Source of the DNA: Glycera tridactyla | Lineage: Eukaryota | NCBI GenBank assembly: GCA_965644265.1 | Contig: OZ286461.1 | Location: forward strand, 114,886,001 to 114,950,000 | Length of the DNA stretch: 64,000 nucleotides | Direction of reading: 5' to 3' | In this document: positions 1-64,000 of the stretch, piece after piece | Layout: every line of letters starts with the position of its first letter | How positions within the stretch are numbered: position 1 is the stretch's first letter | Position numbers and translations under genes: made by a program | The notes under the pieces: generated by a model | Seen by the model: only the letters and a program-made list of their open reading frames with translations | Databases searched by the model: none | What the model was told of the DNA's origin: nothing

Positions 1-690
1 CTCAATCAACCAACCATCAGATCAACCAACCTTCCAACAGCACCCCATATGATTGGAGCAGAATGAACTTCCAAGTTTGAAATGAAACAAGATAAATCGC
101 AACATGTGAGGGGAATCTCCACTGACATGCTTCGAATCTTATATTTCACCATTTCAATTAAATTACACAAGCTATGATTAAGGAGGCGTTTCATCTTTAA
201 TTTGTTTTGTTTCCTTCTCTTACTTCGTCTTCGACTTCTTCGTCTTCCGTCACCTTCTCCTGAGTGTCTGAATCTCGTCAACTTTGATATCTGTTGGGTA
301 TCCAGAAGGTAGAGTCTTAAAGGATCCCTCCCATACCAATCGCATTGGCGTCCCAATATAGCCAAGCTGGTTCTCACGAGATACTATACATGTATAACCA
401 ACCAACAACCAACCAATCTGAGTATGCTTAGCTAGACCTTACTATTGCATTCATACGTTCAATTATTTTAGCTGATTTCTTCCTTTCATCCCAGTGCGGC
501 TGCAGGTGCAGGTCTGATAGGTGCGCCTACCATTAGTTTGGTGTCTCTCATGCTATGGTTCCTTTTTCTGGGAACACCGGTGGTAATGACGTGACGGAAA
601 GCAACCAATCAGTCAATCAATGAACCAGCAACACCATCAACACCAGCACCAGCACCACAACCGACAGAGCTTTGACCATGATAGAGGTCC

Positions 691-897
691 AGTATGTTGA
701 GGTAGAGGTGTTTCTGAGCTGTCAGCTACTTCCACTTGACAACCTTTCAGGCTCGACACCATCTTGTTCAGGGTTTGTGAAAGCGATACCTGCAGAAGAG
801 AGGACATCGTTGACTGGGAATTCATTGCATACATAATCCTCTGTGTTGATACATGGCTTAATTCACATCAACCAAACCAAACCAAACCATCTCCATC
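691..897 (+). mobile_element. SINE-like repeat, family A
   Basis: Shared core GGTAGAGGTG..CTGTCAGCTACTTCCACTTGACAACCTTTCAGG..GTTCAGGGTTTGTGA..CATACATAATCC..TTGATACATG, followed by an (ACCAA)n tail. Confidence 0.7.
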
Positions 898-1089
898 AAG
901 CCTTGCTGTTTCATGGGCCTCATGTGTTCTTGTGAAGACACTGTTAATGTAACCACAGGTCTATCGTGTTCCATTGGTCGAGTATTTTCTGAATTTAATG
1001 CTTTTTCTTGTGTCAAGTGCCGCGCTTTGCAAAAAAAAAATCCCATTAATATCAGGCTTGAGTGTTAGCCTCCAGCCAGTTAATACTTA

Positions 1090-1299
1090 GATATGCCATC
1101 ATTAGATTCGGTTTATTCATGACGAGTAGGTAGAGGTGTGTATGAACTGTCAGCTGCTTCACTTGACAACCTTTCAGGTTTCCATCATCTTGCGTTCAGG
1201 GTTTGTGAGAGTGGTGTCGGCAGGGGAGAGAACATTTAGCTTCCATTGACCAGGAACACACGACAGACATAACCCTTGGGCTGATACATGCTGTTAAAC
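1090..1299 (+). mobile_element. SINE-like repeat, family A
   Basis: Same core, ending GATACATGCTGTTAAAC. Confidence 0.7.
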
Positions 1300-2146
1300 C
1301 TAGACATATCTATTGTGTTCGGAAATGTTTGAATATCTCTACATCTGAATATGCCATCCACATTTCCACTCCATCTTCCATCAAATCAAGGCTGTGATAA
1401 CACGTTTGATATCTAACAGTGTCCTGGCTATCATCATATCTCAATTTAAGATCATTAGTTAACTCTGAAGACGATCTGCCATCATTTCACCACAATTAGC
1501 TCCCAAAATTTCTCAGTAGAACTGACGCTAAAACGAGATGGAGCCCGTCGAGATATGGCAGAGAAGCGCGCCTCTGTACTGTGACTTGAAGTGCATACAT
1601 TTTGATGCATTTGGTATTATGTGATTTAAGGGCATGGATGTACCCGAAAGACCATTGAATCTTCTTTATCCGGGAAATGAAATCCATATGAAGGAGTAGA
1701 TCAAATATGCAATTTCACTTTATGGACACTCTAGTTGATGGCGCTCACCAAAAATCGCTGATGAATCCTAGGTGATGTCAAAAGTGTAATTCTATTTGCA
1801 CAAGCACATTCTGTAAAGGGAAGGAGGCATTCACTCAATCAGACAGTCTACATAGCTGTACAGCTGTCAGGGTAGACCTTTTGAATTGTGTTGAATACAC
1901 TTTATTTCCGTTTGTTCGATCAGTTACATACATGGTTATACACTTTTCAGAACGACGATGAGGGGTAGTAACACCACATGAAATACGATGATGAGATGAA
2001 GTGATGATGATGGTGAATGTGGATGTCAATATCACTTATACGTATGTACAAATATGAAAAACGGCAAGGAAAAAGAAGAGATCAATGATAATATAGATGT
2101 ATGACATGTATGAAATGTATAATATGATGATTATGATGATGATGAC

Positions 2147-2189
<43 letters not shown>

Positions 2190-2289
2190 GTGATGAGTGA
2201 GGGACATCGATAATATAATACTCAATAAACATTCTTATTTGACACATGGTATTTGTTCCGATTCAACTGAGATGTTGACACTGTTTTAG

Positions 2290-2520
2290 TTATGTCTACC
2301 TTTAATCCATGCTTCAAAGCGATCAGTTTCTGATATTTCAAGATCAGGATTCTGGCTTGTTAGAAGATTCAAATTCTTGAAAGCTCTATATCTGAAATTT
2401 CTTTCCAATAGCTTGTATCGGAATCTGGGTATCTCAAGATATGGTCTGTTTCGTGAACGCGTAGGATGGCCATGGCAGGTTTTAAAGTGCAAGGAGAGGT
2501 ACATAATAAATGCCCGTTCA
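2290..2520 (-). pseudogene. CR1/L2-like LINE ORF2 C-terminal relic
   Basis: The translation HGHPTRSRNRPYLEIPRFRYKLLERNFRYRAFKNLNLL fits the typical CR1/L2 tail H-x-Y-x-TRS...L-x-IPRFRT...RSF-x-YRA-x-KLWN-x-L. Confidence 0.5.
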
Positions 2521-4612
2521 AATAGTTGTTCAGGATATCAGTGTGTAGAGGGCGGGGGTGAGGTAACAAGTGCCACTTGTATAATGAGTCCATACAGTTT
2601 CGATGCGGTGTGTATCAATTGGCCCCGGATATAGCATTTCGCGTTCATGCATAGTTGATGGCGAAGACGACAAACACAGCCGCGATACACTGCATCCATT
2701 ATCTGTATGCTGTGCTCAAAATATACACTGCCTCACTCCCATCTCAAAAAATGTCAACCATCACCTATTCCAGATGGGGAAATTCGCTTTTACCAAGAGA
2801 GAGAGATGGGGGAGGGAGAGAGAGGGAGAGAGAGAGAGAGAGAGGGAGAGAGAGAGAAGGGGGAGAGAGAGATAGCAGATATCCAGTACTGCAAACGTTC
2901 GTCCACCAATATTGGTGAAGGGTGATCTCATATATCAGACCTGGTTAGTCGTGGTTATTTTCTACCGGTCCCAGCATCTTTCCCATATTTCTCTTGCATA
3001 AATGCACAGTCAGATGGGATTCTTTAATATACATCTTAAAAAAAAAATGAATCGGTTCATGAGACTCATGTGTGATAATTTACAGATAACCATACTAATG
3101 ATATATGCGAATATGTAACGGTATTGGGAGAGGCAGAAATAGTGGAAAGATGAATGCAATGAAGATCAAAAAGAAGATTGTATTGTGCTATATTGTGACG
3201 CCCATGCAATAGGCATGGGTGAGATCTTCCAAAACTGCTCCTTCTGGGTCCCAAACGGAGGGCGATTCAAGAAAGAGATGCTGAAGGAGGGAAAGAGAAG
3301 GAAGCAAAAGAGGGAAAGAAGAAAGGGAACAAGTAGAAGAGGAGGAGAAGGAGGAAAGNNNNNNNNNNNNNNNNNNNNNNNNNNNNNNNNNNNNNNNNNN
3401 NNNNNNNNNNNNNNNNNNNNNNNNNNNNNNNNNNNNNNNNNNNNNNNNNNNNNNNNNNNNNNNNNNNNNNNNNNNNNNNNNNNNNNNNNNNNNNNNNNNN
3501 NNNNNNNNNNNNNNNNNNNNNNNNNNNNNNNNNNNNNNNNNNNNNNNNNNNNNNTGTAGGAGATTCAACACCTGGTGATGAAGACTCAACAAAATATGGT
3601 TCCATTCACATACTGTGTCTCAATTCAGTTGGTAGGATTCTTACTGGGCCCTGATGACTTGTTGAGGCTGGAAATTGTCGATAGACACAAACCGATTCAG
3701 CAAACTGTGACAGGTTAGTAGTGAGAGGCAGGAAACCGTTGATAGGCGGAAGAATCCATTCAGAAAACTATCAGCCATTTTGCAAGCTCCTGCATTAGCT
3801 ACTATTTGCACTGCTGGCAGCCCTTGATAGTTTCATTGTGCAGCACAGACAAGAATCTACATGCAATGCGACACACACGCCTCTTCTACCAATACTTCAA
3901 ACTGATAAAGAAAGACGCATTATAGCTGTACACAAATAAATTATATGGCTATATCTCAAAAGGTCCTGGGAGCATTCTGATGTATACATATTTGTTTAGG
4001 CAAATCCGCTCCCTATTTACTTTCCTGGTGATGGTTTATCTGGTTAGTTGAGGTTTAAACGCATGTCTCAACCCAAAAGAGTACGTATACCGCGTGTTCG
4101 TGGTCTATGGGAGCAGGATGCACTGTCCCATGCAGGCATCACTCAAACAAATCCAGAACACAGAGAAGATGTCAAATTGAATTTGGTGCACTTCAATGAA
4201 TAATAATATCAGATGCTTCATTCTCGTAGTAAAATTCCATCCCAGTAAATATAGTCGCATTCTTGGTAACCCTTGGAGATTATAAGTATGCTAAAAAGCA
4301 CACTTCATCACATCTATGGACATGACTCGTTTTGGGCCCAGCCATTGTGTTGGAACCATTGTGAAGGAATATGAATTACTTCATCTGACATCAGGCGAAT
4401 GTTTGACTGTGATATTTACACATTGGGAACTCAAAATTGAATTATATTTACGTAGAAGGAGAAGTATGATATCCTGATCACGATCTTGAATTTCCCACCG
4501 ATACTGGCATCTATGGGCGGCATACTATAGCACATGTGGCGCAGACCATGAACATAGCTTCATCGTTTTATGACTTCCACTGTTAGATGGTGAAAATTGA
4601 TTGATGTTATTA

Positions 4613-4790
4613 CAGTCTAAGTTGTCTATGGAGACCGCCTTCGGTCGCATCGAAAAGTGGTCTTTATAGGGAGGTGGTCTTTATAGAGAGGTCATTTACT
4701 GTTGAAAATACTACCATGGTCGCAGCTCAGGGTGGTCTTTATGGAGAGGTGGTCTCCATAAAGAGGTGGTCTTTAGAGCAGGTTCGACTG
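4613..4790. mobile_element. pogo/Tigger-like MITE (CAGT termini, TA TSD)
   Basis: TA|CAGTCTAAGTTGTC ... GAGCAGGTTCGACTG|TA, with internal GAGGTGGTCT repeats. Confidence 0.7.
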
Positions 4791-7700
4791 TATATAAATG
4801 ATCTATGTTTAGGAGGGCTGGAGGATTCAGGGATTTTGCTCATCCTGTAGGCTGTGGAATCATTCATGATCCTTTCCACGGAGTTGCTCGCTGTCATTCT
4901 ACATCCTGATCGTGGACTCATCATTCCCTCCTACTGACAGCAGTCTCATTCTAGATAATGCTGGGGGTGTCTACATCTGTTAGAGATTGCACCATTTCTG
5001 TGGTGCATCACAGCTGAATTTGGTATTACTTATGAAACTTGTTTCGGACACAGGTCATTTCACGTATCGTTTTCTAATAAAGATAAGCACGCAGATAAAG
5101 CTATGAGGCTCGGGTGTGAATCTAGTTGACTTGCAGCAGGACATCCCCCAGGGAGGGAGCGGCCAATTATTGGCTTGGACCGCGATTGCACGGGGGTTAT
5201 CTACGATACCCCTGAGATGTCTGCACCCAGACGCTGATATTATCTATGTAACACTACGGATTGGTATCCGCGCGTGTTATTAGAATTAGCATGAATATGA
5301 TAGGGATTCCATTTAGTGAAATCCGCGGATTTCCTCTTGAGGCCCTCGGTACTAGTTTTCAGTCCCGAGAATGGGTAATAAACTCGTTAGATGGGTGAAT
5401 AACGCATTTTATCTCATATGAATCGCCGTATTTCTGTGTGATGCGTTTATTTCCATCTAAAAGTTATCGTATTTTTTTGAATACGTAGTCATGGCAACTA
5501 GCGATCGAGTTATGCGCCTATGAAGACGCGAACTCAATTTGAGCCCTGCTTGTCATGAAACTAGGAGTACTCGGTTAAATAGGAGCCATTTCTTCAATTT
5601 TGGATTTAGGACATCCAAAATTTCATGTGATATCCATGATATCGGGGCCGAATTATATCCCAAGTTAAGAGAATGTATCTTTAGTCGGTAAAAAGTAACG
5701 CCGATTTTAGTGTCATGTCGAGGCCGGATTTCGACTCGATTTGTCTCTTGTGAGGTTCCCAGAACGTATCCCTTCGGCGGATTGGGCAGAGTCGAGACAG
5801 AGATTCCGCTCTGGAAAGTGACAACACTTTCCTTTGAAATCTGACCGAAATGGATCCGTTTTAACTGGAAAAACATGTCCAAACGAAGCATACCGGTTTG
5901 GGGGGTTGACATTCAACATTCCTGCTTATGTAAAAGTACCTGCTTGCCTCTCCAGGGTAATGTTATAAAACCCTTCACTGCCGAGAGACCGGCACTTGAA
6001 GACTCTACCCTGGAGAGAGCGCACCTACGTTGAAGAAGTAAGGGAAGTCATAGATCCCATCCTACTTTGCTGCTTTGGATATGATGATGCTTCCTTCATA
6101 ATGGACAACTGAAACCTCCGCTTACGAAGTAAGTCAGTGATAGAGTCATTAGTTTATGTAGGAGCTGATAGGTTGCATATTTCAGGAGCTCTGTAATATG
6201 GCCATATGGAATACCATGCCATAACATGCCACCGGATTTTCCATGATTAGCATTTATTAAATTCTCATTTTTCAAGCATACGTGGTCGTGAAAATCGTGT
6301 TTTGGATATATGTGATATTTAAAATGTTGCCCGGTAAGATGCCCCATGCCCCGTGCATTTATTAGCTAATTTCCGTTTTATACTGTCTGTGGCATTTCTG
6401 TGAATTCCCTGTGCTGTTCCGGTGAATGTGAGAAACTTTCTGGAACATGTGGAACTAGTGGAACTGCGAGGAACTGGGCCGTGTTCTTCCAGTATTGTTC
6501 CCGGAGCAGTACGCCAGTATGGGTGGAACAGGGCTAAGCAGAGTGCTGTCAGGTTGTCTGAAAAACGCTTGGACTCACTGGGTTTGCTGAGTGAGGGGAG
6601 CGTTCGAAATGAACCGTTGAGCGTCTCAATATAGCCCTAAATATCGTAGTTATTGCATGAACGACCGTTTACAAGCGTGGTGTAATGCAGTGTATTGAAT
6701 AATTCAATTTTATCACTGTGGCACCGTTAGTGTTAATAGGCAAACTATTTGCAGTGTTTTCGCTGTGAATACACTTTCTAATGAATGTTTTTAGACTGTA
6801 ACAGCAGTTTATTTCTTTCAAATTCAGTGTGTTTTGGTATCTGAAGCTTGACCTAGTCCATGTGCGCAGAGCTGGAAACCGACATCAGTTGGCGGCCCCA
6901 ACAATGGAGCTCGATGTCATGTCTGTACTATCCAGGTCACCGCTCAGGTGAAGCCATGCTTTTGGTCACAAATAGCGCGCACAGCTGATTTGATGTTTCT
7001 TGTCCTTCTCAATCATTCAATATAGAACCCTTCATTCTATTCAGTTTTCGCTGGAATTTTCCATGAAAACATTGGTTTTCGGCGAAATGGTTTTACAGTA
7101 GTGTTATTCTATCAAACGTCGATCAAACGGTGTGAAAATCTAGGATTTTTGTTCGATTAACCTATCGATTAATCGATTAATCGACCGATCAAATATGCTT
7201 GAAACTATCGATTTTATAACGTTTTCATATCAGAAAGCCTTGTTCTTGAAGTACACCCGTTGATTTGATGGGAATCAAAGTCAAAAGTTTGTTTTTATCG
7301 CATTATATACTTGGAGATCCGATGGTGGAGTTGTGGCACTCTAGTTGTAATGGAAACGGAGCGAGGAAAGCGAAACGAGGCCGTTTGTTTTCGAGAGAGA
7401 ATCGCTAGTGGGGAATATGCCAGACTTGAAATTAGACTTTCTATGGACTTGTCCGGTCCTTCAAAGCCCTTTTTCTGTCCTAAGCGTCGAGTACCCTAAG
7501 CACGGATCTTCCCTAAGCACCCTAAGCCCGATGTTTTGTTCCTAAACCCCGTGACCTACTTTTGGAGGCATACCTCTCTATTGAGACCAACTTGTCACTT
7601 GTGACCACTTCGAGATTTTAATGCTAAAAGATGTGCTGAGTCACGTTGAACGTTACTTTTGAAGGAAAATGTTTTTGAACGATTTTTAGGCCATCGAAAT

Positions 7701-10700
7701 TCGGTGTTTGTAAACGGTTTGTTTTTGTAAAGAAAAGCAGCTGAACCCGCTTTCTTTTTGAGCTTTGAAATGTTATAGACCATTGTCGGACCGATCTAGA
7801 GCTTTCTTGCTGATCGGTTGGATGTAAACAATCCGCCATTTTGGATTTCCGTCCGCCATTTTGGATAGCCTCACTTTGAGTTTTGATCCACTTTGACTTT
7901 TCAGCCAGTTTGTAACTTTTCATTTTGAGCTGAAAGAGTTTGAAACAAATGTAGAACAGATCGGAATTGGTTCTCAGTGATTGTGAATTGCCGGCTTTTG
8001 AAATTCTAGCTGTCGGGTTTTTGCTAATTGGTGTGTGACTGCGTTAACTTAGCGCGTCATCTTAGACTTAGCACTTCGCTACCCCACCCCCACATTGTCT
8101 TATTACATAAGCACATTTGTGTTTGTGGTTGGTGACCCATGGGACTGCAGATAATACTCAACCGCTCTGTATTTTCGGATTTCTTTTTCACTTTTTGACT
8201 TTAGACTTTGCTTATGCATGGGAATCTGTCAAAATTTTGGGATTTTGAAATTCTGAGACTTTAGCACTTGGTTCGGACTTGGTTGATCGGAACTTAGACC
8301 CAGCTGCCACTGCAGCCATGACTTAGCACGTTCCGGTCTATGTTAGTTTTGATTCACACTGAAATGGGAGGGAAAACTTGTTGATTTCAGCTCACTGCCA
8401 CCTGCCTCCGGTGAATAGTATCTGGTAGCTGATACTGTCTATAGAAGCCTGCCTGTCTAGATAGTGGTTCTTTAATAATTTGAATTTATTCTGAATTTGA
8501 ATTTATTATTCAAAATCAATTTTGAATTATTTCGAATTTTTGAATTATTTTTGAATTGGGACTTTACTATTTTTGATTGAAAAGCGTGCCTGCTCTTTTC
8601 ATGCAGACAGTTGGACTTCATATCTTTTTCTGTTTACTGCTGCATCGTAACCCAGCTGGTATAGAGAGGACTTGGTGTGTTCACCTCTCTAGTTCATTTC
8701 ACCATGGACTTAGCTCTCTATATCACAGCTGATGATCTTTTAATGCCAATTCTCATGAATTGATTAACTTAGTTCGCTAGGTGCCTTCTTAGTTGGTTAT
8801 GACTTTGGGCATTGAGATTTCTTTTCAACGGTAAATTTTTTTGAATTGTCCTTCGACAATTTATTCAACTATTTAGTTGAAATTTCAAGTAACTGGAAAC
8901 TTTAATTCAATCTCTTTCTCTTTTTGCGATCTTATCGCTATTTAGTTGGTGGGGATCAGTGGGATCTTGCCTTCCCACTATAATAGATCTGGCACTGCAC
9001 TAGCAACTAAGAGCACGCAAAAAACTTAGAAACTTTCTTGAGATTGAAACCAGTAAGCATAATTTTAAATTCTTGGGAGCCACTCGCCTTAGTGAATTAT
9101 TTTTGGAACACCATGGTAGGAGACTTTTTCTGTTTTTTTTGCAGCAAACATGTGTTCTGAAGTCTTCAATTAAGCGTTGAGGGAGGTGCGCTCTCTCCAG
9201 AGCTACAGCTTCAATTCGCCTTACTCCGGGCCTATGGAGGACCAACCGTGACTGGTGAGGTCACTAGCCCTTCTCTATCTGATGGAGAACTAACCAGGAC
9301 GACAGCTGTTGGGACTTAGTCCGAGTCTCTTGGGCGCTGTCTTTGATGAATGAGATGTCGGATTGTGAGGTCTTATCTGGCCCTCATACAATATGGTGAG
9401 AAGTATGACTTCATCTTAAAGTCTTCGCTATACTTCGCGTATTCTCTATTGAGAGGACTTGCCAAATACTCTCCGTTTGACACAGTCATCTCTTCGAATG
9501 TCTTCGTTCTGAATTCGAACTGATACACGAGTATCTCACGCGATTGATATTCTTCCGTGAATCATCTCGCGTGGCCACGCTATATCTGACTTTAGACCAT
9601 ATTCTTGAGCTCTAACTATATAGTGTGCACACTGACTTTTCAGGGACTTCATTAATCATGCTCTGATTACAGCTACTCTCCATTTACAGTTCCCTTTCTA
9701 CCAAGCGTACAGACATCGTTGGATCATCGCCTTTGGATCAGTAAATCAGGGCTGTGTTTTCTCTATAAACATTCCTCTAATATTCTGAGGTCATATATTT
9801 ACTTGTATTGTATCTCAACATGGGAATTTATAACTTTCTGTGTGATTGGAGTGAATGCAAAGGTCTGATGTTTGTCGAGAGTTGAACCAATCTCTACTTA
9901 CCAGCCATTTAGAGTTTTTAGAGTTTTTAGAATTTTTATTCAAACTTGCAGGAGAGAGATCAATGACCATATCTCCTCTCCTATGAGTACGAATATCAAT
10001 ATTACAGAGCAAAAGCGAAATACATAAGGGGATAAAACATGAACGACATAATGTACTATATAAAACATGAACAACATACTATACATATCAAACAACACTG
10101 TACAACATTAAACAGACAATACATAGGGCATACTATACACAAAAGCAATACGATTCACATCTGAATCCAGTGGGTGACATGTCTGGCCGGAGTATAATAA
10201 AGTTTATTCGAATCATATCAAAAGCAATACTATATGTGATTACTCACCGAGTGATAAGTTGTCGGCATCGGGACTGATGTATGAACTAAAATCGATGCTT
10301 AGGACAGGTTTGACTGTAGTTCCTGAAAACAGGCGATAACATCATCAACAACAACAACAACAACAACAACCAACAAACTATTCTGTGACCATGTGTTGAC
10401 CAACAGACTTGTTCTAGTATCATGGATCGTAATTTGCGATTATTTGTCTTCTGGTGTAATGTAGCCCAAAGAACGACTCGGGAATGTCACGACAAGTACA
10501 TTTCCTTGACTCATAGATAGTGATGCCGTAAATGCCAGGTTGTTGGGCGGGATGAAAGCCCGGAGATAAACGAGTGGTCAAATTTGGATGGCGAATATAT
10601 AACCATAAACCAAGAGCGCATTCGTGGGCGGCTGATATCAGCACTTTTTCCAAACGTCAAAACCTGAATGTCGCATTCTTTCAGCTGGAACAAAGATGGT

Positions 10701-11232
10701 GTGTAAGGTTCATCTGAAAGGCCAGATTGGTCCCTCATGGGGAATGCATGTTTTTTTGCAGTCGGGTATGTCGAAGCTGCAATAATAATATGGATGCACA
10801 ATGAGAGAGCCATGTATCCAAAAAAAATCGCTTGAAGTAAGAACGTTGGAATCCATGCGCGAATGTTTCCTGAGCCATTATCAAAGTCGACAAGACAAAA
10901 ACGCAAATCCGAGCCGTTCAGGTATGCAACAAATGCAATCGTTCTTGCACAGGCGAGGGATTTGCAATTTGTGATGGTATGCAAATGGCCAGCGTGCTCC
11001 TGTTGAGTCTTATATAAAACTCGATAGATTCAAGCCATAACTGACATATTGTTCTCCGTAGGTTAGTTGAGTTTTTAGTGTATCACACAGCCTCCAAAAA
11101 TATCAGGCAGTGTGACATCCAAAGAATATCCTCTTTGTCCTCACGATCTTTTGTCCTATACTGCTTCTTTGCTTTTACTTCCTTTACCTGGCAACAGTAA
11201 GACGCGAGGATTGATTCCATTATCTTGCGAGA

Positions 11233-11305
<73 letters not shown>

Positions 11306-12295
11306 AGCAGGGAGAGGGATCAGGGAGAGGGAGAGAGACAAAAAGAGGGACAGAGAGCGAGCAAGGCGAAGAGAAAAGAGAGAAAAAGGAGAAAGAGACA
11401 GAACTAGAATGCCGCCACTAGTGTGTACTAGTGTAATACTACGTATCACTGACTCTTATGCCATCCATGGATAATATAGGTAGGTAGATGAAGGGAGGGA
11501 AGGATGGATGTATAGATGGATGTAGAAAGAGAGAGACAGAGGGGGGGGGGGTGCAGAGAACAAGAGAGNNNNNNNNNNNNNNNNNNNNNNNNNNNNNNNN
11601 NNNNNNNNNNNNNNNNNNNNNNNNNNNNNNNNNNNNNNNNNNNNNNNNNNNNNNNNNNNNNNNNNNNNNNNNNNNNNNNNNNNNNNNNNNNNNNNNNNNN
11701 NNNNNNNNNNNNNNNNNNNNNNNNNNNNNNNNNNNNNNNNNNNNNNNNNNNNNNNNNNNNNNNNNNNNNNNNNNNNNNNNNNNNNNNNNNNNNNNNCACC
11801 GTAGACGTATCAGTGTATCAAATGGATTTATTCTGTTGTTAACTAGAATGCCGGCACTAAAGGGTTCACATACTATGTCTTATTGACACTAATGCCATCT
11901 AAGAATGAAACAACAACTTTCAGGCAGTCAGGTCATGTTTCTCTCCTAGTCGAACTTCCGCCATGTTTGCATTTAATTTGTTCTTTAATTAAGTCATGTG
12001 ATTGCAGGATCAAATCAACAACTTACACAAGGAGGGGCAGACTATTCTTTGGGAAAGTGATTATCAAGTTTGATCATTTCTGAGAAAGCAGCCTTTGACA
12101 AGTTCTTGACTTTAGTTTGACTTCATGACATGTCCCAGCTTATCTCAGCTTACCAGAGGTATCGGAAATTGTGGGATAAGCTTCATATTGTTGTTACAGT
12201 CAAATATACAAGGAATAGAACCAGTTTTGTTCTCTTCATTCCCACATAGCAACATTGTACGGTATGAAACCTAGGTGTGATATTGGGAGGTAGAT

Positions 12296-12530
12296 TTGAT
12301 TGAGTTTAGGATTATCGGCATGTATCAACCCAGGGAATTTTATATGTTGTGGGTTTCTAGTTATTGGAAGCTAGATGTTCTACCCCTTGCAGGCATCAAT
12401 CTCACAAACCCTGAGCACAGGATGATAAAGAACATGAAAGGCTTGCAAGTGAAAGTACCTGATAGTTCAGACATACCTCCACCTATCTAACGTGGTTAAA
12501 TTGAACCTAATGGTGGTATATTCGACGCGA
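12296..12530 (-). mobile_element. SINE-like repeat, family A
   Basis: Reverse-complement copy of the core (GGCATGTATCAACCC..GGAAGCTAGATGTTCT..CTCACAAACCCTGA). Confidence 0.7.
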
Positions 12531-12624
12531 GGTCTTCCAGCCCTTGTAATTCTGTGACGTGATCCTACTCAGGGGGCAAGGCCATTCTGAAATCCCACAG
12601 TAATCATATATCACATGATACCAG

Positions 12625-12885
12625 TCATATAAGTAGTACATCATAATGTAATGCTTCACAAATCATGATTTACATAGTGGAGACACAGGGGGTGGAGGAA
12701 TCATAATGTCTGGCCGCAGAATCAACCATGTAACTGGCTGGAAGCTGACATGAAATCAATCATATAAGTGGTACATCATAATGTAATGCTTCACAAATCA
12801 TGATTTACATAGTTGAGACACAGGGGGTGGAAGGATCATAATGTCTGGCCGCAGATTCAACCATGTAACTGGCTGGAAGCTGACA
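12625..12885. repeat. Direct duplication, 135-bp period
   Basis: TCATATAAGT(A/G)GTACATCATAATG...GGCTGGAAGCTGACA at 12625-12750 and 12760-12885. Confidence 0.92.
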
Positions 12886-13679
12886 CTCCTTATGCGTATG
12901 CTCTATGCTCTATGCCCTATGCTTCTCAGTTAGCTGAACTTTGCGCTGAAGTGTGAAGCCTTAATCAAATCAATCAAATAAATTATACCTCATGATATCA
13001 CATTATATTTCGTAAAATTTATACTCATATACCATGTTCTACCGTATTGGCAAACCCGACATTTGGTGGTAACTATCATGGTCATCGAGTGTTTCAAGTG
13101 TACCAAATGTATCATATGTATCAAATGTTCCTGTTTTCCCCTACTGAAATATTGCAATTATTCTGAATGTTCAAACTTCAAACTCACATCCTATGCGTGA
13201 ATATCGAGCCTACCGTCCATTGTAAAAGGTCATATTTCAAGATGCTTTTTTCAGTTCTGTATTCTTAATGTCATTTCCTTTAGTGGTTCCCTACATGTAT
13301 GTTGTGCGTCTGAGTTTATTTGACTATGTAAGCATGTAATGTGACTTTCAACTCTGTTTTGTCATGTATGCTTATATAATAAAACTTTTACAAACAAACT
13401 TACAGTTGTTAACCACAGCTTGATGCCACCTATTCACTGGAGTGCCACAAGGCGGTCTGCTCCTGTCACATCACCCACTCATATTTATAGAACTCGCAAA
13501 CACCCAGTTTCGGTTTTAGTATCTCATCAGTACCTGGATGTGGCCTGAGGGTGATGTGATGTCCTGCGTCAGATATGGGGTGATCTATCTATCCATCCAC
13601 CCATCCATTCATCCATCCATCCATTGAATGGTGAAGCCTGTTCATTTTGATCACCCATACGAGACAAAGCCCTGCTTAC

Positions 13680-13802
13680 TGTTGTGAACAATGCTGCGTA
13701 GTTGGGAACCGGAGTGTCTGCACCTAACTCGTCATATAACTCGCTAGGATTATCTGACTGAGTAAGATGATCTGTATAGTAAATCCATCCCCCATATCTC
13801 AC
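13680..13802 (-). CDS. Candidate internal exon of an unidentified gene (VRYGGWIYYTDHLTQSDNPSELYDELGADTPVPNYAALFTT)
   Basis: 123 bp, phase 0-0, bounded by CAG| and |GTAAGC, with a non-repetitive protein-like translation. No homology could be confirmed. Confidence 0.3.
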
Positions 13803-14265
13803 CTGATCAGGTCGGTGAGTAGCACGGGATTGGCATTGATTATGACACACCTTCACCTGGGGTAATCCATCGGAGGATTCCTACATCATCTCACATTCGA
13901 TTACGAGTGGCTAGCAAAATCCCATCACCCAAAACGTATCCAACATCAAATTCATACAATGATATCCCCCTTCTACATGAAAACTGGATGAATCACAGCA
14001 ATATGATCACATTATATACCGAGCCAATTTTCATTACGCTTGTCAGTCTCTAGTGAATTTTTTTTTATATAAGGATGCTATTTATTTCTCAGTTCGATCT
14101 GCCGTATATTGTGTGAGAGACTGGATAAATCACAACCTCAATTGATATCAAAACAAGCAAGCGCGAGAAATATAGTATCAATGGAAGCCGAGACTGCCCA
14201 CTGTTTGTGAAATGTGTTCCGCTTGCAGTGAAAAAAAGTCTTGTGGTATGAAGAAACGTATTGAT

Positions 14266-14279
14266 GTTGCTATGGCAAC
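14266..14279. promoter_or_regulatory. RFX X-box-like palindrome GTTGCTATGGCAAC
   Basis: Near-perfect match to the X-box palindrome GTTGCCATGGCAAC, directly followed by E-boxes CAGCTG and CAGGTG. This is a motif match only. Confidence 0.4.
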
Positions 14280-15365
14280 AGCTGACAGGTGATCCCGTGT
14301 CTTTCACGTCGTGTACGGTGTCTTGAGGCCAAGCTGACGCATCAGGCTAATCCTTGCTGGACATGTCCGCTATCACCTGCTATCTAGATATGCATAGATA
14401 ATCCAATATATCCGATTATACATGCATATCAATCAATCAAGTCGCACATTGAGTGGAATTATATTACAATAATCTCCGTATCATTCCTGGGGTGTCGTGA
14501 CCGAAGGTTATCGCTCCCCTACACTCTCTTTCAGGCATTTGTACCAAGCCTCAGCGAGGTTAATTAGAGGTATTGTCCTGACGATTACCTCGGCATCGGC
14601 GTTGGCATCAGCATATGCACTATTGCAATAGTCTTACGTCAACGTTTTTATTGAACCATTCAAAAATCAACGAGGATGCTTTCATGTCTTAATTGACCCA
14701 TCCTCCCATATCGATTCTAACAAAGGTAATTGCTGATTTCTTGTTTTCCTTGCCAACTGACTGGAGTTGATTAATGTGTATCAAAGACCACCTCAGTACT
14801 TATCTCAATGGGGACGAAATACTTATCTCAATAGGGACATAAATTCTTTTTTTTCGGAAATGGGATTTTTCGGAAAAATGTCCTTCCCTTAGCCACCACA
14901 AACCTGACACATATCCATACCTAGTTAAACATTTGTTGAATCTAGAACCGTATAACTTGCAAATTGTGTGCTATATTCATCCCTCTCAATCTGTTCATAT
15001 ATTGAGGAGCAAAAGTGGCTCCATTGATCATCGAAGCTGATTTCGCCTTGCTCACTGACATTTAGCGACCACTGACTCTCATTTAAACATATTCATCCGC
15101 TGATAGAATGATAGCCATTGTAGTGCCTCAAAATACCAGTAGTATACTAGTCTGACAATGCTCCCAATCAAGTCAGGCACTTTCGATCGCATTTGTTTAC
15201 CACTTTGACTTGATCGCAGACTTTGTGGCGCTCAACACCGCGTGTCCAGGAAGTGACGTCATGTAAGCAGCTGCTATAGATCAAGGAGAGACATGTAAGA
15301 CGGAACAAAAGAAAGAGAAATATCAATCAATCACGTAGAGACGGATCTACAGATATGGTTGCCTG

Positions 15366-15870
15366 GGTGATTGATGTTTAACGGCCTGTATCAACCTCAT
15401 ACAAGTTGAATAAGGTTTCATAAATCTTAATATTAACCGTTTGTCTGTATCCGAGACACATCCCCCATTCAACGGCTGCATGCATTACTGTACACGTCCA
15501 AATTCATTGCAATCTTAGTCATGACGAATGAGTATGCATTTCCATTATGCTATACCAGCAAATGTGTATATGATAGTGGCGACGCTATGGTTACAAATTG
15601 GAACACACATGTTTGAAATAGAGCGATATTCGTTCTCTGAATGGCAATATAAATATTGGTAAAGCCATCATATGCCTTTGCTCCATTGACTGAAAATCTC
15701 CGATCCACTAAAATATTGTTAGATCTTGAGGTTTCAAGGGATTATGTATGCTGAGTGTTCCGGATCCATCACTGCTGCATGCCGTATCCCCTGCAAGCAT
15801 CACTCTCACAATCCCTGGGCACAAGATGATGGGGCGTGAAAGTAGCTGACAGATCAGACACATTCTTCCA
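15366..15870 (-). mobile_element. SINE-like repeat, family A, split by a ~330-bp insertion
   Basis: TTGATGTTTAACGGCCTGTATCAACC at ~15370 resumes as GGATTATGTATGCTGAGTGTTCC at ~15738. Confidence 0.55.
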
Positions 15871-15999
15871 TGCCTCACTGGATGCGCCCGACGATGACAT
15901 TTATAGTCCAGTGGATAAGCCCCCCAAAAGGGCTAATTTCATTCAACAAAATTGGGACTCATAAGGAAGAGTGTCATTAACAATGAATCACCCTGTATA

Positions 16000-16690
16000 A
16001 GTACAAAACCACAACAGTGCATCTATGAACTGCACACCAACAGCAACTAGAAGGCCTACATCCCATCTTGCATCCACATTCAATTGGCCTACACCTTTGG
16101 AAGCAGGGGGAAGTCTTGTCGACATTGGCTCCATCCACTCTCCTTTTTTTTTGCTATCCCCACATCATAGGGTCGTAGAGTACTATACGTGCTGCCAGTG
16201 GCTGTCCTCAAACATGGTCAATCTAATAAATGGCTAATCTTGCATGTACGTGCAAAGCAGCTTTTGTTGGGGCAGATTGTCACACTTGAAGCTACCTTTT
16301 TCAAATCAGCTTTCTGAATTTTACAGATATACAAAGCCAGCAAACACAAGCAAGCTAAATGTTTCTTCATTCAGTGATTAGATTCATGCTCCAGTCTTAT
16401 GAGGCAACTGCCACTTCAGGATACACTCTCCATACATCCCCTGCTTTTTTCTCTCCTCTGGCTGGGTATCCAGATACATTACCATGTCCAGTAAGTGAAT
16501 GAAAAACAGCTGGTAATGGTTTGCAAGAGCATTGGCAATTTCATGAGCTGCAATGTAGCAGAATTCTTTCTCACTTCCAAAAGCTATCCAAAAGTTCCTC
16601 AGTATTCAGTCTATCAAAATGGGCAACTACAAGGACCAACACATCAGTATCCACTGTCCTTATGGGAATGTTCTGACTTCAGTACAGGCA
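16000..16690 (-). pseudogene. Degenerate Academ-like transposase C-terminus (XPG/PIN-like region plus Cys cluster), with frameshifts and stops
   Basis: Manual translation across frameshifts gives IRTVDTDVLVLVVAHFDRLNTEEL/WIAFGSEKEFCYIAAHEIANAL, then VFHSLTGHGNVSGYPARGEKKAGDVWRVYPEV, CPTKAALHVHAR, GEWMEPMSTRLPPASK and CRPIECGCKMGCRPSSCCWC. These are collinear with the recalled family pattern IRTVDTD...WVAFGTGK...FHALTGCDTVS...GKK...CGCKKGC. Confidence 0.75.
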
Positions 16691-17910
16691 AGTGTGTACA
16701 TACACTCCTTAAATTACAGGGATCTCTCATGATACTTCTAATTAGCATGTCTTAAGAATAAAAATACAGGTAGGTTGACATGTCAACATGAAGAGTGGAA
16801 ACTGTGTAGCCCTCTTATCCATGTACTACAAGACAAAGTATTACTTTAATTTGATTCGCAGAACAATAAATCTCAGCTGAGCAGGCATTCAACCAGCAAC
16901 GTTTTGCCCCAAATACTTAATTCCGTAGCTTGGATATTTCCAGATGGACTGAATGTATCAGTGAGTAATGTCACACCTGAGTGACAACCATTAATGATAC
17001 GAACATGGCGCTGTTAAGAATCAATAAACATCTGTAGTGAGTTTAGAGATGATTTGATGCTTTCTACATCGGATGATTTGATGATCACTCGTACCAAATG
17101 ATTTTCCAAGATGAAGTTGCAAGGAAAAATGAATGGGTTTTCAATGAGTTTTATGAAATCCCTTCAATCACATATACTCAGTGTGTTATTCATTTGATTC
17201 CTCATGAGAGTACTTGATAACTGATAGAAAAGGATGATTAATTCAAAAGGTACACCAATTTGATGAATCCTGGTATCCCACAAAATGGAATGATACCTGT
17301 CATTGCCACCAGGTGATGCTATCAGTCACAGATATGCCTATGTGCTTCTACATCCAGAATGATTTGTGGGAGGGGTTATGACAGTGTTCAGGTGTACATC
17401 TGTGTGAGAGTATGGCACTTGTTTCCAAAGGTCCACAAAGATGCCATTTGGGGGAGGGGGCTGTTCCACTGGACTGAGGCTGTCTGTGGTCTGGGAAAAG
17501 TCTGTTCAGGCCTCTAAACCTCTACTTTCGAAAACCCTATATTAAACACACATCTCAACCCACCATATTCAGTACTGATAGACTGGATGTGCTGTACATG
17601 TGACATTCAAATGATATTAGGAGTATAATAATGAAATAGATGTAATGAACATATCTCTCAGATGCTCAAAAGATATCAGGTTTACCTCAAGTAACCTTGT
17701 GTGGAACCTACTTGCAAGTCAATATGACCAGCTATTCATTACTTGAAATCACATCAATATTCAATCTCTAGAGGATGACAAATAAATGTAGACCTAGCCA
17801 TTATATGAATTATTAGAATGTCATCATCTTCATAGTGTTTCAGTCTCAAATATGATTGAGGATTTGATTGTGGTCATCTTAGGTCAATGACAGAGTTTGA
17901 TTGTGAAATT

Positions 17911-18575
17911 GTCCTAGAAACAAGAGACAAATTATGCCATTGCTGCAGAGATATACCCATTATTGTATTGAGATGCCTATACTGTCTGGATTCATGAAAA
18001 GCCTGCAAAACGCCACCTAGTGGCAGAAATCGTCAATATAGGGATTTGCCAAGAGTATTTCTAATCCGTGTAGGGCTTGTCTGTAGTCTGGTCCTAGAAT
18101 CCAAGAGACAAATCATGCAATTGCTGCAGAGATATACCCATTATTGAGACGCCTATACCTATTGAATTCATGAAAAGCCTTCAAAATGCCACCATGGGGC
18201 AGAAATTGTCAATATAGGGATTTGCCAAGAGTATTTCGATTCATTGTAGGGATTGTCTGTATTTCGGTCCTAGAAACCAAGAGACAATTCATGCAATTGC
18301 TGCAGAGATATACCCATTATTGAGATGCCTATACTGTCTGAATTCATGAAAAGCCTGCAAAACGCCACCTAGTGGCAGAAATCTCCATCATAGGGATTTG
18401 CCAAGAGTATTTCTAATCATTGTAGGGATTGTCTGTAGTCTGGTCCTAGAACCCAAAAGACAATTTAGGCAATTGTTGCAGAGATATACTCATTATTAAG
18501 ATGCCTATACTGTCCAAATTCATGTAAAGCCTGCAAAACGCCACCTCGTGGCAGAAATTGTCAATATAGGGATTT
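17911..18575. repeat. Subterminal tandem array, ~177-bp unit, ~3.7 copies, inside the Academ element
   Basis: Units start GTCCTAGAA at 17911, 18091, 18267 and 18443. Each contains TGCAGAGATATAC...CATGAAAAGCCTGCAAAACGCCACCTAGTGGCAGAAAT or a close variant. Confidence 0.92.
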
Positions 18576-19229
18576 GCCAACGTGGTTCTATATCAAGAAT
18601 GATTCCGTTTGGTTATGTGAACAAGTGTGCCAAGTTTGGTACTTGTTTCCAAAAGTGCACAAACATTGTGCTTATCCACTGGACTATTATTGCTATGTTT
18701 ATATTGATTTTTGAGCCTGAATCCTCTCCCTTTTCCAAGTGCATAACGACTATCAACCATATTAGCTACCTATCAAGGGTATCATAATGTGTCACATGTA
18801 ATCGATTTGCAATGCCAGGACAATTTCTTTTATCGGATGAGATGTAATGAAATTAGTCGACGCCATCTCAGTGGAATGATGCCTTTAATTCCACCACTCG
18901 GCGAATACGTGTGGATTATACGATATTCGAATTATATTCTACTCTAATGGCTATCAGGGGTGAATGAAGTAGGATGTTTATCTCTTTTTATCAGTTTGCA
19001 TCACAACAGAAATGGTCAAACTACAATGAATCAAATCATCGATCATTTAGTCAGTCAAGCAGGTAGCCGCTAGTCGATCACCAGCTGAATAGACGAGCGA
19101 ACGCACGAACAAATGGATGGATGAATGAATGAATGAATGAATGAATGAATAAGTGAATAGACGACTGAATGAATCGAATAATGAAAAAATGGATGAATGT
19201 AGATGAATGGATATATCAATCACTGAGAG

Positions 19230-19279
<50 letters not shown>

Positions 19280-19873
19280 CCAATCCATCGATTGATCAGT
19301 AAACTGGCCAGCCAATCAGTCAGTCAATCCATCAGTCAGTCAGTCTGGTGATCAACCAATGCAAATATGGACATCCTGTGTATGGTTATTTTCAGCAATA
19401 TAGAATGGTCAGCCACGTATCTGTTTCTTCATGAATTTCATCCATTTAAAGGTAGCTTTACATCTATGATCGGTGCTACACAGTATCTCCTATTTTTTTT
19501 TATTACCGATAAGTATTATTTGTGTTTTCATGTTCTTTCATCATTCGTTATTACTGTTTGTTTCCTCGAGTTCCAATTCAAGCCACCTTTTAATTATTAC
19601 CTGCGTATTTTTCAAGCTTGCTTCAGAATTCCGATCCTTGTCGATGGCTCGAAAGTCCGCAGATTTCAGAAATGTAGACCTTCCTTTAGTAAACCAGTAC
19701 CTAGGCATACCCTAGGTAGCTCTCAATACACTGATGTGATGTCAATCCACAGGCAATCCAAACTTACATGACATATTCATATAGCCCAGATGGTGTTAAC
19801 ATGATGTGAATCAATCATCCTAACTCAACCAATAGAGCAACACAACCAAACACCGCTAGCATAGTCACATACA

Positions 19874-20033
19874 CAGTCTAACCTGTCCTAGGCAGCCACT
19901 GTACAGAGCAGCCACTTTTGAATTTCCCACCGGAGGTTTTTCCACTATAATTGACCTGTTATAAGCAGCCACCTACCCTAAGCAGCCACTTTTTGCCTTC
20001 CCAGAGGGTGGCTGCCTAGGACAGGTTTGACTG
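19874..20033. mobile_element. pogo/Tigger-like MITE
   Basis: 26-bp TIR CAGTC(T/A)AACCTGTCCTAGGCAGCCAC, matching at 25 of 26 positions. Confidence 0.8.
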
Positions 20034-20805
20034 TACAGACAAGTGAAGAGGACTCCTGTCCTCTGGGAGATCAAGATTATTTGTAGATTTTTGTCGAGGG
20101 GTACTGATGAAATATGTAGGTTGTCAATGGTGACGGGGGGTGAGTTGTAGAGCCATTAATGTGATGCTAGTGATAATCTGATGGGAGTCCAAATCGGATT
20201 GAGCTGCACCCAGAGAGCACACTCAGCAAGCTATCAGCAAACAAATGCTAATGGACATCGGATAATTAACCTCTTCTTCCCCATATTCACATACCAAATA
20301 CCCACACCCATCTTGCTCTTGGAGTCTTCTCAGTGTCCTTCAGTGGCCAAATTCCATCCAGATAACATCTGATTGATGGTGAAGTATCTTAAGAATTATG
20401 GATATTCCTTCGATTTCAGTGCCTTGCTGAGTGGTCATGTATGGTGAATGATTTTCTCCACACACGCATTGCTAGAATATCCCAATGTACCACTTTCAGA
20501 ACTAGAATAGTGGCAAATAAACAGTCACCTATCTAGTCAAATGTCTGCTCATTCGGGTAGTAGATATGAGAGGTCAAACGAGTATTCGCGGACCAGTGGC
20601 ATGTTCAAGCCGGAACCACATCCGGGGATTGAGGAGTTAATGCAAACTTGACTTCCGTTGATTTACTGCAAACTTTCCAAATGTAATTAATTACCAGATA
20701 GAAGCGCGCATCCACACGATATGATGAGTGGGTGAGTGGGGTCTGTTGGGTGGGTGGGTGGTGTGGTGGAGGCGAGGCAACCGGTACTGGTGAACTGAAC
20801 TGACT

Positions 20806-20869
20806 CCAAGGACAAGTTCGGCTCAGTGACAATTGTCGACGATTGTCACTGAACCGAACTTGTCCATGG
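20806..20869. other. Near-perfect 64-nt hairpin
   Basis: GGACAAGTTCGGCTCAGTGACAAT / ATTGTCACTGAACCGAACTTGTCC pair at 23 of 24 positions around an 8-nt loop TGTCGACG. Confidence 0.85.
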
Positions 20870-20939
20870 TCTATTGTGGATAAAGCCATCACCCATTTTT
20901 TCCACATCTAGCCAGGTCATAGTTATATGTGCCATGTGA

Positions 20940-21130
20940 AGCGCGTAGAGGTATGTCTGAACTGACAGCTACTTACACTTGAGAACCATTCTGGCCCAGC
21001 ATCATTTTGGGATCAGGGCTTGTGAGAGTGATGCCAGCATTGGCTGGAGCATGGAGAAACACACAACATACATACCTCTTCGGGTTGATAGATGCAATTG
21101 AACAAGACCCACACACCAACCCATCCAGCC
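20940..21130 (+). mobile_element. SINE-like repeat, family A (diverged)
   Basis: GTAGAGGTATGTCTGAACTGACAGCTAC..CAGGGCTTGTGAGAGTGATGCC..GGTTGATAGATGC. Confidence 0.6.
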
Positions 21131-21352
21131 TTTCTACCAACCAATTACCAGACGAAAGTAAGCCCCCCCCCCATACCTTCCATCATTTGGCTTGCTTGTC
21201 TCTCAATGTCCTGAGACAGGCTATAATCAGCACATAGCTCAGTATGAGAATTTTGAATCCTGTACCACAATCCAATGCTTTCCATCAACCATAACATCTC
21301 ATATCCTTTGTTAAGTGTTACGTGAAATAACAACCAGTTCAAATGATCCCTT

Positions 21353-21800
21353 CTAAACTCTGTCAAATCCAAATGTGGCGGGTACGTTTCAGACGCTAAT
21401 TTCGCCAATTTCCGTCAGATCTGAGTTTTAATGAAACGAATGGTTATGTACAGGCCTTCCGGCGATTATCGAATCCGGTTTCAGGTGATCTGCATGCTTT
21501 TGAAGAGGCTTACGCCATCATTTCATTGCATTTTTACGACAAATCCGCCGGCATTATCGTCCGGTCATCCATATATGAAACAACAGAGATACGACCGCCG
21601 CACCTGCCGCGAAACTAGCGTAAAATTATTATATTTGACGTTCTCAGATGAAATAAACAAGGGGGCTTCACCGTGATCAGATTTCTAGTCGTCGGAGATG
21701 TCAACTATGTCTGTCTGCAAGTCTCATTTCAATCCGAAGCGAATTCGCGATGCCAGGGTTAAACACCTACCCGCCACGATTAAGCTAGACAGACTTTAGC
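21353..21800 (+). mobile_element. MITE-like repeat, family B (~450 bp, ~33-bp imperfect inverted repeats)
   Basis: CTAAACTCTGTCAAATCCAAATGTGGCGGGTACGTTT ... AAACACCTACCCGCCACGATTTAAGCTAGACAGACTTTAG. The interior is shared with three other copies. Confidence 0.65.
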
Positions 21801-22544
21801 TGCCGGCTAATCATAAAAGGTGCTAACAGTCGTGGAGCAACGCACCAGAACACTCGCATACTCAAGTGCCTGGCAAACTTTGCTATGACATCAACTATGG
21901 TGAATGAGCATCAAATATTTCCACCGAATCATGAGTATAGCTCTGAGTGGGACATGTACTTCATGATCAAGTACCTCTCTTTACGATTCCGATCTATCAT
22001 TTATCGTTGTTGATATGTCAAGATTTTGATGTATCACACTCATTTTCAACTTTCAACCAACTGGAAACTCGTGCAGTTTATTTCTATGTACCACAGTAAT
22101 TTTCACAGGGCATTCAGCTCGCCTTTCATATCAATAAATTATGATTTCTCAAACAGTTCCGTGGATTCACACCTCATAAAGATAACCGCCAACCCAGCCA
22201 ACAAACGAAATATTCATTCGAAAATCCCACCACTTTTGAATTTCCAGCTAAGTCTGAAGATGTTCGGCTATTCGCCCTCATTTGTGAGATAGCCAAACCG
22301 ATAATCCATGGGTCATATACGAATGAGCCACTAATCGTTCTCATTGATGTAAAGCCAGTGTGTAAATCCCGAACATCGCTCAGCTCCTCCATCCATCTTT
22401 TATCATCTACACCGATCTGTACCGCTTATGTTACTCGGGATATACAGATGATGGAAGATGGATGATAGCACTCATATGATACGTCATCATCAGAGTGTGA
22501 TGTCACAAACACACGCTGATATCTCTTATTATATACACTCTCTC

Positions 22545-22615
22545 TCATCCATCACCCACCCTCCAACTCCGGTGTGATATTGAGTCAATAGATTGAACGA
22601 CGCAGAATGACGCTC

Positions 22616-22673
<58 letters not shown>

Positions 22674-22890
22674 CCTCTCTCTCTCATCCATCACCCACCT
22701 TCCAACTCCGGTGTGATATTGAGTCAATAGATTGAACGACGCAGAATGACGCTCGCCGTCTCTCTCTCTCTCCCTCTCTCTCTCCCCCCTCTCTCTCTCT
22801 CCCTCTCTCTATCTCTCTCTCATCCATCACCCATCATCCAGCTCCAGTGTGATATTGAGTCAACAGATTGAGTGACGCAGAATGACGCTC

Positions 22891-22960
<70 letters not shown>

Positions 22961-23200
22961 GGATCACCTACCATCAACAGATTGAACGACGCAGAANNNN
23001 NNNNNNNNNNNNNNNNNNNNNNNNNNNNNNNNNNNNNNNNNNNNNNNNNNNNNNNNNNNNNNNNNNNNNNNNNNNNNNNNNNNNNNNNNNNNNNNNNNNN
23101 NNNNNNNNNNNNNNNNNNNNNNNNNNNNNNNNNNNNNNNNNNNNNNNNNNNNNNNNNNACCCAGCTCCGGTGTGATATTGAGTCAACAGATTGGGCGGCG
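22545..23200. repeat. Compound minisatellite: ~75-bp unique part plus (CT)n, ~5 copies
   Basis: CATCCATCACCCACCTCCAACTCCGGTGTGATATTGAGTCAATAGATTGAACGACGCAGAATGACGCTCGCC recurs at ~22547, 22685, 22821, 22957 and 23158. Confidence 0.9.
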
Positions 23201-23299
23201 CAGAATCCCTTACTTCTCTTACTTCTGTTAGTACCAGAAATGATTTCGTCTCGAGTTCCAAGGCACTGCATCCGGCACTGACAGGGACCCGGCATATAC

Positions 23300-23900
23300 T
23301 TATATCTGTCTGTCTGCTGTCTGTCTGGCCATCTGTCTGTCTTTCTCTGTGTGCCTGTCTAGCGGTCTCAATGCCTGTCCGTCTGTCTGTCCGTCTATCT
23401 ATCTGTCTGTCTGTCTGATGCCTGCTGTCTACCTGTCTGTCTGTCTGCTGTCTGTCTGGCCATCTGTCTGTCTTTCTCTGTGTGCCTGTCTAGCGGTCTC
23501 AATGCCTGTCCGTCTGTCTGTCCGTCTATCTATCTGTCTGTCTGTCTGATGCCTGCTGTCTACCTGTCTGTCTGTCTGCTGTCTGTCTGGCCATCTGTCT
23601 GTCTTTCTCTGTGTGCCTGTCTAGCGGTCTCAATGCCTGTCCGTCTGTCTGTCCGTCTATCTATCTGTCTGATGCCTGCTGTCTACCTGTCTGTCTGTCT
23701 CTCTATCTGTCTGGCCATCTGTCTGTCTTTCTCTGTGTGCCTGTCTAGCGATCTCAATGCCTGTCCGTCTGTCTGTCCGTCTATCTGTCTGTCTGTCTGT
23801 CTGATGCCTGCTGTCTACCTGTCTGTCTGTCTGTCTATCTGTCTGGCCATCTATCTGTCTTTCTCTACGTGCATGTCTAGCGGTCTCACTGTCCGTCTGT
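23300..23900. repeat. (TCTG)-derived higher-order repeat, ~131-bp unit
   Basis: GTCTGGCCATCTGTCTGTCTTTCTCTGTGTGCCTGTCTAGCGGTCTCAATGCC recurs 4-5 times. Confidence 0.9.
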
Positions 23901-24182
23901 CTGCCTGTTCCCCGACTCTCTGTATCCTCGTCCGTCTGTCTCTCAACTTTATCTTTCTCCCCTCTCTCACCTCCTCTCTTTCTTTCTCTCTCCCTCTGTC
24001 TGCCCATGAATGGACTTACTTAATGAATCATCAGACCTTTTAAGTCGATACAGATCTGGTTAGACAATCCCTGATGTTGAGAGCCAGCCATGCAGGCACA
24101 CGTCTCATCAGAGCTACCCTAACCAAACAAATGGACCATCCCATAAAACGAGCAACAGACATTTTCGCGTCTGATACCTAAG

Positions 24183-24385
24183 TGAATTGATCGATTGTTC
24201 GATGTTTAACGGCATATATTAACCCAAAGGATGACGTATGCTGAGTGTCCCTGGTCAATGGAAGCTAGATGTTCTGTCCCCTGCAGGCATCACTTGCACA
24301 AGCAATGAACACAAGATGGGCAACCTGAAAGGTTGTCAAGGGGACGTAGCTGACAGTTCAGACACATCTCTGCCTACTCAACATA
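24183..24385 (-). mobile_element. SINE-like repeat, family A
   Basis: GATGTTTAACGGCAT..GGTCAATGGAAGCTAGATGTTCTGTCCCCTGCAGGCATCAC..CTGAAAGGTTGTCAAG. Confidence 0.75.
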
Positions 24386-25006
24386 AACTTAGGGATTGGA
24401 AGCATCTCACCCAAGACGTTTCATGGGACTTTCAATATAGCCCAGGTGCGATATTTGGGTGTCACTGCTGGAGTTAAAAGCCATCCACTAGATCATGCTG
24501 ACTATACGGAGGATACAGGTGACAGAGGGCTGGCTTATAGGCTGTGATCAGCGTAGGTTGGCGATCAGGTGAACGAACCTGTTAGTTCAGCCTTACTGCA
24601 CACTTAGCCAAGCGCCAGACTGATCGCTCAATTACCAAACAAAAAAGCCACCAGGGACACCAAAATAGCATCGGCTTGGAGATGACCAAATGACTCTTAC
24701 CCATCTCATTCTAGGTGTTTTTGGCGCGTGCCTATATTTATAAGTAGATTGGGTTTATTCCATTGCAACTGTAATGCACCACACTACTTTAGCAGTCAAC
24801 CCAAAATAACGATCCCCGGCGTGTCTGCATATTCATTGAATGGTTATCCAGTCCCTTTCCCCGACGCTATTACACACGCTTCCTCTCCATCCCTCTCTCT
24901 GCATCGATCCCTATCTGTCGGTCTGTTTGTCTGTCTATCTCCCTCTCTCTGTCCTGGTCTCTGTCTGTCTATTTGTCTCTATCTCTCCCCTTCCTCTTCA
25001 TATTAC

Positions 25007-25077
<71 letters not shown>

Positions 25078-26831
25078 GATAGGCGATCTATCCAAATAAT
25101 GCCATCATTTATTTGAATGCTCATAGTATGGAGACTTGTCATCAATATTATATTGACTGTGCTGCTACTAACCATTACGTGTGTTTTGTTTTCTAACGAT
25201 GTACTGGAGAAAGTTGTCTGTTGGCCTCCAAATGTACTCCTTTCGTTATAATTAAAGAATTTGCAATTTACAATCTATGTTTCTGTCCGCCTGTCTCCCT
25301 CTCTCTTTCCCGGTCGCTGTCTGTCTAGTTATCTCTATCTCTCCATATTTCTCTGTCTGTCTGTCTCCCTCTCTCTGTTCCGGTCTCTGTCTGTCTATTT
25401 ATCTCTATCTCCCCCAATTCTCTCCATATTTCTCTGTCTGTCTGTCTGTTAGTCGGTCTGTTTTTTTCCTTCCTTCCTTTCTTTCTTTCTTTCTTTCTGT
25501 CAATCTGTTTCTTTCNNNNNNNNNNNNNNNNNNNNNNNNNNNNNNNNNNNNNNNNNNNNNNNNNNNNNNNNNNNNNNNNNNNNNNNNNNNNNNNNNNNNN
25601 NNNNNNNNNNNNNNNNNNNNNNNNNNNNNNNNNNNNNNNNNNNNNNNNNNNNNNNNNNNNNNNNNNNNNNNNNNNNNNNNNNNNNNNNNNNNNNNNNNNN
25701 NNNNNNNNNNNNNNNNNNTTCTTTCTCCCCGTCCTTCCTGTCCATCCATTTGTCCGTCTCACATCATGATTCAGTACATTATCAAGTAGAATATTTCTGA
25801 GTCCCTGTTTATCTGAGGTTGTTATGGAGGCGGCAGGGCAGCTGCATGGGTCCTCAGAGATGATCGGAAAGGTCGGATCATCCATCAATCAGCGCTGATC
25901 CGTCACATTGTCAACATGAAGGTGGGCGTGCCCGGTCAGGGGGACGTTTCACTGACAGTTTAGTAACACTCAATACGACATAGGGGCTCCCAGTTACCAT
26001 AGTTTTCTGAGGAAAATCGCGGTAATTGAGAGCACCTACAAGTATTGAGTGTCACTAAAGTCTTAATGAAGCGTACACCCAGGTGTTATTAATCGGTTCC
26101 TGTTGACCACGTCACCTGCCACACCCCGGGAACATTAATGATTCATCACCTGCATGAGTTGAGTCTTATGTTCTTTCGGTGTGTGATGGGTTATAGATGA
26201 TTAGTTGTGGATTTCATGTAGGACTCTGAGTATAGATATTTATTCTTGAAGAAACTTTGAACGCACAGTTGGCATGCGCTAGATTACCAAATCCAACTAT
26301 CTTTGAGGTAAATTAGGATGATATTCGTGTTTATTTACCTAATATTCTCTTTTTTATTGCGCCTACGTAAATAGGCTTCAAACTCGACATTGTGATGTAA
26401 TTGCATGCATGCGTGTCCTTTTGTCATTTCTATATGTTTGTGGTATGTGCGTGCGTGTGTGCGCGTGTATTGGTNNNNNNNNNNNNNNNNNNNNNNNNNN
26501 NNNNNNNNNNNNNNNNNNNNNNNNNNNNNNNNNNNNNNNNNNNNNNNNNNNNNNNNNNNNNNNNNNNNNNNNNNNNNNNNNNNNNNNNNNNNNNNNNNNN
26601 NNNNNNNNNNNNNNNNNNNAGTCGGTGAGAGTCATTTCTAAGGTGAGCCAAACGCGAAGGCTATCCAGCCTACCCCCCCCCCCCCCCCCCACACCAATTA
26701 TTTTTTGACACAAGTGCGAGGAACAAGAATGGGGACCTGTTTTCAAAGTATTACAAGACATTAGCTACTGTTAGCTGCACCTGAACAGCTTGCAGGGTCC
26801 CATGAAATGAATGATGACGTTGACTACATAC

Positions 26832-27008
26832 TTCCCTAGACAATTACTTGCTGGTTTTGAGCCAATCAGAACCCCTTGATGATGTATCACTGATCTATCC
26901 ATTTTTAGCATCACATTTGACAAAATTGAGTATTTGTGGCAGGTTCCGGTATCATTTGTATTACGGAGCAAGTTCAAATTAAAGACCAAGATCGGTTCTT
27001 TAATCAAG
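26832..27008 (-). CDS. Candidate internal exon of an unidentified gene (LIKEPILVFNLNLLRNTNDTGTCHKYSIL...)
   Basis: 177 bp, symmetric phase, acceptor CTGTTTCACTCAG| and donor |GTATGT. Only one of the three minus-strand frames is open at its start. Confidence 0.28.
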
Positions 27009-27319
27009 CTGAGTGAAACAGATGTGAGTTGAGTTCAGGACAAGCTACACACATCTATAATTTACGTGTCCTCACCATACTTGTCTAGAACCGTCTATCT
27101 TGTAATAAAGTGGCGATGGAGTGAACAAAACCAAATGCAATACCAACCTGTAGGCCTATTAGTCAACCATCACCGGCAAATGCACAAGTGGTTGCTCAAG
27201 ACAGGTGGTTGCTTAATACAGCAGGTGAATCACAGTGAGAAATACTCTAGCGGAATATCAGGAAGTGGCTGCTCACGATAGTTAAATACAGTGGTTGCCT
27301 TATGCAGATTCCATGGTAT

Positions 27320-27800
27320 GTCTACTCAAATCGTGGCGGCTACGTTTTTCGCCCTAGCATCGCGAATTCGCATCGGATCGAAATGAAATTCAGTGACAGA
27401 CTTTGTTTGACATCTCCGGCGACTAGAAGTGGAATTTTGGCGAGGTCTACTTGCATTTATGGCTCCAAATATGTCGATTTCACGCTGGTTAAATTGCGTG
27501 TGCGGCAGCGGCATCCCCACTATTTCACATACAAATATTCGCCGTAAAAATGCAATGAAATGATGGCGTACCCTCTTCAAATGATCTCCGGAAGCTCTGC
27601 ACAATTCATTCATGCTCTTGAAACTAAGATTGGATTGAAATGACGACTTGAGTGTTGGAAACAGCACTCTTTTAAATGACACCCTTGGCTCCCAAGCGCC
27701 ATGGACATCAACGCCGAAGGCCCGTCCATTATTGACGTAGACGTAGACGTGGATGTAGACGTAAACGTGCCTGCCACGTTTGGATTTGACAGAGTTTAGT
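27320..27800 (-). mobile_element. MITE-like repeat, family B
   Basis: Reverse copy: AAATCGTGGCGGCTACGTTT..CGCGAATTCGCATCGGAT..GACATCTCCGGCGACTAGAA..GGATTTGACAGAGTTTAG. Confidence 0.65.
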
Positions 27801-28574
27801 GAGCCGCGAAATGTTGACAACCGCGCGATCACGCCGAGTAGCGATCCATGAAGGCGACAATGACGCGTGTCGATTTCGTGTCGATTTCGTGTCGATTTCT
27901 TGTGACCTCGGCCCCTAGGATCAAGCTGGAGTGCAGATGGACTGAGAGACATTAATATTTGGTTTCATCTGGATCGATGGTACCTTCCCAATTCACCCAT
28001 CATTCAGGGATGGCATGATCATGAATCCTCGCATATGGCGAATTTTCATCTTTCCATTCTTGTCCATGTGCGCACCGTTTTACTACGTCACAATGAGCAG
28101 TCACGTGCCTATTGTCGGCACCTCTCACTTATCACCTTCCACTTATAATATAGTATATAGAATCCTGATCAGGCGGTGACTTTCCGATGAGCGTCGCCAT
28201 GTATCAACCCAACAGGCTTGGCATGTCATTTGGTAAGTATCTATGGAAGCTGTGACTTTGTCTTCCTGCAGGCAACACTCTCATAAACCTCAAATACAAG
28301 ATGGTGGTGGTCGATCCTGGTGCTCCACTAATAACCCCACTTGGATTCGAATAAACCCATCAATATCATATCTGACCATGCAAGTGGCTGGAAGCTGACA
28401 TCCAATCTGACTCCAATGCTTTCATGTTGAATACTTGAAGAATGTATACCAGTTATGAAATGTCAACTTGAAACCAACTTCACAATAATGCAAAATAATA
28501 ATAAGTACCAATATTTGCAATCGATAAGTTTAGTTATTTGAATCACTCGGAATGCTCCACCACTGATCTGAACA

Positions 28575-28790
28575 CAGTGTATGCCGACTGGGATGTCAAA
28601 GGCAGATCATGTGTATGTTAGTATATTCTCGAATGCACGTGAAAGAACCACTGCTGTACTTTGCAAAGAGTAGGGACTGCCCATGGGAGCGGTGCCTCTC
28701 TCTCTTCAGCATTTTGAATCTCTCAGTCTGATATAACCCAAGAAGGTTGGCAGAACGTCAAACTCAGACAAACAAACAGATAAACAAATC
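28575..28790 (+). mobile_element. Nin/Deu-domain-like SINE
   Basis: GCACGTGAAAGAACCACTGCTGTACTTTGCAAAGAGTAGGG resembles the recalled Deu/Nin core (CACGTTAAAGATCCC..TTTTCGTAAGAGTAGGGG). It has an (ACAA)n tail. Confidence 0.55.
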
Positions 28791-28814
28791 AGCACTTATC
28801 CATCTCTATCAAGT

Positions 28815-28885
28815 GGCACTACAGAGGGTCCTGCGGCACTACAAAGGGTCCTGCGGCACTACAAAGGGTCCTGTGACTCTACAGA
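28815..28885. repeat. 20-bp tandem repeat, ~3.5 copies
   Basis: GGCACTACA(G/A)AGGGTCCTGC. Confidence 0.9.
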
Positions 28886-29273
28886 GCTATAAGCCTTAAG
28901 CGTCTTCTCCATGTGTGTGCTCTCAGAGAAGAATTGTGGCCTGAGCAGAGACTGATCACTGGATCTCCTTGGGATGTGGACATGTGCGCTTAGCTCTGAT
29001 CTATACCCGACCCTCACTACATGGCTTATACCTTACATCAACAATTTAGCATGTTATAGCATTGATCCTTGTTAGCCGACAGAGAAGCAAGTAAATCCAT
29101 GAGCGGTCTCTGATGCCAAATATCTTCTATCAACTGTATCCGGCACCCTTAACATCCAGATCATGTCAGGATGGCGCAGTACGGGGTGCAAAATAAATAC
29201 CGGTTCACATGAAGATGAACATCACATCAACCTCATACATGGCTCCAATGTGCTATTAGTTTGAAGTATTATA

Positions 29274-29601
29274 CAGTCAAACGTGTCCTAAGCATCAACC
29301 TTCTGAACCTGTACTAAGCATGGACTCTAGTCACACGGTTTTTCCCATCCCTCGGTTTTACCCTTGGTAAACCCAGTGCATGGCGACTGGATAACAAAGG
29401 CGCGCCCGTGCCTTTCATGCATGCATGTGAAATAATCACTGTTCTCTTTTGCTAAGAGTAGGGACGACCCCCGGCAGCGGTGGCTTTCTTCTTCAGCATT
29501 TTCAGTATTTCAGTCTGATATAACCAAAGGTGGTTGAAAGGACGTTAAAACCAACCAAACAAACAAACAAACAAACTTCACGCTGAGGACAGGTCTGACT
29601 G
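29274..29601. mobile_element. pogo/Tigger-like MITE interrupted by a SINE
   Basis: TA|CAGTCAAACGTGTCCT ... AGGACAGGTCTGACTG, with a Nin-type SINE between the two ends. Confidence 0.6.
29310..29577 (+). mobile_element. Nin/Deu-domain-like SINE nested in a MITE
   Basis: Same core (GTGAAATAATCACTG..CTAAGAGTAGGG..CTTCAGCATTTT..CAGTCTGATATAACC) with an (AAAC)n tail. Confidence 0.55.
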
Positions 29602-32009
29602 TGTTCTGCAGAAGCAGCCTGCTGGTTTCGACAACTTCGGGCTGATGAAGTATCTTGATGTCAAGATTGATGATCACTTGCCCGCAATATATGAAGATAC
29701 ATACAACACTTTTGAAACCATTCAAAGCGAATATCTCTTTAGTAAAATGTTGCCTCGGAGATGACATGAGTGCGAATTATATTTTTCGTCTTGCAATACT
29801 TGTGTCATCTGGATCTTTTGTTATTCCTAAGGAGCTATACTACGAACTGCTCAAAACGATATTTGACTCTCATTCAGTACCTATTTTCTATGTGCTTTCT
29901 GGGATGGTCTCAACGTTCTGATGTGAAGAAGTTAGTAGGAAAGTTGCGCGCCGGATGTGTTTGATATAGTATTAATTGGCATAGCTGCGACATAAGCTGG
30001 ATCATATGAAACTGGACTGTTAGGATAATTGGTTTGTTATATGTTTGACGGCTCATTAGCACCTTTTGGGTCATATTGAGACGCTCATGCAGTGGGCCTG
30101 GCTCGGATGAATCAATGCCTCCACTTATGGATATCCAATGGGTAGTACAACTAAAGGTGTAAACGCATGAAATTCACAGACAGGAAATGATGTGAATATA
30201 ATGTGTTTCGACTGAAATAGGACGTGATGAATTCTCAAACATATTTTCTATACAATCCTCAGAGCGGGGATGATTTAGACCCTGGTGAAATGTACAAGCA
30301 GATATGACTTAGTTCAATGAAATGAATTAATTCAAGCTGCGTTACAGCCTGAGTTTATTTCTGGAATAGTAGAAAGCAGACCCGTCCTTTCTCAGCGACT
30401 TGGTAGTATCTGTTCTGAGTCTGGAAGAATGCGCGGGTTGTGTAGGTTCACCACATCTCACATTCTTGGAAGTATCACTATAGCAACGAATACGGTCTCC
30501 AGAAGAAAGAAATGTATCTCCCCGCATAAAAATACAGATCAAGAGAAAATTCACATGATGTATACCACCCTTACTGGATAGTTCAGGAGAATGGCATGGT
30601 TACCACCCACGAAAATGTACACTCTCGTGCCTGGAACGGTCGGTTTATTTGTATAGATTCCATTTTCTTGGATAAAACCTTCCTACCTCAAAGCAAGTCG
30701 GGTGCATAACCCTGAACACAACACCCTGAAATGACACCTCGAATGTTTATAAATTTAATGAATGTTCCCCTTCTGCTGGGTAACTTGTGGGAGAAGTCGT
30801 GAATGATCCCATCCATGCCTTTTGCACTGACGTCTCAATATAGCTCAGCTGATGCTAGCGAGACATTGAAAAATCAGCCAATTGATCATAATCATTTGCA
30901 CGGTCCAGGCAGTTGCCGATTTTGTCACAAATTCATACCGAATGTCGTACAATCGGATTGAGCAGTTCTATTTCTGGAGTAGACTGAGGCAGCCACTCTG
31001 AATTTCAGGCAATGAATTCTTCTTTCCGAATTCTCTGTCGACGATTATCGCATTATGAATGAAGATGTCAGTACCGACGTGCAATACAGATATGGATTTA
31101 GAAACAGTCGAACAATNNNNNNNNNNNNNNNNNNNNNNNNNNNNNNNNNNNNNNNNNNNNNNNNNNNNNNNNNNNNNNNNNNNNNNNNNNNNNNNNNNNN
31201 NNNNNNNNNNNNNNNNNNNNNNNNNNNNNNNNNNNNNNNNNNNNNNNNNNNCAAGACACCCGACCACCCACCTGCTCACCCACTAGCCCACCACCCACCC
31301 ACCAACCCACCTACCTACCTTCCCACCAACCCACCCACCCACCCACCCACCCACCCACCAACCTACCTACCTACCTACCTACCTACCTACCTACCTACCT
31401 ACCTACCTACCTACCTACATCCTACCCAGAGACNNNNNNNNNNNNNNNNNNNNNNNNNNNNNNNNNNNNNNNNNNNNNNNNNNNNNNNNNNNNNNNNNNN
31501 NNNNNNNNNNNNNNNNNNNNNNNNNNNNNNNNNNNNNNNNNNNNNNNNNNNNNNNNNNNNNNNNNNNNNNNNNNNNNNNNNNNNNNNNNNNNNNNNNNNN
31601 NNNNNNNNNNNNNNNNNNNNNNNNNNNNNNNNNNNNNNNNNNNNNNNNNNNNNNNNNNNNNNNNNNNNNNNNNNNNNNNNNNNNNNNCCTGTATCACTCT
31701 CTGCGTGTTGTATATCATGGATGATGACCAGCCTCCTGTGGGGATGATATACTGGTTGAATAATTGATATGATTAGGAGAAGGACGTGAGGAGAGCGAGA
31801 TATAGGAGGCGGTGCTCACTGCTGGCAAACCTGCCTCACAGGCCTGCAGTCACGTACCCCAAACACGTGGCCACCCCATCATCATACATATCATCAGCTT
31901 TATTTGTCCAGCCTCTGTACCGCCTAGATCAATACTACCCCCATCAGACGCTCATTTTCCGAGAGATCCACTGCGTCTATCTATCAATATCCAGGTGATT
32001 CTGGTTGTA

Positions 32010-32257
32010 TAGTCAAACCTGTGTTGTGCAACCCAGGAGCCTATAAGCGGCTGCCTTATACAGGTGGTTGCTCAACAGAGGTAAGTCATACACTAAACCT
32101 GCCCCAAGCAAGCCTTCCGGGGAAGACGCGAAATCTCAGGCTCAGGACAGGTGCATGTGGAGTACAAATTGAGATATACTCTGGTTAGATAAATAAGGGA
32201 TGGTTGCTTAAGATGGGTTCTTGCTTAGCACACAGTTTGCTCAGAGCCCGTTCGACT
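32010..32257. mobile_element. pogo/Tigger-like MITE whose right end seeds the 53-bp array
   Basis: The left end is TAGTCAAACCTGTG and there are internal GGTGGTTGCT motifs. The right end AGAGCCCGTTCGACT resembles AGAGCAGGTTCGACTG of other copies. Confidence 0.55.
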
Positions 32258-33398
32258 TCGGTGATGAATCATCCGTGGAGAATCACAGTTTGCTCAGAGC
32301 CTGTTCGACTCTGGTGATGAATCATCCGGGGAGAATCACAGTTTGCTCAGAGCCTGTTCGACTTCGGTGATGAATCATCCAGGGAGAATCACAGTTTGCT
32401 CAGAGCCTGTTCGACTTCGGTGATGAATCATCCGGGGAGAATCACAGTTTGCTCAGAGCCCGTTCGACTTCAGTGAAGAATCATTAGGGGAGAATCACAG
32501 TTTGCTCAGATGCTGTTCGACTTCGGTGATGAATTATCCGGGGAGAATCACAGTTTGCTCAGAGCCTGTTCGACTCTGGTGATGAATCATCCGGGGAGAA
32601 TCACAGTTTGCTCAGATGCTGTTCGACTTCGGTGATGAATCATCGGGGGAGAATCACAGTTTGCTCAGAGCCTGTTCGACTTCGGTGATGAATCATCCGG
32701 GGAGAATCACAGTTTGCTCAGAGCCTGTTCGACTTTGGTGATGAATTATTCGGGGAGAATCACAGTTTGCTCAGAGCCTGTTCGACTTTGGTGATGAATC
32801 ATCCGGGGAGAATCACAGTTTGCTCAGAGCCTGTTCGACTTTGGTGATGAATTATCCGGGGAGAATCACAGCTTGCTCAGAGCCTGTTCGACTTCGGTGA
32901 TGAATCATCCGGGGAGAATCACAGTTTGCTCAGAGCCTGTTCGACTTCGGTGATGAATTATCCGGGGAGAATCACAGTTTGCTCAGAGCCTGTTCGACTT
33001 TGGTGATGAATCATCCGGGGAGAATCACAGTTTGCTCAGAGCCTGTTCGACTTCGGTGATGAATCATCCGGGGAGAATCACAGTTTGCTCAGAGCCTGTT
33101 CGACTTCGGTGATGAATCATCCAGGGAGAATCACAGTTTGCTCAGAGCCTGTTCGACTTCGGTGATGAATCATCCGGGGAGAATCACAGTTTGCTCAGAG
33201 CCTGTTCGACTTTGGTGATGAATCATCCGGGGAGAATCACAGTTTGCTCAGAGCCTGTTCGACTTTGGTGAAGAATCATTAGGGGAGAATCACAGTTTGC
33301 TCAGAGCCTGTTCGACTTCGGTGATGAATCATCCGGGGAGAATCACAGTTTGCTCAGAGCCTGTTCGACTTCGGTGATGAATCATCCGGGGAGAATCA
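32231..33398. repeat. 53-bp minisatellite, 22 copies
   Basis: Unit CACAGTTTGCTCAGAGCCTGTTCGACTTCGGTGATGAATCATCCGGGGAGAAT, head-to-tail with no spacers. 1168 bp / 53 = 22 copies. Confidence 0.97.
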
Positions 33399-33559
33399 GG
33401 CCTTCCGATATTGTGTATGATCAAAATAAATTTTTAGTCCCTGATGTCATTAAAATCCTCGAATTCTTTTGACTTTCATCAACATGCGACTGTGAGGGAG
33501 TGGACTGAATGATTCATTCCCCGTTATTCGAGAATATAACCGTGCCATGCAACGTTTGC

Positions 33560-33980
33560 CACTAAACTCTGCCGAATCCAAATATGGCGGGTACGTTTTA
33601 CACGCTGAATTCGTAAATTTCTTTCTGATTTGACATGTGATGACACGAATGGATTGTACAGGTCTTCCGGCGATCATCGAACCTAGTCATGGTTAGTCTG
33701 CATGCTTCCGAAGAGGATTACACCATCATTTCATTGCATTTTTTCGGCGAATCCGCCTGCATCATCGTATTTGTATGTGAAACAGTAGAGATGTGGCCGC
33801 CGAACTTGACATATCTGGCCTTCTATGGTGAAATATACAAGGTAACTTCGCCTAGATCACATTTCCATTCGCTGGAGATGTCACCGACATCTTTCAGCGG
33901 GTTTCACTTGAATCCGATGCGAATTTGCGCTACCAGGGCGAAAAACGTAGCCGCCCCAATTGAACTTGATAGAATTTAGC
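33560..33980 (+). mobile_element. MITE-like repeat, family B
   Basis: CTAAACTCTGCCGAATCCAAATATGGCGGGTACGTTT ... AAAACGTAGCCGCC..GAATTTAG. Confidence 0.65.
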
Positions 33981-34441
33981 TGCGGTTAGTATTTGCTCCA
34001 CTCGTGAACACTGTAAGCTGCGTAGCATTACACAATCCCAGTAGATTTTAATGGGCATGATAAATGCCTATGTTATCTCATTACTTTCACCAAGTCTGGA
34101 CTTAGATTGCCATGATGAATTGGTTCACTTCTGTTATAAGTGAACATCGCAACCCTTGACGACAGATACATAATCTACGAATGTCTTGTCACATCCAAAT
34201 ATGTCGGATACATCTCAGTCCCGCATTTCGCAAATTCTCCCGGACTGAGTTTTTGGCAACCATCAAACCTGATTTCAGATAGTCTGCTTGCTTTTGAAGC
34301 AGATTCGCCTCCATTTTATTGAGTGTAATCGGCGAAACTGTATGTTTTCTGTTCTTGAAGTATAATATACCACACTCCTTGGGGACTCTAGTCAAAGTCC
34401 TGGTTACCCACGACTCGTGTGTCTGGTACAAGCATTGAATA

Positions 34442-34543
34442 CAGTCGAACCTGCTCGAGAGACCTCCTGTTTACAATGGCCACTTGCCCACAAAGGCCAC
34501 TTGTGATGCGCCCAAGGTGACCTTAAGAATACAGATTCGACTA
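34442..34543. mobile_element. pogo/Tigger-like MITE (short)
   Basis: TA|CAGTCGAACCTGC ... CAGATTCGACTA|TA. Confidence 0.6.
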
Positions 34544-37500
34544 TATAGTGTCATACATTGTTACGGTAACTGAGTGGAATGTAATAGTTAAGACGCATCT
34601 CTCTATGCCAGAGACTGGTGGAGTATGTTATAGGATACAGGACATCTCAATCCATACCCTTATTCTTATTGTATAATACAACCACAATATATACCAATTC
34701 AGATGAATGCATAGCGTACTATATGATATTCGTGAAATATATAACTAGGCCATTCCATATCACTCATCCACATCTCATCCAATGTCATGAAGCACCATCA
34801 TCTGTACATACTCATTTTCATCCCATTGTATCATGTTTTATGTTCTAACAGTTATCGTCATCCTGGAAACGAATGCTGATGTTCTATCTAACTGTTTTTG
34901 AAGAAAATAAAAAAAGTGTTAAAATAAAAAATCAAAGGTGAAACTTAAAAACCAAACGTCTATATTTTTCGAAATGGAGAAATCACAACACAAACTCGCC
35001 CCCACCCCATCATTGATCGCCTCTTTATTCCATTGCTGAGCTGAATTGAGGGGGTACTTGTACCTCGTCGACACGGCGGCGGTGATCTGACTGACCTTGC
35101 TCGGAGGGGTAACTAGCTTTGTCCGTTCGCCTGATTATCTGCACAGTGAAGCCGCCCTAATACGATCTATACCCGCGCGATCAATGACTATAGATTAGGC
35201 TGTCGTCTTGGCTACTTGCCAGTGTATGCGATTCATATATAGTCAATTCTTTACTGGCGAACTTTGGACTTCTGTTTGTATGTCTGTATGATTATCTGTC
35301 TGATTGTGTGTGTGCGCCCGCGTGCGTGTGTGTGTCTGGCTGGCTGTCTTTGAGTTTTTCTGTCTGTGCATGTGTGTCTGTGTGTCTGCTTGTCTGTCTA
35401 TATTTCCGTCTGTCTGTCTATCTTACTGTATGTTCGTGTGTGTGTGTGTGTGGGGGGGGGGGTCTGTCTGTCTGTAAATGCGTGTTATACGCCTTCACTA
35501 TTGTAAATGATTAATTAATTCCATGTCAATATCGCTCTGTTGTTGCAGGTGAGAACTACTTTCCCTGGATAGCTTTGTGGTTTCGGAAGGTGAACAGTTC
35601 TTCAGTTATAGTCTGCAAGCATGTGTGCGGGAATGTTGCCGACATTTTCACAGTTGATAACCTCTCCGTAAAGACCATACAATTTTTTGTGCGACCTGGA
35701 CAGCTTTGGCAGCACGCCCTACTCCCATTGCTGGTTCTTGTTCATCTCGCGCCTGAGGGATAATCCTTATTCAGTATTGACACCCACTCATATACCACTC
35801 TCCGACTACACGCCATCTCACCTTTTGGCCATCTTTATTATCTGCATTTTTACTTCAAGAACATCTCGTCGAATGGGAGACTTATTTTCGTCCGTTTTAG
35901 ATAATTCACCCAGAAACAATATTGGACCTGGGGATTAATATCACATGGTGTCATCGGTAGCAGATGGGTGTAAACATAGTGACTATGATCTATACTCTAT
36001 CTGATATACTATACGTTGGCAAACGTTGATTTCTGGGTTCAGGCGAAGCCACAATGCCCAGATCTTCTCGGGTGGCATACGTTCATCTTAAATGAATCGT
36101 AAATAGGATTTAGCTCGAATAGATGTATGTAAAAGTATCTCACGCGATTAACCACCTCTCTTCAGGGGCCATAGGTTCATAGGTTGTTTGTAAATTATTT
36201 TTTATAATTCGTCATGTAACGATATTTGCATTGAGTGGTTCATAATTAATGTTTCAACAGCATGCACGTCGAAAATGCACTCGATGATTCCGCAGGGGAG
36301 GGAAAGGTGTTCTTTTCCCACCAGACAATAGTTCCTTCACACACACACACGTACCCCGCCCACACACACGCAATATATTCAGAACCAACCCCTTCCCCAA
36401 GTCTCCTATGAATAAAAAAAAGTTTGTCAAATAAAATCAAATCCTGCCTGAGGTAAGAAGACGTTAAGTATCAATCAGGCACTTTCACCGATCTCCAATC
36501 ATGTAGTACCGTTCTGTTTCCAATGGATACTCCGTATCGATAATGTGTATCGTCTCTCTAAGGCTAGTGTCTGAATTGCATTTATTTTCTTGCTATGTTT
36601 CTGTTGTTGTGATTTGATGGACATGAGTATAATACTACATTCATTCACCTATATCAGTATGATTTTATAAAGCCCTTATGACCTGGCTCTGTACCAAATG
36701 ATGTGTGGATTGGTTAGCGACAGTTTCGGTTGAGGTGATAATCAAAATGCTATCATGAGTTAAACTGTCTGACCTAATCTGCAGGTATAACCAACCTGAC
36801 ATGCCTCGCCCCTTTCTTCAAAATGCACAATCAATCTAACATGGAAGGACTAAAGCACTCTTTCCTCATGACAATGACCACGGAGTCCATGTAGTTGATA
36901 CTGCGAGGAGACTATACTCCTTCACATGCGCTCGGTTGGTACAATATTCAGGAGAGTACGCTGGAAATTGACTATGTGGACGAAGCGATCCAAGTGATTT
37001 GTGCATCGGGTCATGACAGGTCTACTATTGATCGACATCAGTCTTGTGTGTCTGATTGATTCCACATGAATAATACACACCTGGCTGATGTCAGACGCAT
37101 NNNNNNNNNNNNNNNNNNNNNNNNNNNNNNNNNNNNNNNNNNNNNNNNNNNNNNNNNNNNNNNNNNNNNNNNNNNNNNNNNNNNNNNNNNNNNNNNNNNN
37201 NNNNNNNNNNNNNNNNNNNNNNNNNNNNNNNNNNNNNNNNNNNNNNNNNNNNNNNNNNNNNNNNNNNNNNNNNNNNNNNNNNNNNNNNNNNNNNNNNNNN
37301 NNNNNNNNNCATCAACTCAACTCGAATATTATCAATTGATGTTGATTCAACTCAATATTTCTCCAATTCACCTTCCTTTTAACAGAATAGGGACGTCGGT
37401 ACTATGAAGAATAAAACACCGGTATCTTTGTGTATACATAATCTGAGAATATTACATCAAGCTTACATCGTGTATCATGCCAATCGTCACTGTGTCGAGC

Positions 37501-40500
37501 CAAATATGCACCCACAAATCGTGTATGGATATCCTAATATAGACATCTTTTTTGCAGTCTCAGTACATGCTGGCTAGCTTGGCCTTCTTCCTCCAAGCAT
37601 TGTAGAACGTCATTTTGAAAATTGTATATGAGCATATCCCTGCTCGCTCGTTTTTTCTTTATACCCCAGAAGCACTGACATATTTCCATCTGACCAGGGC
37701 TGCTTTTTTCAGCCCAGTGCTCTCATCTAATCAAAAGTCTTTTGTATGAAATGACATTTTGAGTGTCTGATGTGTATGATCCTCACAATGACCATTGGGC
37801 ATAAAGTCATGTTGGTGCTTTGTTTTGTACTCACCAGTAACACTGGTTGACAGATCTAATCCTGGTGGAAGGCAACCCGAACATACTGCATATTCCTCGA
37901 TGAGATATCACACAATATATATATCAGATACAGGGATTTAACAACCAGAATCTTCGCCAGCTTGAATGTCACGCTTCTGTTGAACAATAAAGGATTGTGG
38001 TTGATTTCTCATACAAAAATGGCTGAACATTTCCTCTAGTTCCTCCAGGTAGTGTTGTTTTGTACTCTGGCACGTACCTGCGTGCGCACGTCAATCCGAA
38101 TGAGAGGAAGATGCTAATTGTCTTCAAGATTGTTCCTCAATTAGGCAATCCAACTAATGGAAGTTTCCCTTCGCCATGATTGATAATTCTGGCAATTATC
38201 CCTTTTATTTGTCGTCATGGTGACAAGCAATTGCATCAAGGTAAATTACTTTACATAAATCGAATCACGGAGAGGTGCTCGTAAAATCCCTAATGAGCAG
38301 GGCTGCACAATTCCCAAATAATATTACATGGTATTTGATCGAAGTGTGCCTAATCGGGAAATTCAGTTTCGAGGGCTCGTAATAATGTTGTGTCTTGTCT
38401 CTAATGGGGGTGCTATTTATTTTGGAGATTAGGTCAATGAGAAAGCTTCAGACGCTGCAAAACTTCATTATTATCGAGCGATATATAGCCCCTCCCGACA
38501 TTCTAAATATGACATATTTGCATAAAAGTGTGGTATTGTCCAATTAACAGCGACATGTTGCCATCGACTAGGGCTGTCAATTTATTTACCTGTACCTGTC
38601 CAGTTGTATCAGCTGAGTTTAGCTCTCATTTCCGAGTCCCTTCATCCAACCGTCAATATATGTATTTCTGTGTTTATGTGTAATTGGCCCTTCCTCTATA
38701 CCGTGATAATATCATGGCAGTCTGCAGATCAGCATGATTCAAATTCCCCACCAACCACCGAAGTTGCCAGAGAGGAATTTCGCATCAGGTACACTGGATA
38801 TGATCTTCCCAGTAAAGTTCTTATGGGGGGGGGGGGGCACTCCCTACATGTTGCATGCCTCTATCTGTTGGATGCTATATCCCCTGCAGGCATCACAATC
38901 ACAAAAACTGAAGACAAGATTGAAGGTTGTCAAGCGGAAGTGGCTGACAGATCAAACACATGTTTGAGCAGAATGATTGCCTCTGTACTTACTATTGCAT
39001 ATTCATATACACAATGAACCGTTCCTTGTTGATACCTATTTATTCAGAAGGTGCGCAACACATCTAGATGAATCATAACAACACACATAGCTGTCATTGA
39101 AATCATGTGAAACAGAAATCAAATCTATGTAAATCTCAAATCCTCATTTTCTAAAATACGATCATATTCGTTTTGAAACGCGCTGCTCAGTGAATAAATG
39201 AATGAATAAATGAAAGGATAGATTAATAGATAAATGGATGTATAAACAAATAGTTGAATAAGTGAATAATGAATGAATGGATGAATGGATGAATGGACGA
39301 ATGAATGAATGATTGGATGGATGAGTGGATGAATGGATGAATGAATAAATGAATAAATGAAAAAAAAAATGAATAGGTGCATAGATTATGAGGAGAGTTT
39401 TCAGGTGGAGGGCTTGCAGAGCACGAGCTAGCGGCTGGAGTCCGGGCAGGTTCTTCCTAGATTGACGTAATTCCCAGGATAGACGTGAATAGCTGGCGAC
39501 GTGGCGGTAGGTCAATGTGCTGGTCACCCCAGGGATATAGTCAGGGCGTCCAGCCATATGATACCATTATAAGTGACTAGTAATTGGCTTCATATGTATG
39601 TACACATGTATATATGTGTATATATATCCAGTAGGTGACCAACGCTCAATCATACCAATAATTAATTGACTGAGCTCGCCCCTTCGCCAATGATACCCAC
39701 AGAAATCGACCATCTGTTTCCCCCTCATGGATGCGGGTATAGACGGTAGTCTTCCTCGTTATCGCCATCGTCGTCTCCACGTCTTTGTCAGCATCGTCTT
39801 CATCATTCATCAATCCGTATCAATCGCCACCACTGCCANNNNNNNNNNNNNNNNNNNNNNNNNNNNNNNNNNNNNNNNNNNNNNNNNNNNNNNNNNNNNN
39901 NNNNNNNNNNNNNNNNNNNNNNNNNNNNNNNNNNNNNNNNNNNNNNNNNNNNNNNNNNNNNNNNNNNNNNNNACCAATCTCACTACCTTCACCACCACCA
40001 CCACCACCACCACCACCACCACCACCACCATCACCATCGCCACCTCCACTACCACCATGACCCCGTCATCACCATTTTCATCCCTGCCATCATGAGGTGC
40101 GTTCACTTTTCGACTGACCAACTCCGAGCCTCGATGGTGTATCGCTCCTGAATATCTTCAATTTTGATTAGATATCACTTGTATCAATATCCTCCATTTT
40201 TAATTTAGTTTTGGTGATACTCGGGAGAGGGGAGAAAGAATGTAATCATGTCTATCTTCCATAACTCGTCCCATGATGATGAGAAGTGTTGATGGCATGT
40301 GATGTCTTCACCCCGTCCCGTCATCTTGCTGACACGGACCCACTCCACAAACAAGACGTTTTTACACAATCCAGAACAATCTTCCTGAATGATGAGATCT
40401 CTGATGGTAGCTATCCCATCTCACACACTCGCCCCTGGAAGACATTAGTATGCCCTGGATCCAGTTCAATTGGCTTGTTTCTCCATCCTTTTTACTCTTG

Positions 40501-41541
40501 GACAATGTAGCGGTACTGTCATCTGCACTGGTGTTCGAATCGCATGTTAACAGTAATGGGTTGGATGGTTGCTTCAGAGATGACGAGCATCATCTGGAAA
40601 CGCCCAGGCGATGTAAATGGTGGATGATTCACGACTTCTCCTCCTGGGTCCAAATCAAAATTGACTCCTTGGGTTTCTATATTTTTTATTACCACCTTTC
40701 ATCCTGTAGGAGTCTCGAATGAACCCAACCATGCCCTTGAATAGACGTCTGAATATAGCATAGATGGTGCTGATGGTACGTAAAACGAGCAACCAACCAA
40801 ACAAACTTATGGGTTCCTAACGGGAGGTAAAGACTCCTGAAATTCCCAGACAATTTCACAGCATGGGGCCCAGCAATAATCCATGAACATCTTCGTATTC
40901 ACATGAAAACTGAGATTATACAAACAGGCAAACACACTGACATTTTAGAAAACTAGCAATCATCGTAATTATTTTCAAGGGCACCTACATCTCCGTAAAA
41001 CGAACCCCTGATTGGGCTATTACCATGTAGGGTTAACTGTGGAAAAACTACCTCCCCACCTAAGCTCGAATATCATGGCGACGGCTAATTGCCGCGAACA
41101 CCATCTGAAAAAGTGACTTTTGTCATCGCGCTACAAAACACAGAAGGACCATAGAACTCGCGGACTTTTTTTCGATGTCACATCAGGCGACAATGACAAT
41201 GACGATGACGCAGACAACAATGATGAGAGCTGTTGAGTTAATGATGACGTGTGTGGCGATGACGATGGTGATGACGACGACGGGGAAAACTTCGGTGGTG
41301 ATAATGTCGGTCGGGGTGCTTTTGTCTGGAGGAAAGGGAGGAAAACAAGAAGAAAGAGAAGGATGAAAGTGAGGAGCAAGAGCAGGAGCAGGAGCAGGGC
41401 TGGAGATAAGTAGAGAGAGAAGGAGAATGGGGAGGAGGAGAAAGGGAAGAGAAACGACGTCGAACAAAGGGAGGGGAGGGGGTCAGGAGGAGGGAGAAAG
41501 AGGAGGAGAATTGATGACGATGATTACGACGACGACGATGG

Positions 41542-41588
<47 letters not shown>

Positions 41589-42119
41589 GTGATGATGATT
41601 ATTATTATTATTATCATTTTTACTCCCTCGCTGCCCTCCCCCAACGCCTCAAGTGATGTGTTTTTTTTATCTTTGACATCTCTGCCTAACGTACATCTAC
41701 AGCTCTTTCATACGTCATATTGTTTACCTAGAACGCGACCCAGTTGGTCACTTAACGTCTCAACACCAGATGGCCCATAAACAACTGCCCCGCAGGGAAT
41801 CTGTATGATGTTGAAAAAAGATGTCACTTTTAGAAAAAAAAAACAAATCAACGCACTTCGCAGGTAACCAAATTGAGACAGCTTGTTTCTGTGTTTCATG
41901 AAAGCCCACAAATGTTCACCATTCGCTCGAGACCCGGGTCCTGAATGACCCCACCAAATATTGTATCCTGCGCCATATCGCACATCCCACCCCATGTGCG
42001 ATATCCTCAGCGCACCACCAGGTCTATCATATTGAAGTGTTTGGAATTGCCCAAGGTAGTTAGCTGGTATTTTGCCTTTTAAGATTATGACCACTCTCAT
42101 ATTCATTCCTGTTATTCGA

Positions 42120-42380
42120 TGTGGGTGAACTGACAGCTCCTCACAACAGATTACTTTTCTCGCTATTCGTCTGGGACTATTTCACCAGTTCGGGTCTGAC
42201 CTGTTAGCTACTTCCACTTGACTACCTTTCAGGTTCCCCATCATCTTGTGTTCAGGGTTTGAAAGAGAGATGTCTGCAGGAGAGAGAACATCTAGCTTTC
42301 ATTGACCAGGAACACATGGCATACATAATCCAGTGGGTTGATACATGCCCTTAAACCTCAAACAAACAAACAAACAAACA
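42120..42380 (+). mobile_element. SINE-like repeat, family A, with (AAAC)n tail
   Basis: Core ending TTGATACATGCCCTTAAAC, then AAACAAACAAAC. The 5' part is interrupted by ~70 bp. Confidence 0.72.
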
Positions 42381-43281
42381 ATGGGAGGGAGGAGACGTAT
42401 ACCATATTCCNNNNNNNNNNNNNNNNNNNNNNNNNNNNNNNNNNNNNNNNNNNNNNNNNNNNNNNNNNNNNNNNNNNNNNNNNNNNNNNNNNNNNNNNNN
42501 NNNNNNNNNNNNNNNNNNNNNNNNNNNNNNNNNNNNNNNNNNNNNNNNNNNNNNNNNNNNNNNNNNNNNNNNNNNNNNNNNNNNNNNNNNNNNNNNNNNN
42601 NNNNNNNNNNNNNNNNNNNNNNNNNNNNNNNNNNNNNNNNNNNCTCTCTCTCACAGACACATCAACGAGCATCTCCCCGACATACATATATCTACTTACA
42701 CCCACACTCTCTCTGTGATTTCCCACGGCATCATGGTGTCAGATGTGGTAATCTATTTATAGCATATTCCTACATTCAGTAATGTTGGTAAGCGGGGAGC
42801 CAGCAGCGGCGGAATCTGGTCATAATGGGATGAGACAGCCGAGTTGTAGAGCAAATACGGGAGAAATCCCAATATGTACAGTCTGGAGTCTGAAAGTAGT
42901 GGGCGGTACACACACCAACACGCTCGTGTGCGTGCGTGCACGCACGNNNNNNNNNNNNNNNNNNNNNNNNNNNNNNNNNNNNNNNNNNNNNNNNNNNNNN
43001 NNNNNNNNNNNNNNNNNNNNNNNNNNNNNNNNNNNNNNNNNNNNNNNNNNNNNNNNNNNNNNNNNNNNNNNNNNNNNNNNNNNNNNNNNNNNNNTATAGT
43101 GTAGAGTCTGAGATGAGTGGGCAGTACACACAGTACATTCTCATTGCAGACATCACCTGCTCTGGATGGTTGTGTTCAGTCTGTCCGAGTATTCCATTAA
43201 TATCCCAGTCCCCCGCCCCACGCCAGTATCGTTCATATCGATCACCTATTTGTAGAGAGAGTGAGTGAGAGAGAATGTGAG

Positions 43282-43312
<31 letters not shown>

Positions 43313-43369
43313 GAGGGAGGAACAGAGAGATGGGGCGGGAGATAGAAACGGAGAGAAAGACTGACCGAC

Positions 43370-43745
43370 CGATAGGTGGAGGGAAGCGACCGATAGGTGG
43401 AGGGAAGGGACAGACAAATGGAGGGAAGGGACAGAAGGACAGACAGATGGAGGGAAGGGACAGACTGACCGACAGATGGAGGGAAGGGACAGACCGACAG
43501 ACAGATGGAGGGAGGGGACAGACCGACTGACAGATGGAGGGAAGGGACAGACAGATGGAGGGAAGGGACAGGCAGATGGAGGGAAGGGACAGACAGATGG
43601 AGGGAAGGGACAGACAGATGGAGGGAAGGGACATACAGATGGAGGGAAGGGACAGACTGACCGACAGATGAAGGGAAGGGACAGACCGACAGACAGATAG
43701 AGGGAAGGGACAGACCGACCGACAGATGGAGGGAAGGGACAGGCA
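43370..43745. repeat. ~21-29-bp purine-rich minisatellite
   Basis: GATGGAGGGAAGGGACAGACA units. Confidence 0.9.
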
Positions 43746-45039
43746 TAAATACATTTTTTTAGTGATATAAATCATGTCAGAGACATAATTCCCGACTGTA
43801 CATAAATACATACATACATACATTCCATATGTGGCCATACATATAGTGAAGGGGTTGGCTGGAGGGTGCTAATAAACGAGATGGTGCAAACAAGCGTGCT
43901 TGAAAGCAATCAAGCCGCTACTGCATAATGTAGCAGGTGTCTGTGGGGCTTTGTTTGTCTCTCCTAGTCCTTAATGTCACTCCATTTGACTATTAACCAG
44001 GGCCAGTCAGGTGTCCATCACCTCAATAGCGATGCAACTACTAACACTCATTCCAAACCTGCTCCTGTCATGTAGATCTGACTCATTGATAATCAGTTTA
44101 GTGGACTTCATGTTCACTTTGGACTGAATCCGTCCGGAGATACCAGGGGCTTTAAATAGTTCAGACCCTCTGATTCATTAATTCATTTTGCTTTGGTCTG
44201 TATACTCTTTTTCATTTCTTTTGGCCGTATAATTGAGAGGTCATATTGATATCATCACCGTAGTGATTGCCTGGAGGAGGGAACGAGTGGAAATGGCTCA
44301 TCTTTATCGTTGAATACATGTATTTGGGAGCTTTCTGAATGCTTGGATGCAACCAAGTATGTGATGACATTCATTTACGCGGCCAACTGGAGGCCCACAT
44401 GAATTTATCAAATTATCTCAGTGGCTGAAAATATCTGCCCTAGTGTAGTTGAATATAGAGCAATCCCATATCCACGGGGTCCCTGAAAAAAAAATGCGCT
44501 ACTCACTGTATGACTATGTATACTTTTTTTTGCAATAATGGCTGAAACTTTGTTATTGATGTTTTCAACACCTATTTGAGTCGGAGTTACTGAAGAAAAA
44601 ATGCCGTTGGAGGCTGACTTTATCTATGATATCCATATTCACATCTACCTGACAATTATACTTTACTGTAAACACTGTATGACTGTATATGTTTATTTTG
44701 CAATCATGGCTGAGATGGGCGTGAGTGTGAATCCCGCCCGGATTGATTGTGGCATATTGCTAATGTAGATGGACGTGTGAATACATGCATAATGCTCACC
44801 TTCACACTTTACTGACGAGATAAAAACACACTTAACACGCGAGTAAATCAGGGAGTTATCTTCCGAGATATCCAGGGACGGGAAGTTACCCAGAGAGGGC
44901 AGGGCGGCATTATGAGGACGTGAGGATGAGAGCAGGCTCGATGTATTGGTTGTTGGATTACCTGGCTTGGCTATCTTTTGATAATGGATCAGTTATTTTA
45001 ATACCGCCACCGCCAACGCAGCCACTTCCATCACCAGTA

Positions 45040-45206
45040 TTATATCACCACTACTGTCGCTGCCACCGGCGCCACTGCCGCCAACACCGGTGCCACCACC
45101 GCCAACACCATCACCACTACCTCCACCGCCCTCACCATTGCCGCTGCTCCCACCACTGCCGCCGCCGCCACCACCACCATTACCACCACTGCCGCGACCA
45201 CCTCAG

Positions 45207-45237
<31 letters not shown>

Positions 45238-45420
45238 TACCACCACTGCTGCCACCACTGCCTCCAGGACCACCACTGCCGACGCCACCACCATTACCAC
45301 CACTGCCGCCAGTACCACCACGGCCACCACCACCACCCCAATGCCGCCACGACCGGGGTCACCACGACCATTCCGAACAACGCTAGGATGACTACCAGAA
45401 CTACCACCATCACCGTCAAC
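45040..45420. repeat. (CAC/CCA)n-derived cryptic trinucleotide repeat
   Basis: Degenerate CACCACTGCCGC tract, which explains the His-, Pro- and Val-rich ORFs. Confidence 0.85.
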
Positions 45421-46611
45421 TACAACAATCGTCATCTCTCTCACCACTCATACAACTGTCACCCCCTCCCCCCGCCATGAATGGCATCAGCGCTGCCACC
45501 ACCCGGGATGGACAGAATTGGGATATATTAGAGGACAGCTCCATTAGTCTGTTATTGTCATGAATCACTCAAACCCCATATATGATCCGCGGCGTGTCAT
45601 GAATATTTGATTTCATGCGCTTCCAGAGGTTATGTTTTTCAGGTGCCGTCATAGTATGGTAGGACCTGTATACGTATTTTTTTTCGATGTGTGATCATTA
45701 TTTGGTTATTTATTCATTTACGACTACCGGGAATCGTGTATCAGGTGCTATCAAAATTTACACAGCTTTTGTCGCTCACGACTTTTGGACTTTGTGGAAG
45801 TTTTAATGATGCTTAACAGATATTTGTGGTTATGTGTAAATCCGAGTTTATCGCATGGAATCCTTCAAGCTTGACAGCAACCAGAATGTTTTCTCACTGA
45901 ATGATGTCATTTATGATTTTCTGTCCACGCACATCCAAGTAGCCAGTATCGCGTGAATACTGAGCATTTAGCTCCAGGAAAGGACTGGAAATGAGGATGA
46001 TGAAGTCTTGTTTTTTTTACGAACTACGAGTTGTTCAGCCGTGCGTTTTGGTCTATGGCCTATCAACAACTAGCAGTGATTTACGTCTAAATATATACTA
46101 TTTTCGGGTGTCATTTGTGCGATGTTCATCATTAATGGATGTCATTTGATTGATGATAATTACTAATGGTATTGAACAATTTGATTGATTGTAGTGAACA
46201 CCACCTCTGGATAATAATGTATGACGACGGGCCATGTTCTGTTTTCTGTGATTCAGATACAGCGAACTCTGGGTTTCTTCGATATGAATAAAGTCACTCT
46301 TATAGGTGATATTGTACAACTACAAGTCATTTTCGGTGTCATTTGAGAGAGTTGGCTGCTACCTATGTGCTATATATGAGTGTGTGTGTAGAGTGAGGTA
46401 CGGTTGATTGTTTGGTGATGATGCTGGCTGACCGGTGAGTTGGGTGCTACCTGTGTGCTATATGTGGGTGTGTGTGTAGAGTGAGGTATAGTCAATTGTT
46501 TGGTGATGAGGCCTGCTGACCAGTGAAGCGGATGTGATGGATTGCAGCATCCGGACGAGGAACATGAATAATGCAAATATACCAGTCAACCAATATACGC
46601 CTCTCTCTCTG

Positions 46612-47122
46612 TCACAACTGGCCATTATATAGAGATCTCTGCCACTCACAAGCGTACGCACGCTCATGCACGCACACTGGCATTTCACAACTGGCCATCA
46701 TATTTAGAGATCTCGGCCACTCACAAGTGTGCGCACGCACATACGCGCACACGGGCATTTCACAACTGGCCATCATATAGAGAGATCTCGGCCACTCACA
46801 AGCATAAGCACGCACATGCACGCACACTGGCATTTCACAACTGGCCATCATATAGACAGATCTCTGCCACTCACAAGCGTACGCACGCACGCACACGGGC
46901 ATGTCACAACTGGCCATCATATAGAGAGATCTCTGCCACTCACAAGCGTACGCACGCACGCACACGGGCATGTCACAACTGGCCATCATGTAGAGAAATA
47001 TGCAACTCACACACACGCACGCACGCTCGCACGCACGCACATGCACGCACGCGGGCATGTCACAACCGACCATCATATACAGATCTCTGCCACTCACACA
47101 CACACATGCACGCACGCACATG

Positions 47123-47179
<57 letters not shown>

Positions 47180-47220
47180 GCACACTGGCATGTCACAACC
47201 GGCCATCAAATATAGATCTC
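46612..47220. repeat. 69-75-bp compound minisatellite, ~8 copies, merging into (CA)n
   Basis: TCACAACTGGCCATCATATAGAGAGATCTCTGCCACTCACAAG at 46612, 46685, 46760, 46835, 46904, 46973, 47060 and 47193. Confidence 0.9.
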
Positions 47221-48059
47221 CAACACGCACTTACACACACCCATCTCACGCACTCCCTGACATGGATACCTGTAGTGCACACGATCGAACATCTACACTT
47301 AATTACACATGAAAGGAAACACACAGACACACACAAACACACACAGACACACACACACACACATGCACACCCACACACACACACATGCACACACCACACC
47401 TCACCATTTCACACGCTGGCCTACTTGCACACTCAGCACATACCTCACGCACATTTGACCCTACTCCACACTTGCAGGTTCATTTACGCACTTCCATATT
47501 CAAATATTTATATAGACTTATCACGTAATTCACGTGAACTTCACGAATATTCTGCTTCCGCTGGAAATCAGGAAGGTCGAGTCTTGAATGATCCCACCCA
47601 TGCCAAATGTATAGGCGTCACAGTATCACAAATATGGCGCTGACGTGACGTTAAACTAGAATCAATCAACCAACTCGTGATCCGCCCACAGACATACATA
47701 GATACAGATCCTGCTACCTTCACCACCTCGAACAAGATTGTCAAAATGATGTCATAGCGACGCATGATCCAGGTGGTTAACAGGCCGATTCAGTGTCATA
47801 GCAGTGACGTAGCGACGTCATTGCAACGTCACGTGGATATTTAGCGGCCATTCCATGATTGGGTGCTATCTATGTCTGGTTGCATGTAATGCAGTGCTGT
47901 GATTGCACAACACGGGAAACAACGTCATGATGATGCAATGGAGAACGAATAATGACGCCATGACGCCACACTAATTATCTGTATCATGTTTCCATGTTGT
48001 ATCCGTTTTGCGAACTAGGTCACGTCACTCATGTTCTTACATTGGGCTTCACCATTAGA

Positions 48060-48064
48060 GAAGT

Positions 48065-48132
<68 letters not shown>

Positions 48133-48495
48133 AGCGAGAGGGAGAGAGAGAGGGGGGGAGAGGGTGGGGGTGGAGGGAGGCAGAGAGCGGAGGGAGAGTG
48201 AGCCACTGAGAGAGAGGGAAGAGGAAGAGAATGTGGGGTAGAGGGAGGAAGAGGGACAGAGAGATGAGAGAGAGAGAGGAAGATAGAGAGGGAGAGAAGA
48301 GAGAGTGGGAGAGAGAATGAGAGAGAAACAGAGAGAGACAGAGAGAGAGAGGGGAGAAAGAGAGAGACACAGAGGGAGGAGGAGAAAAGAAGAGAGAGAG
48401 ACATGAGGAAGGAAGAGGCATAGAGAGGAGAGAACGAGAGAGAAGAGAGACAGAGAGGGAGAGAAGAGGGAGAGCGAGAGAGAAGAAGAGAGAGA
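48060..48495. repeat. (GA)n-rich tract
   Basis: Purine-rich dinucleotide repeat. Other simple repeats: (GAT)n 2125-2195, 41520-41612 and 54970-55190; (GA)n 2808-2870 and 11237-11400; (ATCA)/(GAAT) 19100-19330 and 39200-39360; (CTGT)n 25005-25078; (CCTA)/(CCCA) 31260-31420. Confidence 0.95.
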
Positions 48496-49159
48496 ACAAC
48501 TGTATGAAGTATTTAGGACAGTCAATGAAGCTACTGATATGGATCAAAATGAGAATGACTAATTTCAATCTACACATATAGTATCATTCCCTTCGAACAA
48601 CAAAACCCAAATGTTCAGTACACTATTTATCTATGGTGGTCGTAAGGATGCATATTGTGCTGTTAGGTGGTTATTTCTGTGGCTAAAATACCAATCCCGT
48701 AAGCATTGCTGAGGACTTGAATGAATGAAGCTTCGATCCATCAAACTAATTGCATCCGGTTTCAGTTCCCTAAAAGTCATTGACTTCCAACAAGTAGCAA
48801 ATAACGTGGTGATGTTTCAAACCACAAACTATACGCTGCCATTGGTGATTTAACAAAAAAATATAGCATCGAAATGGTACAGTCATTTTAGAGTCGATTA
48901 TATGATCACATTTCTTGGAGGAAACAGGAATTTTGGAAATTCGAATCCTTTACAAGACTAGCAATGAAGTTACGAAGGATTCTGATAGATTTGTTGTCCC
49001 TTTCCTCGCCAATTATGACTTCCTGTCTCAAGGAGAAAGCAAACTGCCTGGAACAATCCTCTGTTTTTTTCTCGAAAAGCTGGAATGGAAAAGTTCTTAT
49101 TCAGATCGTAACTCACACTTGAATCCCATTCCTGAATCAGATATGCGCAATTAAGACAT

Positions 49160-49304
49160 AGACAATCTGTATCGAGTCCCTGGGACAGATAAGCTGCCCA
49201 GCCCGAGGTACGCCGATTTTCGTCCGTGCCGAGGCTTTGCCGAGGCACGGACGAAAAAATCGGCGTACCGAGGGACTCGATACAGATTGTCTTTCTCACC
49301 CACC
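49160..49304. other. Branched cruciform (22-bp outer stem, ~24-bp inner stem) ending in the TTTCTCACCCACC motif
   Basis: AGACAATCTGTATCGAGTCCCT (49160-49181) is the reverse complement of AGGGACTCGATACAGATTGTCT (49271-49292). The inner stem GGTACGCCGATTTTCGTCCGTGCC / GGCACGGACGAAAAAATCGGCGTACC encloses GAGGCTTTGCCGA. There is a small side hairpin GGGACAG-ATAAG-CTGCCC. Confidence 0.85.
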
Positions 49305-50135
49305 ATAATGGCAAAAACAATCTTTTTATTGGCTGAATCGAAATCCCAAAATCCGCCATTCTGATGCTGAATCTGTTGTATCCATACATCATAAATTCAC
49401 CATATCACTACGCCTACCGACTTTTACATGGAGTCCAATGAGAACCGCGTAGTCGCCGTGGTCCGTAGTGAAAACACTACGCGCGCAAAACGTAGTTTCA
49501 AATTTCACCATCTCTTTCGAGGCCATTTTCATGCTTTTTCGTCGCCAAAAATACATGAAAACGATCATAAATTCCAGATTCACCAGAAAGAATGAAAAAT
49601 ATTGAATATTTAACGAATATTCGAGACGAATTACTTTTTCGCGCCACCCCCCGGCCAAGTCAGAATGGGGACCTCAAATTGTTTTGCAGACGCTCACCTT
49701 CGCGAAAAACACGTTTTTCAATGAAAATATGAAGAAATGGTGAATTCTAACACCAGTTGTAGCAAGATCCAGTTATTGTCTTTCGTTTTACATGGGGTAT
49801 GGCGTGTGACAGTGACTAAAAACGTATTTTGAGAGCGATTTCCGTGGCTTGTCAACTCGGAAAAAGAAGTTACCAAGAAGGCGAAAGGGATCACCTTCGT
49901 CATTTCTCCATGTAGACATGGTGGAAACCGCACGTTTTTCATGAAAAGTGGCGCATAGAAGACACCAACTGGCCAATATTTAGAGAGATGGTGATCTTAT
50001 CTTTCGTTTTACATGCAGATTTCTAGATGATAGGTCGTCTTGTCTTCATATTCGCGCGATTTCCGGGGCTTGTCAACACGAAAGAAGTTCCACCCAAGAT
50101 GGCGATCGCAATCATCTCCAACTTGCTTTACAAGT

Positions 50136-50452
50136 CGAAAAATACGTATAATGGCGAAATGAGGAGGAATCACTTCGAGCTAGTTCACGTGGGGCGAGAT
50201 TTCGATGTTTTCTTTCGTTATATACGCAGTTTGAGAGGTGATAACCAGTCTATTTCTTTGTTGGAGGCGAATTCCGTCGTCTGATAATTTGATTGTAGAA
50301 ATACCAAGATGGCGGTCGCGAGTTTCTTCATGCTGCTTTAAATGACGAAAAATACGTATAATGGCGAAATGAGGAGGAATCACTTCGAGCTAGTTCACAT
50401 GGGGTGAGATTTCGATGTTTCCTTTTGTTTTATACACAGTTTGAGAGGTGAT
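50136..50452. repeat. Direct duplication of ~107 bp (period 210 bp)
   Basis: CGAAAAATACGTATAATGGCGAAATGAGGAGGAATCACTTCGAGCTAGTTCAC...GAGAGGTGAT occurs at ~50136 and ~50346. Confidence 0.9.
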
Positions 50453-50539
50453 TACTGGGTTATTGGAGCTGATTCAATTCAGACAACTGATAGCCAGGGC
50501 TCCAAGTTTACCCCCCCCATCTCTCTCCCTCTCCCTCTC

Positions 50540-50575
<36 letters not shown>

Positions 50576-50804
50576 GATCTCATACCCTGATACCTGGTGG
50601 ATGAAATAAATTTCCTTGAATGAGGGTTGTACATGATTGGTTAGAGCTGTCTGGGTGATAGGTGATTATGGTAAATACAGAATCAAGCATAGAGTTGCTG
50701 TGGTGTTACAGTAAACAGTGCAAAAACATGATAAATATAACCTTGTCAAACTGATAACAGAATAGATATTTAACTGACACTCACAAAAGTTATCTGCTGC
50801 CCCT

Positions 50805-50838
<34 letters not shown>

Positions 50839-51132
50839 AAGATGGCCTCCAGCAACCTCCTCCCAAATTTAAAGATTAACTGTAACAGATGACGTAGAAT
50901 GAAGAAAATGCCTGAACTTACCCATCGACAACTGTTGCTCCCAATGTCCTAACATCAACTATTGTTGTTCCTCACTGTCATAACATCAACAACTGTGGCT
51001 CCCCAATGTCGTTACAATTTTCCGAACATCCTCCCTTGGTACCATTGTGATGCAAATGTTCCATCCATTGTCCAGGCGAAAAAATACATATACACGCATA
51101 TTTACACTATGTACACAAAGGCATACTCGCAG

Positions 51133-53100
51133 CTACTCCTGACTTGATTTGCTATCGGAGTAAATGATGCGCTTCACTCTCCGATAGCTTGACTGATGGT
51201 GTGTCACGTACGTGTTCTTCACAATGACTTGTTCGATGTTGCAGTTCTGAAACATGCTGGCACTGCTGCACATCTGCCGATTGACGGACACTTGCTGCTG
51301 CTTTGTTGCAACGGACTGACTGTTGGCAAACAACTCTTCGTTCTGTTGAATACGGATTGGTGACTGACTCGAATGCAGCTGTTGCCTTCCAAGTGGCTGA
51401 GGTACTTCATCGACGGCAATGGGACGAGATGGCTGGGTTGAAGGCATCGAGTGAAGGACTTGTGGAACTGTAGATGTTGGTCGTTGTGGAACTGTAGATA
51501 TTGGTCGTTGTGGAACTGTAGATGATGGTCGTGCCCAGTGCGAACATCCTGGGGATGGTGTTGATCGGTGAGATGGCACTAGCTGGTTCGATGGTCGGTT
51601 GTCTGAGAGGATATTGGATATGGTGCGCTGCTGGTTTGATGAGATTGAGCTGTAATTCGTTATTGAGTTCACATTTTTGTGTCCTGTTATTTGCATTATG
51701 TGGCTCGGTGGGATATTGTTATCGTTCATTTTTTGGATGGCATACTTCCTAGTCGAGTGGTTGGTGAGACATTTTCCGGTGTCTATTCCAGCATTCTGGA
51801 TCATCTTCTTCATGATGGTTGCTAATTTGGTTTTGCCGATGGGCTGTCTGATGAACCAAGTTTGGTTTGGTCCTGGATTCCGTTGAGTCGTGTTGACGGC
51901 TACATAAAGGGGATCGCTGGCATTACTGTACCCTTCAGGCCGCTTGTTGGCATACTGCTTGTAAGTTTCCACAGGACAGCGTTCTAAATTATCCGGCAGG
52001 GCATAGGCACCAGGACTGACTTTCCGTTGATTAGACACATCAGCACCTGTCCTGGTTTTTGATGCTCGTTCTGTGAATTCGAGGTATTCGCGATTCATGG
52101 TTGAATCGTAGCACAGTTCGATATCACCCCACATTATGCTTCGGTGTTCTCGACAACCTCCACGGCGACCAAACTGAACACGGATGATAAACCACATTGT
52201 ATTGATGATACTACTTGGGGACCAGCACCCAAGTTCTTTTTGTTCGTACAGGAGATCTATTTCTTGGTCTGTCAGTGCTTCCGCTTTCATGGGACCATTC
52301 CCCTTGCCTTGCTGCTTTAGATCTTTTTGTTTACTTTTCAGGCTTGACCTAGTCTTCACAAATGCATGGCCGGACACTAAGCATTCAGAATAGTTCTTCT
52401 TACTTAGGTATCGATTGAATGACCCCAGCATGCTACGTAGAGTCACCGGCTCATAATCACTTCCAGTCTTTGTTCGGACAACCATGAAGAACTTCGCAAG
52501 GTGTTCGTTCAGTTCACTGGGTGGAATGTTTTCCACCAGGCGATCCTCACCACCTGTCAAGAGATATTCTCGGAGGAGGTTCATGTGCCCTCTTGTTTTG
52601 TTTGCTGTCGACTCATTTTCCTTACCTTCAATGAATTCGTCGACTGTCTGATCCACTGCAGCGAATCGTCCTGGTCCTGACTCAATAGGCCTAACTGGTA
52701 CATTCATCACGGGGGAGGGCTCAGTCACAACAATGTCATCAACAAGATCAGCAGCTGCAGTGGCAGCATCTTCTACATCCATGGTATAATCAATCCCACG
52801 CGTGAACTCATCCAAATTGATTGATCTGAAGAACTCATCTTCATCACTGTCCAATGTGTCCATACCTTGTTGGCTACTCTGTGACTTTGCTGATTCATCT
52901 TCTTCCTCCAGAAGGTACCTGGCACATATCCTGACCAGCCCAGTATCAAGCTTGACTCGGTACTCCCGAAATCCCATTGGTGACTCAACATGTATAATAT
53001 TTCCATGGCCGATGACGACTCCAAGATGGTTTTTTAAGGCCACACGGGCACCAACTGGCAAAACTGATGCCATCCTGACAGGAACTGACGTCTGCTGCAC
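51133..53100 (-). CDS. Crypton-type (DUF3504/KIAA1958-like) tyrosine recombinase, intact single-exon ORF; first ATG at 53073 gives 646 aa
   Basis: Uninterrupted 655-codon ORF. Tyrosine recombinase motifs in order: FGRRGG (Arg), SKTRTG (Lys), LTNHSTRK (HxxR), ITGHKN (His), SITNY (Tyr). Family hallmarks: ENESTANKT, LAKFFMVVRTKTGSDYEPVTLRSM, RCPVETYKQYANKRP, WFIRQPIGKTKL and C-terminal FQNCNI. The ATG context is AGGATGG. Confidence 0.92.
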   Translation of the reverse strand: MQQTSVPVRMASVLPVGARVALKNHLGVVIGHGNIIHVESPMGFREYRVKLDTGLVRICARYLLEEEDESAKSQSSQQGMDTLDSDEDEFFRSINLDEFTRGIDYTMDVEDAATAAADLVDDIVVTEPSPVMNVPVRPIESGPGRFAAVDQTVDEFIEGKENESTANKTRGHMNLLREYLLTGGEDRLVENIPPSELNEHLAKFFMVVRTKTGSDYEPVTLRSMLGSFNRYLSKKNYSECLVSGHAFVKTRSSLKSKQKDLKQQGKGNGPMKAEALTDQEIDLLYEQKELGCWSPSSIINTMWFIIRVQFGRRGGCREHRSIMWGDIELCYDSTMNREYLEFTERASKTRTGADVSNQRKVSPGAYALPDNLERCPVETYKQYANKRPEGYSNASDPLYVAVNTTQRNPGPNQTWFIRQPIGKTKLATIMKKMIQNAGIDTGKCLTNHSTRKYAIQKMNDNNIPPSHIMQITGHKNVNSITNYSSISSNQQRTISNILSDNRPSNQLVPSHRSTPSPGCSHWARPSSTVPQRPISTVPQRPTSTVPQVLHSMPSTQPSRPIAVDEVPQPLGRQQLHSSQSPIRIQQNEELFANSQSVATKQQQVSVNRQMCSSASMFQNCNIEQVIVKNTYVTHHQSSYRRVKRIIYSDSKSSQE

Positions 53101-53422
53101 TGTTCTGCACTAAATTGTTCCTTTCCATGTGATTGGCTGATAAATTGCTGAATTTCCCTGGTTCTTGAAAGTAGTCCTGATCAGAAAGTACTACTTTCAA
53201 TTGTAGTAGATTTTTATCAATGGGAGGCAGATGCATAGAAATAGTTCTGGAACTACTTTCCAAATATGGTCATGGTCACTACAAAGTCCAATGAGTAATT
53301 GATTCTGATTGGCTAATATGGCTAGGCTGAAGACTAATTAGCCAATCACCACTTACCTTATTCCAAAAACCTTATCTTGTCCCACTGAGACAAGACAGGC
53401 TTGTCCTGTCCCAGCTGATCTA

Positions 53423-53451
53423 TTTCTCACCCACCGCAGGTGGGTGAGAAA
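53423..53451. other. Perfect palindrome TTTCTCACCCACC-GCA-GGTGGGTGAGAAA (13-bp arms), candidate recombinase site or terminal hairpin
   Basis: Read directly from the sequence. The stem extends imperfectly to GCTGAT...ATCAGC (53414-53462). Confidence 0.85.
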
Positions 53452-53454
53452 GGG

Positions 53455-54640
53455 ATATCAGCGATGGCAGTAGTGATATCGATGCCAGTGGCAGTAGTGA
53501 TGACGATGACTATAGTGGTGACGATGGCAGTGGCAGTGATGATGATGATGACTGTAGTGATGACGATGGCAGTGGCAGTAATGATGATGATGACAGTAGT
53601 GATGACGATGACAAGTGCAGTAGTGATGACGATGCCAGGGGCAGTAGTGATGACGATGACTGTAGTGATGATGATGGCAGTGGCAGTTATGATGACGATG
53701 ACAGTAGTGATGACGATGACTGTAGTGATGACGATGACAGTGGCAGTAGTGATGACGATGACTGTAGTGATGATGATGCCAGTGGCAGTTATGATGACGA
53801 TGACAGTAGTGATGACGATGACGAAGGCAGTAGTGATGATAATGAATGTAGTGATGACGATGACAAGGGCAGTAGTGATGACGATGACTGTAGTGATGAT
53901 GATGCCAGGGGCAGCAATGATGACGATGACAGTAGTGATGACGATGACAGGGGCAGTAATGATGGCGGTGACAGTAGTGATGACGATGACAGGGGCAGTA
54001 GGGGTGAGGATGACAGGGGCGGTAGGGGTGAGGATGACAGGGGCAGTAGAGGGGAGGATGGCAGGGGCAGTAGAGGTGAGGATGACAGGGGCAGTAGAGG
54101 GGAGGATGGCAGGGGCAGAAGGGGTGAGGATGACAGGGGCAGTAGAGGTGAGGATGACAGGGGCAGTAGAGGTGAGGATGACAGGGGCAGTAGAGGGGAG
54201 GATGGCAGGGGCAGAAGGGGTGAGGATGACAGGGGCAGTAGAGGTGAGGATGACAGGGGCAGTAGAAGTGACGATGACCATAGTGATAACGATGTCAGGG
54301 GCAGTAGGGTGAGGATGACAGGGGCAGTAGAGGTGAGGATTGCAGGGGCAGTAGAGGTGAGGATGACAGGGGCAGTAGTGGTGAGGATGACAGTAGAGAT
54401 GACGATGACAGGGGCAGTAGGAGTGACGATGACCATAGTGATAACGATGACAGGAGTAGTAGGGGTGATGAAGACAGTGATGATGATGGTGTCTGGAGCA
54501 GTAGGGGTGATGATGACAGGAGCAGTAGGGGTGATGATGACAGTGATGATGATGGTGTCTGGAGCAGTAGGGGTGATGATGACAGGGGCAGTAGGGGTGA
54601 TGATGACAGTGATGATGATGGTGTCTGGAGCAGTAAGGGG
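53455..54640. repeat. Cryptic (GAY)n-derived repeat with 18-21-bp subunits
   Basis: GGCAGTAGTGATGACGATGAC and AGGGGCAGTAGAGGTGAGGATGAC units. Confidence 0.9.
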
Positions 54641-54977
54641 TGACAATGAGGGCCGAGGATTGCAGAAGCAGTTGGGGCGTGGGTGACGGGGACGGTGAAG
54701 GGGCGTCAGCTGTAGTGGTAGCTGGGGGAGTTGATGGCACATGGAAGTGACATTCAGCTAGCAATCCCTGATGGGTGATGGCATAATGCCCCCTCATCTC
54801 CGCATCACAATTAAGCCATGGCAGCCTGATGCCACTCTTAATTTCCCACTTGTCATGAAACTCAATGCTCAATGCAAGCGCCACTTCAGACAATAGGATC
54901 CTCTTGTCTCCTCAATAGACATTGTCACCATAAACTGGACGGCCAGCCGCCATCCTAATTACTTTGCTATGATGATT

Positions 54978-55060
<83 letters not shown>

Positions 55061-55853
55061 TGATAATAATGATAATGATAATAAATGATACACGTTATAG
55101 AAAGGAAAATGATAATCATGAAAAAAATAATAATGATGACAATGGTGATATTACTGAGATAGTGATGATAATGATAATGAATAGATATATGATCTAATTT
55201 TTTGTTCGGTATTCTCAAAATACCTATATGCATGCTGGCCATCATACATCTTTGACGCAAACACGAACACAGGCATGCCTCTATCCTGACGGGAACACAT
55301 TATTAGGTCGATCCACGAGTGTCTGTGACTTTCATGTTTCACTTTCCGTCCAGGACCCAGGATGTTGAGGGGTCTGGGAGGTCCCCGTCTCGCTATAGCC
55401 AAGCCGGCATACTCACTCATTGATTTTGGATATGTGATCGATTTCCACCACATCACATTGACAACGATCTGAATCCGTACAATTTTATTTCTATTGAAAG
55501 TGGCGATGGAGTGGGGGGGGGGGGGGGGGGCTCGTTATTCCCTGTGCTGGGGACCAAGGGGGAGTACTTGAATATTGCACGACCCTCGAGACCCTTGGAA
55601 TCAACACCATCCAAGTGCTCGCTTTCGAACAAGCTTTTATCTCGGTGGAAGGTCTCGATTTCACTTAAAAACGAAACCAGGACCAGCCTTTTTTTCCGGA
55701 AGTGGCTTGTCAGAAATTGTAGAGGAGAATCATGGTATCATGTGTCACCATTAGGCGAGTCACAAAAAGGACGTCATTGGAGAATGAGCTGCGACTTTGA
55801 CTTGACATTGGGAGCTTGAAGGATGTCGCTTGTTTCGAGGAGAGAGAGCGTGT

Positions 55854-55884
<31 letters not shown>

Positions 55885-55955
55885 GGGCTGATGAATTGGC
55901 TGATGAATTATCCCCAACCATCTTGAGAACATTTCCTTCGCGACATTATCTATTT

Positions 55956-56155
55956 CAGTCGCACCTTCTTCAAAGATCACCTCTCAATTGAGACCACCTC
56001 TCTATGAAGACCTACTCACCGCAAATACCACCCTTAGCTGCGACCGTGGGATTATTGTCTAACAGTAAATAACCTCTCTATTGATGCCACCTCTCTATGA
56101 GGATCACCTCCCTATTAATGCGACCGAAGGCGGTTTCTGTATGAAGGTTCCACTG
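55956..56155. mobile_element. pogo/Tigger-like MITE (diverged)
   Basis: CAGTCGCACCTTC ... GAAGGTTCCACTG|TA, with repeated ACCACCTCTC motifs. Confidence 0.55.
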
Positions 56156-57134
56156 TATCTATAAATCGATGAAATAGTTATGTAATAAATACTCCACCTT
56201 CACATTTGAGTATCGCTGCTGTTCAAGACAGATCATAGCCAGGGTCTCATCTTACTTACTCGTAGGCTGGACATATCCATCTTCTGTCAACAATAGGGTG
56301 ATCTTTGAACCAGAGAGCGCAGGCTCTTATTTTGTGGGTTTTTTATGGACGATGTATGACTGATCTTTATTTTGCCTCACTTGCCTGCTCACCCCCTTGG
56401 GCGAATGAGATTGGTTGGTTGGTTTGTTGGTTAGTTCACGTCCTGTGAGCTTTATTTATACTATTTTTATATGCCCATACCATGGACATGGGTGGGATCA
56501 CTCAAGAATCCGCCATCGATCTGGGTCCCCAATAGAAGGTGAGAATTTAGGAAATTCACAGACAAGTTTCATTTCTGGTTTCAGAAAAAGTTGACAACCG
56601 TTGATTTTTTTAACATGGGATTGATTCAGGTGGCCGCTACAGAGTTAGAGGCCGTTGACCACTGGTCACAGTAAGAGTTCAGACCGTCCAATATCAACGT
56701 ACGTGTCGTGGGGTAGATGCAGTGGATATCCTCCATGTTTGCTTTTTCAGGCCAGTCAACATTGATCATCGGCTGAATAAATACAGACAGCAGGTTATTT
56801 GCAGCATCCATGCGGACTCAGGATTCTGCTACGTGATCGAGATGCTTGGAAATGGTAATACCATGGTAATCAAGCACATGTTTATAAACGAAAATCACCC
56901 TCAGATATTTGGCGATTCCTTCCAAACATTCCCGACTTTTAGTTCTTGTTTAGAAAGGATACTAATCTCCTGAAGATATATTCAATCATCACCTTGACCA
57001 CACTAGACGTGGTTGTCTTTCTGTAGCTATCTAATTATGAAAATTACGAGTTATTACGATGAGTGACAATGTGCCAACGGCGTCGTTTTTGGGAAAAAAG
57101 AATGTCTATTTAAGTCTTTGTATTTGTTCATACC

Positions 57135-57303
57135 GTCGCCATCTGTTCCCCATCATTTTGTGTTCAGGGTTTGTGTAAATGCAGCCTAAATGGGACAGAA
57201 CATTCAGCTTTCATTGACCAATAAAATACGGCATAGGCCTACATAATTTTTTTCGGGTTAATACATGACGTTGAACATCAATCAATCAATCAATCAATCA
57301 ATC
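57135..57303 (+). mobile_element. SINE-like repeat, family A, with (ATCA)n tail
   Basis: CATCATTTTGTGTTCAGGGTTTGTG..AGCTTTCATTGACC..ATACATGACGTTGAAC(ATCA)n. Confidence 0.65.
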
Positions 57304-59294
57304 GATCACTTTTGATTCATTTTATAACCCACCATCATCCTCATTCAATATGTGTTTTCGATATGTGTGTTTGCATTTTGTACGACCCGTGCGAGGTCCT
57401 TTTGTGAAGTATTCGTCTCATGCGATAAAATTCGTATTATCTTGACTTATCATTTCCCCTCCTTGAGTCACCCATATGAGATGTCACGATGTTTTGGGTC
57501 ACCTTTCACGATGTCTTAGAGGCTCATATCACATAGCCACGAATTTCCAATTTGTCAAATTGTGAAGATCTTTATTTTTCGCATGCAGTAATTCCAAAAC
57601 GTTCCATCATTGGCCTCTGCAACGACATGACAAAGACGAAACATACCACGGTACAGTACTGTGTATTTCATAACTGTGAAGTCAATATGTGCGTATTTGA
57701 AAATTATGAAACATGTATCACGTTTTGTAGTGTGGTTGTGGTGCGGGAATGAGGAGTTTTTTCTCATATCCAACTAAATTTTTTTGACGCCTTTTTGAAG
57801 ATTACATATACTAGAAGAAACTGTATGATAGATAGATAGGACTCTACAATCCCATATACGAAGTCCGGACCGTTATCATAGATGTAGTGATTGATCATTC
57901 AAAATTGAAGCTCGATGCTAAGGGAGCTGTTTTCATCGCTATAGTTCGGCATCATGGATTCCGGATTAAGTTTCACCCAAACCCATTTCGCATGCCTCAT
58001 AGTGGGATTTGATGGTCCGTGGAGCTGTGTTTTCATACCACGTACCACGTATGAAACCCCAAGTTGACTCGATACCATCTGAAGCAATACTCGTGGACTA
58101 TTTTGAGGCCACGAGACATATATCGTGGAATTCTGAGTGCTTATATATCACAGACTAGGCATCAGTCGTGAGATAATATGGAAAATATACCACAGCCTGA
58201 TACAACCTCATCATCATCCATGATCAGATGATTCTGACGTCATGCATTATCCATCATGACATCATTGATTTGAATAGAAACATATTGGACGATCACGATG
58301 GAGTTAGGGATCTTGCAATCGCCGTTGTGACAGTCTTTTAGTTATATTGTATTGAAGGCAACTATAGCAAATGTGAAAGACCACAAAAATGGTGATGTAT
58401 ATGTCACGGTTTTTATCCCATCCGCTGCCCTGATGTTTTCTGTACAATAGCAACCGCCATTTCTCAACAGAGAGGGGGCAATCAGCAAATGGAGACAAGT
58501 TGCCGGGTGGCGGCGGAATTTCAAATGCGTGTTTTATCGGGAGTCGGATGCTATTCGCAGATGATGCTAATCCATTCGACCTGGACTCTGGAAGTTTTGT
58601 GTTTATCTTTCCATAAGTACACATGACTGTCAGACTAATGAGACAAAAAGCGATATCGTATACCAAAATGATACAACACTGTCCTACCGAGCTGATGCTA
58701 CAGAGGAGGAGTCATTTAAAACTAAATTGCTGGATGCCATTAGTGATTGTGACCAAGCAGATATCACGGGAATACTTGTAAACCTTCTTTGACCAAACTC
58801 CGATCAACCGAACTTTTTTGAAAGAAAAAACGTAATTGGAATATGAATTGGGGGAGAAATCTTCCATATTGTTTGGTAGGTCGGTATCAAGAAACCTGTA
58901 TGTTATTCCCTGCTAGCATAAACACAAGATGATGAAGAACTAGAAAAAACTAGACGTGTAATTAACTTGCAGTTCAGACACACCCCTACCTACCTGTCCT
59001 GAAACCGATGATCCTACCGAGGAATACCTAACTATTTAATGCAGGACACTCCAGTCTAATAGCACTAACACAAGGTGAATGAACCTGATTGGGTGAATAC
59101 CAAACCACAGCTTTCACTTAGGACCTGCCAATTTTATATCACCCATACAATGACTTCACACTTCTTCTGAGGGAACACACAACATATACAATCCTCTAGG
59201 TTGATACTTGCCGTTAAGCCTGGACCAACCAACCGACCTTCTCAGGGGGTTCTGCAGAAATGATTCCATTAGATACAACTCTGGCGGAATCATT

Positions 59295-59700
59295 TTACGA
59301 AACTCTGTCAAATCCAAATGGGGCGGGTACAGTTCACATGATAAATTCGACATTTTTCGTCCGATCTGATTTTGATAGCACAAATGTATTGAATAGGTCT
59401 TCCAGCAGTTATCGAACCTGGTTTCAGATAGACTGCGTGCTTTTGGAGAGGATTACGCCATCATTTCATTGAAATATTTCGGCGAATCCGGAATTATCAA
59501 TGAAAATTTGTGAGTGAAACAGTGAGGATTCGGCCGCCGCACTCGCTGTGAGATCAGCGTGAAATGGACATATTTGATGATCTAGGGTGATATAAACAAG
59601 GGGAAATTGCCGAGATCACGTTTCCAGTCGCCAGAGATGTCAAAAATGTCTGCTGCCATTGGGTTTCATTTGAATTCAATCCGATGTGGATTCGCGATGT
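59295..59700 (+). mobile_element. MITE-like repeat, family B (right end truncated)
   Basis: AAACTCTGTCAAATCCAAATGGGGCGGGTAC..GGATTACGCCATCATTTCATTG..GGAGATGTC-like interior. Confidence 0.6.
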
Positions 59701-59984
59701 TAGGACTGTAGTGAAGCAATCAGCGGGATATTATGGCGACGGGGAGGAGGAGGTGAGGTCGATGGTCGTTCACGTATAAAATATGAATGCAGTGGACATT
59801 CGACTCCATAATTACATTCCTCCTCTGATTATATTCCAGTCAATACCTCTCTCAATCGCCCCGATTGTGTGTAGGCCAGATTGCCGAGCTTACTCTAAGG
59901 ACTGGAGACAGTTCGCCCGTATTCAGCACCCGTTCCTCGAAGCATGGATACTTCATATTGTCTGTGTACATAGTTGGATATGCC

Positions 59985-60208
59985 ATAATAAGGTTCATTG
60001 TGCATGTTGTGAAGTTAGAGATGTGTCTGAACGGGCAGCTATTTCTACTCGACACCCTTACAGCTTCCCCATCATCTCGTATTCAGGGTTTGTGAGAGTG
60101 ATGTCTGCAGGGGAGAGAACATCTAGCTTTCATAATTCATTGACAAGGAATACACGGCATACATTATCCTGTGGGTTGGTACATGCCGTTAAAAGTCAAA
60201 CGAGCAAA
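59985..60208 (+). mobile_element. SINE-like repeat, family A
   Basis: Full core ending GGTACATGCCGTTAAAAG. Partial copies also occur at ~28195-28400(-), ~38850-38965(-) and ~59165-59232(+). Confidence 0.72.
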
Positions 60209-61396
60209 CATATTGTCCGGGATTCTTTCTTCATGTTGGGGTGCGTCTCAATATCGCCCAAGAGGTGCTGACGAGACGTACGACAACCAAACAGGTAGCG
60301 ATTGCTTAATGTTGCTCATAAACGGTTTTTATCATTCATTTTTCCTGGTGAAAATTATAGGTGGATTTAAAGGTAATATGGCTGTGGAGAAATTAAATGG
60401 AATTTGTGACTGGATCCTATTTGAACATGGAAAGGCGAGAGTGAATATATAAAGCGAACGAAGCAAATGCTTGTAGATGCGGGAATCAGACTCTTTAGGA
60501 CGGTTTGTGCTCTAGAAACATCTCAAAATTCTGATCGAGATTGAATCAGTTGGTGCCTGTTCGATGGGCGAGAACAGATCGTCGCTGTGAAGGGAACAAC
60601 AAAAGAATATCCATGACCTTTGATGGGCTGGAAGTCACCGGAAAATATCAGAAATTGATATCATCAAAACTGCTCCAAAAGTCACATCTTCACAAATGCC
60701 ACTTGCCTACATAGGCAACCTTCTTGACTCAGCTGTGTAGCTAAGGATGAATAGTTGACTTAAGAAAAAAGGAGGACGCCGAAAAACAAGACTATCATAG
60801 TGCAGACAAATGATGTCAAGTTTGCCATTATCACGACCTCGGGATAAAGTATGCGTGCTCTCATGTACAAACTATTAATAATTGACTGCCGCAGTAGGCA
60901 ACGACCAATAAACAAAGACGCATATTGGAGGTCAGACCATGGTTGCGTCCCCGGTTATCGCCCAGTCTAATGAAAGAAGATGGCTCCGTTGCACGTCACC
61001 TGGCGGCCATTTCACAAAGGTTGGTGGTGCACCCAAAATGGCATGGATGCTCTCAAGTACTACGGTTTTCTGGGATATTGAGAGACCCTATGGTATTTTG
61101 AATGCACCTAAACCCTAGATGGAACGACCCCATAGTCACCAGTCAATATATGGGCTTCTGCAATAATGCCTGAAAATATGATGCAGTCAGGAAAGTCACT
61201 AATGAAAATAACCATCCGACCTACAGGCTGAGCCTCACACCTGGGATTATATATACGTCAATCTCTGAAACTTCCCACCCTAAATCATCGATGTTGTTTT
61301 CTTCAACGCTCAGAGGTTGTTGTCCTGCAAAGTAGGCTTCTGAAAAAGTAGTACTGCTGAGGGTGTATCCAGCGACACATCCTCCCTCTATGTATA

Positions 61397-61640
61397 CAGT
61401 CGCACCTGTCTACAATTACCATCATCGGTCACATCACAAGGTGCCTTTCTGCAGAGATGGCCTTTGTAGAAAGGTCATTCATTGTGAAAGATATTCTCAT
61501 GGTCGCAGCTCAGGGTGGCTTTTGTAGGCAGTTGTCCCTTCTATAGAGGTCATTTATTGTAGAATAAACTCCCGGCCGGACTTCAAAGTGGCCTGTGGGG
61601 GGGGGGGGGCTTCTGGATAGTGGTGGCTTCTCGAGTAGGT
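61397..61640. mobile_element. pogo/Tigger-like MITE (diverged right end)
   Basis: Starts TA|CAGTCGCACCTGTC. It shares the internal ATGGTCGCAGCTCAGGGTGG segment with the 4613 copy. Confidence 0.55.
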
Positions 61641-62179
61641 TATATTCTGAACTGTCTATAATTCGGCATTCACTTCCGATGACCAAAATTTAATATTATA
61701 CTGAAACTATGGGGTTAGCTGGTGATTATCATTGCATTTCAGGGATGAAATGCAATTCCTGTATAAAAATACAATCTTGTCCATCTACTGGATTCATTTA
61801 TTCATTCTATGGCCCATCGACCACTGGCCCTGAACTACCTCTTGCGTTAAATTAAATTTACATTAATCGAATTTAAACGTAAGTCCCGGTCTCAGACCAA
61901 CCTAACGCCAGCGCTAATCTTGTTGCATGTACATGTTATGAGGATTAGTAGGTGATAACAGCATGGTCTATGATGCACTAAACCAGGACAACCATCATCA
62001 GAATACTGCTGCTAGAATCATCTCGAAAACTGATAGGTATCTCAACGTTGCCGAGATGTGCCGAAGAAGGGAAATAGAACAGAAATGCATGGAGATTGGG
62101 TAGAGAGGATGCTATTTCACCTGGTGGGTGCTGTCATGGTATCTAACGAGGTCCAATGGTGGGAAAAGTGAGGGAACTA

Positions 62180-62357
62180 CAGTAGAATCTACTTGGGAGA
62201 CCACCACCCTCTAAAGACCACGTGCCTGTTAAGGCCACCCTGATCTGTGACCGTGATATAATTTTCAACGGTAAATGAGATCTCTATGGAGACCACGTGC
62301 CTTTAAAGTCTAATGTTTTATGCGTTATTAGGTGGTCATTATAGACAGGTTCGACTG
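62180..62357. mobile_element. pogo/Tigger-like MITE
   Basis: TA|CAGTAGAATCTAC ... AGACAGGTTCGACTG. Confidence 0.6.
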
Positions 62358-64000
62358 TGTTTTGAATGATCAGGGATACTATCAATCGGTACAGAAAGGG
62401 GAATGATCAATAAGGTGGGCGACCTTAGTCGCCCATTCGGCCAGTTTTCTCTATCGATAGAACTGTTTTGACATTGAGATTAGTTGCCTATATTGCAAAG
62501 ATCATTCCAAAAAATGTCAAAAGTTGATGCCAGTGCTCAGATTGCAGTAGTCATATGGATATATATGCAACGCTCATGCCATGAGGACATTTTCAAAGCA
62601 AATTCTCGCAAAAGTAGATACCAGGAAGGCTAGATATACCGCTGTGCGAATGAACAGGGCCTTCCAGGTTAGAACACCTCTACTCGTGACAGTCATGTTT
62701 GCCTGGGTGAATTAGATTCACAGTCATGCCGCAGGAGCAAGTCCTTATTGCAGGCTGAGCATCCCAAATTACCAGCTAAAAATTGCTCACGGCGTCTTCA
62801 AACAAAGCACAAATTATTGAATATAGTCCTCATTTAGCCTAGGAGTTTTCCTAAAGATCCTAGGAACCTTCTCCCCCCCCCCCTCCATGTTGAACAGCCT
62901 TGTGTTGGCACACCCATCTACATTCCAGTACGACATTGAGATTGCAGATTTGAACATTTTGTAAACATTACTGTTTTAATTCTACATTTGCGAACACCAA
63001 GCAACCCATGTTGAGACAGCTTTGACTGAATCCCGATAGATATTGATTCAAATTGAATCAAATACTGATGGGGGGTAATCATGTGTGATGAGTGGGGGTT
63101 TCTCTCAAAATCCTCGATACGGTGAAATTAAGGAGATCTCAGGTGGATATCTGAACATTCTGCGCCTATTCAATCCAATAGCAAGAATATTGTGCTGATT
63201 TTTCTTCACGGTATGAACATTTTGCTGATCCTTTGATCTCATGAAGATTAAGATCGTTCTTCGATCTATTCGATTCAATTAACATTCTGATTGGTCTCTG
63301 ATGTAATGATTATTCTGCTGATTATTCTGCTCGGTCATTGATCTCAGGGACATACTGCTGATTTCTTGATCTAATGAACATCTTGCTGATTGTTCTATCC
63401 TACCCCCTTATAGAAGAAGCAAGCCTAGTTTATCTGGTATAGCCCAGAAAACATCTTGAATGATTTGAAATTTCTCCTGAAGCATTCCAGTCGCAATGTA
63501 GACCTGGATGTTTCGGAGATGTGAATAGAAAATTTACTAGACAATGTCCTTTTGTCTCTCAGCATGTCGAGGGAGATTGGATTAGCCAAGCATGGCCGTT
63601 GCTGAATAAGGCGACAGAGGCCATCATCCTGTGAATGTATGCGCAGGGGGAAGTACTGTTCTACTTTCTGACCGCCTTACGATCGTGTGAGGATAAGTTG
63701 GCCTATTCCCTTCTAATTGCTGAACCAAGGGTCACAGGCACCTCACAGGCATACATATCATATGCTGGGAAATCACATGAAGCATCTCTCTCCACCATCC
63801 CTTAAGATACTTTCGAGAGTAATCTCATTGTCAGAAAAAAAAATTGGTTGGCTTCATAAAGAGGATGGCTTCATACAACGATACTGGTTTAGGTTTATCA
63901 GCCAGGTCTAGATGATGGGCTCAATCGACAAAATAATTTGATTTTTATGATGCCTCGTTTTCAGGTTTCATCCACATCAGGCAGACTGAATCACGATCAA

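What the first reader, a model, noticed from the sequence alone, without database searches (positions are those of the whole stretch)
49292..53451. Candidate recombinase target sites flank the ORF: a loxP-like palindrome and a matching half-site 4.1 kb away
Seen: TTTCTCACCCACC-GCA-GGTGGGTGAGAAA lies ~350 bp upstream of the start codon. It can be read as 11-bp arms around a 7-bp spacer CCGCAGG. The identical 13-mer recurs in direct orientation at 49292-49304, followed by a degenerate partner arm (ATGGCAAAAACAA). A weaker look-alike (AACTTACCCATC) sits at ~50915. Established: Cre/Flp-type recombinases bind inverted 11-13-bp arms around 6-8-bp spacers. Inference: these are the element's att-like sites, which would make a compact self-contained eukaryotic site-specific recombinase system.
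Basis: partly seen in the sequence, partly recalled or inferred. Interest (0 to 1): 0.75.

Follow-up and report, generated by a model that had tools for sequence, protein, structure and literature searches.

The report
Crypton transposon ends: palindrome plus hairpin
The palindrome and its matching 13-mer are real, conserved end signals of a young Crypton jumping gene, but the element breaks at the outer edge of the palindrome and beyond a long hairpin, not inside a loxP-like spacer, which gives this poorly understood transposon class defined, testable recombination sites.

Summary
Observation confirmed; interpretation partly supported. The ORF (51133-53073, minus strand) is a DUF3504/tyrosine-recombinase gene of a CryptonA-type DNA transposon. 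The genome holds at least 20 near-full copies at 93-99% identity, about 10 of them with a full-length ORF.

In every copy, similarity stops at 53451, the last base of the 29-bp palindrome. The other end is at 49159, not at the 13-mer. The 13-mer (49292-49304) abuts the inner foot of a ~131-nt imperfect hairpin (49160-49292) that forms that end.

Paralogous empty sites and 123 left ends show no target duplication. The element sits 3' of an RGAYA-like pentamer that resembles its own invariant last five bases, AGAAA. So exchange occurs at AGAAA|TA, not in the palindrome spacer, and the predicted circle is 4,293 bp.

The functionally coupled pair is the outer palindrome arm and the inverted 13-mer at the hairpin foot. 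The same layout, with different covarying motifs, occurs in Crypton relatives from Pinctada, Mizuhopecten and unnamed ENA assemblies. Those relatives lack the second arm, so the palindrome itself is specific to this lineage.

The papers I could search describe no such ends for Cryptons. Earlier notes of this scan reported the same hairpin and closed-junction layout in other Cryptons of this genome.

Verdict: new variant of a known kind. The mechanism is inferred, not shown.

The parts
49154..49158 (+). Pentamer AGACA just outside the left end. It is of the RGAYA class and probably target-derived (microhomology with the element's terminal AGAAA).
   Evidence: Among 58 window-type left ends this pentamer takes 11 forms: AGACA 20, AGATA 13, GGACA 9, GGATA 5, AGAAA 4, others 7. 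The next 16 nt are almost invariant. The sister family shows the same spectrum. Empty sites hold a single pentamer.
49159..53451 (-). The mobile unit: a CryptonA-type transposon of 4,293 bp, with its gene on the minus strand.
   Evidence: Copy alignments end at 53451 in all copies and flanks differ beyond it. The left limit is query position 554-555, refined.
49160..49292 (.). Long imperfect terminal hairpin of about 131 nt, with a side branch on one arm.
   Evidence: DNA fold -59.7 kcal/mol, z = -13.9, 0 of 200 shuffles as good. Opposite-strand self-matches occur in every copy. A homologous but sequence-diverged 165-nt hairpin is present in the sister family. Hairpins of about 130-260 nt lie downstream of the ORF in 8 of 9 loci from other taxa.
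49292..49304 (+). 13-mer 'c' (TTTCTCACCCACC) abutting the inner foot of the hairpin. It is the inverted partner of the outer palindrome arm.
   Evidence: The identical 13-mer sits at the same position in the sister family although the hairpin and the other flank differ. The bottom-strand reading, arm followed by GACAATCTG, recurs in copies. The pair covaries across species.
49764..50464 (.). Internal tandem array of about 210 bp, about 3.3 units here. Unit number varies between copies.
   Evidence: families D11, D12, D14; several offset matches per copy.
51133..53073 (-). Tyrosine recombinase gene of 646 aa from the ATG at 53073. The listed ORF starts at an upstream GTG at 53100.
   Evidence: Pfam DUF3504 1.9e-20 and Phage_integrase 1.1e-08. 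The motifs CRE, SKTRTG, HSTR and GH...Y are present. Relatives at 37-50% identity all carry DUF3504, and nearly all also carry Phage_integrase.
53423..53435 (+). Inner palindrome arm 'a'.
   Evidence: Its first two bases vary between subfamilies (TT, CC, GT, TA). It is absent in Pinctada and in ENA relative L061.
53436..53438 (+). Spacer GCA. It is GAA in one subfamily.
53439..53451 (+). Outer palindrome arm 'b' (GGTGGGTGAGAAA). Its last base is the element's last base. The final AGAAA is invariant.
   Evidence: 32 distinct right ends were compared. Flanks diverge immediately after this arm, and AGAAA is present in 31 of 32.

Best explanation
The palindrome and the 13-mer are end-recognition elements of a recently active CryptonA-type transposon (49159-53451).

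Shown:
- One end is the 29-bp palindrome, whose outer arm ends the element (...GGTGGGTGAGAAA|).
- The other end is TA followed by a ~131-nt imperfect hairpin, with an inverted copy of that arm at its inner foot.
- There is no target-site duplication.
- The element lies 3' of an RGAYA pentamer that resembles its own terminal AGAAA.

Inferred:
- The 646-aa tyrosine recombinase binds the 13-mers.
- Excision joins 53451 to 49159 into a 4,293-bp circle.
- In that closed form the outer arm plus the left end form an inverted copy of the 13-mer plus inner hairpin foot, differing only by the two bases TA. The two ends therefore complete one long imperfect palindrome.
- The recombinase bound to the outer arm cleaves at the arm's edge (AGAAA|TA) and exchanges that strand with a target cut after RGAYA.
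- The left junction keeps the target pentamer and the right junction keeps the element's. This fits exchange at a single fixed phosphodiester, with the intermediate finished by replication or by a second exchange at the same position.

Whether the substrate is duplex DNA with an extruded cruciform or a folded single strand is not resolved.
For: Identity and activity:
- The ORF matches DUF3504 and Phage_integrase.
- At least 20 near-full copies at 93-99% identity are present.
- 10 of 19 fetched near-full copies (L002-L020) keep a full-length ORF.

Right end:
- All copies stop at 53451.
- 32 distinct ends have unrelated flanks straight after GAGAAA.
- The 29-mer has 82 genomic sites against 0 for the control, and is conserved in subfamilies whose ORF DNA is only about 70% identical.

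Left end:
- Similarity starts at 49154/49155 in most copies.
- Three independent left flanks were read (window, L038, L024), and a fourth came from a contig of run X8.

Empty sites:
- The L038 copy lies in a high-copy repeat.
- In 13 paralogues the left-flank and right-flank matches overlap by exactly 5 nt. Those 5 nt align to both AGACA and AGAAA.
- Four more paralogues leave a 2-nt gap consistent with the same pentamer.

Pentamer:
- It is hypervariable but restricted to RGAYA in 47 of 58 window-type and 54 of 65 sister-family left ends, next to invariant element sequence.

Hairpin:
- z = -13.9 here and -21.1 in the sister family.
- The 13-mer abuts the hairpin foot in both families although the stems have diverged.

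Other taxa:
- Eight of nine fetched relative loci have a long hairpin after the stop codon.
- In seven of them the best inverted match between the 900 bp before the ATG and the stretch before the hairpin is a 13-26-nt motif. It lies 160-255 bp before the ATG on one side and at the hairpin foot on the other (0-3 of 300 shuffles reach it).
- The eighth, L068, gives an offset 12-nt match: about 600 bp before the ATG and 18 nt short of the hairpin.
- The motifs differ between taxa: ATCATGTGATAAA, TTCATGTGATAAA, ATTATATAATAAA, and a 26-mer in L061.
- One position shows a paired change between Pinctada and ENA relative L067.
- The folded closed junctions of Pinctada and L061 extend the hairpin by this pair.
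Against: - No circle-junction or excision joint was seen. The only runs available were contigs, and they showed no joints.
- Only one insertion (L038) has a fully resolved empty site.
- A second insertion (L024) shows target identity running 10 nt into the element's left end. The exact exchange point is therefore ambiguous there.
- The pentamer spectrum differs between the two families: C is favoured at position 4 in one and T in the other. Simple target derivation does not explain this.
- Binding of the protein to the 13-mers is untested.
- Cleavage at the outer edge of an arm whose partner arm lies about 135 bp away is not the geometry of any characterised tyrosine recombinase site, unless the hairpin is extruded.
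Confidence: 0.62

Rival explanations
1. The palindrome is a loxP/FRT-like core site with crossover in its 3- or 7-bp spacer. Recombination with the direct 13-mer at 49292 excises a circle of about 4.1 kb.
For: At sequence level there are inverted 13-bp arms (or 11-bp arms around a 7-bp spacer) next to a tyrosine recombinase gene. The spacer is subfamily-specific, GCA or GAA. One locus (L020) has two elements joined tail to tail through a single palindrome, as crossover inside the palindrome would give.
Against: After integration through a spacer crossover the palindrome would be split between the two ends. Instead the whole palindrome sits at one end in 32 of 32 ends. The mobile unit includes the hairpin and 133 bp outside the 49292 13-mer. 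The proposed partner arm at 49305 is at chance level. Relatives in other taxa have no palindrome at all.
Confidence: 0.04
2. Folded single-strand mechanism, a specific form of the best explanation. The element moves as, or is recombined on, one DNA strand. In it the outer arm pairs with the 49292 13-mer. This closes a long imperfect hairpin that holds both termini side by side. It is comparable to an integron attC site, the CTX-phage attP(+) site, or the internal complementary region of DIRS elements. One strand is exchanged at AGAAA|TA and replication completes the event. The target pentamer may be read by pairing with TTTCT of the 13-mer.
For: - The two motifs are exact complements, and they covary across taxa.
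- The stem differs in sequence and length between families while the feet are conserved.
- The same 2-nt asymmetry occurs at the junction in both families.
- The junction products are one-sided: the left pentamer is variable and the right one invariant.
- Pentamer position 1 accepts A or G, both of which can pair with T.
- Folded junctions of Pinctada and L061 extend the stem by this pair.
Against: Covariation is equally expected if one protein binds both motifs as inverted terminal sites. Pentamer position 4 prefers C or T, which cannot pair with the T opposite it. In this genome the minimum-energy fold of the junction pairs the outer arm with the inner palindrome arm instead. No single-stranded intermediate has been observed, and no replication function is encoded.
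Confidence: 0.28
3. The palindrome and hairpin are structural by-products, for example of fold-back replication or repair at the ends, or serve transcription (terminator or insulator). They would not be recombinase sites.
For: Palindromes can arise by template switching. The inner arm is lineage-specific. The hairpin is deletion-prone: L038 lost everything from the hairpin loop to 53194.
Against: The motifs are exactly flush with the termini in all copies. They are conserved in subfamilies about 70% identical in the ORF. The motif pair and the hairpin are kept with changed sequence in other taxa.
Confidence: 0.05
4. The 13-mers are terminal inverted repeats of a cut-and-paste (DDE) transposon, and the recombinase gene is a passenger.
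For: The outer arm and the 49292 13-mer are inverted repeats near the two ends.
Against: There is no target-site duplication. No other sizeable ORF lies in the 4.3-kb unit. One repeat is 133 bp from its end. The layout travels with DUF3504 recombinase genes in other taxa.
Confidence: 0.01

Closest known systems
Crypton DNA transposons, CryptonA / DUF3504 lineage (Kojima & Jurka 2011, PMC3212892; Krysinska et al. 2026, PMC13465315)
   Same: A single tyrosine-recombinase gene with DUF3504. No reverse transcriptase and no LTRs. No true target duplication. A short terminal direct repeat that reflects microhomology with the target, as reported for fungal and oomycete Cryptons (4-6 bp). Non-autonomous derivatives exist.
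   Different: The 2011 paper found no terminal repeats, direct or inverted, in animal Cryptons. [quoted passage not shown] Neither mentions hairpins or palindromes. Here the ends are highly structured: a 29-bp terminal palindrome, a ~131-nt terminal hairpin, a covarying inverted 13-mer pair and a defined RGAYA target pentamer.
Cre/loxP and Flp/FRT core sites
   Same: A tyrosine recombinase with 13-bp inverted arms. A third arm copy nearby recalls the third element of the native FRT site (from my own knowledge).
   Different: The exchange point is at the outer edge of an arm, not inside the spacer. The spacer is only 3 bp if the arms are 13 bp. The palindrome stays whole after integration.
Integron attC x IntI and CTX-phage attP(+) x XerCD (folded single-strand substrates; from my own knowledge)
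   Same: An imperfect hairpin of roughly 60-165 nt with conserved complementary feet, a variable centre and unpaired bases. The recombination products are one-sided, as expected from exchange of a single strand.
   Different: This is a eukaryotic element. The hairpin foot is completed only when the two element ends are joined. No evidence for a single-stranded form was obtained, and the recombinase belongs to the DUF3504 group.
Internal complementary region of DIRS retrotransposons (described in PMC13465315 as inverted terminal repeats plus an internal complementary region)
   Same: An internal stretch (the 13-mer plus the inner hairpin foot) is complementary to both termini placed side by side. 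The element encodes a tyrosine recombinase.
   Different: There is no reverse transcriptase or RNase H and there are no long inverted terminal repeats. The complementary region is itself part of the terminal hairpin.
IS200/IS605 family, e.g. IS608 (from my own knowledge)
   Same: Hairpins at or near both ends, no inverted terminal repeats in the classical sense, no target duplication, and insertion 3' of a short specific sequence that resembles the element's own end.
   Different: Those elements use an HUH Y1 transposase. This one encodes a tyrosine recombinase of the integrase fold.

Membership tests
Crypton (CryptonA, DUF3504 lineage) | Encodes a tyrosine recombinase with a DUF3504-type catalytic domain and an intact R..K..HxxR..H..Y set | tested here: met
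   Pfam PF12012 at 1.9e-20 and PF00589 at 1.1e-08. The motif strings are present in the window copy and in five other copies. Residue roles were assigned by inspection, not by a structural alignment. A sequence search of solved structures found nothing.
Crypton (CryptonA, DUF3504 lineage) | No reverse transcriptase, LTRs or other transposase in the mobile unit | tested here: met
   The only long ORF in 49159-53451 is the recombinase. The rest is tandem repeats and microsatellites. The small ORFs were not scanned against Pfam.
Crypton (CryptonA, DUF3504 lineage) | Multicopy and mobile, no true target-site duplication, short terminal direct repeat matching the target | tested here: met
   At least 20 copies with unrelated flanks. 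Empty sites hold one pentamer that aligns to both ends. The ends read AGACA ... AGAAA.
loxP/FRT-type core recombination site | Two inverted 11-13-bp arms around a 6-8-bp spacer | tested here: inconclusive
   It reads as 13-bp arms with a 3-bp spacer, or 11-bp arms with a 7-bp spacer. Sequence alone cannot choose between these.
loxP/FRT-type core recombination site | Strand exchange inside the spacer, so an integrated element carries half-sites at each end | tested here: not met
   The whole palindrome is at one end in 32 of 32 ends, with the break directly after its last base. The other break is at 49158|49159.
Folded single-strand recombination site (attC / CTX type) | Imperfect hairpin with conserved complementary feet and a variable centre | tested here: met
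   The feet are conserved and covary while the stems differ between families and taxa.
Folded single-strand recombination site (attC / CTX type) | Recombination uses one folded strand, with single-strand exchange resolved by replication | not testable with these tools
   Only indirect support: the left pentamer is variable and the right one invariant.
DIRS-type element with internal complementary region | Internal region complementary to both termini | tested here: met
   On the bottom strand the 13-mer plus hairpin foot equals the closed junction minus the two bases TA.
DIRS-type element with internal complementary region | Reverse transcriptase / RNase H genes and inverted terminal repeats | tested here: not met
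   No such ORF in the unit. It is therefore not a DIRS element.
IS200/IS605-like single-strand transposon | HUH (Y1) transposase | tested here: not met
   The only protein is a DUF3504 / Phage_integrase recombinase.

The most novel reading that the evidence does not exclude
DUF3504 Cryptons of animals move through a folded intermediate, either a single strand or an extruded cruciform. In it the two element ends are held together by pairing of a terminal 13-mer with its complement at the foot of a long imperfect hairpin. The recombinase exchanges a single strand at the arm's edge next to a pentamer-defined target. This would be a eukaryotic counterpart of integron attC or CTX-phage recombination, and a compact recombinase with a structured site that could be re-targeted.
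Probability: 0.28. Interest if true: 0.85.

Novelty: new variant of a known kind. Interest (0 to 1): 0.62.

Why it matters
How Cryptons transpose has not been shown experimentally, as far as the papers I could search go. For animal Cryptons the key survey reported no terminal repeats at all, so there has been no defined substrate to test.

This locus supplies three things:
- an intact 646-aa recombinase gene;
- exact ends to the base;
- a short list of candidate cis elements (a 13-mer pair, a terminal hairpin and a target pentamer) whose importance is supported by covariation across several taxa.

That makes binding, cleavage and excision/integration assays directly designable. It also gives annotators a structural signature for finding Crypton boundaries. 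If the folded-site reading holds, it would extend single-strand-style tyrosine recombination from bacteria to animals.

Tried and rejected
I did not try to obtain those letters another way. I worked from match coordinates and short motif searches instead.
- The read search found only contig-level runs. There were no joints, so it gives no evidence for or against circles or empty alleles. The runs look like low-coverage DNA, so they say nothing about expression.
- A test for a GGTGGGTG arm next to window-type left ends found 3 near matches genome-wide, about what chance gives. There is no general insertion beside such an arm and there are no head-to-tail dimers.
- A test for recurrent insertion into the L024 target repeat found only L024 itself.
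- A sequence search of solved structures with the ORF found nothing at E up to 1.
- My first automated hairpin and motif scan placed the feet wrongly and gave meaningless matches. It was replaced by a local inverted-match test with shuffles.
- The match for relative L066 is a low-complexity A/T run and is not counted. L069 has no hairpin in the part of the contig that is held.
- I considered and rejected: a DDE-type TIR element, a separate MITE inserted as the hairpin (it is present in all families and taxa), and the 50915 look-alike as a site.


Full report
**Observation**

- The 29-bp palindrome (53423-53451) and the identical 13-mer (49292-49304, same strand) are present exactly as described.
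- A given 13-mer is expected about 0.002 times in 64 kb on both strands. Here it occurs three times.
- In the whole assembly (2.04 Gb) the 29-mer has 82 sites at up to 2 mismatches. The reversed control has none.
- The 'degenerate partner arm' after 49304 and the look-alike near 50915 are at chance level.

**What the gene is**

- The minus-strand ORF 51133-53100 (most likely starting at the ATG at 53073, giving 646 aa) matches Pfam DUF3504 (1.9e-20) and Phage_integrase (1.1e-08).
- It keeps the recombinase motif strings. No other sizeable ORF lies in the unit.
- This is the CryptonA / DUF3504 lineage of tyrosine-recombinase DNA transposons (PMC3212892, PMC13465315).
- The closest database proteins are 37-50% identical. 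The named ones are from the bivalves Mizuhopecten yessoensis and Pinctada imbricata.
- I did not determine the host species.

**Copies and the right end**

- The genome has at least 20 near-full copies at 93-99% identity. Ten of the 19 near-full copies I fetched keep a full-length ORF.
- In every copy, similarity to the window stops at 53451, the last base of the palindrome.
- In 32 distinct ends the sequence after GAGAAA is unrelated from the first base, while the inner side is conserved within subfamilies.
- The palindrome core is kept in subfamilies whose ORF DNA is only about 70% identical. It varies only in the first two bases of the inner arm and the middle base of the spacer.

**The left end is not the 13-mer**

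- Similarity to other copies begins at 49154/49155 in most copies.
- Positions 49160-49292 fold into a ~131-nt imperfect, branched hairpin (-59.7 kcal/mol, z = -13.9).
- The 13-mer begins at the last base of that hairpin (T49292 closes it with A49160).
- The sister subfamily (palindrome starting CC or CT) has a different 165-nt hairpin (z = -21.1). It has the identical 13-mer one base after the hairpin foot.
- Left flanks were read in the window, in L038, in L024, and in one contig of run X8.

**Empty sites and the pentamer**

- L038 is an internally deleted copy that keeps both termini and lies inside a high-copy repeat.
- In 13 paralogues of that repeat, the match to the left flank and the match to the right flank overlap by exactly 5 nt. 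These align both to the first five bases (AGACA) and to the last five bases (AGAAA) at the element's ends.
- Four further paralogues leave a 2-nt gap consistent with the same pentamer.
- So the insertion added 339 bp, there is no duplication, and the empty site holds one pentamer.
- Short motif searches then listed 58 window-type and 65 sister-type left ends.
- The pentamer takes 11 forms in each family, 81-83% of them RGAYA. The following 16 or more bases are almost invariant.
- The right-end AGAAA is invariant (31 of 32).
- The simplest reading: the element proper is 49159-53451 (4,293 bp), it inserts 3' of an RGAYA pentamer, and exchange is at AGAAA|TA.
- This fits the microhomology model known for fungal Cryptons and Starships (PMC13465315). 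It had not been found for animal Cryptons (PMC3212892).

**Unexplained or limiting points**

- The two families differ in their C/T preference at pentamer position 4.
- In L024 the target repeat matches ten further bases of the element's left end.
- The fully resolved empty site rests on a single insertion event.

**Which motifs are coupled**

- Joining 53451 to 49159 gives the outer arm, then TA, then GACAATCTG... .
- The bottom strand at 49304-49283 reads the same arm followed directly by GACAATCTG....
- So the 13-mer plus inner hairpin foot is an inverted copy of the closed junction, differing by two bases. The sister family shows the same two-base asymmetry.
- I tested whether this is general by fetching nine loci encoding relatives. 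Eight have a long hairpin (about 130-260 nt overall) about 200-750 bp after the stop codon.
- The two Mizuhopecten copies are 99.6% identical over 2,160 bp. That similarity ends about four bases inside the outer foot of the hairpin.
- For each locus I took the best ungapped inverted match between the 900 bp before the ATG and the 70 nt around the inner hairpin foot.
- In seven loci this match is a 13-26-nt motif, reached by 0-3 of 300 shuffles. Its upstream copy lies 160-255 bp before the ATG and its downstream copy sits at the hairpin foot.
- In L068 it is a 12-nt match about 600 bp before the ATG and 18 nt short of the hairpin.
- The motifs differ by taxon:
  - Pinctada: ATCATGTGATAAA.
  - ENA relative L067: TTCATGTGATAAA, with its partner changed correspondingly.
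  - Mizuhopecten: ATTATATAATAAA.
  - ENA relative L061: a 26-mer.
- In the two Pinctada copies the 5' motif is flush with the point where the copies diverge.
- None of these relatives has the second, inner arm. The inverted pair and the hairpin are therefore the conserved features, and the perfect palindrome is an elaboration of this genome's families.

**Mechanism**

- Shown: the exact ends, the absence of a duplication, the pentamer rule, the hairpin, and the covarying inverted pair.
- Inferred: the recombinase recognises the 13-mers, the element passes through a closed form, and a monomer on the outer arm cleaves at the arm's edge. Cleavage at an arm border is where tyrosine recombinases normally cut.
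- The partner arm is about 135 bp away in plain duplex DNA but 2 nt away if the hairpin is extruded or the strand is folded.
- The one-sided products suggest a single fixed exchange point. This is compatible with a single-strand exchange completed by replication, as in integron attC or CTX-phage integration (my own knowledge). I rate that specific form at about 0.28.
- In this genome the minimum-energy fold of the junction pairs the outer arm with the inner arm instead. The inner arm could therefore act as a competing or regulatory partner. This is speculation.

A crossover in the palindrome spacer would split the palindrome between the ends, and it would leave the hairpin outside the mobile unit. 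Neither is seen. One locus (L020) has two elements tail to tail through a single palindrome over more than 1 kb. That could reflect rare recombination at the palindrome, or collapse of two adjacent palindromes. It is a single case.

**Literature and earlier notes**

- Full-text searches for Crypton with termini, hairpin, palindrome or bivalve found no description of such ends.
- The two most relevant papers contain neither 'hairpin' nor 'palindrom'. Subscription journals and Repbase reports were not searchable.
- My results agree with those notes. They add the terminal palindrome, the empty-site and pentamer evidence, and the covariation across taxa.

**Limits**

- The N run in L024 was left untouched.

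Noticed in passing
window 49764-50464: An internal ~210-bp tandem array containing AAGATGGCG motifs. Unit number varies between copies. In the three runs that hold the element, contigs over 50092-50439 have depths of about 300-3,600 against about 5-20 over the gene, so this repeat is far more abundant than the element.
   Followed up: partly
window 53452-54900: The right flank is a long minisatellite of 18- and 24-bp GATGAC-rich units. It creates spurious ORFs of up to 488 aa on both strands.
   Followed up: no
L020 (G000:C7:129396291-129404341): Two Cryptons of different subfamilies lie tail to tail and share one palindrome. The right flank of one is the reverse complement of the other's interior over 1,047 bp at 91% identity. 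Either recombination at the palindrome or collapse of two adjacent palindromes could explain it.
   Followed up: partly
L052:1330-1529 (G000:C39:12134606-12134886): In 3 of 40 scored sister-family copies an inverted 29-bp palindrome directly abuts the left end. This gives 39-bp perfect terminal inverted repeats in L052.
   Followed up: partly
L024:406-563: The left flank belongs to a repeat of about 160 bp with at least 3,800 candidate copies. The consensus of that repeat continues through GGATA and ten bases identical to the Crypton's left end. Only this one copy carries the insertion.
   Followed up: partly
genome-wide left ends: The pentamer bias is family-specific. C:T at position 4 is 32:20 in the window-type family and about 15:44 in the sister family. 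Plain target derivation does not explain this, so part of the pentamer may be inherited in the manner of a coupling sequence.
   Followed up: no
L038:1501-1849: A 344-bp derivative keeps both termini but has lost everything from the hairpin loop (49238) to 53194. It appears to be a single in-situ deletion with a breakpoint in the hairpin loop.
   Followed up: partly
window 48060-48500 and 50511-50581: Long (GA)n and (CT)n tracts form 60-nt inverted matches across the left boundary of the element. These are simple-repeat coincidences, not element structure.
   Followed up: no
run X3 (organism B) on window 49446-53247: Contigs under a second species label cover the element, 20 of them at 99% identity or more. 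The family is therefore shared by two labelled organisms.
   Followed up: no
window 53280-53350: Paired inverted CCAAT boxes (GATTGGCTAAT ... ATTAGCCAATCA) lie between the palindrome and the ATG. This is a likely promoter.
   Followed up: no

What the first reader, a model, noticed from the sequence alone, without database searches (positions are those of the whole stretch)
51133..53100. Intact, apparently catalytically complete Crypton-type tyrosine recombinase in an animal genome
Seen: a 646-655-codon intronless ORF with no stops, in a window where every other recognisable TE coding region is decayed. All tyrosine recombinase catalytic positions are present (FGRRG, SKT, HSTR, TGH, NY). A 3x24-bp internal repeat (RPxSTVPQ, ~51461-51532) keeps the frame. 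Established: the DUF3504 genes KCTD1, KIAA1958, ZMYM2/3/4 and QRICH1 derive from Crypton transposons, and animal Crypton transposition is poorly characterised. Inference: this is either a young active element or a domesticated recombinase.
Basis: partly seen in the sequence, partly recalled or inferred. Interest (0 to 1): 0.8.

Follow-up and report, generated by a model that had tools for sequence, protein, structure and literature searches.

The report
Intact recombinase jumping gene, hairpin ends
This mollusc genome carries an intact jumping gene whose only protein is a complete cut-and-join enzyme (a tyrosine recombinase). The gene type is already known in molluscs, but the element's ends are built like those of an unrelated transposon class, with a long, deliberately imperfect DNA hairpin.

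Summary
Window 51133-53100 (minus strand) holds an intronless ORF of 646 codons from its ATG. It scores above Pfam's cut-offs for DUF3504 and Phage_integrase. It folds like Cre and QRICH1 and keeps all six catalytic residues (R304, K339, H439, R442, H465, Y474).

It is a transposon copy, not a domesticated gene. About 98% identical copies in public runs continue into a different flank. A scallop relative sits at two loci as 99.6% identical 2.16-kb copies.

An intact CryptonA-type recombinase in a mollusc is a known kind, and Crypton-A insertions are reported as polymorphic in oysters. The unexpected part is the element's ends. A 13-nt terminal motif (TTTCTCACCCACC) forms a 5' hairpin. Its inverted copy lies 4.1 kb away, directly before a 133-nt 3' hairpin. 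Microsatellites and a 210-bp tandem array lie between the ORF and that hairpin. This is the Helitron2/Helentron (HINE) layout, but the gene inside is a tyrosine recombinase.

The core of this layout (inverted 5' motif directly before a 3' hairpin) recurs in 7 of 8 related elements. Their hairpin mismatches are almost all CTCG on both arms.

The scan had already noted hairpin or Helitron2-like ends on other DNA of this genome. Activity of this particular copy is unproven.

The parts
53439..53451 (-). 5' terminal 13-nt motif (5' subTIR), TTTCTCACCCACC on the coding strand; proposed 5' end of the element
   Evidence: GGTGGGTGAGAAA or its complement occurs only 3 times in 64 kb, all here (expected 0.08). 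The X7 contig diverges at 53451 and the X1 contig at 53459. The position matches the 5' motifs of relatives.
53423..53435 (-). Inverted repeat of the 5' motif, 3 nt downstream; with 53439-53451 it forms a perfect 13-bp-stem 5' hairpin
   Evidence: I5; DNA fold, z -5.5. It corresponds to the 'IR' of Helentron/HINE left ends (PMC4067079, PMC7492417).
53074..53422 (-). 5' untranslated / promoter-like region with CCAAT/ATTGG boxes at 53136, 53292, 53312, 53346
   Evidence: CCAAT boxes also lie upstream of the ORFs in L001, L002 and L003.
51133..53073 (-). Tyrosine recombinase ORF, 646 aa plus stop; catalytic codons R304 52164-52162, K339 52059-52057, H439 51759-51757, R442 51750-51748, H465 51681-51679, Y474 51654-51652
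52903..53073 (-). N-terminal small five-strand beta-barrel (residues ~1-57), SH3/Tudor-like, shared with P0001, P0002, P0004
   Evidence: pLDDT ~80 in the strands; only weak fold matches, E >= 0.015.
51604..52656 (-). Two-domain recombinase core (residues 140-490): helical core-binding domain plus catalytic domain
   Evidence: AlphaFold2 mean pLDDT 86. Foldseek matches QRICH1 9hjt_H (E 7e-10) and Cre (TM 0.6-0.7).
51460..51532 (-). 3 x 24-bp in-frame repeat in the Pro/Ser/Gln-rich tail
   Evidence: (D5).
51136..51276 (-). Conserved C-terminal motif (NCxIxxxxV...Y...RRxKRxIxSDSxxSQ)
   Evidence: Aligned across relatives of 34-45% overall identity.
50814..50838 (.). (CT)n microsatellite followed by a G run; the ~98% run copies stop being collinear here (about 50846)
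50520..50573 (.). (TC)n microsatellite
49764..50464 (.). Tandem array of a 210-221-bp unit (about 3.3-4 copies); high copy in all four sequencing runs
   Evidence: D2-D4; depth in the hundreds to thousands over 49994-50491.
49292..49304 (-). 3' subTIR GGTGGGTGAGAAA, the inverted copy of the 5' motif, directly before the 3' hairpin
   Evidence: (D18, I8). The same arrangement is found in L003, L004, L005/6, L007, L008, L010 and L011.
49158..49291 (-). 3' terminal hairpin (~133 nt) with two mirrored pairs of CTCG-on-both-arms mismatches; proposed 3' end ...CAGATTGTCTAT at about 49158
   Evidence: -60.7 kcal/mol, z -12.8; the only long hairpin in 14 kb; CTCG pattern; apex GCCTCGGC-AAA-GCCTCGGC resembles that of L004.

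Best explanation
The ORF is the single gene of a ~4.3-kb DNA transposon (about 49158-53451, minus strand) in a mollusc genome. The protein is a CryptonA/DUF3504-type tyrosine recombinase with a complete active site (R304, K339, H439, R442, H465, Y474). It also has an N-terminal SH3/Tudor-like barrel and a conserved basic/acidic C-terminal motif.

The element does not have Crypton-style ends. It has the module order known from Helitron2/Helentron elements and their HINE derivatives: a 13-nt 5' terminal motif that pairs with an inverted copy 3 nt downstream; then the gene; then microsatellites and a ~210-bp tandem array; then the inverted 13-nt motif directly before a long 3' terminal hairpin. 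That hairpin's stem mismatches are CTCG on both arms.

Shown: the gene, the fold, the residues, the ends, their recurrence in related bivalve elements, and the mobility of a relative.

Inferred: the recombinase itself acts on these ends. The likely route is excision to a circle, in which the two 13-mers would extend the hairpin stem into one long palindrome, followed by recombination at or beside the folded hairpin. The CTCG mismatches would mark one strand, much as unpaired bases do in integron attC sites.

Whether this particular copy still moves is open.
For: Gene and enzyme:
- Pfam DUF3504 74 bits and Phage_integrase 35.5 bits.
- All six catalytic positions are invariant in a 10-sequence alignment.
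- A family profile aligns HxxR/GH/Y to XerA. It also matches QRICH1, which lacks these residues.
- The AlphaFold2 core has pLDDT 86, with Cre at TM 0.6-0.7.

Mobility:
- ~98% identical contigs in runs of two organism labels (A, B) cover 50846-53459. One then continues into sequence absent from the window.
- Two variants occur within one run (records 5 and 6).
- Of 15 listed ORF differences, 7 are synonymous and 7 codons change.
- The scallop relative P0007 lies at two loci, 99.6% identical over 2.16 kb. The shared stretch ends at the hairpin's 3' end.

Ends:
- The 13-mer occurs 3 times in 64 kb, only at these places.
- The 3' hairpin has z -12.8 and is the only long hairpin in 14 kb.
- All 8 related elements examined have a long hairpin starting 170-375 nt after the stop codon.
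- In 7 of the 8, an 11-27-nt word directly before the hairpin is the inverted copy of a T-starting word 170-600 nt upstream of the start codon.
- Across six hairpins there are 28 CTCG against 2 CGAG on the coding strand, at mirrored positions.
- There are 4 compensatory stem changes between L007 and an ORF-less 351-bp derivative (L004:11484-11834), and the CTCG bubbles are kept.

Layout: it matches the published definitions of Helitron2 ATIRs and Helentron/HINE subTIR + IR + microsatellite + tandem repeats + 3' palindrome (PMC3627910, PMC4067079, PMC7492417).
Against: - No other copy of this family could be read end to end, so the 3' boundary rests on analogy and on the 13-mer.
- The hairpin lies 1.84 kb after the stop codon, against 0.17-0.37 kb in relatives.
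- 49342-50845 is not collinear with the run copies, so it may be nested foreign repeats rather than a native module.
- The run copy's hairpin differs from the window's from 49271 inward, so one of the two is rearranged.
- X1 diverges at 53459, not 53451.
- The runs are Logan contigs of uncertain kind, so neither copy number nor expression can be read from them.
- No tool result shows that the recombinase binds or cuts these ends. Helentron-type ends are otherwise served by Rep/helicase proteins.
- No formal tree with reference CryptonA elements was made.
Confidence: 0.68

Rival explanations
1. The element is a Helentron-type non-autonomous element (HINE) moved in trans by a Rep/helicase protein. 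The tyrosine recombinase is long-kept cargo or an accessory gene, for example for resolving or integrating circles, and is not the transposase.
For: - The end layout is the published hallmark of Helitron2/Helentron/HINE: a 13-bp subTIR at the 5' end, an IR forming a 5' hairpin, the 3' subTIR directly before a 3' palindrome, a T-run start that varies in length between copies, microsatellites and central tandem repeats (PMC3627910, PMC4067079, PMC7492417).
- Bivalve genomes are rich in HINEs, and Helitrons capture genes.
Against: - No Rep/helicase ORF lies in any of the 9 elements. The scallop element is only 2.16 kb and holds nothing but the recombinase.
- Gene orientation and distances to both ends are conserved. 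The end sequences have diverged together with proteins of 37-50% identity. Captured genes normally decay.
- The recombinase keeps all catalytic residues in every member.
- The 3' hairpins are 105-260 nt, against 5-10-bp palindromes in described HINEs.
- An ORF-less derivative shares its ends with the recombinase-encoding element.
Confidence: 0.2
2. The family is mobile, but this copy is a young, crippled one. The ORF is still open only because the insertion is recent. The 1.5-kb insert in the 3' region and the rearranged hairpin prevent it from moving.
For: - 49342-50845 is absent from, or different in, the ~98% copies, and holds a high-copy satellite and microsatellites.
- The left arm of the window's hairpin lacks the segment that the run copy has after 49271.
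- No RNA run on record holds the sequence.
Against: - Both 13-mers are perfect, and the hairpin keeps two mirrored CTCG pairs and the family-typical apex.
- Variable central modules between conserved ends are normal in HINE-like elements (PMC7492417).
- Differences from the other copy are about half synonymous, which does not look like free decay.
Confidence: 0.35
3. The ORF is a domesticated recombinase-derived host gene, like ZMYM2-4, QRICH1, KCTD1 or KIAA1958.
For: - An intact long ORF with a conserved N-terminal barrel and C-terminal motif, and an excess of synonymous differences.
- NCBI names a relative 'zinc finger MYM-type protein 2-like'.
Against: - All catalytic residues are kept, whereas QRICH1 lacks them (PMC3212892).
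- No host domain is fused.
- It is intronless and flanked by transposon ends.
- Another copy has a different flank.
- Relatives are multi-copy at unrelated loci.
- The upstream non-coding region is as conserved as the ORF (98.9% against ~98%).
Confidence: 0.04

Closest known systems
CryptonA transposons (Kojima & Jurka 2011, PMC3212892; Crypton-A in bivalve TE surveys)
   Same: A single intronless ORF encodes a DUF3504-type tyrosine recombinase with the full catalytic set. There is no reverse transcriptase. It occurs in molluscs. The family is the source of ZMYM/QRICH1-type domesticated genes.
   Different: Animal Cryptons were described as having no terminal repeats and no C-terminal domain. 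This family has 11-27-nt subterminal inverted repeats, a 5' hairpin and a 105-260-nt 3' terminal hairpin. Its protein has an N-terminal beta-barrel and a conserved C-terminal motif.
Helitron2 / Helentron elements and their non-autonomous HINE/DINE-1 derivatives, including oyster Cg_HINE (PMC3627910, PMC4067079, PMC7492417)
   Same: The module order of the ends matches: a T-starting 5' subTIR at the terminus, an IR that pairs with it, microsatellite, central tandem repeats, and the 3' subTIR directly before a terminal palindrome. No obvious target duplication is seen.
   Different: The only gene is a tyrosine recombinase, not a Rep/helicase(/endonuclease). The 3' hairpin is ten or more times longer and carries conserved CTCG/CTCG mismatches. 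A TT target was not demonstrated.
Integron integrase with folded attC sites, and XerCD with the CTX phage hairpin (established knowledge, not tested here)
   Same: These are tyrosine recombinases that act on an imperfect hairpin, where unpaired bases mark the reactive strand. This is the working analogy for the CTCG bubbles.
   Different: They are bacterial systems. No sequence relationship of the sites was found, and there is no evidence yet that this eukaryotic enzyme uses single-stranded DNA.
QRICH1 / ZMYM2-4 DUF3504 domains (PDB 9hjt)
   Same: QRICH1 is the best solved-structure relative by sequence profile (E 2e-19) and by fold.
   Different: QRICH1 lacks the box I arginine and the lysine, and ends before HxxR/H/Y. 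It is a fused, single-copy host gene.

Membership tests
Tyrosine recombinase superfamily | Profile match to the integrase catalytic domain above the curated threshold | tested here: met
   PF00589 35.5 bits (cut-off 27.1); PF12012 74 bits (cut-off 29.7).
Tyrosine recombinase superfamily | Catalytic R-K-H-R-H/W-Y in the conserved order and context | tested here: met
   R304 (FGxRGGxxEH...WGDI box I), K339, H439-x-x-R442, H465 and Y474 are invariant in alignment A1. HxxR/GH/Y align to XerA. The R and K assignments rest on motif context and the Cre-like fold, not on a residue-level superposition.
Tyrosine recombinase superfamily | Two-domain Cre/XerD-like fold | tested here: met
   pLDDT 86; Cre chains at TM 0.60-0.72 over about 330 columns.
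Crypton superfamily (CryptonA) | The recombinase is the only protein; no reverse transcriptase or other transposase | tested here: met
   It is the only ORF with a Pfam hit among those scanned in or near the element. The scallop element is 2.16 kb with one ORF.
Crypton superfamily (CryptonA) | The recombinase groups with DUF3504/CryptonA sequences | tested here: inconclusive
   DUF3504 is the best Pfam family, QRICH1 the best PDB relative, and all 33 homologues carry PF12012. No tree with reference CryptonA, CryptonI or DIRS recombinases was built, because Repbase is not available.
Crypton superfamily (CryptonA) | No terminal inverted or long repeats (4-6-bp direct repeats in fungal Cryptons; none found in animal ones) | tested here: not met
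   There are 13-nt subterminal inverted repeats, a 5' hairpin and a 133-nt 3' hairpin. No short direct repeat was seen at the proposed ends.
Crypton superfamily (CryptonA) | Dispersed copies at different loci | tested here: inconclusive
   A ~98% copy has a different 5' flank in run X1. The relative P0007 lies at two scallop loci. The window's own genome could not be searched.
Helitron2 / Helentron-HINE | Short 5' subTIR/ATIR within 0-4 nt of a T-starting 5' end, pairing with a nearby IR to form a 5' hairpin | tested here: met
   TTTCTCACCCACC-TGC-GGTGGGTGAGAAA at 53451-53423. The X7 contig diverges at 53451.
Helitron2 / Helentron-HINE | 3' subTIR immediately upstream of a terminal palindrome | tested here: met
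   49292-49304 directly precedes the hairpin 49158-49291. The same is seen in 7 of 8 relatives. The hairpin is much longer than described for HINEs.
Helitron2 / Helentron-HINE | Microsatellite and central tandem repeats between the left and right modules (frequent, not obligatory) | tested here: met
   (CT)n at 50814-50838, (TC)n at 50520-50573, and a 210-221-bp array at 49764-50464. These are absent from the 2.2-kb relatives.
Helitron2 / Helentron-HINE | The autonomous form encodes Rep/helicase (plus endonuclease in Helentrons) | tested here: not met
   No such ORF was found in the window element or in any related element.
Helitron2 / Helentron-HINE | Insertion into TT / T-rich sites without target duplication | tested here: inconclusive
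   Flanks of six insertions show no duplication and no clear TT. The T-run length at the 5' end varies between 3 and 4.
Domesticated DUF3504 genes (ZMYM2-4, QRICH1, KCTD1, KIAA1958) | Loss of the catalytic residues and fusion to host domains | tested here: not met
   All six residues are present. There is no zf-MYM, BTB or other host domain.

The most novel reading that the evidence does not exclude
Bivalves may harbour a class of tyrosine-recombinase transposons that use Helentron-like ends and recombine at a folded, CTCG-bubbled hairpin, a eukaryotic counterpart of attC- or CTX-type single-strand substrates. These elements, rather than Rep/helicase Helentrons, may be the missing autonomous partners of at least some of the abundant satellite-carrying 'HINE/pearl' elements of bivalve genomes. 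The partners of those elements were reported as unresolved (PMC7492417).
Probability: 0.2. Interest if true: 0.85.

Novelty: new variant of a known kind. Interest (0 to 1): 0.58.

Why it matters
The gene alone is ordinary. CryptonA recombinases have been known in molluscs since 2011, and Crypton-A insertions are reported as polymorphic in oysters.

What matters is the pairing of that enzyme with ends so far tied to rolling-circle Helentrons. The pairing is conserved with co-diverging sequence across scallop, pearl-oyster and other bivalve-type elements.

If the recombinase acts on these ends, three things follow:
- Animal Cryptons would finally have defined cis sites. Their ends have been called undetectable.
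- A testable mechanism would be on the table: a hairpin with strand-marking CTCG mismatches.
- Part of what bivalve genome annotations call 'Helitron-N/HINE' might be reassigned. That would bear on how satellite-like arrays are spread in these genomes.

If instead Rep/helicase proteins move them, this is a rare case of a Helentron derivative keeping a functional recombinase for a very long time.

Tried and rejected
- Single-sequence search of PDB chains: no hit. The family profile was needed.
- NCBIfam: only a sub-threshold XerA hit.
- Exact-protein look-up of the window's protein: not on record.
- No homologue above 50% identity in the word search, so copy number in the source genome could not be obtained.
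- A protein scan and an exact 22-nt end-motif scan of metagenome contigs: nothing.
- tblastn and blastn of the element against the window: no second copy.
- The sequencing runs were all Logan contigs of uncertain kind, so depth gives no copy number and expression is untested.
- The flank of the X1 copy and its 11-nt loose end at 49341 were not found in the window.
- N-terminal domain: the Atlas feature search scored below the useful range. Foldseek gave no match under E 0.015. It is therefore called only an SH3/Tudor-like barrel.
- Other large ORFs of the window: no Pfam hit.
- Supplementary Table S2 of the Cg_HINE paper (subTIR sequences) is illegible in the held text, so no sequence comparison with Cg_HINE ends was possible.
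- L009: no clear subTIR pair.
- The big representative-protein search was not used, because the family is not in doubt.
- Rejected: chance ORF, because 646 open codons with profile hits rule it out.
- Rejected: DIRS/Ngaro retroelement, because there is no RT and the relatives are compact 2.2-kb elements.
- Rejected: the 13-mer match as coincidence, because there are 3 sites against 0.08 expected, in the family-typical positions.
Full report
**1. The observation**

The window holds an open reading frame at 51133-53100 on the minus strand. It has 655 codons from a GTG and 646 from the first ATG at 53073. Full-length homologues start at the aligned methionine, so the 646-residue product is taken.

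It is the longest non-repeat ORF in the 64 kb. The in-frame 3 x 24-bp repeat is real (51460-51532).

Pfam gives DUF3504 at 74 bits and Phage_integrase at 35.5 bits, both above the curated cut-offs. It also gives a weak QRICH1-domain hit on the N-terminal helical domain.

**2. The protein**

The word search found 33 relatives, all carrying PF12012. The named ones come from the scallop Mizuhopecten and the pearl oyster Pinctada. The closest relatives are only 39-50% identical.

In a 10-sequence alignment, R304, K339, H439, R442, H465 and Y474 are invariant. R304 sits in FGxRGGxxEH...WGDI, a typical box I context. A family profile hits QRICH1 (E 2e-19) and aligns HxxR, GH and Y to XerA. QRICH1 itself lacks the arginine and the lysine, and stops before HxxR.

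The AlphaFold2 model of residues 140-500 has mean pLDDT 86. It matches QRICH1 and many Cre chains over both domains at TM 0.6-0.7. The R and K assignments rest on motif context and fold, not on a residue-level superposition.

Two further parts are conserved in the subfamily:
- An N-terminal five-strand barrel, residues ~1-57. It has pLDDT ~80 and only weak Tudor/SH3/KOW-like fold matches.
- A C-terminal motif ending in a basic stretch and SDS(D/K)xSQ.

Kojima and Jurka described animal Cryptons as lacking a C-terminal domain (PMC3212892).

**3. Mobile or domesticated**

Four public runs were laid on 48500-53461. All are Logan contigs of uncertain kind.

- Runs under two organism labels hold contigs about 98% identical to 50846-53459.
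- One contig runs on past 53459 into sequence that is nowhere in the window. It therefore comes from another locus or a very different haplotype.
- Two variants of one segment occur within one run.
- The run copies carry an extra insertion with 13-nt inverted ends, 22 nt after the stop codon.
- The upstream non-coding part is as similar (98.9%) as the ORF.
- Of 15 listed ORF differences, 7 are synonymous and 7 codons change. That is fewer replacements than neutral decay would give, but the sample is small.

A relative gives clearer evidence. Scallop protein P0007 is encoded at two loci, and the DNA is 99.6% identical over exactly 2.16 kb. None of the six differences falls in the ORF. The six differences cluster, so the number of independent events is small.

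There is no fused host domain and no loss of catalytic residues. Domestication is therefore unlikely. No RNA run on record holds the sequence, so expression is untested.

**4. The ends**

The 13-mer GGTGGGTGAGAAA, or its complement, occurs three times in 64 kb, against 0.08 expected.

- Two copies form a perfect hairpin at 53423-53451: TTTCTCACCCACC-TGC-GGTGGGTGAGAAA on the coding strand.
- The third copy, at 49292-49304, sits directly before a 133-nt hairpin at 49158-49291. That hairpin folds at -60.7 kcal/mol with z -12.8. It is the only long hairpin in 14 kb.
- The X7 contig diverges from the window exactly at 53451, and the X1 contig at 53459.

I then examined relatives with flanking DNA.

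- In the scallop pair, the shared 2.16 kb starts at TTTATTATATAAT. It ends at the 3' end of a ~140-nt hairpin that is directly preceded by ATTATATAATAAA, the inverted copy.
- The Pinctada elements L007 and L011, and L008 from an ENA metagenome assembly that shares their ends, start with TTT(T)ATCACATGA and have TCATGTGATAAA(A) directly before the hairpin.
- L003 has a 26-nt pair, L010 a 27-nt pair and L004 a 12-nt pair, in the same arrangement.
- L009 gave no clear pair.

In all 8 related elements, a long hairpin starts 170-375 nt after the stop codon.

**5. A signature in the hairpin**

When each hairpin is aligned to its own reverse complement, nearly every stem mismatch is a place where both arms read CTCG on the coding strand. 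A perfect palindrome would have CGAG on one arm.

Across six hairpins there are 28 CTCG against 2 CGAG. They usually form two mirrored pairs, one near the apex. The window's apex (GCCTCGGC-AAA-GCCTCGGC) resembles that of L004.

L004 also holds a 351-bp ORF-less derivative at 11484-11834 with the Pinctada-type ends. Between its hairpin and that of L007 there are four compensatory stem changes, while the CTCG bubbles stay. The stem and its mismatches therefore look selected.

**6. What the layout matches**

Bao and Jurka define Helitron2 by two features: short asymmetric terminal inverted repeats, and hairpins at both ends. The 5' repeat is at the terminus and pairs with downstream bases to form a hairpin. 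The 3' repeat is immediately upstream of the terminal hairpin. The element starts with T (PMC3627910).

Thomas et al. and Vojvoda Zeljko et al. describe Helentron/HINE elements, including oyster Cg_HINE, as follows: 5' subTIR, IR, microsatellite, central tandem repeats, 3' subTIR, then palindrome (PMC4067079, PMC7492417).

The window element has every one of these modules in this order, with the recombinase gene between the IR and the microsatellites. It has no Rep/helicase gene, and neither does any relative. Its 3' hairpin is far longer than the described palindromes.

The oyster paper states that no autonomous partner could be tied to the Cg_HINEs. In the held literature I found no paper linking Crypton recombinases to such ends. 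Kojima and Jurka found no terminal repeats in animal Cryptons.

**7. Open points on this copy**

- The hairpin is 1.84 kb from the stop codon, against 0.17-0.37 kb in relatives.
- The stretch 49342-50845 holds a high-copy 210-bp array, two microsatellites and an uncovered 213 bp. It is not collinear with the run copies.
- A run contig joins 49271-49341 to other sequence on both sides. Its hairpin continues differently from the window's from 49271 inward.
- This fits a variable central module between conserved ends. It also fits nested insertions and a rearranged hairpin.

I therefore place the element at about 49158-53451 with moderate confidence, and I leave the activity of this copy open.

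**8. Mechanism**

Shown: an intact recombinase gene, conserved ends, recent mobility of a relative, and an ORF-less derivative with the same ends.

Inferred: the recombinase acts on these ends. In a circle, the 3' subTIR, the hairpin and the 5' subTIR would form one extended palindrome, which is a natural recombination site. The CTCG mismatches differ between the two strands when folded, so they could mark the reactive strand as in integron attC sites.

The main rival is trans-mobilisation by a Helentron Rep/helicase, with the recombinase as a conserved accessory gene. I give it about 0.2, because gene and ends have stayed together and co-diverged in compact one-gene elements.

**9. Earlier notes of this scan**

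Three earlier notes bear on this finding.
- s1-349738 pointed to the palindrome and the half-site. I confirmed both.
- s1-312360 reported a hairpin-built right end on another piece of this genome. I found the same feature independently here and in other bivalves.
- s1-345364 called similar ends Helitron2-style. I checked that wording against the papers and reuse it.

The CTCG pattern and the full HINE module order were not in those notes.

**10. Verdict**

The gene is a new member of a known kind. The element architecture is a new variant of a known kind. It is worth a genome-wide follow-up and a biochemical test.

Noticed in passing
L010:2557-2690 and L010:4632-4765: The same ~135-nt CTCG-bubbled hairpin lies on both sides of the recombinase gene in the same orientation, with 27-nt inverted subTIRs at 2694-2720 and 4601-4627. 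This suggests insertion right behind an older copy's hairpin (tandem or site-specific integration), or a two-hairpin variant.
   Followed up: partly
L004:11484-11834: A 351-bp ORF-less derivative with the Pinctada-type 5' end, 3' subTIR and hairpin. It shows 4 compensatory stem changes against L007 with the CTCG bubbles kept. It is a MITE-like partner of the recombinase-encoding element.
   Followed up: partly
window 51107-51111 (in run copies, not in the window): Copies in runs X1 and X2 carry an insertion with 13-nt inverted ends (CAGGGCGCGAAGA...) and a 5-nt overlap, 22 nt after the stop codon. This is an insertion polymorphism of another transposon inside the element.
   Followed up: no
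window 49764-50464: A 210-221-bp tandem repeat of about 3.3-4 units, whose unit is high copy (contig depth in the hundreds to thousands) in all four runs under three organism labels. It may be a dispersed satellite of the kind carried by bivalve HINEs.
   Followed up: no
window 53462-54640: A 1.2-kb minisatellite (periods 24, 42, 66, 102) directly abuts the element's 5' end and produces long spurious ORFs on both strands. A ~440-bp (AG)n lies at 48057-48495.
   Followed up: no
window 53136, 53292, 53312, 53346; L001, L002, L003 upstream regions: CCAAT/ATTGG boxes recur upstream of the recombinase ORF in the window and in distant relatives. This suggests a shared NF-Y-type promoter.
   Followed up: no
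L006:4800-4840 and 6991-7040: One scallop copy is inserted inside a ~24-bp tandem repeat (unit like ACATACATTAAGGCTGTCAATATA). The other lies 1.7 kb upstream of a 7TM receptor gene.
   Followed up: no
window 49330-49993: This stretch is covered at 90-95% identity by low-depth contigs in all four runs, which makes it a separate dispersed repeat inside the element's 3' region.
   Followed up: no
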